Shown here piece after piece: positions 1 through 64,000 of a stretch of 64,000 nt of DNA. The stretch is from Saccostrea echinata. Its lineage: Eukaryota. Below the pieces are notes generated by a model. It was not told where the DNA came from. It saw only the letters and a program-made list of their open reading frames with translations, and searched no databases. The stretch covers positions 3,286,001 to 3,350,000 of the forward strand of contig NW_026889762.1 in assembly GCF_033153115.1 (NCBI RefSeq), written 5' to 3'. A program made the translations under genes and the position numbers. Every line of letters starts with the position of its first letter. Within the stretch, counting starts at the first letter, position 1.

Positions 1-109
1 AGTTTTGTAACGTCTATAAACCCTGCAAATTTGAGCAAAATCCGTTGAGAAATGAGCGAGATATGAGGTCTCAAAGTTGGCGTCTAGGAAAAAAAAAAAA
101 AGAATAAGA
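1..109 (-). mobile_element. Fragment of a HINE/Helentron-type repeat, same family as 6840-7639
   Basis: 1-109 closely matches ~7421-7529 (gttttgtaa...aaatttga.caaaatc...aaagttggcgtctagga-polyA-gaataa). Confidence 0.6.
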
Positions 110-450
110 ACTAGAGCAGAGCTCGTTGCAAAGCAACGAGTAGGTCTTCCGTTGGAGCTGCGAACAGGAAGAAGTGACCTTGAGTCAAGGTCATGCCACA
201 TTCTAAGGTTATAAGCAATCTTGTAAGGGGTATCAACTTGCAATGTCTCACCAGTAGAAAGACAGTTAAGGAATGTTGTTTCTCCGTTGATGACCTTGAA
301 CTCGTTCAAATGACCTTGCATCAAACCATGACACACTCTGGTTATAAGCAAACCCCATCTTTGTGTTACCGACTCGACAAGTTAACACATGTTCTTTCAG
401 ACCATTCATCCAGTCAAAACATTCTTTCCTTAGTGACCCTAAATTTAATC
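110..450 (-). mobile_element. 3' end of a HINE/Helentron-type non-autonomous element
   Basis: Terminal hairpin ctcgttgcaaagcaacgag next to sub-terminal motif aggtcttccgttgg (same motif as the 7552 hairpin), followed by tgaccttga motifs. Right boundary approximate. Confidence 0.5.
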
Positions 451-810
451 AACATGGCCGTAGGAACCGAGGGAGGGGGGGGGCGTGCCCCCAATAATTT
501 TGCCGATATATAGATTACTATAGTAGACATAGATACTATAGCTTGTGCCACCTCGATAGAAACGTCTGATAACCTTCATTTTTGTGCGTGTCAAGGAATT
601 TTTAGTAGTTGGTGACCTTTTTTTTGCTTGTCAGGAAATTTATGGTAGTAGTGCCCCCTCAACTGTCAACTGAAAATGTATGGCTGTGCCCCCCCCCCCC
701 CAAAAACCTCTGAATTTGCTTCCTATGGGCCTGATCAAGGCAATGATACACTCTGTATGATATCAGCGATACCCTTTTGTGTGTTTCGCAGTTGACAAGT
801 TCACAGTTTG

Positions 811-1667
811 CATTTATTGCATGATAGTGAGGGAGACATGAAGATTTCTTCGCCCATAAAAAATCATATTCCCCGAGGGCAACTTGAAGATTTCTTCGCC
901 CATGAAAAATCATACTCCCCGAAGGCAACGCCCGAGAGAAATATGATTTTTCATTTGCGAAGAAATCTTTATGTCTCCCTCACTATTATGCAATAAATTG
1001 TTTATAATACCGAATTAACCAAAATGCAGGAATTACAAAGGAGATCCAATGAATAAAGCAAACATGCATTTGATGAGAACGATATGAAAGAGATGTAAGT
1101 TACAGGTACACCAATAGCCTCGTTTCATTAAAAAAAAAATCCTACGTGACAAGTTTGTGTGATCACACCAGTAACATTCAAACACCATTACATTTTTACA
1201 CATTTAAATCGACACAATCAATCAACGATAATATGCTGACGGTGCGACCGTTGGGCGAGTGCATTGTTCACTTAATTTTAAGATCCACCTCTTCAAACAG
1301 CACGAGACATTTGGAACGTCTAGACTGTGACGTCTCATGACGTATGTTAGCTGTATTTCCATAAACGAATTTTGAAAAGTGCAAACATTTTAATAAAGAA
1401 CGTTTAATCTAATATCTGTATGCAATTCCATTAATTAAGGTGATTTTTTGGGGTGAATTTTTAGTTGTTGTTACCGCGCGAACGAAGTTAGCAGCGTCGC
1501 TATAAACAATCTAACTCCTCACTCGTTTAATTGTGACGTCACAATCGTGAAACACGACGTTTTGTTGCAGGGCAAACATGATGGACACGTGACATTCTCG
1601 GCCAATCAAATTCTATTTTACTAGTGATTTTTCACTTGTAAGCTAGTTTTCACAGAGGTATAATAAA
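811..1667. mobile_element. Non-autonomous element with a long terminal palindrome (811-998)
   Basis: Arms atttattgcatgatagtgagggagacat... / ...atgtctccctcactattatgcaataaat. The motif tttataatacc (~1001) is nearly inverted as ggtataataaa (~1657). Confidence 0.5.
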
Positions 1668-1786
1668 CGTTTTTTTAGACCATACATCGAAATAAATTAT
1701 CATAATTTCTATAGTCGTAATTTATTAGGTTCAACTCACTGCTTTAAAGGATCATTGTAAATGTTTTATGCCCAATTTGGATACTG

Positions 1787-2697
1787 AACAACATGTGATT
1801 TTTGAAACACTGATGCCCCCATATGGCATCTTATGGCAAAAGTTAAAAGTTTCTCAAATGCAAGTCAAACTCCATGGTCAAGATCAAAAGATAAAAAAAA
1901 AATGTTATTACCCAAATAAAGGTCTTGAACAAAGAATATACTGTGAAATATATACTTGTATGAAAGCCACAGCAGCAACAGTTTAAAAGTTATGGCCAAG
2001 GTTAATTTCTTTAAAAGGTCAAACTCCAAGGTCAAGGGAACATAATTGTTTGTACTTGAGGGAAGGTCTTAATTGTTACAAGGAATACACATGTGGTATT
2101 AAAAAAGCCTTAGCACCAACTGTTCAAAAGTTAAAACCAAGGTTAAAGTTTTTCAAAAGTAGGACATAATCAAAGGTCAAGGTAAAATGGTCAAAATTAG
2201 AGGTATACAATGACAGGCCTTGTCACAAGAAAATTACCTATGTAATATAAAAGCCCTAGTACTAGTCATTCAAAAGTTATTGTCAAGGCTAAAGTTGTTT
2301 AAAAGTTGGTCAAACTCCAAGGTCAAGGTCAAATGGTCAAACATATTTATACCCAAGGAGGAGACTTATCACAAGGGATACAGATGTGAAGTATAAAAGC
2401 CATAGCACCAACTGTTCAAAAGTTTTGGCCAAGGTTATAGTTTGGTAAAATTTTGCGAAAGAGGATCAAACTCCAAGTTCAAGGTCAAGAGGTCAAATAT
2501 GTTGGTACCTGAAGGAAGTCCTTGTTACTAGGAATACACATAAGAAATATGAAAGCAGTAGTTCCAACCAATCAAATTTTATGGGCATAGTTAAAGTTTT
2601 TGCGGACAAAGAGGCTAACACAGTCTAACAGACAAATAGACAGGTGGACAGGACAAAAACTGTATGCCCCCCGGATCTTTGATTACAGTAGCATAAT
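1787..2697 (-). mobile_element. Pearl/HINE-like element with ~150-bp internal core repeats
   Basis: About 5 degenerate units containing ggtcaaactccaaggtcaagg, a degenerate (GACA)n tract near 2620-2655, and atgccccc sub-terminal motifs at both ends. Confidence 0.65.
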
Positions 2698-5600
2698 AAA
2701 ATGTCGGCGTCTTTAGGTTTTCGCATTGGCCTTAAATCTGAAAATCCAACGGATTACAAGGTGCATTACGATACGCTTTCACATCATGTTCTATAACCCA
2801 GAGCATATTGTCTGCAAAGATAAATATTTAATTCAGTATTTAATTAGCTATGCATAATTATCTATGTTGTTTTAAAAAGGAAATATAAAAAAAAATATTT
2901 GTTTTATATTTTTCGATGTAGAGATATACAGAAAATGTTTTCCAATTTTAAGTCCTATCGCAATACACATTTAAAAAAAAAGTGTGTGTTGGAGGGGGGG
3001 GGTCATTACATTTTTGCTGGGATTCGCCTATGTATGATCGTAGAGAAACAAAGAGTGGGGAGGGTGCAAGCAGCAACTAAATCAAAATTTACATATTAAA
3101 ACTACAACAAAAGACTATTTTCAGAAGGTCTGCCCCCCCCCCCCCCGTACAATCCGTACAACGGACCTGTGAGAAAAATACTGATCCTACATTCAGAGTC
3201 CCAGGGCACCAGGAAAGAGTGGCAAAAAGAGAATATCGGTTTATTTCAGTCTATAAGTCGAATCAAAATATCTTTTCCTCAAGAGTCTTCTTTCTTTGAG
3301 TTCTTCCCAGTGATCGTGTGATTTATTTCATTTAATTTACGTTCTGTACTGGACTTGGAAAATGAGGACATCTTTAGGTTCCTGAGCTGGCCTTGAAGCC
3401 CGCAGAACAGATTTTCTGCTTTATGATAAATTCAAGTGATATGTAATACGGTATTAATTTTGTGTTGATTTTATTAATGTTAATTTCATCAAGAAATATG
3501 AAAAATTAATGTTTTAACTATACATAGTGAGGCATTTTTTGTGTGGAACGATTATTTTGGGGTTTTCACGATTTTTTCATATGGTACACATGATGAGTAA
3601 GTGCAATAAATATAATTTGTGGGGTCTGTCCACAAGTACCTGTTGTCAAGCCCGTAGAAAACAATTACAGTTTTTTTGGGAAGGGGGGGGGGGCAAATAG
3701 AAATTTCCACAGGTACTTGTACTCGATTTTTTCCTATGGTACACATGATGAATAAGTGTAATAAATATAATTTGTGGAAAAAAATGTCCAACAAACATTG
3801 GGGTTGAATTGGGGGGGGGGGGGGGATCCTGTCCACAAGTACCTGTGGAAATTTCTTGATACATAAACAGAATTTAAAAGCATGTATTAGACATCTTTTG
3901 AAGGGGAGAGGGCACGGCCGTAATTAAAAGTTATATAGAGACTAGGAAGGAATGAACTGTCATTAAATTTTGGTTAAGAACTATTACCTAAACTCTTCAC
4001 TTTCACATTTTCAATTACAGATTCTTGTTTTTAAAAAGCTATACATGTACATTTATATGTATCTATTAGATGCATAAATTATGTTATTAATCATTTTATC
4101 TTAAAGGAAAAGTAAAAATCTCAATCAAACTTGTTCCGCATATTATGCTCACTGATTCATTACTCAACAGATGCTTCATATACATGTAAGAAGGGAAGAC
4201 TGCAGACTGCAGGTGTGATAAATTCACAGCATGCAGCTCCAGCCTTAATTCCAACTTTGTTCCAAAATATTATTATTCAACGCGAAAAATTAGAATTAGC
4301 CGATAGAATATTTTGAATCACTTCGGAAATGCTGCCGTAACACCAGACTGAGTTCACAATATCGAGTGATTTTGATTGACAGGTGTAGCGCCGTTGTGCA
4401 TGGATTTCGTGTAACTATACATGTACTGCAGATTGTGGTTGAAAATAATAAACAAACAGATCTAAAGAAAAGATATTGTATACTATACATATATTTGTTA
4501 AGAACCAGTTCATTCATGAAACGAATTTAGTCGTATTATGTGGGCCCATGTTAGATTTGACAGGTTGATTTACTAGTAGAAATTCAATGGACCACCGTCA
4601 TTTAGGGTATTCCGAATCACCCCGCACATCGCGACTCTCGGTAATTTACCTTACCGCTGTACCTCGCACGACACATGCACAGGTGTGACAACCAAACAGT
4701 CATTATTAGTAAGGTCTATACTTATTGCATACAACAAATAAAGAGGTAAACATAATGCGTTAACTAAAAGAATTAATTATTTTAATTCATTAACTTCCTA
4801 TCCTTTTCGAAGAAAATGCCCGTGTAGAAACGTATTTCTCATCGATGTCGTGGCGTTGTTGGTGGATGAAACATGGCATATAAGGTATCGATAGAACGGC
4901 AATTTTATAAGCTTTTGTGAGTATTATTTGTTTTTTATAACACCTCAAAAATATACTAGTTATGGCCGCATTTGTAGCCCCCTACAGTTTCGAACCACGT
5001 GTGTACATGCCCCTAGCCAAATAAATTGCACACGCTACATGTATACTTGTTATATGTCAGATTATTATTTTTTTTATAACATTGTTTTTCTTAAATGCAA
5101 GGGGTATGAAAGTAATGATTTGACAAAGCAAGAGCTATAATAAGACTATCCCGGGTCCCGGTATACACTTGATCAGTGTTGATCAATGTTCATATGTACG
5201 AGTACACGTATGCAAATAATTCGATAGCTTTTGAAGATTTCAACATAAATTTTTGTAACACGCATATTTGTAATAACCACTTTATATACAAAACAAAATT
5301 TCATTCTCTTATATGGTAATATGGACGTCGTAATAGATCTGACTGAATGCTTGACATGCCTATTTCAAAAACGTTTCCTAAGTTATCTTAAGATATGCCT
5401 AAGTTATAACTTTAGAAGTTCCTAAGTTTTATCACAGCTGTATCACGAAACAATCTTATCTAAAAAAAAATTTATAAGTCATTTCTTAAGTTGTGCCTTT
5501 AAGGACTAATAAAATAACATTCCCGCTCTATATACAACTCTCAGTATGGTATATATTTTTAGATTCAAAAAGAAAGGGTGCGAGGATTAGGGATTGCCCC

Positions 5601-6839
5601 CACTTTTAAAGGATTTGGACACAAGTATGCTTAACTTTGCGAAGTGTTTTGCTAGATCTAAGCATTCACAGACACACCCTTTCAAGCCATCTTCCCTTCC
5701 GAGCACACGATATTTGTATTTTAATTTTTAAACATTGTTCTAGGCGTTATACATTTACTTTATTTTGTTCTTATAAGGTATCTACATGTAAATAAAATTT
5801 TAAAATGAATGCTTCGTAGCGAACACATGCGAGTTTATATTTTTCAAACAATCTTTGCCAATTACTACACTGCATGTACATGCTAGTTGTTTGTGCGGTG
5901 TAGAGCAACAATGTATTTCAACATCGAGGTGCCCGCGGCTCTCTGTGGCCACGTGTATGTAAACGAGGACTGGACTACAACACTTAAAGACACAAAGCGG
6001 CAGAGACGGATGAAACTGTTTGCTATATTACAAAGACTTGAATTAAAGTACATGTATATTTGAAGGAATTTTTATTTATGTTAATGTTTATTTAATTCTA
6101 TAAATAATAAATGGACATTCACAAGAGTGGTGGTAAAAATAATATGTGCGTAGCATGCGTAGTAATTACAATTATTTACCGAAGCCCCCATTCAATTACA
6201 ATTGCAGATGAATTAAAATACAACAACACGGGATAGAGCAATACTTTTTTTAAATGTATTGTTGCGTGAACAGACAAAAACAGCGATTAAAATTCAAAAT
6301 GATTTTTATGCACCAGTGTTTGGAATTAAGATTATAAAAGATCGGTAAAGTAATCTTACTGATTCGATATAATTAAAAACATAACTTTCCATTAATTAAT
6401 AGCTCTTTGTACAAAATTGACATTATACGCGATCACAAATACTAGCTTTGTTTATGGTCACAGGTGGCTAGTACACTGGTGACCTCGATCAACAGCGTGG
6501 GATTCGCGCGTTGGGTTACATAACTAAACATCGAGCTGAACATGGAGACCGTAATATGCATACAGCTAATGATCGTGAATTATTCAATGCATACAGTTTA
6601 AAATCACTTACAAAGTTTGTTGTAATAATAAACGTAGAAAGATAGATTTAATATTCTCCGCTTTTGAACACTATTAACCTAATTTAAAAAAGAAGAAAAG
6701 AAAGACTAGTTGTAATAAATAATTTAATAGTGAACCATAAACCACGTTTTAAACCTTATTAAAAAGAAAATTAACATTAAATACCGCAGGGTATATTATT
6801 GATAGCAAGTCTGTTTAAGTTATACACATGAAGAGGTCT

Positions 6840-7551
6840 AATTTCCTTGCCGAATGAAAAACGTTACCTGTTTACCTGGCCTGCTTTCTAATACGTATTA
6901 CGCAATACCCATGGTATACTCGAACAAAACAACATTTTCATTAGATCAAAAAGGTGTAAAAGAACAATTTTGTTCCCAAGATCCAGATCGAAATATTTAC
7001 CGTTTTTGAGTTATAAAGCAAAAACTTTTAAGGGCCCAAGATCCCTAATCATAGGGGCCAGCCCCTTTTAAATAGTATAATATGAAAGCCCTTGCAATTA
7101 TGCGCAACTTTTGTTCTACATGTCTAAACAAAATATTTCTAGTTTTCAAGATATAAAGGAAAATATGTCAAATTTTTTGCTGTTTTCCGCGTTCTAACTT
7201 TTGACCCCTCTCTAGCGCCATTTTTAATGCAAAAATCAAAAAACAAAAACCGATGTGCACAACTTCAATGCTTCCTCTTTTCAATTTCAAAGGGTTTTGT
7301 GCTCCAATTATAACCATTTCTGAGCCTTTGTCTGGAAATGGGAGGCATGCAAAATTCAATCAAAGGGGAATAACTCGTGAACAGAAGGTAATTTCCGAAT
7401 TGTATTACGGTATTCTGACAGTGTTTTGTAAAGTCTAAAAGCTCTGAAAATTTGAACAAAATCTGTTTAAAAATGAGGAAGATATGAAGCGTCAAAGTTG
7501 GCGTCTAGGAAAAAAAAAAAAAAGAATAATCTTAATCATCACAATCAGTAG

Positions 7552-7585
<34 letters not shown>

Positions 7586-7639
7586 TCTTAACCATCAGAA
7601 TCAGTAGAAGGTCTTCCGCCTGGAGCGGAAGACCTTAAT
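6840..7639 (-). mobile_element. HINE/Helentron-type element with a duplicated terminal hairpin
   Basis: Two 56-bp tandem units, each with the hairpin aaggtcttccg...cggaagacctt (7552-7580, 7608-7636). Shares sequence with 1-109. Left boundary approximate. Confidence 0.55.
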
Positions 7640-7681
7640 CATAATACATCGTTAGTATTCGCTACTCGGAAATCGGAATAA

Positions 7682-9150
7682 GGACATACGTAACGTAGTT
7701 TGAACTTTATTGTCTTTTTCCCTGGAGTTGAAGAGTTCCAATACTTAAAAGAACTGTGTGCTACATTTTAATGTCTATATATGCTATATATTGTACACTT
7801 CTTCGAAAACAAGTTTGGATGAACAAAATATCTAGAATATATGTTTAGTAATTTTTGTATATTTTTCTTTGAATTATACAAGAATTTCCATCAATTGATA
7901 TCTTTTCAAAACCCCTGGTAACGCATGCTGATTCTTTGTCTACAAACATCTGATGGCACTATAATCTTAAGGTAGTATGGGATACCTCCACGTTATGACG
8001 TATTTCCGTTTGAAGTATTGTTTTGATTTGCACGAGTGCTTATTATCGGGTCAAAATTTGTAGATACACCGTTGAAAAGAACAATCTGAAGCCTATTTCA
8101 ATGCAAGTTCTCACAAGTCGGCATTTTAAGTAAAAACAGACAAAAAAATCGCAAGTAAATAAATTTACTTATAATTGTACAACGGACATTTAAAAAAGCA
8201 AACCCCTGTAAAAGGTAGTTTCAACATTGCTGCTTTTGAACACTTTTAAGCAAAAGCTGTATTTCAATTGTTTGAGTAGCTGTACAGCACCTTGTGTGCG
8301 GTGAGGCATGGATAAGTGCGATTACTTCACATTGTGCTGAATTATCACCAATCAATTATCACGTTAACCAGAGCTGGACTTTTTTGTTATTTAATTCAAG
8401 AAGTAACTGTTTGGTCACAAATCAGCTAGCTATTGTATATAGTCCCAAAACGTTCAGATGAATGCAATTGCTCTGAACAAGACACCTCCTGGAAAGCGAT
8501 TGTCCATGCATTGTTTTCAAAACCGCTCAAAGTTGAAAACTACAAAGTGCGATTTTTTTATGGTTGGGAAAAAATGCTCATCATTTCTAGAATAGCACCC
8601 AGGTTTTTTCAACCATTGGAAAATAAAGAAGGATAACTCTTCCGCTCGGATCTTTTAATTCAAAAAATTTTAAATGCATTTTATATTTTCCATTTATATA
8701 TATATTTTCAATTTCTTTATTTCACTTTGCTAACATATTAAGATACATTCTTATTGTAGACTTTCATGAAATGTTATCCGTCTGTTTTCAAGAAATAAAG
8801 TTTTCCCAGTTTTTTACGCTTATTTTTTGTTGAAAATTAAAAAAATACTAAGACATATTTCTTGTCATTTTTGTTTTTATAAACACTTTATATTAGCAAA
8901 CGCCTGCCTATAATATTAAGCTTATGAAAAAAGAATTATGCAAGAAAAAAAATCGTTTTTGTATTTCTCATTAAAATAATAAAAATATTATTAAAATTAC
9001 ACTTTAATATACTGAAAGGTGGGGGTATTTCAAATCCTTCTAATTTGGGTACATAAATATGTAGGAGAAGTTTCGTTTGGTATCCCATACCACCTTAAAT
9101 TAAGAATATCTCGAAAAATTATCAGTAGGTAAGGTACGTTGCGTATGTCC
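7682..9150. mobile_element. Outer non-autonomous TIR element (Kolobok-like)
   Basis: TIR ggacatacgtaacgta / tacgttgcgtatgtcc, flanked by ataa / ttaa. Confidence 0.6.
7971..9094. mobile_element. Nested non-autonomous Kolobok-like DNA transposon
   Basis: TIR ggtagtatgggatacc / ggtatcccataccacc, TTAA target duplication on both sides, GG...CC termini. Confidence 0.8.
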
Positions 9151-9569
9151 TTAAATATGTTAGACGGTATTGGGTTTTAGATAGTTTTGTTTAATAAAAT
9201 GTTTCTGGTATTATTTAAAACAGAAAATTGTTTTCTTTAATTTGGTAAATATGAAATAAAAAAAAAACTTGCTTGTATTTATCTTTAATTTTGATAGACA
9301 TTGGTAATGACTTCCGTGTAAACGTTTACTCAGTTTGTAAACGTTTACTCAATTTGTAAACGTTTTGAGCATTTAATCGAAACCTCGCCGTTTACACGTT
9401 TAAGCGTTTCGCCCTTAACTGAAATTTTTTTTTTTTTTTTTGGGGGGGGGGGGGGGCTGATAAATACAGTTGAATAAGTAAATAAATGCTAATTTTAACT
9501 AATTTACAAAATATTGAACTCTAAAGCCTAGATCTGTTCCTTACTTTGCAAATTCATCTTTTCAAAATT

Positions 9570-11255
9570 TGTGGCTTTGTGTGGGGTCAACCAAAAAGGT
9601 CAAAAGGATCAAAAGAAATGATTTGGAATGCAAAGTTTTACATAGAAATATATAGGAAAAATCTTTAAAAATCTTCTTCTTAAGAACAGCAAAGCCATGA
9701 TAAGTCATATTTATATGGAAGCATCCTCAGGTAGTGTAGATTCAAGTTTGTTCAAATCATGACCTCCGGGGGTAGGGCGGGGCCACAATGAAGGATCAAA
9801 GTTTTACATAGAAATATATAGGAAAAATCTTTAAAAATCTTCTTCTCAAGAACAGCAAAGCCATGAGGCCAAAAAAATAATAGTCTTGTTTCCTGCTACC
9901 CGACCTACCCTATTTTTTTTGCACCCAACCCTAAAGTTTTTTTTTTAAGTTTTGGAAGAAAAAAAATCGAGAATTTCCGGAATTTCATCGTTCTGTCACC
10001 GTAATCAGTTTTCGTGTTAGCACAAAACAAGCATTTCATGAAATTCTTGTTTTAAATATGGGCTTTCATAAAATACCACTTGAGTTTTGCATAAAAAGAC
10101 ATGAAATTCAATTTTAAAAGACAATATTGACCTGTGACATGTTTAATTTTATCTTGTATTAGTTCATATCCAAAAAATGCTGTCAGAAAAAAAATAAAAT
10201 AAAAATATAAAATAAGATAATTTTCCTACCTACCGACCCTATTTTTTTCAGGCTGGTAGCAGGAAACAAAACTATTATTTTTTTTTGGCCTGACGAGTCG
10301 TAATTATATGGAAGCATCCTCAGGTAGTGTAGATTCAATTTTGTTCAAATCATGACCCCCGGGGGTAGGGCGGGCCTCAATGGAGGATCAAAGTATTACA
10401 TAGAAATATATTGGAAAAATCTTTAAAAATCTTCTTCTCAAGAACAGCAAAGCCATGATGAGTCGTAATTATATGGAAGCATCCTCAGGTAGTGTAGATT
10501 TAATTTTGTTCAAATCATGACCTCCGGGGATAGGGCGCGGCCACAATGGAGGATCAAAGTTTTACATAGAAATATATAGGAAAAATCTTTAAAAATCTTC
10601 TTCTCAAGAACAGCAAAGCCATAATGAGTTATTTTTATATGGAAGCATCCTCAGGTAGTGTAGATTCAAGTTTGTTCAAATCATGATCCCCGGGGGTAGG
10701 GCGGGCCACAATGGAGGATCAAAGTTTTACATAGAAATATATAGAAAAAAATCTTTAAAATTCTTCTCAAGAACAGCAAAGCCATAATAAGTCATTTTTA
10801 TATGGAAGCATCCTCAGGTAGTGTAGATTCAAGTTTGTTCAAATCATGACCCCAGGGCGTAGGGTGGGGCCACAATGGGGGATCAAAAGTTTTACATAAG
10901 AACATATAGAAAAAATATTTCTTCTCAAGAACGGAAAAGCTATGTTTAGTCATATTGATATGGAAGCATCCTCAGGTAGTGAAGATTCAATTTTGTTCAA
11001 ATGATGACCCCTGGGATAGGGAGGAGCCACAATGGGGGATCAAATTTTTACAAAGGAATATATGGGAAATTTTTTTTAAAAAATCTTCCCAAGTACTATA
11101 AAACCATTTGTTATAATGACATGGAAGCAACATCAGGTAGTTTAAAATTCAAGCCCCCCCCCCCCTCCCCCAGTAATCATTTCAATACTGAACTGATTTG
11201 TGCTTTTGCCTAGCCAATGTGCTCAGGTGAGCGATGTGGCCCATGGGCCTGTTAA
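9570..11255 (+). repeat. Array of ~166-bp satellite (Cg170/HindIII-like) carried by a Helentron/HINE element
   Basis: Seven units marked by gaagcatcctcaggtagtgtagattcaa at about 9718, 10311, 10476, 10642, 10806, 10963, 11124. Ends in ctcaggtgagcgatgtggcccatgggcc (sub-terminal motif plus hairpin). Family name is from recall, not a search. Confidence 0.8.
9867..10290. mobile_element. 424-bp MITE (PIF/Harbinger-like) inserted in a satellite monomer
   Basis: ~35-bp TIR ggccaaaaaaataatagt..tgtttcctgctacc and 3-bp TSD TGA. Removing it restores the ~166-bp period. Confidence 0.85.
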
Positions 11256-13619
11256 AAATTGGTTGCTCAAAGCACTCTCTACCATCGGCTCGTACATTCA
11301 CCTCTGTCGTTGGCTCGCGTATATCACAATGATAAGCCCGAGAAATAGTGCATTTCTTTCAATTCTTGACGTGAGCCCATTGCTGAGGTGTCTGAGAGAA
11401 GAACGAACGACAACTCTGCAAAGGAGATTGTGCTCAAAGAGGAAAATTCACTAGGCCTACACGATAGCGACCAAGGGGAATAACTCCGAGGAAAAATACA
11501 TCATAGGAAAACCATCTGTATTGAAAAGGACGTACTGTCATTAATTTTTTTTCCAATGTACATATAAGTAGTCCCATATTCTTGGGAAATCAAAATACAA
11601 GAGGCAAAAACTTTTTTCCTGTAAAACATGTTAAAAGACAAAAGTTGCAAAAAGGGTTCGCTACATGGGCCTATAAGATGGGAATATTCATAAAAATGGC
11701 GGCCAAGGCCAAGGGACAAAACTTTTGAAAAACGTGGCTTCAACTTTCCTTGAATTAGTACCTAGTAAGGAAGACTTGAGAACGATTAAAACGAGCCCCC
11801 CCCCCTTTTTTTTTCAATCACCTGTTAAAAACATTCTTACCTTCTATTGGACAGTGGACGAATGTTGTAAAAAGGTATGTGCGCCTTTGACCTATGATAC
11901 TTGGCGTCCATCCACGTGACCGTTCTGAAGCTTCATCTTATCACGTGACTTCACAAATGGGTACAATAACAAAGACATTTTAAACAGATATATGTGTCTA
12001 CAGAGTACAATTAAAGATGACGCATATTAATTGTTGTGGGTATTTCATTAGGAAGTGTTAATTTATCATGCAGAGATACCCCTGTTGTATTGTTCCATCG
12101 ATAACACCGCTCCGGAGATAAACAGCGGGGATTGTGGGAGGGGGGGGGGGGGTCTTTGATACTGCACGGTGCTACATCTGCAGTTTTTATTTTCTCTCAG
12201 TCTGCATGACGTGAACGTCCTACTCTTATAAAATAACAAATGTAGAATTTTTTATGGGTTATAATTCAAATAAATTTATTATTATTATTTCTATCATATC
12301 CATCAGCAGCTGATTAGTCCTTAATATTATTTTGTAATTTTAATTTTAATTATTATAACTTCTCTGAACAAATTATACGTATAGAGGAGTTTTAAAAATA
12401 CATGTACAATATTTATTATTTTTGTAACTAATATACAGTATATGTTTTTAGTATACAATCATAGACTAAATATGTTAGGTCATACGACCTATGTAATTTA
12501 TGAATACAATATATTAACGTAAATCCTGACTTTAGCTTTAAATTGATAATGTGTTTGATGCACTTGAAATATTTCTACTGATTTAAGTATTGTACGTGGA
12601 TAGGGAAGGGCTTGAAAAAAGATTAAAAAAAAAAAAAGAAATTGTATTTTAAATATAGTAGACTAAAATAATTAAAAATAAATAAATAAATAAGGTATGA
12701 ATACATATAAAGCAATATTATGAATCATATATGTTCATTTTTTTTTAAAATTAAAGATATATATTTTTTTTAAAAAAATGATTTTTTTTAAAGCAATCCG
12801 TGCAATACGTTCTGTGCGAAAGGGAGCGAGGCTTTCCGTACTGCGTCTGGTGTTACTGTTCTGAACGCTAACCCCAATAGTATATGGTATAATGGTAATT
12901 AATACCATAGACAGCGTTGAGAGCTGTAATCCAATCCCGTTAACTTTTTTGTCGAGATGTAACTCTGTTTGTATTTTGTCAAATGTCAGTATGACCGTGC
13001 AAAATAACGGACTCACGAACGGAAACAACAAATACGAACCGATACGTTTTTTTAACTACCCAAAATATCATAGTTCAAGTTCAATGTTTAAGACTCGACG
13101 TGTAGAGTATAAAAATGAAATCCAAGAACTAAACGGTACACTGCGTTCGAGATAAGAGTCTGAGATCAACAAATTACAACTGTAGAAATAAAGATACACG
13201 ATTTCAAACTGAGAAATTGTGAATTTACATGTCTGGATTTTTGAACAAGATTACCCTCCATAAGACTCTACCTGGCGAGTAGAATGGGTAGAAATTGCTG
13301 AGTTATTTTGAAGTCCCTGTTAATTTATTCAAAACGTGTCAGACATTAAGGCACATAGATTCTTGGGTGAGGGGTGGAGTGGGGGTGGGGGTGGGGTTGC
13401 AGGAGGCCTTTTGAGAATGTAAAGTTTTAATTTAAATTTTAAGGAAATTTAATTTCAATGAAAGCCCCCTCCCCTGTTTATGGACCTTTACATCCCATTA
13501 AATAAAATTTTGAGCTGGGAGAATTCTTCTCCTTTTTTGGAAGGGGGGGGGGTAGTCAAAGTTGGCTTGGATTGCTTAATGAGTGTATTTCATTTAATCA
13601 TTAGATCATGTAATAAAAC

Positions 13620-13759
13620 AGTTATTGCTATTTATTATGTCAATAAAATGATTTAACGACCTTCTAAGTACAATATTCACCGAGTCCGAAGGGCTCGGTG
13701 AATATTGTACTCCTCAGATGTCTAAATCATCGTATTGACCTAAAAAACCAGCAATAATT
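13620..13759. repeat. ~140-bp imperfect palindrome (TE-derived hairpin)
   Basis: Core gtacaatattcaccgagtcc-gaa-gggctcggtgaatattgtac with degenerate outer arms. Confidence 0.75.
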
Positions 13760-13939
13760 ATGTAATATTTTACAACGATGAACTTAGTTTCTTACACACC
13801 CGGCCCCAAGGACCTATCTACAGTATATATGTCTCTGTCTATAGACTGTTAATAGTTACACAATATAAATAGGCACATAAATGAAGAAAAAGTGATATTA
13901 AAATGTCCTTTTTTATGAGGTTCTTGCGGATTATATAAA

Positions 13940-14607
13940 ATTAGCAGATTGTCTTTTTAACAACTTTGCCATTTGCTGTAATCCGAAATTACTTGTCATG
14001 TGGTATTTCCTTTAATATCGTGCACGCATTAAGTTCGATAGGCTTTACTCGTTCTGTTTTGAACTTTTCAATTTTTCGAAGCGAACGCTTTACCTGTGAC
14101 ACTGCATTTTTTTCAGTAAGAGAGGACACCGAAATCTTTACAAGGCCTAGTTTATTGCCTCTGTTTTTTCAAGCGGCATGCTGCCACGCCATTTACATTC
14201 TCGTCAAGATGGGCTATAATTTCTCGCGCAACATCAAGAATGTCCTCCTCGCTATGGCATTTGACAATTTTTTGCAATGTAGTGAGTTTGTAGGACATTT
14301 TGCAAGGTGAAGGTTAGGCTAATTGTTGGATGGTTTCTAACCGGTTGACAATAGAATCAATTGTCCGTGACAAAGTATCGATCTCATTTTTATGAATAGC
14401 AAGTTCAAGGTCAATATCAGTCATCAATGATTTGAATTTTTTATCTTTAGTGCTACTCGAAAAAACTTGTCTAAGTTTTCTTTCTGTCATCGACTGTAAA
14501 GAATTCTGTACTTTCTGTAGCCTTTCAATGGCTTTACTATCAAATGTATAAGATTCTTCATTTTCACCGATCCCTTGAGAACTACCATTGCTACCTCCTT
14601 CCGCCAT
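13940..14607 (-). pseudogene. Decayed LINE ORF1-like (coiled-coil plus RRM/CTD-type) coding sequence
   Basis: The 97-aa coiled-coil-like ORF continues past the stop at 14314 as ...EEDILDVAREIIAHLDENVNGVAACRLK, frameshifts near 14160, then reads NRGNKLGLVKISVSSLTEKNAVSQVKRSLRK...IELNACTILKEIPHDK*FRITANGKVV. This resembles mollusc CR1/L2 ORF1 proteins (from recall). Confidence 0.6.
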
Positions 14608-16561
14608 TTTGACTAATTTATAGCCACTGGCTTCGGAGTTTTGCCATCTGAAGATACATGTAGCCTACGTTTGCCGTCTGACATACCATATAATCTTTGT
14701 TTGAACAATACATGGTCTCTTAACGGTACTTACAAGTCTTAAGTATGCTAAAGATACTTTTGAACACCAGAAAATTCACTCGAAAACTCTTCCCTTGCTC
14801 GAATCCGAACACCATGAGACCATCTATCTTCACGCACGCGCCTCATGTCTAAATCATGCTTAACATAGTACATAAAAAAAATTCAGCAGTGGCTTTGAAG
14901 GGAAAAAACTAATAGCAACAAATTTTTGGTGATTAGATCTGTTGTATAAAAAACCATTTAACTGTTAATTTTTTTCGAAAGTTGAATTGACTTTTTTCAG
15001 ATTTCGTCTTGAATTTTAGATCTGCATTGTCAGTACACATAATAATGTGAATTAGTGTCAGTGAGCCCCCCCCCCCCTCCCCCCCCCCAAAAAAAAAAAC
15101 AACAACAAATGACTCATTATTTCTTGCCTAAATGTAACACATTAACACATTTGACTAATTCAATTTTACTGAGGACTAAAAGTTCAAAATAAATCAAGTA
15201 ATCATATAGCCTCTTAAACAGACGGGGGGACAAATTTTTTTTGTTGTAGAAATTTTTATCATCCGAAATGCCAAGATCATTTTTCCACAGTGAATTAAAC
15301 TCTTGAATTAATCATAGCTTAGACAACGTTTATCATATATGTAGTGGAGAGTACCTATTCAGAGAGAATGATAGATGCATGGCCGTATGAACGAATAAGA
15401 TTGCACATATTTTATCTTTTTTTTTTTTTTTTTTTTTTTTTTTTGGCTTTTTTTAGGAATTTTTGCTTGGTAGTCCCCCTCCCCCTTTAAATGTTTATGT
15501 GTGCCCAAAATTGAAATTGCTTTAAACGGTCCTGTAGATGTTGTACACTACCATGTCTTAATTGAGTAGGGTCACTATCGTCGCTGGGCAGTTGATACAG
15601 TGAATGAAAAAGTACAAGTCATTTTCGTTGATTAGTACAAATTTTCATTTAAAAATTTCCTGGTACTTTGTAATTTGAAGGTAGGTTAAAAAAACCAAAC
15701 TTCTAGGGTCACTGAGTCGAGATTCTTGAAATCTTACCCTTTAGATACCATGCAGCGTGATTGTGATTTATGCAGAGCTGGTTTCTAAACAGAATAAATC
15801 GTACAACTGAGTATCTTAATTGATCCCTTGACACCCCCCCCCCCCCCCCCCGAAATGCCGCTAACATTTTTTCATATAACAGACTACACTGTTTAACAGT
15901 GGTCCAAAGATAACACGACAGGAAGAAAAAGTCTTTAAAGAAAGCATGTACATTGTGTAATCTAAGCATCGAATTCTGGATAGAAATAGAATAATTATGT
16001 CTTTCCTTAAGACACATAAGGTCTTCGAAATAAAGATTTCCAACACCGAAGACTCTACCCTTTGGTGAAATCAATAACAATTCCTTCCTTCCCCTAAATC
16101 CGAAGACATGGTATAGAGTTATAAACAGTGTCACCCAAACGTGAAAGTAATGTAATCAACAACAAAATGAGATAGCAATGAAATCGGAATGTAATCATTC
16201 AGTAGAATGGTTTTATCGATGCCCCCAGAACATTACAATTATATGTAGGACCAGGCGGAATATTTCGGGGGTTATATATAGACGTGGCCTTTAGAAGGAA
16301 AAATGAGGGATTGGAGCTTTGGAGGTAAGACTGATATGTTTTTATCATGTTGAAAAACAGGGTCGACAACTTTATCATAATCTCGTTCCAAATACTAGCA
16401 GTGTTCATTTTTTCATTTTTTTTAAAATTTAGAACTATTGAAAAATCAAAATCTACGTTAGAAATATATAAATTAAATTTAAAAAAAATAACCTAGCTGT
16501 GATTTTTATTACACAATGTATTTTGACTTGAATATGTGTGTTTGATTCATAAGTACTAGTA

Positions 16562-16744
16562 CTGTAAGCCAGCTTTTATTCGCGTGCGAGAAATATCCGC
16601 GAGTTTCGCGACCTACTTGAACTTGCGAATATTAATTGCCGCGGACCAATTATTTTGCTTTGTATTTGTAGATCATGTTTCCTAAGTCGCGAAAACCTGA
16701 CGGCTCGCGAATAAAAAATGACGCGAATTATAGTTGGTTTACAG
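16562..16744. mobile_element. Short MITE with TA TSD
   Basis: ta|ctgtaagccagct...agttggtttacag|ta with internal cgcga motifs. Ends ~75 bp upstream of the acceptor of the Arg-rich gene. Confidence 0.7.
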
Positions 16745-16829
16745 TATATCGTATTAATTGTAGAGTTTGAAAACGTTTCTTTGCTTTTGTATTCAATTAC
16801 TTCGTGTTTCTCATTGCAGCTCTGTAAAC

Positions 16830-18975
16830 ATGCCTGGAATATTATATACTTGTATATTTCTTCTCATTGTATCTGCCTATGGTCAACAAAATCAGACCGA
16901 GTCTCCCCAGGAGTGCGTGGTACGCGAAGGTGCCACATTCGAATTTAACAATGCCTCATTTGGCGAAGCCCCTCTAAAAACACTCGTCTCTACTTGTTTG
17001 GAAGAAACTGAACAAATTCTAGTGAGTGAAATTAATAGTGTTTTTAACCAAGCACAAAATTTCAGGAGGCGACGAAACAAAAGATCCTTTGTTCGCAGAC
17101 GGCATTGGAAAGACCGAGGTTTTGCAAAAGGAAGAATGCAACATAATTCAAAACGAACCGGGTCAAAGGAGCTTGTTATGTCAGCAAACTGTCATCAACA
17201 ATTCACGTCCATTCGGGTCCTTCGATATCCTGGTTCTTTTGCTGACCTGGAAATACAGAAGAAAAGGACCAACCTCTCTGGTCATGAATCCACTGGAAGG
17301 GATCTTAGGACATCTCGACGAAGGAGTCTCCAAAAAAGGTTGATTAAGGAGAAAAGAAGAATGAGAGTCGCCGGATCTGTAAAACGTAAATCAGGCAGAC
17401 GACGAGGTAGAACAACGCAAAGACAAACCGCGTCATTCAGGGCAAGCAAACTCGACAACGGTAGTGAAGCGCAATCTTCTTTTCGCGTTCTTTCCCGAAA
17501 TGTTGACACTCGTAGAGCAATAACAACAAGACGAAGAAGCAGACGACTGATGACTGGGAGACGAGTTCGACTTCAGCTCAGAATTAAAGGAGGAAAAGCA
17601 TCTGCAGCCGTAAATAGCTTCACAAGAAGAAGACGCACAGGGAAACAGAGAAATTCTCTGCGTGCCTCAAGAAGCAGAGGAAAAAAGAAATCATTGGCCA
17701 GAAGAGGAGATAGAAGGCAAAGGAAGTCGAAAAAGAATACCAGAAAGGGAAATATTCAGATTCGGAGTAACAGGCAAAGCAATATAAAGCGTTATTCGGC
17801 TGAATCCAAATTACTACGTAAACATTCTTCAAGTTCAAAGCGTAAGAAATCAAAAAGAAGACAGCACATATCATTACCAAGGATTTCAAACCAAAGATTT
17901 GAAACCGCTACTACTGGTGTCGTCACGGAAAAGGAGTTACAGGTCTCAAACAATATTAATACATTTTATCAGAACAATGTCAACAAAGGCAGCACGCGAT
18001 CTAAAAATCGAAAACGGCGCCGAAAACAAGTGCTCAGACGACGAAGAAATAGGATACGCCATGCTGAAATACCAACAAATGAAAATCGAAAAAATCTAGA
18101 TCTCGTAAAATTAGGCGATAAATTTGTTGAAAGAAATAACATTTTTCATCTATATCTACCGGCAAGCCGGGAATCCATCAAAAGATTTCCTTATCAGAAA
18201 AACAGGGATAACTTCAATGGCGTTCATGATGATGTTAAGGGATATGCTGAGGTAAATAAACTCTCAACTGATTTTTTTTTTTAATTCTTTGTTTAGTTTT
18301 TCATCAAGAAAGGAATAGCCAAATGTTTCAATAACTTTCATTGCAGCTAATCAAGCAAACTGGAGCGGAGATCACAATTGCTAAAGAAAGTAAAAGGTAT
18401 GTTACTATTAAACTCCATTCTCGCTTGATTTCTTTTTGCTTGAACAAATGTCTTTTCATGCAATAAGGAAAACGTGTTCAATTGAAGTAGGTTGATCATT
18501 ATTTTACATGTTTAAGTGAATGCTTATTAGGAAAGTGAATAATCTCAGAGAGATTCTTTCACGGTTCGTTCAAAGTAAAATGCTTCACCAGATATGGTTG
18601 GTATTGTAAGTCGTTCAAATTGATATCTGGAAAACAGCAGTCGGTCTCGTATATATGTAATTATATAAGAAAATTGTCCAAAAATAAATGCCTGGTTACT
18701 TTAATGAAAAAAAAATCTACATGTGTACGCTTATATATATTNNNNNNNNNNNNNNNNNNNNNNNNNNNNNNNNNNNNNNNNNNNNNNNNNNNNNNNNNNN
18801 NNNNNNNNNNNNNNNNNNNNNNNNNNNNNNNNNNNNNNNNNNNNNNNNNNNNNNNNNNNNNNNNNNNNNNNNNNNNNNNNNTTACAGAAGTGGACCATTT
18901 GCGGAAGCCAGTGGACATATTCTTGGAATTCTGGGATTGTCACTCTGGATGACGTCACGATCAACTTCCTCTTAA
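16830..18975 (+). CDS. Secreted Arg/Lys-rich protein of unknown function, 519 aa
   Basis: Exons 16830-18251, 18347-18396, 18888-18975 (GT-AG, phases 0 and 2, total 1560 nt). Acceptor ttgcag at 16814-16819. Signal peptide MPGILYTCIFLLIVSAYG and hydrophobic C-terminus ILGILGLSLWM. The second intron contains an assembly gap, so an exon could be missing. Confidence 0.75.
18742..18881. other. Assembly gap (140 N)
   Basis: Run of N. Confidence 1.
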
Positions 18976-20574
18976 AACACTCTCACAGAAGAATAATGTT
19001 AATATTTAGATTTTATTTTTCTCTGAATTTCAGGGGAACACATTTTATTTCTGGGGTATCACTATAATTCTGATTATGATATGTACATGTGTAGTTATAC
19101 TTACTTCTATATAAAATTCCACTTGCAAGAAACCTTGTTTATATTTTTTTTTTTTAGAAAAATGGAAGAACGATAACACACAATCGATGCTTTATTTGAA
19201 TAAATAAACGACATAATGTAGAAACCCGTAAAGTTAAGATAAAAATCACTGAAAACAAAATCGACACAGGATATATCTTTGCCACATTATATAAATGCAC
19301 GAAGACGCCAAGTCTTGATGGCAGAGGAAAAGAATTTCCAAATTCCCCTTCGTCCAGAAATAACGTTATGTAAGAGCTATATACTAAATATATATTGATC
19401 TTATTTCAATTTTATACTTTCTGGACTGACAAGATCTTCATTTGACTGTTTACCAGATCTGAAAATTAAAAATAAATATTTATGTATATAATTTGTTATA
19501 ATTAAATCAAAATTAATTGAAATAAAAAATGTGAAATAAAAAAGAAGAAGAAAGAACGGGTATATAATTATAAATGCAAATAAAAAAAAAATACAGTCTT
19601 TTTTATGAGTCGCATAATTAATATGATTTCACTACGTATTTTCAATCATTTACAAATTTGTTGTTAAAAGGTTCAATACTGGGTCTAGGTCTGGTTTAGG
19701 GTCTTGAATGAAATGAATGTGTAGATATCCATCTTGACATTGAATTTGGTCGTGTAAGGGCAATACATTATATGAACATAAGGTTGAATTCTGAGCATCA
19801 GTCGAGGAGGAAAAATGATGAATTTGAACCGATATAAATCTTAAGTCGCCCAGAGTGCGGGGTTCTACAGAATTGTACCAAAACACTCACCTCTGTGATT
19901 CAAGGGCATTTGCAAGTTAATAATCTCAAATATTATACTTTCAGGTAAATTAGTTGAATCTGATTCGTCGAGAAATATTTGTTAAAAAACACTATTACCC
20001 TCTGAATAATGAAACTACGCCCTCCAGCATAGCTGCGCCTCGGTTGACAATGGCTTTCTTGGGGTGAATTTTTTTAGTGTTACCCCTAAAAACATGCAGT
20101 ATTTATATAATAATTTTTCAAATGATTCTTTCTGTGATCGTATTTAGTTAGAATGGTAAAGACAAAATAAACGTTTTGTACATGTACTACAATTTGTCAA
20201 GGTTAAAAAGTCGGTATTTTAGGTCCAGGGGAAAATACCTTTTACTGCATGATGGAAACTGCAAGGTTTACTAGCCGTGCACTCATGTTTGAAACGTTTA
20301 GCAAGGAGCTAGCCTCTTCAAACTGGTAATAAACAGTAAAGATGCACGCAAACAATTGTGTGTATTTAGGCAAAACACACATGAGCATGGAGATATAATT
20401 TGTAGTTGAAATAATGTATGAGATAATTAACAGAACATTTTTTTTCAACTGGCTAAGCTATCAAGTCGATCGAGCATACGTGCTTAGAATTTTTCATGAC
20501 TGAGTGCTTTTCAGATTGTTTGCATTGCGTGCATATTTATTTTATTATGAATCAAAAGACAGGTATTAAAATGT

Positions 20575-20619
<45 letters not shown>

Positions 20620-22982
20620 CTTAACACAGTCATGCAATTAAAGTTGAGTCGTTTAAAGTTGATGCACCTCATGAAAAATTAATGCATCCTAACCACGTGC
20701 CAGGTTTTATAGGTGCTGCACAAACTTTTGCTATTATTTCTCCGAAAGTTTACGTTTATAATTACAAGTTTAATTTCTTTTTTTGTGGTAAAAAAATCTA
20801 TGTCAGTAATATCATTCCAATGAGGGAAAACCATGCTTTCGAGTTTAGAATCCAATACACGTAGGACATCTTCATACAATCTGGAATTTCAGGTGTAACT
20901 GACAAAAATTAATTCACTGTTTGACAGTTCTGTATGATGTGAGTATATATGTATGTCACCGTCTTCTGAAAGGTCATGATATCAATAAATTTGTACTAAT
21001 CACTACAATAACTGCAAACGCCACAAGGCCTTCGTATGATTGAAAGAGTATCTGGTCAGAACATGTTTACAATGTAAAAAAAAGTGGAATATCAAATATG
21101 GCTAAAACATAGTCAAGCCTAAAGATCCAAGTCCTCAGAACCGGAAGGGGGGGGGCTATCTCAATAAATAATAACACTAAAGAATATACAAAAGTATCAT
21201 TTTTGAACCAAAAATTATTTATTTTATTTAATACTGCTTAATTTTGGTTATATTAAGAGTGCAAAAAAAAAAAATAAAAAATAAAAAAAAAAATAAATAA
21301 ATAAATAAAAATACTTCAAGAATGCACCAGAACCTTCAAAATGATAATCATGCATTTATTCAAAATTTCTGGCTCAGAAGAGGGTATACCCATTTCAGAC
21401 TCCCTGGCACCCCTTGGATAATGAAATATTTGATCAATGAAAAATGTATATACAACGTACTAATGTACCCCTGAAATGTTCACCTTGATTGACAATAGAT
21501 ATAGGTCCTGGGACCGCGTTCGATTTGTACGGTTGTATACTTTTCCTGTTTTGATCAATTATAGCTGTGACTTCAAGTTTACATTTTATCCGGACTTTTA
21601 CCTTCTTCTATAAGCCTCTGTTTATATTTCTCTCCAAATGTTCAAATTTAGGAGAAACTTGTATAGGTACAGTATATGTTCAAATCATCAAACGAAAAAA
21701 AGTTATATAAACAGGGCTCTAATTGGCGACTAATTTAGTCGCCATGGCGCCTAAAAATTATGATTTGGGCCTAGAGGTCTGAAAAATTGAAAAAAAAGAG
21801 TGACAAAACTCTAGGACAAGCATTTACAGTGCAAAGTTAAATTATTTTTGTTTTAGAGAATTAAGCACACACAACAAAAAAATTGCGTTAAAGATTCCCC
21901 AAAAGGCTTAACGTGGCTCCATCTAGAAATTTGAGCTGTTGATATACCACCTGATTTATGAAAAGTGCAATTATTATAAACTTTTTTTTCAAATCCTAAG
22001 ATATCAAATTGTACAATATATCCTTATAATTGTAAATACCATCGTTTACATATAAAATTATCAATTTAACATTTATTGTAATCAGCCGAATCTTTTCTGC
22101 TTAAAAAGAAAAGAAAAAAATCTCAATATTTTAATAACAACGTTTCAAAACGATAAACTATATATACATGTAGAATATTTAGAACATATAACATAGGTGA
22201 CTATAAATAGATGCGCCCTATGACGTCATTAGAAATAAGTAAAAATCTGGTACCTATGTATCACATCATCGTCAAAAATGCTCTTTAATAACGCATGTAT
22301 ACATGTATAAATATATATAATAAATTTTGCCACACGGACTACAAACGCAGAAATATTTGCTTATTGATAACAAACATTATATTTAGCACAATTATCGTGT
22401 ATTTGAAAAAAAAAATTAAATAACCGTAAAATCACAGCTGTAAGATCGTCATTTGGCCTGAACAGATTGCTTTAATTAATTGCTATATAATCAACATTTA
22501 CCACATATGTGGTACTAGATGCAATAAATGCCGTTTAATAAAAGTTATGCAGGGTAAGACGTTCTTACTATGACATCATCATGATTTTTGTACATATACA
22601 GGAAGTGCAAGAAAAAAATATATACTCAACAAAAAAACTGCAATAAACAGGCAAGTCAAAATGCAAAATTCCTTTAAAAAAATGCAAATAAACGTAGAAT
22701 AAAATTAAAGTTCAAAATATAACAGTACATGCCTCAATTTTCAAAGCGAAACCAATCGGAACTGCAAGCCAGTCATGTAGAACTGACCAAAAACGATTTT
22801 TCTTTTAATATAAAGTCTATCATATTATGATCTTAAATAGTGTGCAGCATTATTATAATATTGTAAATACAAAGTAAGTTACAACACACACAAATTCTGC
22901 ACTGAATATGCAAGTCAAAATACAAAAGCAAAGCCAGCTTGATTGCAAGTTCAACAATGTCTCATCATGCACCAAACGGAAG

Positions 22983-23564
22983 TTAAAATCTGAAAGGCGC
23001 CGGAGACGGATGATAATGATTGCGCCGGGGTGAAGGGAAGTATACCATATTTCGGAACTCATCTCTATATACCTCTGGAATCATGCCCATCGAGGAGGAC
23101 ACCATTTTCACAGAATTCCTTCCCAGAAGTCTACGCTCGTATTCGATCAGTTGGCGCCAAAATCCAGCGTTGGGGTGCACGACGGGTCTGCGTTTTTTAC
23201 AATGCTGATAAGCCTGTTCCAGAGTCATCCGATGATATTTTATTAAATAAGCCATACATATAGTGGCAGATCGACTAACCCCTGCAACACAGTGGACAAG
23301 AGTCCGCCCACCGCGCATGTGCACTTGGTTGATTTTGTCTGCGCACCTGTCGAAGTATGCACTCAGTCTAGCTTGAGGTGCGTCCTCGATGTGAATTTGA
23401 ATACATTCCAGATTGGGTAAGTTCAAATTCGGAATTTCCAGGGTCAGGTTTATGATGTTAGTGATGCCGAAATTTCGGACTCTGTCGGTCTTTACCGCAG
23501 CCGCGCTGCTGAGGAACAGGTGATCGGTGATTTGGGCTATTTGAGAAAACATGGCGAGATCCAT
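22983..23564 (-). CDS. DUSP14: Atypical dual-specificity protein phosphatase, DUSP14/18/21-like, 193 aa, single coding exon
   Basis: QITDHLFLS start, IEDAP general-acid loop, catalytic VHCVAGVSRS, AYLIK, PNAGFWRQLIEYE. The exact vertebrate orthologue is uncertain. Confidence 0.95.
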   Translation of the reverse strand: MDLAMFSQIAQITDHLFLSSAAAVKTDRVRNFGITNIINLTLEIPNLNLPNLECIQIHIEDAPQARLSAYFDRCADKINQVHMRGGRTLVHCVAGVSRSATICMAYLIKYHRMTLEQAYQHCKKRRPVVHPNAGFWRQLIEYERRLLGRNSVKMVSSSMGMIPEVYRDEFRNMVYFPSPRRNHYHPSPAPFRF

Positions 23565-23928
23565 TTACAATGTGATTCCACCCGAAAAATTCTGAAACAT
23601 AAAATAGACATTTTATTCCTTAATGTTGTAAAGATATGAATGAAACTGTTTATATTATTTTATGCATGATTTTAATATAAATTAAACTTTTAACCCTGCA
23701 AATGTTAGGAAATCGTTAACTTATATCTTTGGAGCATTAATGCATGAAATTAAAGGACAAAATAAACCAAACAAGTTAACCATTAAAGAGTTATGACTGC
23801 ATATATACACATGTATATGTTTGCATATTTAATCCAGTTTAAAATGTAGGAATGACAAATGAATTCCATTTTTAGTTATAAATCGCAATGGTATTATGCC
23901 AACAATTTAAGTTTCAATTTGAGATTTA

Positions 23929-24150
23929 TAGTCAAACCTCGACCTCCTTATCTCAAGCCCAATAGGACCTCGAAAAAAGTTCCAGATATCCGATGACTTG
24001 AGATATCAAGGTTAAAATACATAAAGAAAAACGTTTTGGACTTTTAACTCACTTTACATATATACATGTAGTAAAACCATTATTTATCGAAGAGGGGAAG
24101 GGGGTGTCTGGGAAATCGAAAGTCAGCGAATGGTTTCGAGGGTTGGACTA
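23929..24150. mobile_element. Tc1/mariner-type MITE (degenerate)
   Basis: tagtcaaacctcg ... cgagggttggacta termini, related to the copies at 36727 and 46444. Confidence 0.6.
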
Positions 24151-24937
24151 TAGCTCTGTTACTTATATATCCGTCTTAGTTTCATTGTATGTGTATACAT
24201 GCTTCTTGACATTATTCTACGGTATTATCGGTGGAGGAAAAAAACGTGGATTCATATACATTGTATTAAAAGCCATCATAGAAATAATTGACCTAGAAGA
24301 TGTAATTTCAATGTTTTTGGTCTTGGTAATTACATTATTTACATACTCACTATTATAATACTGAACCTGAATGTCTCTAATCCGTTCCAGCGGATTAGTT
24401 TACATGAAAATATACTGAGTGAAAGCACATGTACTTGATAGTGGAAACGACATATTTTTGCTGGGCATACATGATGAGTTTATCACAAGTAGTGTTAATC
24501 AAAATCAGGTTTCAAACGCCGATGTGGCTATGACATTTCGGCATGTACAACTGAAAAATATATATCCCTACATGTATAGATCTACACGTGCAAACAATAA
24601 AGTCTCCCTTCAGGAATATCCAGTTCATTGTGATCTGTGAAAATTAGTCAAGACAGGTAACGCCACTCACCTCTAGGAACTGAAGTCGATATATACAATG
24701 CAAGCATATTACGTAACTATTTTTACATCAGTGCAACTCTTTCATTAATAAGACCAGAGCATTTGAACACATACTTTTGATGTAAATGACAGAGGGTTAT
24801 AGAGCTACAGAGATGGATATGAACTGATAATGACAAAGGATGACACAATAGGTCATACAAATATATAACTAATGATGCAGTGGGGGCGGATCCAGAAGTT
24901 TTCCTGATATGTGAATCTAAGTTTGGAGAAAAAGGCA

Positions 24938-24941
<4 letters not shown>

Positions 24942-24984
<43 letters not shown>
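24942..24984. repeat. (GA)n microsatellite
   Basis: Direct observation. Confidence 0.95.
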
Positions 24985-24986
<2 letters not shown>

Positions 24987-25763
24987 CAGTTCCACTTAAT
25001 GGAATTTTTTTTTATCTTCCGGCAACCAGTGATAACTCTTTTGATCCGCCCACACAAGTTTTTGGCATTCGCTTGACGAGGTGTGTCAAATAAATGTTAG
25101 ATGAGACAGTGAAGCGGAGAAAAACAAACTTTCTGTATAAACTTTGTGGTGTGTTCAGTAAACTCTCAGTCAGTAAACCCTATGACATTCGGGGAAATCT
25201 GGCAAAAACAAAAACATATCCACACCATTACAATCAAGAGGCGGATCCAAGATCCAATCTAAAAGTTCAACTTTGACATTTGACCACCACACTGATGAGC
25301 ATTGCAAAAAGTGCTTTTTATATTTTGTTTATAGATATTTTTGAAAACCACAAAAGATTGCCATTGCATTGTTTTATATTGTGTGGCGGCAGTAAGGCAT
25401 TATAGTTTTCAAGTAAAACAAAAAAAAAATGTCGCAATATATTATTCATTTGAAATCAAAATACATGTACATACAGCTTTAATTCATAACTTATGAAAAA
25501 TAATTTAAAATTGCTTATTACTATAGTACCTCACAAGAAGATATTCATTAACTATTTCAAAGATACGTTTCTTGGTGCTTTTTCCCCCAAAGAAACTGAG
25601 TAAATTTTGCTGAAATCTATAAACAGATTGTGCTTATAGCTGTCAATAATTATGATTAACTATGTTGGAATTTGCACTAAATGTTCTATCAGCAGCTTAC
25701 TCGCGTTACATATACTTTCTGCAAGTAAGAAATTAACTTGCTTTCTAATTCAAAAACACTTAC

Positions 25764-25950
25764 CCGGGTCCTGGTGAAGAAAAAATAACAACCCAAATTA
25801 AATTCCCTTCGTCAAGCCTTCATAATCCAATACAACCAAATTTATATTTATCAGGAAAAAAATTCTTAACACAACCACTGAGTCGGAATCCGGCTGATTC
25901 CGCTTTCGTACGCAAGAACTACTGCCTATGATGATTAATCCTGCTTCCCT
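25764..25950 (-). other. Probable 5'UTR exon of the first DUSP gene
   Basis: Strong donor cgg|gtaagt at 25763 and acceptor tttcag at 23592-23593 just upstream of the ATG. The 5' limit is a guess. Confidence 0.45.
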
Positions 25951-26879
25951 CAAAATAAAACTGCTCAAAAAGCGAGGCTTACGCCGGATCACCGTCGACT
26001 AGTGTGTACCCCCTTCTTTTGGCACCAAAGTTCAAAAGGGGATTACACAAAGCGTGGAAATCGGATTTCAATTTCAATGCCCCATTTACCTTTAACAATG
26101 TCGAATAAATAATTAAATTAGGTAAATTGTACACGTATGTATATAAGTAAATGTATTATGTTCTTCATTCACTTTCACAGCCTTTTGCTCAAGGGGAAAT
26201 CACTCCCCGAGGAGACATTTTTTTTTTCTCTGATATGCGCACGCCCAAACTACAAGTGCCTTCCAGCTGAGCCATTTATCTTTTTAGATATACATAAACA
26301 AGTCGAGCATCAATCGATTGGAGGTATTTTTATATAGGATCGGACAGGTGCGCTGAAGATACAGTGAAGAGATATATATCTTCGCGAAAACAGGAGGGGG
26401 AATGAATGGAGGAATTTATAGCGGGCCGAGAATGAATGAATTCATGACCTGGAATTTTAACCAAAAATATGCCCTGAATCTATCCTGGTATGATAATATG
26501 TATGCAATCTGAATTTTGTTAAAACAAACACACAAGAAATATTATTAATAAGCTGCATGCATTTTACTGTGAAAGAACATTTACAAGAATATTCGTTCTG
26601 AAAAAATTCAATTGTATAGATTTAGAAAATGACATATACTAGACGAAATTGCTAACGCACCAACGTAGAAAATTAATATGTACCTGTCCAGAACTTTTTT
26701 ATGCTGCATTTGATGTATAAATATGTTACTATAGTCAAAAATAAGACATTTAAATGCCTATACTAATAAGTGAACAATATTTACTGAAGCGTAACCATTT
26801 CCTGGAAATGTATACAGCATTTAGGGAGGAAAAATTTCTATTTTCTTATTTTACGTTATTTGTGTTCTTTATATTTATG

Positions 26880-27490
26880 TATTTTTACAGATATATTGTA
26901 GATTATTTAACATTGCAGTATTATTTAAGAAAGTCAACACCTCCTCTTTACAAAAAAACAAATAAGTAGAATAAGAATGTCTTCACATAACCTTGCAATT
27001 GAAACCGGGCGTCATAGAAATATTGTAAAAGAAAGAAGATTTTGTGAATCTTGTAAAACCAACATAGAAGATGAATTTCATTTTGTTTTGTCCCTCATAC
27101 AAAGAACTGAGAAGTAAATATATTAAAAGTTATTACTGGAAAAAACCATCCGCATTTAAACTAGTTCAATTACTGAGTGTCCAAAACATTTCTGAGCTCT
27201 GTAATTTCGGAAAATTTTTGCATTTAGCTTTTATGTTAAGAAACAAAAAAAAAGCTGTGATCCATTCTTCATTTGTCCTGTCTGTATATATGTATTTATT
27301 ATGTGTTACAATATTTGTACTATTTGTTCATGCATAGAAGCGCCAAACCATGCAAATTTGTTCTATAATGCATGCGCTGCTTTTCATGTACAGAATTAGC
27401 GTCATACCATACCATTCTGACTTTTTCTGTGTATAATGTAATAAAATTGTGATAACACGTATGTATTAAGCAAATAAAGAATAATAAAAA
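26880..27490 (+). mobile_element. 5'-truncated LINE (CR1/L2-type): ORF2 C-terminus plus 3'UTR
   Basis: SSHNLAIETGRHRNIVKERRFCESCKTNIEDEFHF / CPSYKELRSKYIKSYYWKKPSAFKLVQLLS, the CCHC-type ORF2 C-terminal motif, with a frameshift. Confidence 0.8.
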
Positions 27491-27544
27491 ATTATATTAT
27501 TTACATTCAAATAAAACAAAATCAGAAAAAAACGGACACTGTGC

Positions 27545-27942
27545 GGTATGGTATACCACTTTGCAAAATTAAAGAATCTGTACTTTTTGTAATAAATCTC
27601 AAATTACTGATGAATTTCATTAATATCCTAGAATGTAAAGCTTTAGTAAAAGTAAGAAAAAATATATATACCTAGGCAATTATTATTCTCACAGACAGAA
27701 TGGTATTAAATTTATGGAACAAATGTTGACTCAAAACGAAAAAAAAATCCTGAAAAATTACGTTTGTTTATTGAAAAAAAATTATGATGCTGTCTGTCCT
27801 CCCTGATATACTTGTTCCTTTTTTATATTTGTGTATTGTGTATTTGTACCTCTGACCAGTTTGAATTAAAATGTATGCGGAATGTATAATGTTCCCCATG
27901 TACCAATATTTTGGTTTGGATGAATAAATTGAACTTGAATTT
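27545..27942 (+). mobile_element. Second 5'-truncated LINE relic
   Basis: RICTFCNKSQITDEFH*/ILECKALVKVRK; ends aataaa-ttgaac-ttgaat (short-repeat tail). Confidence 0.65.
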
Positions 27943-40400: not shown

Positions 40401-43351
40401 CATCAGTAAATCATCTTAATATTCATCAGTAAGTCATCATCATCAGCAGTAAGTCATCATCAGCAGAAGGTCATCATCATCACTAAATCTTTTTAATCAT
40501 CATAAATAAGTTATCTTTTTTCATCATTTGTAAGTCATCTTCATTTGTCTTGAGGAAGGTATCTTTATTGTCATCACCAGTGAGTCATCTTCATTGCTGT
40601 CATCAATTAATCATCATCAATATCTTCTTTTTCATCAACACAAAAACATCATCATAGTCATCACGATTGTCACTTGATTATCTCTGACTCATGATGAAGA
40701 TAATCTTATTGTCATTTCTTGATACTTTTGTATCAGCTTTTCCATATCATTGCTAACATTCAATTGAGTGATTTATTAGAAGAGTTTTAAAGGTTTGATA
40801 ACACACTCTATTTGAATTAAAAGTTAGAAAAGTTGAAAAGGATTCAAATTTTCAACAAAAATACAGTATTGATGGGAGCTCTGTCTTTCTACTGAATACA
40901 TAAAACAATTATAACATTGGTGAGTTAAGTTGTCTTATTATCTTGTTGAATTATCTAGGTCATGGAGGGGACATCAATATCTGTGATGAGACAAAGATGA
41001 CCCCGCTGCACCGCACTGCTATGTCATCTATCGACACTCATCTGTTTAAGCTCCTGTGTGACAATGGAGCTAACATAAATGCTGTGGATGGTCGGGGAAA
41101 CTCACCACTGCTTGCAATGTGTGACGTTGTAGGGACAGATGATTACGATTTTTTTGAGGACTGGTCAACAACGAGTGATGACACGTATGAGGATAGCAGT
41201 GCCACCTTGTGTGTACAACATGATTTCCTGGATTATATGTTGTCACTGAAAAACATTCAGGTACTCAGAAAAATAGAAACTAACTTCAGGTGATATTGGT
41301 TGTTGAAGGTAATCCAACATTTATTGTGCAAGTTTTACAATATTCTATAACTTCAAAAATTTATTGCTGTGAACCATTTATATAATGTAATTGTATATTT
41401 ATACTGACTGTTCACTCAGTCAAGAAAACTGATAGTTGCAGATGGATTTCAAACTAACAAATCAAGTAAAAGTTGTCATGAATATTAGTTGGTGCACAGT
41501 AATGAAAGTTGGTTTATAGTAAATATCAATACTGCTGGAGTCTTAATACACAATTTTATGATGTGGAAAGCAACATTTTTGAACGATTATCTTAAAATTG
41601 AAAAAAAAAAATATGTAATCTATCAAAAAATCTTTGTGGAGGCCAAAGAAAAATTCTTTGGAGAAAATAAAAATTAAATGATTAAATGACAGAGTACTGT
41701 GAGAGGTAAAATATTGATGGCCAGATATGATTTTTCCTTCATTTAGTTTCTTGACATTATGAAGAAATGCATCAACGTATTTTATGGTCTAAAGTGTAAG
41801 GTAATCTGATCAATTTTCTAGGTAAACATAAGTAATAACCGTGGTCAGACAGCTCTGTTTCACTGTGTCCTGAGGGGGGATGTGCTGGCCTGTCAAAAAC
41901 TGCTAAAGGCAGGGGCGGATCCATCAATTAGAGGAACGGTGTGGGAAACCAGGAAACGCAAGAGGTGGGAAAAAATAAGTTTTCTTCAATAAGTTGCTTA
42001 GGGTTTTAAACTTATGTGTATGTACATATAGACAATTACATGAAATGTATAATGTACAATTTAGTGCAAATACGATAGCTTATTTCCAAATTTTCATGAT
42101 AGATTTACAGAACTAGTATATGCATGTATGAAAAATTTAGTTCAGTTATATTGTAGATAAGATCTTTTGCAATCTTTTTCTTTAACTTGGTGCTTAGATA
42201 TCACTCAGGATTCATATTATGTAATTGTTCTTTTCATATTTCAGGAAACTGTCTCCGATTTTTGTGTCATTTTTATCCATTCCTCTCCAAAGAGCACTTG
42301 GCTTCCAGAACACATATCACCTACTGGCTGGCGCTCCTCAACAGTACGCTCACTTAGTGGACGCAGGTAAGAAAGTACTTATCATTGAACACATATCATC
42401 TACTGGCCAGCGCTCCTCAACAGTACACTCACTTAGTGGACGCAGGTAAGAAAGTACTTATCATTGAACACATATCATCTACTAGCCATGCAGCGCTCCT
42501 CAACAGTACGCTCACTCAGAGGATAAAAAATTACTTATCATTGGGCATAATGTATATTGTACATACATGTATTGATTTGTCCAACTACAAGTACTTATTC
42601 AAATATTGATAGATTAATGGCATGAATTCAAAATTATTAAGAAGTTTTTTTTGTGTGAAAATAATGTAAATGGTACTAAACAACCTTTGGGTCAAAGAAA
42701 CCTGTTGCAGTTCTACAGCTGAGCATTTGGTACAATGTATTAGAATTGTCTCTAGAGAGAGGGAGTGGGGAACATCTGTAGCATTATGTAGGTCATTTAT
42801 ATAATTTAATGTAAATGTTACTTTTAACAGGTTACTTCAACAGGAAAGAGATCACAGAGGAAGTGAAAGAACTGCTAGACAACGAATTTCCAGAATTTGA
42901 ACACTTAAAAATAGTTTCTGACAAATTAGTGAGAATGATGTGTGGTCGAACCACAGCTGGACTAAGACAACTCGCAACACGGACAATCTTTAAACAAGTC
43001 TTCCTTCAAAGTACCAAATCTCTGGGAAAACTCCTGCCATCGACTTCAATAAAATCCTGTCTCAAGAATGCTGATCTCCGTCAGATGGATGTTTATGATG
43101 AGTACATCAATCTGGTTCTGAACCGGACAGTACTTCAGGCTCTGGTTGTTCGGCTGGGACTTCCCGGTGATTCTCTGGTGAACTTTGAGGTGGAGCTCTT
43201 CCTCCACCAGATGGCAAGTCGGTTCTCCGGATTTAAGGTGGTTCCCCCCGAGAGTCCGTACAGTGGTGAGAGTGGAGAGAGTTCTGTGTCAGATGACAGC
43301 GATTTGACCAGTAGCCAGGACGAGGGGGATTCTGACCTTGAGTATTGGTAA
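37462..43351 (+). CDS. Ankyrin-repeat protein, possible SOCS-box-like C-terminus and acidic tail, 528 aa
   Basis: Exons 37462-37594, 38772-38908, 39131-39237, 39760-39881, 40959-41260, 41822-41964, 42245-42366, 42831-43351. All GT-AG, phases consistent, 1587 nt. Ankyrin motifs RTPLF..LLVENGANVN, GKSPLEL, MTPLH..LLCDNGANINAVDGRGNSPL, GQTALF..LLKAGADPS. Confidence 0.88.
37990..38808 (+). repeat. Tandem array of acceptor site plus exon start (46-49-bp units, 16 decoys and the real exon)
   Basis: Units start at 38001, 38049, 38098, 38146, 38195, 38243, 38292, 38341, 38389, 38438, 38487, 38533, 38582, 38628, 38677, 38723; the real exon starts at 38772. Each is preceded by tacag. Confidence 0.95.
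39871..40660 (+). repeat. (CAT)n-CAGTAAGT array derived from an exon end plus donor
   Basis: The exon ends ttcatcatcatca|gtaagt and is followed by about a dozen cagtaagt copies plus variants, separated by (cat)n. Confidence 0.92.
42308..42543 (+). repeat. 79-bp tandem triplication of exon end plus donor
   Basis: Units at 42308, 42387, 42466; donors gcag|gtaaga at 42367 and 42446; third copy degenerate. Confidence 0.95.
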
Positions 43352-44405
43352 CCAAGAGTAATGTCCCTTCTGTATTTGTTCAGAAATGATAATTATACAC
43401 ATATTTCAAGAGCTACTGTGGCCATATATTTGAGTGTTAGGTAGTGTGCACATATATTATTCTCATATTTTTGCTTTATCTAGAATTTTGCTCTAAATAG
43501 TTCATGAGGAGTACATGATACTAAGTAACATTTAATTCTATGTAGTGTTTTTGACATAAACCGTTTGTGCTAAAGTAAACACTGCTTATTTCTAGATGGA
43601 TCAATTTATATACATGAACAAAGTGACAACTAACACAAGCATTGTCAGTGCTTTCTTACCCAAACATTCATAAATGCCATGATTTCACATTTTTATCTGT
43701 ACAGTTGCTATTTGATTGCTGTAATGTATTATATAATCAGAAATATTTGTTAGTGTGAGCTTTAAATCTTTGATGTATTATTTGATTATGACTTTAAATG
43801 TTGTGTAGAGTTATGGCCCTTTAATTGTAACAGTTTGTTTGAATGCCAGACATTTTCATTTTTGTTTATTCCCATATTTGTTAAGATGAGTGATTCTGTA
43901 ATTTGTTTTATATATATTAGCATTTAAGAATGATAAACGTAATGTTTTATACAACAGTGTGGCTCAAAAAAGAGGTCCCCCCTTTTTATGTGTATATGCA
44001 CATATATTATTATGTTCTCTAAAGTATTTTGTTTTTCCTGGCCTGTTGTGCTGAACATCTCTCATTTTTATCTGTCCATCGTTCTGCACTTGGTTTTTTT
44101 GTGGATGGTAATCAGGTTTTAGAGTCTATATTAGATATACAGTAATCCTTGTTCAAACAATATATGTATAATCATTTTGTACATATAATAGGAATTTTTT
44201 GAACTACTTCATCAGACTTAGACTGGAATGACATTTTCTGATGTTTTTAAATTCTACTTGTGCTTCACCTAGTAAAGAAACAATATATTCACATACATTG
44301 CATAGACTTAAAAAATATTGCCCATGTAAGATGATGCATGTACAAGGTTTTTTTTTCTTCTATGTTGCACTGTATGACTATGTACAGTGGCGGATCATAT
44401 TATTT

Positions 44406-44581
44406 CAGTGAAACCTGTCTAATCCGAAATGCAATGGGAGACTAAAGTTTTTGCTGAACAAACAGGGTGTTGGATTATACAGTGTAAAGAACATGAAAAA
44501 TAGTAAAATGGGAATGAAAATATTTGTTGAAGTTCATAGAGAAATGGATTGCACAGGTTTCAGACTAGACAGTTTTCACTG
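44406..44581. mobile_element. Short Tc1/mariner-type MITE
   Basis: cagtgaaacctgtcta ... tagacagttttcactg|ta. Confidence 0.65.
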
Positions 44582-46443
44582 TACAAACAAAATGATATAT
44601 GTAGCTCAATTGAAGTTTAATTTTGCACAGGTCTTACTAATTAGTATCATAAACCAAAAAAGATCAACATTCCATAAAACATCATTGTTAATTTTATTTC
44701 ATTAAATGTTTAGAACTGTCCTTAAGATCTGAGCTAAGAACCAGCTATGAAGTATGTTACAATGCTGAGATTCGCATTGTCTCTATTTACTGTATACTTG
44801 TATGTTCACTGTAATATGACTGCTCATTTTATGGAATTCTTAAACAAATCCATAAAGCTATGTAGCAAGGTACATTTAGGTATCTGTTATGTGTGAGAAA
44901 TGTATTTAAAATGCTTTCATTTTTTAGGCTAGATTATGAATCAGTTTATCTGCTCTTTATATGGAAATTTTTCTCCCAGTCTGTACATGTATATTAATCC
45001 ACAATATAACTGCTTCTTTATTGTGTCACTGTTCATTGGATAACTCCCAAACTTTGCATGTCAACAACAAAAGAAAAGTTAGGAATTGTATCCTTTTGGA
45101 TGACCTTGGCCTTAATATTTGACCTTGAGAAAAAAAATCTTTGTTGAAAAAAAAATCTGCAAGATAAATATAAAATTTCATAGAGATAAATTAAGAAAAG
45201 GTTTAACAGCTGGTTAAAATTAAAAATAACCTTCATTCCATTCAGTATCTTTTGATTTTAATAAACTTGGGATAAAAGCATGTTTCATTGTAATCAGTTA
45301 CTACTATTCTAAATCGTTTTTCATGTTGTATAACATCGATATTTTAATCCTCAAGTAAACATTATTTTTAATATTCAGTCTTTTTCATAACCAAGAATAT
45401 GATTTTTAATTTGATCTCCACTTTAAAATATGAAAAATATGTGTACCCATTTGCCATGTGTTTCAGAAATTGTTCAGACTTCTACAGTATTAAAATATAA
45501 CATAAACTATCCACACATCTGCACAATCCAACAGGAATTCGATATATTAGTTTATACTTTATATTTTTTATTCAAATCAAAATACATTTAAAAAAAAAAG
45601 AATTTGACATAGATCTTCTGTAACAAATCTATCATTAATAAGTATAAATTACTGGTATGATAAAATAATTTTTTCAAAGCAGCTTAGCTGAGCAAATATT
45701 ATCCCCCCTTTTTTAATTACCCTTTTAATGCTGGTTTTGTTTTTCCCGCTCTTATGTAGATGTTTGTTGTTTTTGTTTTACACTTTTGAATCTAGACATA
45801 TCAACTTCACAGTCTGACAAATGACAAACTTTGTTATATTTTGTTTACTTTTATTCCAAATGTAATTTTGTGCTAAGTAAATAATGATTTCAAGTTATTG
45901 TTTTGTTTTTCATACTACAAGTTCTAAAACAAAATATCAAAGCATATAATAAATGTTAACACAGTTACCATAAAAACCACAACTTGTGGATGGAAATTTC
46001 CTTATAAATTCAATACAAGTACAGTAAAATTTATTTAGTATGAATGGTGATGGGCAATCAGATTTTTTTTCATAGTTGATTATCCGAATAATCGGATGCA
46101 CTATAATTGATTGATTTCAAATATAAAATTTGTTGAGTTTTGAATGAAGAAAAACTTGGTAAAAAATTCATTGATGATTTCTAAAATGTACTTTTGATGT
46201 ATTTTGAATCATTGGATTCATTTATTAAATTATTACTTTGGATTTAGTTACATTCAAAGAAGAATGAATACAGAAATCATACTAGGAATAATTTGCTTTT
46301 ATTTAATAGATTGATTCATTATCAAAATTATAATCAATTATCTATAATCGGGGGCCATTTTGATTAGCTAATCAATTAATTGGTACACCAAGTAGGAACA
46401 TTGATATTGCAAATTTACAGTTCCTTGTGAAATTTTACAGCTA

Positions 46444-46621
46444 CAGTTGAACTTCGGTATCTCGTACATGGACATCTCGAATACCATGGATATGTCAAAG
46501 TGATTAGGTAGTCCTAACCACTTATTTTTTTAAGTTTTTTTTACCCTCAATGTCTCAAACCCCCGAATATCTCAAAGTTTTGTTTCAGTCCCTGCGAGTT
46601 CGAGATAAACAGGTTTGACTG
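46444..46621. mobile_element. Tc1/mariner-type MITE, copy of 36727-36902
   Basis: ta|cagttgaacttcggtatc...aggtttgactg|ta. Confidence 0.8.
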
Positions 46622-47368
46622 TATAACAAACTTGAGTTATAATGAATTTATGGATATAAAGGTATTGATTTTTTATCCTGTTGAGGTAAAAAATAATGAA
46701 GTTTACATCTTTTCCAAATTTTTGAATTCAAAAACCATTGTTTACATTCTAGAATTTTTAGCTGCAGGGCACATGATGTGGTGAAAAAATGGTTAACAGT
46801 GATGTTTTTGGTAAAACAATTTTATTTGACATTACAAACAACATTACATAACATTCACAATCTTCAGAACTTTGTTCTAGCAATTAAAAATGTTTTGTAC
46901 AAGATATAGTTTGCAGGTCACAGTTAGAAATAATGTCTTTACAATGATCAGAACGAAAGATGCACCAATTTACTTAGAGATACAATCAGAATGAAAGATG
47001 CACCAATTTACTTAGAGATACAAACAACTGCAACTTACATAAGGGGAGCACTGCTTGAACTAGGACTTGCATAATTTTGTACATATAAAATATTATTTTA
47101 TGTAATTTAGAACAAATCTCTGTCAGATACAAGATTGCCTACCTCATGTTGTCTACAAATATATATTATGAATGTACCTATAAAGCCTTAAAATTATAGA
47201 TTCTTTAATCACAATCAAAACAATGTTTACATTTTATAATTGACCAAGATTTAAATCAAGGTAAATTTTTTTTTAATGTGTCAAGAGCAGTATAAATCAA
47301 GTTCTCTTTACTGACATGAAAGATTAAAGAAAAATCATATTACTTTTTGAGAATCATTCATACAAAAA

Positions 47369-48409
47369 CAGGGTTCTCCATCATTTCAAATTTAACTGTG
47401 GTGCAAGACTTATGCGAAGTGCTAATATTTTCGTTCAATTTGCGACCGAATTCGCGAAGGAAGCACGAAATTAAAAATTAAAAACACACAACCCCAATGA
47501 ATCAATAGTTTAATATACAAATGATATTTATTATTTGGCATTATTATTATTATTAAATTTAATAATAAATGTAATTAAACGATATCGATTAAACATAGTG
47601 TAAAACAAAAATTAGGATGTTCCCAAAATTTATAATGCATACTGTGAAAAAGCCCCCCCCCCCTTTCCAAACACATACGTACTTATAAATAAACAAATAT
47701 TACCTTATAAATCTGAAAATAAAAGTACCAGTAACAACAAGCTCAAAGCATTAAACCCTCTTTAAAAAAAGTTTACAGAAGTAAATTATATAGTGTTCAT
47801 TAGAGAACAGAGGAAATTCTGGTAAGTTACACAATCACTCTAACATCTATATAAATTTGCAATTCTCAGTCTGAAGACTGAAATATCTTAAAATTTGTGA
47901 ATTAAAAAATACTTAAGCAGCAGTTCAGAGTCATAAAATAATATTTTGTTGGATCTCTCGTTAATTTTTCAACATTGCAAAAATACATATTACGATAAAC
48001 GTGCGATGTTTGACACACAGACGTGGTTATCTGTAGAAGTATTGAAACATAAGTTAATTAATATTCAAAAATTTCATTTACAATTAACGTGAAATGTGTG
48101 GAAAAAATGGCTTGTTTCTTTTCATTCAAGTGTCCAGCGAGGTCTAGAAGATAATTGCTTGTGCAAGCCAAACAATGGGCCCTAATTAGAGTAAATTAAC
48201 GGTTTAGCATTAGAAACTGAAAAACGGTACATAATTTGAAGGATTATTTGGTTTATAAATTTATATAGCTATCTTACTGACGAGGACGATCTTACTGTGG
48301 CGCTAATATTTTAACTGTGGCGGAACTATGGCGCTGATTTTTTAACTGTGGCGCAAAGGAATTTAACTATGGCGGGGCCGCCACGTTCAACGGCCCATGG
48401 AGAACCCCG
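47369..48409. mobile_element. Non-autonomous hAT-like element
   Basis: TIR cagggttctccat / atggagaaccccg, flanked by aaaaa on both sides; subterminal actgtggcg repeats. Confidence 0.65.
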
Positions 48410-48577
48410 AAAAAAAACCTGAATTATGAATCGTAAAACAACCATTACTCCAAAATCAGATCAATTTATTTACATAAAATGTAATTACCCGGAATGCAAT
48501 ACAATAATATTCTGAGCTGTAGACCTATACGCATTTGCATGTGGTAGTTATTCACACAAGGCTTTGGAAATTTAATA

Positions 48578-48792
48578 CTGTAGATCACCCAATTTTCAAA
48601 CCACCACCTTATTTTTGCAAGAAAGTCATACAGTATTTTTTTATTGAGACAAACTTGTAATAAATTCAGCTTATCATGCTTATTGTTTAATCCTTCATAA
48701 TAAAACATATGCGAAAATGAAATTTTTGCAAGAAGACAGTCTCACCTAATTACGCGAAAATAAAGTTCTTGGGAATAAAAAGTGATTTACAG
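48578..48792. mobile_element. Short degenerate MITE with TA TSD
   Basis: ta|ctgtagatcac ... gtgatttacag|ta. Confidence 0.55.
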
Positions 48793-49418
48793 TAGAAGAT
48801 ATCTATTTTTACACATTTATATTATACCATTAAGACAATGCATCAGCCTTCCATTATGGTACAATTTACATTTTCTTGAACATTGTTGAAATGCCTTTAC
48901 ATAAATGTACATTGTACATGTACACAGGCCTTAAACTGACAACAACACACACATAATACCCCACCCACATTCAGGTCCTTCATTTCTCCATAACATTTGG
49001 CATACATGTATAAGAAGGTCACACATGCACTGCACTTGACATACATCCAAAATCTTATGCACTAATTAGTTAATGATTTTTACACATATGCCTTTTCTGT
49101 ATCTTACCCTCATGTTAGCACTTTACAAACCACTTTACAAACCAAACACAATCCATCCCTAATCTTACACTAGTATTGATCAAGCTGAAGTGTAAGCATA
49201 GAAATAACATATCTTTATTCCCTATATTTATCTACATCAGGCACTCCTTGAATGACTCTCGCTCTCTTAGTATCCATCTGTGATAGCTGTGGGTAAGTAT
49301 CCATGATCTTTGTCATAAATTCTTTGATTCTCGTCTCTATTTACACCTCAATTCCAACTCTCTCTCTAAATTCCTAGATCCACTCCATTTATTTACACTC
49401 TAGATCTTCCCACCAATA

Positions 49419-52400
49419 CTACCTAAGTGAGGGTAGATTTATAGTTATGATGGACTCCGAGTCAGTTCCACATAAGAGAGTCTGTGATTCAATGTCTATG
49501 GAGTTTACAGGGAGAATGTTGTCGTCGATTAGAGAATTGATCTCCATTTTACTGTTGTCTGTACACAGCCACTTGTTAACTGTCTCACTTCCTCCAAACT
49601 GGAATGAGGGATTAACGGAGAAATTCGCTCCACCAGAACCAGCACCTGTCACATAGAACAATATTGTTATGACCTCCACTACTGTGTATGTGTGTTTTTT
49701 TTTATGTACTTAATAGGAATTTTTGCATTTTGGTATTCCTACTCATCACATATCATCAAATAGATACAAGAATCTTTTAAGGCATGCAAACATTCTCCAA
49801 CTTCTTTAAAACATGCAAACACTTCTGATGTTTGTGTCATGTATTTTTAATATAATAAAAGCACAAGCAGCATATATGTTGTTTTTTTTTTGTTGTTGTT
49901 AATATTGCACTTTAAATCTAATATCTTTAACTACTTCTTGTATAACATTGAAAAAAAAACAACTCTGGAATTATCCGATTATTTTTTTGGATTCCTCACA
50001 CCACATACTCCCCCAAAGCTTTACATGTTTGTCCAGAATCATCAGTTACACCAGAAAACCATTACATACCTGTACCTGTGAGTTGTGTTTGTACCATGTG
50101 ACTAGAACCAACCAATGAGGAGTCCCAGTGCCACACAGCGCCATCTTCTGAGCAAGTGAACAGGTGGTCTGAGTTTGTCTTGTGGAATTTGACTTCCCAC
50201 ACTACAAGTATATAAGTATCAATCGTTAATGTATTAAATGTGCAGATGTAAAAAAAACAAGAGGCCCACAGGCCACAGTTTGTCATGCGAGTCACATTTC
50301 TCTTCCTGACAAAAAAAATATGCTAATAACTGAAAGACATTCACTCATAAAAGTTTTTTTTTAAGGATAATGATTTGCAAAAAGGAAATCTAAATTTTGA
50401 TTAAAATTTGAACAATTTTAGCATACTTTGTTGTGCAACATTTGTCAGAAAATCATTTAACTTGACATTTATAAAGAGTAACAGTAACTTATCCATTTGA
50501 GTTACTCTCTTATCAGAGGGATTTACAGAACATTTAAATTTAAACTCTCCAAACTGCTACTCACTGGGACCACTGTGGGCCTCTAGGAGAGAGACGGGGG
50601 ATCCCTCCTGTCTAAGATCCCAGATCCCCAGCACCCCATCACGACTTCCTGTGGCCACAATGTGGGGCTGTCCTGGGTGTCTGTCCACACAGTGCAAAGA
50701 GGTCAACTCCCCACTCCTAAAATAGTATGGATTCATTAACTCATGAGAAGATCACCTCAAAACACACAAAAGTTGTGTCTTAAGTGACATAATGTGATTT
50801 CATTATACAGATAGTCACATGCTATAGTTTCCTGTAGATGTACATGTATCATTATTTACTACTGTTGTAAATCTGTTTCACTTAAAAATTGCCAAACTAT
50901 TTAGATAGTGAAATCCATCTGTAATCATGGTAATGTATAGTCTGGTTCTAACAATGAATGTTATTACACAGAATCATAAAAGAGAGGTCACCTTTACACC
51001 AATTAGTCTGTGTACTTACACTGAGAGGGTCTGTGAGGGGGCATCTGAATTCGATCGGAGGTCAAAGGTCTTCAGTTGCCCTGACGAGTTGACAGTTATG
51101 ATTTCTGTGTGTTTCAGGAATATAACATTGTTGATAGTTGAACTGTCTGCTTTTTCTGAAGGAAAGAGAATCTTCGTTAAATTGATGCACTTTTTGAACA
51201 GCTTTGTTTGGTTAATATACATATTTATTACCTATGACTCGTTGAGGTGTCTTCTATTAGTTTTACTTACCTATGACTCATTGAGGTGACTTCTGTTTGT
51301 TTCACTAATTTATGACTCATTGAGGTGACGTTCTGTTAGTATTACATACCTATGACTCGTTGAGGTGACTTCTGTTAGTATTACATACCTATGACTCGAT
51401 GAGGTGACTTCTGTTTGTTTTACTTACTTATGACTCGTTGAGGTGACTTCTATTAGTTTTACTTACCTATGACTCGTTGAGGTGACTTTTGTTCTGCATT
51501 AAGTATCACAAGTCTCCCATCTTCTCCTGAGGTGACTATAGTTTTATCTCGCACAGCTAGACATGTGCAGGGACATAAATGGTTGCCATGGTGATGAAGC
51601 TTCTCCCACTTATTTGTTATTCCTAATGTCTAAAACATTATACACAACAAATTAATCGTAGAATGAACTAAAAACTGAGCATTGGAGGATTAGGAGAAAA
51701 AAAATGGGCTAACACTAGTTTCCTCTTTCACGTTTAACTTTGATAGACTGTATAATTTAAAATGGTGTAGCATTATTATTTCTTCTCTTATACACTGTAA
51801 TTGCAGCGTTCTTTCTTCCTTACACAACTGGTTCTGATAAACGCACAGGCGCTTGACGTTTTTAACCTTTCTTTCCATAAATAAAAAATCCCCCATACTA
51901 TAATAATAACAAGGTTCGTCACAGTCGCCATCTTGAATTTTTCAGTTCAGCTACTCCGCCTCGATTTTTAGTCTACAATGTGTTTAAAATTAACGGATAC
52001 AACCGTTTCCCTCAAGTACTTACTTTAACTATGCCTCCACTTTCGGGCAATTCAACTCAAATCACATTAAATCCTCTCTAATTCTTAAAATGTCGCTTCA
52101 AACTCAGTCTACTGCTACCGATTCCGTGAAACTTAGAAAAGGGAGGCCGGAAGTTGATGTTGTTATGTAAATGGGAATTCCCTCTACTTTAATTTCATTG
52201 GTTAAAAGAAATATGACGTTTCGCGGGAAAATTCATGCAAAGACAGTAACAAACTTTTTCGACATGTTGAATGCTGAGCAGGCCGATTGCTTTCCATAAA
52301 CATCAGAAATAATATGTGAAACATTTTTTTTCTTTTATTTTGTTGAAGAAAAAATCAATTATTCTTGGTCCTGGAATTCTGGTTACTAATTTCTCATGTA

Positions 52401-55400
52401 AACCACAGACCCCTCGCATTCTGGCATAAATATTTCTTACTTATAATGGTACTATTTTCAGTGTTTGGAAGCGATGAAAATTATATACATTTATAATTCT
52501 ATAAGACCTTTGAGAAATTAAGTTTAATTATCGTCAAATGGCTTGATCAAATAGTAAACTGGCGGATTTAGAGGGGGCAGGGGACCCGCCCCCTCTAATT
52601 GAAAGAAAAGCCAAATACCATGCTATTCCCTGCATGAATGTGATTGAAATATTTGTACAAGCCAGGACCCCCCCCCCCCCCCCCAATCAAGGCTTCGCCT
52701 AAGACCTACGGGTGGCCTCACAGATTATATTGCCATTCATTTATTTTTAAGGGAGGACAAATTGATTCCGGGGGGGGGGGGGGGGGGGGGGGGGCTGGGC
52801 TGGCAATTTTTTCCCAGCTTTATTTCCATGTCAGTGAAGGACAATTTAATTTATTTTCAAAATCTGCCAGACCCCCCCCCCCCCCCCCCCCTAAATTTCA
52901 GAATTAAATTGTAAACGCTTTTATGTTTTGACAATATAATTGAATTTTTATATGGATTTAAGCCCCCATTTACTCTCAGGTGTGTAACTACGCCTCTGTA
53001 TGTAAAATACAGTGTATACTATTCAGCCTAAATATTTCAGTGTTTCTTAGATAGCAGTTGAAAAAGTACACAGTCTTAGGCTAAATATATATTTATTTGC
53101 AAACAGTTGGGGACTATAGATGTATCAATATATATTACTAAGTTATTTATAAAATACGTACCAGTAGTCTAGAACTGCTCAAGCTCCATTTTTAAATAAC
53201 TCTCAAGATATCCACCAATCAGAAAAGGGCTTTCCCGGATTGTGACGTTCTAACATCAACTTCCGGCCTCCCTTTTCTAAATTTCTATTTTTTCCCAATT
53301 TTGAGACTAAAAATTCCCAATTAAACTGCCAAGGAACAGACTATGATGACATTGCAATTCTTTTCATATGAAACGTTGTATGAGTTATCTAAATGTTTCA
53401 CTTCCTCTTAAATCGAAAGTAGAGATCAGTAGTAATATGGCGGTACGTCTGTGGTTATGTAGATAACATAGTCATGCTAGTGTCTTTTTTTGACAACTTG
53501 AAAGCATGACAATCAGTGTTTTCCCCAGAAAATTTTTAATGCATGGGGGGAATTTTGCTGAACTGACGGCGCGCGGCGTGTCTCGTTTGAGTTACTTATA
53601 CTTTATATTTAAAATTAAAATACAAATGCATTTTTCATTTACATATAATTATATATTTTTAATTTAAATGATAAATATATTTTGAATAAATTTTCAATCT
53701 AACTTTAAAAAATTTAAACAATTGAGTTCTTTTTTGTAAAATAAATTTAATCATTAAAATTGCACCTATCTTATTTTCCTCTAAAGCCATTGTTGAATTT
53801 TTCAAATGTGTTGTGTTATTCTTTCTTTCAACAAACTGAGTATATGCCCCTAGTGACCCCCCCCCCCCTTATTAGTCCCCTACCGGTGAAACCGGAGGGG
53901 ACTATAGGTTTCCTCTGAGTCTCTCCGTCCGTCTGTCTGTCTGTCCCTCTGTCTGTCTGTCAGTCTGTCCCACTTGGTTTTCTGCACTTTTTTCCTAAAC
54001 GCTTGCAGATATTGAGCTGATTTTTTCTTGATAAGTTACAGATCAAGTTTGCATTCCGTTCCGCTTCATTGATTTTTGCCGGAATTACAGCCTTTTCAAT
54101 TTTTAGTGGTTTTCCGCAATTTTCTTCTAAATGCTTTCAGATATTGAGCTGATTTTTGGTATGTGACTTTACCTTAATTAGTTATAGATCAAGTTTGCAT
54201 TTCGTCCCGCTTCATTGATTTTTGACGGAATTGTGGCATTTTCAATTCTTAACGGGAACCAGATTACACTTGCCGGTAGGGGACTAGTATTGCTAATGCA
54301 ATACTTGTTTTAATTTACTTTATTTTTTGGATGTTCCTACTTTTAAAGTTATCTATAAACAAAAAGGGTGCACATTATGTAGCACCAATGCTTACATGTA
54401 AATATTGTAACAATATATTAATATTGGTGTCTGATTTTTTTTCAACGTAAGCTGTTGAAATGTAGGTCATTGTGAAATTGTGTATTAAAGCACGTGCGCT
54501 TGAACAAAGTACTTGCCCATAGTTCACAGAGTAAATAATCATTGATAATGTTTTGAATATGTTTTATCTAAGCATGTTTATCATGTTTATGCTAAATAAT
54601 AGCTTAAAAATTATGTGTTTAACTAAAGAATCATTTTTGATGTCGGAACATCAATACTATTTATAGAATGACCTGAGAATGTTGGAAAAACCCACATGTG
54701 CATTAACAAGTGTATTACTTTCACCGTGTGTACATCTGAGAGCAACTAATTATTTTTTCCTGGTTATAAATATATTTTTAATCAAATAATAGCTTAATAC
54801 TTAGTAGCATACCAGTAATAAACATAACTTGACAGCTATTGCATCATACCGCATACCGTGATTCACATCGAGTTCACCACAGGTGCGAAACATGTGTACA
54901 GTACACGCTAGGATTCTAGAGATTTGAATTGTTTTACTAATAACTGATAACATTTAAAGTAAATCATCTTCTTAAAAATGGTAAACCATTAATTTTCCAT
55001 GCATAGCGGGAAGCATAGCAGCAATGTGTGAAGCATGGCGGGAGATCGTGAATGCGGTACCGCCATGCAAAAACGGCCTGGGGAAAACACTGACAATGTG
55101 AGAACAGGGGCATTAATGTGTATAATGTATACAGTCAAACCAACATTGAATACTTGTTGATTATTCTTTAAACAATTCAAGTGTGGATTTAGAGGTAATG
55201 AGGTAAGAATATATGCAATTGAAAATAAATTTTGTTTGTTGACATGACAGAAAATTCCCCTTTGTTCTTTTTCGACACTATTTTTTCCAGTTGAATCTGT
55301 ACCAGACCCCTTCCCAATGGGTAGGGAAAAAAAAATCACCGATTTGGTCAAAAGTTTAGTGGAGCTGAGCTTCATTTTTGACGTCTTCTTTTCTAAAGCT

Positions 55401-57514
55401 AGAACTGAATCTGTGTCCTCAAGCTCAAAGTGATTTCTGCATGAAAACACAAAGCTGTCAATTGTGTACTTTTTGTTTTAATACAAACCTGAGAGGCAGT
55501 GTGGTATTTGTATAAAGTCACTGTCCCTGTTGACGAAGAGGCCACTATCTCATCAGATCCAATATACTGAAAAACAAAAGACGCCTCAATCACATCTCAT
55601 CCATCATGTATAATATATATAACAGGATTACATTAATGCTGGTATTGTGCCTTGTCAATTCCACAGGTGCACCCAAGGTCCAAGGATATTTTTATTTGTC
55701 TTATTTCATAAACTATTCTTCAAGCACACATTTACAATGTATTCCATTTGCAAATTCCAAAAATAACGAAGAATAGTTGTCTTAATTATTTTTTAAAAAA
55801 AATACCTGCAGTATCATAGAATACAGAAGGTTAATCACTTTAGTTTGTTTATATTGGACCCATCTCAGATATCATATCAGGCCTAAAATATCATTTACCT
55901 ACTTCATCAGACATGTCATCAAAATGTGTCATCTGATCTTGTTTCGGTAGATATTTTTGTCTTAATTGTTCTATTTAATTGTCCATACATTTCAATATAA
56001 TCCGAATATTTGTTGTTACAAGTGAAAAATACTACAAAATTTGGAAATGTGAGAGCAGATATTATGAAAGTGATAAGAAAAAACACCTAGTGGATTACTC
56101 TGGAGTTACAATTGTTATTGAAATCAAGGGAAAAGCCAGAGGTCTAAGAAAAAGTTCAGGAAAATTTCGTCAGACAGTTTGCTTATATCTATTATGGTCT
56201 GTTTTGCTGCAGATTCATCCTTTTTTGCTACAATGAATAAGGTCTTTTGCTTTTAATTAGGTTTAAAGTGAAAAAAGAAAGATCTGTTTGTTTTTTGAAA
56301 GGTGGCGAAAAAAAGGTAGGGTTACTTCGTACAATGAAAAATTACCAAAGTCAGCAATTATCAATTATGAAAATAAGAATTGATTATTCACATTTTCATT
56401 TAAGATGACCGCTAATCAAAAGTTGGCTACAATCGTAACATCACTTGCGTACATGTACTTAATCCAATGAAAGTCCACACACTTTTTAACTTTGTTGATC
56501 TTCTCTACTGAATTACAATAGTTACACAGAAGACTGGGAAGTCTCAGTATTTATACAAACTTGACATCATGTGATATAAACAAATATGAATAACAGATTT
56601 CATACGATCAGACCTAAAATTCCGGAATCATTACTGTAGGACTATCATCCTTGACAAATGTTGAAGATGATCATTTCATCACTACCTCTAGTCCTGTGAC
56701 ATCTCCGTTGTGGGTTATCTCACACTTCAGTGTAGGCTCCAGTCCCCCTCCCTCGTCATATTCCACAGAGTTCTGTGTCTGCGGCCCCAAATACCACAGA
56801 GATATTTTGTTTTCCTAAAAACATGATAAAAACACAAAACATTACAACAAATAGTTCAAATACTTTTAATATTGTGTGAAAGCGATCTTATCATTACAGA
56901 ACCTTCTTCATGTGTGTGGATTTAATGTACGGATTTAAGCCAGGTTTTCTTTTTGTATACATGTAATGTATAATGTATACAGTCAAACCAAAAATGATAT
57001 TCATCTGATTTTTTAAATTTTATTGGTCTCCTCAGACCAGTTTTCGACAATTCTGCAAACTTTTTTTTTTAAACATATTAAGCATCTTAAACTCTTCTTC
57101 TTTTGTCAATGTTTCAACTCTGTGATAAATAAGTCATTGAAAATGCTTATGAAAATTAATTACCTGCTCTTCTGAGAAGCCAAAAAATATACTTATACAA
57201 ATAATTAAAGAAATAAAATAAAAAATTGAACAATTTTACTTTCTTACCAATCAAAACCAACAAACAAATCAATATTGAACGAAATCTTTTCTGGTAATAT
57301 GTCAATTTCTCACCCGGTGTTGTGACCTAGTTTCGATTTGGACATTTCATGTTTACAGTAAATTTTATCCTAAAAATTTTTTTACCTTGTCGTCCCAGCT
57401 ACCTGTAACAAATGTGTCTGAACATTGTAACATCTGATTTTGACTCGGCTGCCATCTTATTTTGTTGATTTTTCTCGAAACAAACTTCACGAACGGTTGT
57501 ATGGTCTCCGCCAT
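49419..57514 (-). CDS. NUP43: Nucleoporin Nup43 (WD40), 381 aa
   Basis: Exons 57386-57514, 56686-56814, 55489-55566, 51467-51629, 51020-51155, 50565-50716, 50070-50201, 49419-49645 (1146 nt, phases consistent). Motifs KFVSRKINKIRW, FVTGSWDD, HNGDVTGL, TSGEDGR, TVNSSGQLK, HCVDRHP, WEVKFH, HLFTCSEDG, LLCGTDSE. Confidence 0.95.
51226..51489 (-). repeat. ~39-bp tandem array of Nup43 exon 4 end plus donor (real site and 6 copies)
   Basis: Unit gaagtcacctcaacgagtcatag|gtaagtaaaactaata on the minus strand; fills about 235 of the 311 nt of intron 4. Confidence 0.95.
52133..53280. mobile_element. Non-autonomous TIR element in Nup43 intron 3
   Basis: Perfect 29-bp inverted repeat ttagaaaagggaggccggaagttgatgtt / aacatcaacttccggcctcccttttctaa. 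Confidence 0.75.
53514..55092. mobile_element. Non-autonomous hAT-like element with 5-bp TSD
   Basis: acaat|cagtgttttccccag ... ctggggaaaacactg|acaat. Confidence 0.8.
53873..54308 (+). mobile_element. HINE/Pearl-like element nested in the hAT-like element
   Basis: Sub-terminal IR tagtcccctaccgg / ccggtaggggacta, (gtcy)n microsatellite, internal direct repeats, 3' hairpin agtattgctaatgcaatact. A close copy lies at 62476-62941. Confidence 0.85.
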
Positions 57515-58529
57515 TTTTGCTTCGTATGATTTGCACATGGCGGGACTAAAGGCGAAAGTAAATAAGAAACCCTTGACGCACGGCATATCGAAAGTCGAAA
57601 ACCAAAAAGTAAAACTTAAAGTATTAAAAAATGCGCATATATTTTAATTTTAAAAATTATATATTTGTATCAGTTTTGGCCCAAAGTTGCTGTATACATT
57701 GTACACTAATTATATTTATAGGGTTTAACCTGACCAAGTAGAAAAATAGAACCATTATTTTACCGTCTCAAAATTTTATTTTATTGTATTTTATTTATTT
57801 TATTTTATTTTATTTTTTTAAAGACTTTTTATTTACATTTTCACATAATTTCCACAGCAACACTGTTAGGAAAAAAATTTGATTATTTTTAATGTAGAAA
57901 TTTAGACCTCACTAAATATTAATTCATGATCGATCATGTTGCATTCCATTTAAAAAAAAAGTGCTGTAGATCTAAAACTAAATAAATGGAAACATACAGA
58001 GAGTTAAATAAGAATTCCCTTTTAGGTTTTTATACCATAGCATCCAATAAGAAAATTCACATTTCTTCCGTAAGATATGTTGTTATTGCACTTATTTATT
58101 TTTTTAAATACACATTTAAACTTACAATTGCATATATTTTTTTGAAAGTTTGCGTAATGAAAATAAATAAATAAAATTAAATGATTAAGTGTCCATACTT
58201 TATTTCCATGGTAACCAACGACTTCGTCAGGTTTCCCGAAAATAGGATGCAAAGGAAGTACTGTATCTCCACTCCGAACCAGGACATTTCAAGAAATGCA
58301 GGCCCGTAGCACCGGTTTCAAAAAAAAGGAGGGTTAAACTTTTCAAAAATAAATAAAATATACCTGTCCAAATCCTGGCTCTACTCAATAGCGACAAAAG
58401 TAGGGAGGAAGGGGGGCAACAAGCATCTAATGGAAAATTTACTGTAGCAAAATACTATATACTCAGGAAAAAAAGGGAGCTGGCCCCCGCGTTCTGTGTT
58501 ATTGTTTCAAAATTCAAAAATTCAGATAT

Positions 58530-58800
58530 TTTCGATTTTTTTTTATAAAGGGGCCCAAAATGTACATTAGTTATCTCTGCTAGGCCAGTAGAAAACGATC
58601 TCATGGGATTGAGGGATTTAACGGTGGGAATATTCGATTTAGGTCAAAGGCGGAGGCCCCCCATTTGATTTTTTTCAAAGGGGGCCCATAATATACATTA
58701 ACTATCTCTGCTAGACCAGTAGAAAACTATCTTATGTGACTGATTGATTTTACGGTGGCGAATATTCAATACAAGTCAAAATTGGCTTTAGCCCCCCATC
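58530..58800. repeat. ~130-bp tandem duplication
   Basis: aaagggggccca.aa..tacatta..tatctctgctag.ccagtagaaaac.atct occurs twice (~58547, ~58677). Confidence 0.75.
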
Positions 58801-59999
58801 CCCCGTTTGATTTTTTTTTACCTTATTGGCTTTTGTAAATTTGTTTAACTTGTGTATACTCTCAATTTATTCCACAGGTAACATTTCATAAACAATTTAT
58901 TTAAGATTTCAAATTATTGATTATTTCGATAAAATAAGAATTTCGCACTTCTAAAAGTTGTAATTTTTAAAAGTTAATATTTTAAATGCAACACTAATAA
59001 TTTTATTAAAGGTAGGAAAAATGAAAGTTAATACTTAATTTTCCCATAATCACCACATGGGGGTGGGGGGTGGGGGGGTGTTATCATTATTTATAGATGT
59101 AATATATAATAATTGAATCGGGGATCGATAGAATTCTATTTTAAAAGCCATTAACATCTCTAACATTTGAAAAGTTTCAAGAAGCTAAAATTTTACACTA
59201 TAGAATATTGAAAAAAGGAAATGTTTAAAATTCATTTTCAAAAGATCAGTCAACAGCTGCATACGGTGATTCATAAAAGAATTTATGTGTACAACAGGAA
59301 ACAGGGTGAATTAAATGAAATAGTATAAGTGAAGATAACAAACAGTGATCGATCTGAAAAAAATATACAAATTTGTGAGCAAGATATATAAAACACGGCC
59401 TGTTGTAAATTCCAGAGGTGGGATCAGGTGCCAAGCAGGAGTAAGCATCCCCTGTTGACCGGTCGCACCCGCCTTGGGCCCAATGTGAGGAAGAAGAACA
59501 TACAATATGTTTAAGACTTATTCTTTTTCGTCACTGGTCATCTATGAACGATGAATCACTACACAGTTACAACGACAAGAACAAGGAGTTTCGCTGAAAG
59601 AATTGTTTTTTACTTCAAGGTGTATAGATTAATAAAGGGAAGAGAAAATCTTAGGCAACTTCTCCGTTGCCTTTATATCCTTGTAGTTTAAGAATGCCTT
59701 TCTTATCAATTTTATTAGACCTTAGAATTGATCATCACATTTAAAAGCTATTCTGAACACTTCAACACAGAACATTTACACACTTTTATAAAATATTCTT
59801 AAAGATACATACATGTTAATGTGTGTGTGTGTGTGTGGGGGGGTGCATTCCCTTCTATGACTATACATACAATGTACATAGCAAGACAGTACCTTAAACA
59901 CAGGAAATGAAATATAGACGTTTGCTTTTGCAAATTATAAAGCCTTTTGTTTTGTTGGATGTTTTATGAATCTGGGCTCAACAAACAAACAAACAAAAA

Positions 60000-60037
<38 letters not shown>

Positions 60038-60390
60038 AGAATTGACCCAGAATAAGTATTTGACGGATGACCCCGTAATATTACACATAAACATAGCAAA
60101 AGATTTTAGCGACAATTTCTAGAACATGCAAATAATTTAGGAATACACCAAAACCAATGATACCGCCATTACCGGATTTAATTCTATTTCCACAAATCTC
60201 AAATAAACAAATGACACATGAAGGCAATGCTAATTCCTCGTTAATTGTATCTTCATTAATTTACACAGTCTGTCATCAAAATTCATCACACACTTGGACG
60301 TCTGGAATAACCATGAGTAAAACAAACGTAAATAAATTTAATGTTATGATTATACCCGGATATTTATTACACGAGGAGATGATAAAAATA

Positions 60391-60830
60391 AACAAGAGGC
60401 CCATGGGCCACGCCAGAGTAACTAAAGCCCTGCTTTTATTCATCCGCAGATTTTTCTCTAGATATTCCTATATAAAACCTCGAAAGTCCGATGTGGCCCC
60501 ACCTTGCTCCAAGGGTTATAATTTGAACAAACTTGAATCAACACTACCCGAGGAATCTTCCATATAAATATAACCAATCATAAATTGGCTTTTTATTAAA
60601 AGATTTGTCCTATATATTCCTATATGAAAACCTGATCGCCCATTGTAGCCTCAACCTACTTCCAGGGGTAATGATTTAAACAAACTAACTTGAATTTATA
60701 CTTCTTGAGGATGACTCGTAATTATTTAAATGGACTTTGAATTTGAATACTGTTCGTTATCTCCATATTCTATACAAATATGACATCATGGCCTTGCTGT
60801 TTTTGAGTAGAATATTTTTAAAGATTTTTC
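60391..60830 (-). mobile_element. Degenerate HINE with satellite-like monomers (related to 9570-11255)
   Basis: aacaagaggcccatgggccac terminus; atttgaacaaacttgaatc.acactacc.gagg is the reverse complement of the satellite core. Confidence 0.65.
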
Positions 60831-60974
60831 AAATGTATTCCTATAGACATTTAAGTCTTAATCAAATGTCATTATTTATTCAGGTTGTCTTATTAGAAAA
60901 AAGGTTATTGCATCCAATGATTGCAAGAAACTTGTGTTTTATTAATGTAATAGAATTATGCCGATATTCATTTT

Positions 60975-61207
60975 TTACAACCACCTTAAATGTCTTTGAT
61001 TTGGGTAATCGTAAGAATGAAAATCGTCAATCTGTGGTATTCCGATAACTCCTTCGTAAGCACTTGATTGGCTGGCACCACTCAGTCCATTAGAAGTCTC
61101 TTCATTTGCCTGATCCTCAGAACCAATTGGAATTGCTGATACATCTATACCAGGAACTGAGCCCGTGGTTTCTTGTGTGGTAGAACTTGAGAAGGTATTT
61201 GAAGGGG
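60975..61207 (-). CDS. Probable terminal coding exon of a gene extending beyond the window (Ser/Thr-rich, Tyr-motif tail)
   Basis: Good acceptor tttttgttttcag at 61208-61209, open frame APSNTFSSSTTQETT...AYEGV...SYDYP...WL*, higher GC than its flanks. Confidence 0.5.
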
Positions 61208-61754
61208 CTGAAAACAAAAACCTACAAAAATCCAAAGTATTAAAATCGCATTAAAAGAATGCATTTTTAAAATTTTTATTGAAAAAAAAATTTTTATTAC
61301 ATGTAAATACATTTATTGTTAACATGTTTAGACTAAAATACGTTCATTATTAACACTCTATTCAACATTTCCCACGATAACTCTAGTCCAATGCAACTCT
61401 GTCCAGGCCCCGTCTGATACATCTCTACTACTACTTATAATATTAAAATGTATTAGGCCCCTATATGTATACTGGACAAAAAAGTTAGGGATCATGATTT
61501 TGAATTGTTTTCCCAAAACAATTATAATAAATTTTTTACGTTATAGTTCAACCATACTTTCTTTAACATGTTATTGATAAGAAAATGCTACCTGTAGGGT
61601 CGTGCAATTCATGCCCAATTCATGCTTTACTGAATGCCGACACAGGGTGAAAAACAAAGTGATTCAGGGTATACACAAAGTTAACGAAATTGTTTATTTA
61701 AATACGTGTTCGAAGTTGTGGATATTTTTTGATGACCCTGTGACATTTCAAGCC

Positions 61755-63250
61755 ATGAGACGTCACTTAACCGGCTTTGAGGCAGCCCAAGCTATAGATA
61801 TGCTTCAATCTGGCAATACTCAGAAAACTGTTGCTGCACACTTTAATGTGTCCCAAAGTGTCATTTCACGATTATGGAATCGATTCCAACATACTGGTAC
61901 CGTTGCTGAGAGACCACGTTCTGGTCGTCCGAGGTCAACCACGGCTCGTCAGGACCGTTATCTGGTCAATATGGCAAAGCGGCAGAGGTTCCAGAGTGCT
62001 GTTAGGCTAAATACAGACTTTCAAACAGCAACACGAGTGCGAGTAACACCACAGACAGTTCGAAACAGACTCCATGAGGCTAATATCCGAGCATTCCGAC
62101 CAGCAGTCCGGCCCAAACTGACGCCAAGACACAGAACAGCCAGACTCCAATTGGCACGAAACCATGTCAATTGGCAACTGCGTCACTTCATGGACCCCTG
62201 TTCTTTTAATTAACAGATGGGTCGCGCTTTTGTGTAGATTTCCATGACGGTCGTAGACGAGTTTGGCGTATGACCGGTGAACGTTATGCAGATTGCTGTG
62301 TTGCTGAGCATGATCGTTTCGGGGGTGGTTCTGTGATCGTTTGGGGTGATATCAGTATAACCGGAAAGACTTACTTGCATGTTATCGCAGGAAATCTTCC
62401 AGGGATAAGATTACAAGATGAGATACTGCACCTAATTGTCAGGCTGTATGCAGGTGCTATCGGTGATGATTTTATTAGTCCCCTACCGGTGAAACCGGAG
62501 GGAACTATAGGTTTCCTCTGAGTCTGTCCGTCCGTCTGTCTGTCCGTCTGTCCCTCTGTCTGTCTGTCAGTCTGTCCCACTTGATTTTCCGCACTTTTTT
62601 TTTCTAAACGCTTGCAGATATTGAGGTGATTTTTGATATGTGATTGTATCTTGATTAGTTAAAGATCAAGTTTGCATTTCGTTCCGCTTCAATGATATTT
62701 GTCGGAATTACTACCTTTTCAATTTTTCAGGGTTTTCCGCATTTTTTTCTAAACGCTTGCAGATAATGAGCTGATTTTTGGCATGTGACTTTACCTTGAT
62801 GAGTCATAGGTCAAGTTTGCATTTCGTTCCGCTTCATTGATTTTTGACGGAAGCATGACATTTTCAATTTTTAACGGGAACCAGATTACACTTGCCGGTA
62901 GGGGACTAGTATTGCTAATGCAATACTCTCAGAATGCTTGTTTTAATGGACGATAATGCTAGACCTCACAGGGCTCGCATCGTAACAGACTACCTGGAAA
63001 AAGAAACCATTGAGCGAATGGACTGGCCGAGTCTTTCGCCTGATTTGAATCCCATAGAACATGCTTGGGACAAGCTACAGCAAGCCATTTCAGTGCGCCC
63101 AGTACTCCCTAGGAACCGCAAGGAGCTTTCTGCAGCAATCGGCGAGGAATGGGCTAGATTGCCGCAGATCTTCTTCCGAGACTTATCCGCAGCATGCAGA
63201 GGCGTTGTCGCGCGGTTATTCAAGCACGGGGTGGTCATACAGCATATTGA
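61755..63250 (+). pseudogene. Tc1 transposase pseudogene
   Basis: Paired-like HTH, RSGRPRSTT, DGSRF (for DESRF), GGGSVIVW, MDDNARPHR, WPSLSPDLNPIEHAW with D34E spacing. Frameshifts near 62190-62215 and ~63180, plus a 466-bp insertion. Confidence 0.92.
62476..62941 (+). mobile_element. HINE/Pearl-like element inserted in the Tc1 catalytic domain
   Basis: Same structure as 53873-54308. Removal restores GDDFILMDDNARPH with no TSD (T^T insertion). Confidence 0.9.
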
Positions 63251-64000
63251 ACACATCAAATCACTGCGCAAACGGTTACATCTGAAATTTTCATCCTTTA
63301 CCAAGGCTGTTTTTCATTCCGTTTTGGGGGTTGTGTGACAATTAATCTCAATGCACGTTAACGCTTCATTCATTTTTGATAACACAATAAAAATTGTTTG
63401 TTTACTTGTTAAAGATTTATATTATATAGTTGTAATGGAATATATTGTTATTTGTTGTAAATTAAATAATTTATAAATCATGATCCTTAACTTATTTTGT
63501 CCAGTGTACAATTAATCAATCCTACATTAAAATGTAATGCTGTTATTTTATTCACGTATTGAAGATAAGAAACAGAGATCAATGTTATAAACAATTGACA
63601 TCTAAATATTTAGAATGCATCTTTACAACAAGTTCGTTATTTCAATGCTTATTTAATTTGTATGTAAGCAAATCTTACAGAATTAAAATCCTCAAACCCA
63701 GCTTGCTAATACTTCTTTCAACAAAATTCCACCTCAGACTGAGTCGATCGGTAAGTAGGGCTTGGACGATATATCTAGATATCGATTATATCGATTTTGT
63801 GTGAGGGCGATCCGCATATCGATACATATGAAGAAATATCGAAATATCGCAAAAATTCACATGTTTTCCTTTAATTACTTAACATTTTGGGTTTAATATT
63901 TGAAATAAATATGCTAAATATAAATATGAATATGAAATACATGATAATTAACACCACTTGTGTAAAATAATTTTCTTTGACAACAGATATACAACTTTTT

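What the first reader, a model, noticed from the sequence alone, without database searches (positions are those of the whole stretch)
51226..51489. Nup43 intron 4 is mostly made of copies of its own upstream splice junction
Seen: six ~39-bp copies of the last ~22 exon nt plus ~16 intron nt make up about three quarters of the 311-nt intron. Five retain GT donors (gtaagt, gtatgt, gtaata). Any distal donor includes GGT AAG TAA, an in-frame stop. Several copies have AG|GT junctions resembling recursive splice sites. This shows the pattern also occurs in a conserved housekeeping gene on the opposite strand. Without the array the intron would be about 76 nt.
Basis: partly seen in the sequence, partly recalled or inferred. 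Interest (0 to 1): 0.7.

Follow-up and report, generated by a model that had tools for sequence, protein, structure and literature searches.

The report
Splice-donor minisatellite in oyster Nup43
The end of one exon of a shellfish nuclear-pore gene, splice signal included, is copied six more times into the next intron, but the assembled RNA uses the original signal, so this is likely a harmless repeat of a kind already known from lancelet and human genes.

Summary
Nup43 intron 4 (51466-51156, minus strand, 311 nt) contains six extra 39-nt copies of the exon 4 donor junction. They fill 235 nt (76%), and five keep GT. One correction: the unit is 27 exon + 12 intron nt, not 22 + 16. The unit occurs nowhere else in the genome. 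Spliced RNA contigs from 3 studies join the first donor to exon 5. No distal joint appeared, though contigs drop rare forms. Any distal donor would add a stop at codon 169. Recursive splicing is unsupported: the four AG|GT sites lack a pyrimidine tract, and a relative ends this exon in TG. The array is a new example of the known junction-spanning minisatellite (amphioxus 'mirage', human F7 IVS7). The scan has noted this kind before on other DNA, twice in this genome. One lead goes further: in a 1.75-Mb sample, 5 of 66 non-transposon minisatellites span a Pfam-confirmed donor, against 2-3 of 163 random control units (p 0.02-0.05). Three more such arrays sit in the neighbouring ankyrin gene.

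The parts
49419..57514 (-). Nup43 coding span, 8 exons, 381 aa
   Evidence: RNA joints for all 7 introns; frame check; PDB matches to NUP43
51467..51629 (-). Nup43 exon 4; ends in phase 1 (ATA G|)
51156..51466 (-). Intron 4, 311 nt, GT..AG
   Evidence: joint skipping 311 nt in X6, X2, X9
51220..51493 (-). 39-bp minisatellite, 7 units; unit = last 27 exon nt + first 12 intron nt; the first unit is the real junction
   Evidence: TRF 51224-51493; register table
51461..51469 (-). D0, authentic donor TAG|GTAAGT (8 of 9 to CAG|GTAAGT); the one used
51422..51430 (-). D1 pseudo-donor TAA|GTAAGT (7 of 9)
51383..51391 (-). D2 pseudo-donor TAG|GTATGT (7 of 9)
51344..51352 (-). D3 pseudo-donor TAG|GTATGT (7 of 9); TACTAAC lies about 25 nt upstream but there is no pyrimidine tract
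51304..51312 (-). D4 dead donor TAA|ATTAGT; this unit carries a one-base insertion (40 nt)
51265..51273 (-). D5 pseudo-donor TAG|GTAAGT, identical to D0 over 9 nt
51226..51234 (-). D6 pseudo-donor TAG|GTAATA (6 of 9)
51459..51461 (-). In-frame TAA (codon 169) met by any transcript that reads through D0
51156..51231 (-). 76-nt remainder of the intron with the real pyrimidine tract (12-nt Y run) and acceptor
51020..51155 (-). Nup43 exon 5

Best explanation
A 39-nt stretch spanning the exon 4 donor of Nup43 stands in seven tandem copies, the assembled RNA uses the first donor, and the six downstream copies are likely silent passengers. Inferred steps: (1) one local tandem duplication of exon -27..+12 was followed by expansion through slippage or unequal exchange, as the mosaic of shared variants suggests. 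(2) The duplication was tolerated because the first unit keeps the exon and donor intact. (3) The spliceosome takes the most upstream functional donor, as shown for human F7 IVS7. (4) Rare transcripts from a distal donor would stop at codon 169 of 381, with four junctions downstream, and would be removed by nonsense-mediated decay.
For: First-donor joint in X6, X2 and X9, 3 of the 4 runs laid, from 3 studies; the fourth, X1, has no contig across this junction. A relative's contig (X12) joins exon 4 to exon 5 with the same length. No joint to D1-D6 appears in either lay, which covered 6 different runs of the 20 offered. The unit is found only here. Donor positions are not preserved: 7 of 54 cells differ from the unit majority at -3..+6, against 6 of 144 in the exon-derived -27..-4 part (p 0.047, but shared variants are counted more than once). 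One copy lost GT and one lost +5G. Variants are shared in a mosaic, the intron parts of units 0 and 5 and of units 2 and 3 being identical. Same build and outcome as F7 IVS7 (PMC1557585) and amphioxus mirages (PMC3087553).
Against: All RNA evidence is assembled contigs, which drop rare variants, and the RNA label of these runs is a guess by the tool. D5 equals D0 over 9 nt, so strength alone does not explain the choice. Human 6-16 and CBS do use one or two extra pseudo-donors. The scanning rule was shown in mammalian cells, not molluscs. No relative's intron 4 could be obtained, so the ancestral short intron is inferred.
Confidence: 0.82

Rival explanations
1. The pseudo-donors act as a leak that sends part of Nup43 pre-mRNA to decay, so copy number tunes Nup43 dose.
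For: Five GT copies, one identical to the real donor; every distal choice gives a premature stop. Two human genes of this build use extra pseudo-sites.
Against: No distal joint in 6 runs. Donor positions decay at least as fast as the rest of the unit. NMD targets would be under-represented in these contigs, so the test is weak.
Confidence: 0.1
2. The intron is removed stepwise by recursive splicing at the AG|GT copies, giving normal mRNA.
For: AG|GT at D2, D3, D5 and D6; zero-length use keeps the frame. TACTAAC or CTAAY lies about 25 nt upstream of D3 and D6. Recursive splicing is reported in short human introns as a minor, stochastic mode (PMC10156609, passages). Mature mRNA cannot distinguish it.
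Against: 0 of 4 sites meet Y5+N0-4YAGGT; they are 14-18% T upstream against 41-73% for 7 of 7 real acceptors. However, 4 of those 7 real acceptors also lack a run of 5 pyrimidines. The AG is copied from the exon end, and a relative has TG there. Two copies lost the G.
Confidence: 0.05
3. The array is a transposon fragment or an assembly artefact.
For: Intron 3 of the same gene holds a high-copy transposon.
Against: 7 of 7 genome matches are at this locus. The units differ from each other (28-38 of 39 identical). Contigs of run X1 also cover the array, with 0-5 differing letters.
Confidence: 0.02

Closest known systems
Human F7 intron 7 37-bp VNTR (PMC1557585; abstract, introduction and discussion read)
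   Same: The first monomer spans the exon-intron boundary; 5-9 repeats of similar length; downstream donors silent; first donor used.
   Different: The F7 unit is 4 exon + 33 intron nt with identical pseudo-sites. Here it is 27 + 12 with diverging pseudo-sites, and the array is most of a short intron. Length polymorphism and activation of pseudo-sites are untested here.
Amphioxus 'mirage' minisatellites, Adh3, BflGb6, BflGb9 (PMC3087553; abstract and passages of section 16 seen)
   Same: Tandem duplication of an exon-intron boundary in a marine invertebrate; many but not all units keep splice signals; normal splicing unaffected; end units more diverged; both donor and acceptor types occur, as in this window.
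   Different: Different phylum. Haplotype length variation and somatic instability are reported there and were not testable here.
Human 6-16 (IFI6), CBS intron 13, lamin B2 and PDGF intron 4 minisatellites (as summarised in the introduction of PMC1557585; originals not read)
   Same: Reiterated donor in the following intron.
   Different: 6-16 and CBS use extra pseudo-sites; no such use was seen here.
Recursive splice sites (PMC10156609; passages)
   Same: AG|GT inside an intron.
   Different: No pyrimidine tract, AG not conserved in a relative, no lariat evidence.

Membership tests
Junction-spanning minisatellite (mirage / F7 IVS7 type) | Tandem array whose terminal unit spans a real exon-intron boundary | tested here: met
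Junction-spanning minisatellite (mirage / F7 IVS7 type) | Splice signal reiterated in the intronic units | tested here: met
   5 of 6 keep GT
Junction-spanning minisatellite (mirage / F7 IVS7 type) | Regular splicing from the most upstream donor | tested here: met
   RNA contigs, 3 of 4 runs and X12; minor forms not visible
Junction-spanning minisatellite (mirage / F7 IVS7 type) | Locus-specific unit, not a dispersed repeat | tested here: met
   7 of 7 matches at this locus, control pattern 0
Junction-spanning minisatellite (mirage / F7 IVS7 type) | Copy-number polymorphism among alleles | tested here: inconclusive
   X1 contigs cover the array with sequence differences, but none spans it
Recursive splice site | 3' splice site with pyrimidine tract joined to GT (Y5+N0-4YAGGT) | tested here: not met
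   0 of 4 YAGGT sites (motif)
Recursive splice site | Lariat or intermediate reads at the site | not testable with these tools
   only contigs were offered
Recursive splice site | Conservation of the AG|GT | tested here: inconclusive
   a relative's exon ends in TG (X10, X12), but its intron was not seen
Transposon fragment | Dispersed copies in the genome | tested here: not met

The most novel reading that the evidence does not exclude
In this oyster genome minisatellites are born or expanded preferentially at splice donors, several-fold above chance. That would point to a mutational process tied to transcription or splicing, with the Nup43 array as one of probably thousands of products and a ready natural test of first-donor selection in an invertebrate.
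Probability: 0.3. Interest if true: 0.6.

Novelty: new member of a known kind. Interest (0 to 1): 0.22.

Why it matters
On its own it matters little: one more tolerated junction repeat in a housekeeping gene. It shows that a short intron can be three-quarters decoy donors and still be spliced correctly, which extends the first-donor rule from mammals and amphioxus to a mollusc, at contig resolution. The wider value lies in the sampled excess of such arrays at donors. If that holds genome-wide it bears on how minisatellites arise, how introns lengthen and how new introns are gained, and it warns gene predictors about false donors in bivalves.

Tried and rejected
Intron 4 in relatives: the search for related loci with exon 4 on metagenome contigs gave 474 pattern hits and none confirmed. 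A 20-mer scan gave 2 loci, both matching only over the 20-31 nt word in unrelated context. All 20 runs offered were contigs, none raw reads. X1 has no contig over 51160-51250 or across the exon 4-5 joint; nothing is drawn from that. The idea that the whole 'intronic' part of the unit is degraded exon was dropped: clear homology to the exon stops at -27. Cassette-exon use of a unit was enumerated: the only stop-free in-frame paths are zero-length (recursive) ones and a 6-nt insert from a GAG acceptor. Folding does not single out D0: unpaired probability 0.49 against 0.12-0.70 for the others. Pfam does not recognise Nup43 exons 4 and 5, which shows how insensitive the single-exon Pfam test is. 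One search was uninformative. A possible nested gene at 51931 was dropped, as 51844-52130 is a high-copy transposon end. Paper searches for a bivalve or genome-wide treatment listed none by title or abstract start; one search returned the mirage and F7 papers. The library lacks most subscription papers, and the original Adh3 mirage paper was not read. No supplements were read.

Full report
Gene and intron. The minus strand holds an eight-exon gene from ATG 57514 to stop 49419 that reads 381 aa with no internal stop. Exon 6 matches human NUP43 best (E 8.5e-22), and exon 4 matches residues 108-166 of it (E 7.6e-05). RNA contigs show joints at all seven introns. Intron 4 is 51466-51156, 311 nt. 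The label 'rock oyster' comes from unchecked earlier notes on this genome, not from a test of mine.

The array. TRF finds 6.9 copies of 39 bp at 51224-51493. In register there are seven units of exon -27..-1 plus intron +1..+12; the first is the real junction. Units are 28-38 of 39 identical to each other. Five of six extra units keep GT, four have AG|GT, and they fill 235 of 311 nt. One 15-mer occurs four times, while 1 of 1000 shuffles had any repeated 15-mer. A 20-mer of the unit with one mismatch allowed has 7 matches in the 923-Mb genome, all here, so this is no transposon piece.

Which donor is used. Twenty runs were offered, all contigs, and six were laid. X6, X2 and X9, from three studies, join 51467 to 51155. 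X12, a more distant relative, joins the same exons with the same length but ends exon 4 in ATT G, not ATA G; X10 shows the same letters as loose ends. X1 has no contig across the junction but has intronic contigs in introns 3, 4 and 5, so it holds unspliced RNA or DNA. Its array contigs differ by 0-5 letters, which shows that the array exists in that sample too. No joint to a distal donor was listed. Contigs drop rare variants, so this shows the major form only.

What a distal donor would do. Exon 4 ends after 499 coding nt (phase 1). Reading on gives G, K, stop at codon 169, with four junctions downstream. By established knowledge that is an NMD substrate; this was not tested. Cassette use of a unit shifts the frame or contains a stop, apart from zero-length paths and an implausible 6-nt insert.

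Selection on the copies. Donor positions differ from the unit majority in 7 of 54 cells and the exon-derived part in 6 of 144 (p 0.047). Shared variants are counted repeatedly; by eye there are about five independent changes in each part. The safe reading is that donors are not being preserved. Weak selection against decoys is possible but not shown.

Recursive splicing. None of the four YAGGT sites meets the minimal motif used by Hoppe et al. (PMC10156609, passages; test). Their upstream 22 nt are 14-18% T, against 41-73% for the seven real acceptors. Against my reading: four of those seven real acceptors also lack a run of five pyrimidines, a branch-point-like word lies about 25 nt upstream of D3 and D6, and that paper reports minor recursive splicing in short introns. 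The AG is simply the exon's last two bases, and it differs in the relative. I put this at 0.05.

Known kind. PMC1557585 (abstract, introduction, discussion) describes the F7 37-bp array and four other human genes, with the most upstream donor preferred. PMC3087553 (abstract and passages) describes amphioxus mirages at donors and acceptors that leave splicing intact. Both leads came from earlier notes of this scan (35 findings in at least 21 genomes; parkin and pyruvate carboxylase in this genome). I read the papers myself but did not test those loci.

Is the pattern more common than chance? The neighbouring ankyrin-repeat gene (Pfam Ank) has three more arrays, at an acceptor and two donors, placed by reading frame and not by RNA. 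The window was chosen for this feature, so I sampled 35 blocks of 50 kb (1.75 Mb) elsewhere. TRF gave 215 minisatellite candidates. I dropped 131 as recurring in the sample, 6 as simple, and 12 for period under 18 or GC under 15%, leaving 66. All 193 open frames running into their ends were scanned with Pfam. Five arrays have an exon at E below 1e-4 that ends at a donor inside the first unit: spectrin, bMERB, myosin tail, GNL3 and EF-hand, in five different blocks. As control, 420 random unit-sized stretches were drawn, 269 passed the same filter, and the first 163 were used (447 distinct frames). Two have a junction inside the unit, three if a doubtful Torsin case is counted. Fisher p is 0.022 or 0.046; the odds ratio is 6.6 with a 95% interval of 1.2-35. 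Limits: small counts; junctions called by eye; blocks placed at round coordinates and weighted to a few contigs; no control for arrays favouring genes in general. Also, the share touching any recognisable host exon is similar (5 of 66 against 9 of 163). The excess is a lead, not a result.

Verdict. The array is real, correctly described apart from the unit's phase, and best read as a tolerated junction-spanning minisatellite: a new member of a known kind. Interest 0.22. The donor-biased origin is the part worth a genome-wide test.

Noticed in passing
window 37985-38809 (+): About 17 copies (49/97-bp period) of an acceptor junction of an ankyrin-repeat gene; the last copy gives the open exon (acceptor near 38771).
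   Followed up: partly
window 39870-40486 (+): Degenerate 17-23-bp array reiterating a donor (ATCA|GTAAGT) of the same ankyrin gene.
   Followed up: partly
window 42308-42523 (+): 2.7 copies of a 79-bp unit spanning another donor (GCAG|GTAAG) of the same gene.
   Followed up: partly
window 51844-52130 and inverted pair 52132-52160 / 53250-53280: Nup43 intron 3 holds the end of a young transposon: 40 scored copies at 97-99% identity out of 270 candidates, many as inverted pairs 1.4-3 kb apart. RNA cover there likely comes from other copies.
   Followed up: partly
L068:2498-3080, L080:5802-5961, L095:3310-4132, L103:4385-4502, L104:6012-6978: Donor-spanning minisatellites behind exons with spectrin, bMERB, myosin-tail, GNL3 and EF-hand matches.
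   Followed up: partly
L104:9001-10000, L159:4240-4799, L159:9571-9798, L161:7442-7983: Further arrays that look like donor or acceptor copies by eye but have no Pfam support; not counted.
   Followed up: no
window 22986-23564 (-) and 33291-33911 (-): Two intronless-looking dual-specificity phosphatase ORFs (Pfam DSPc).
   Followed up: partly
window 49352: A 19-nt insertion in the Nup43 3' UTR in runs X1, X6 and X2 relative to the assembly.
   Followed up: no
window 61581-63335 (+): Tc1-like transposase ORF in two pieces, interrupted by a 145-bp-period repeat element; family name from recall.
   Followed up: no
L160:9979 to L163:10000: A roughly 2-kb unit repeated about ten times head to tail, each with internal 16-55-bp repeats.
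   Followed up: no
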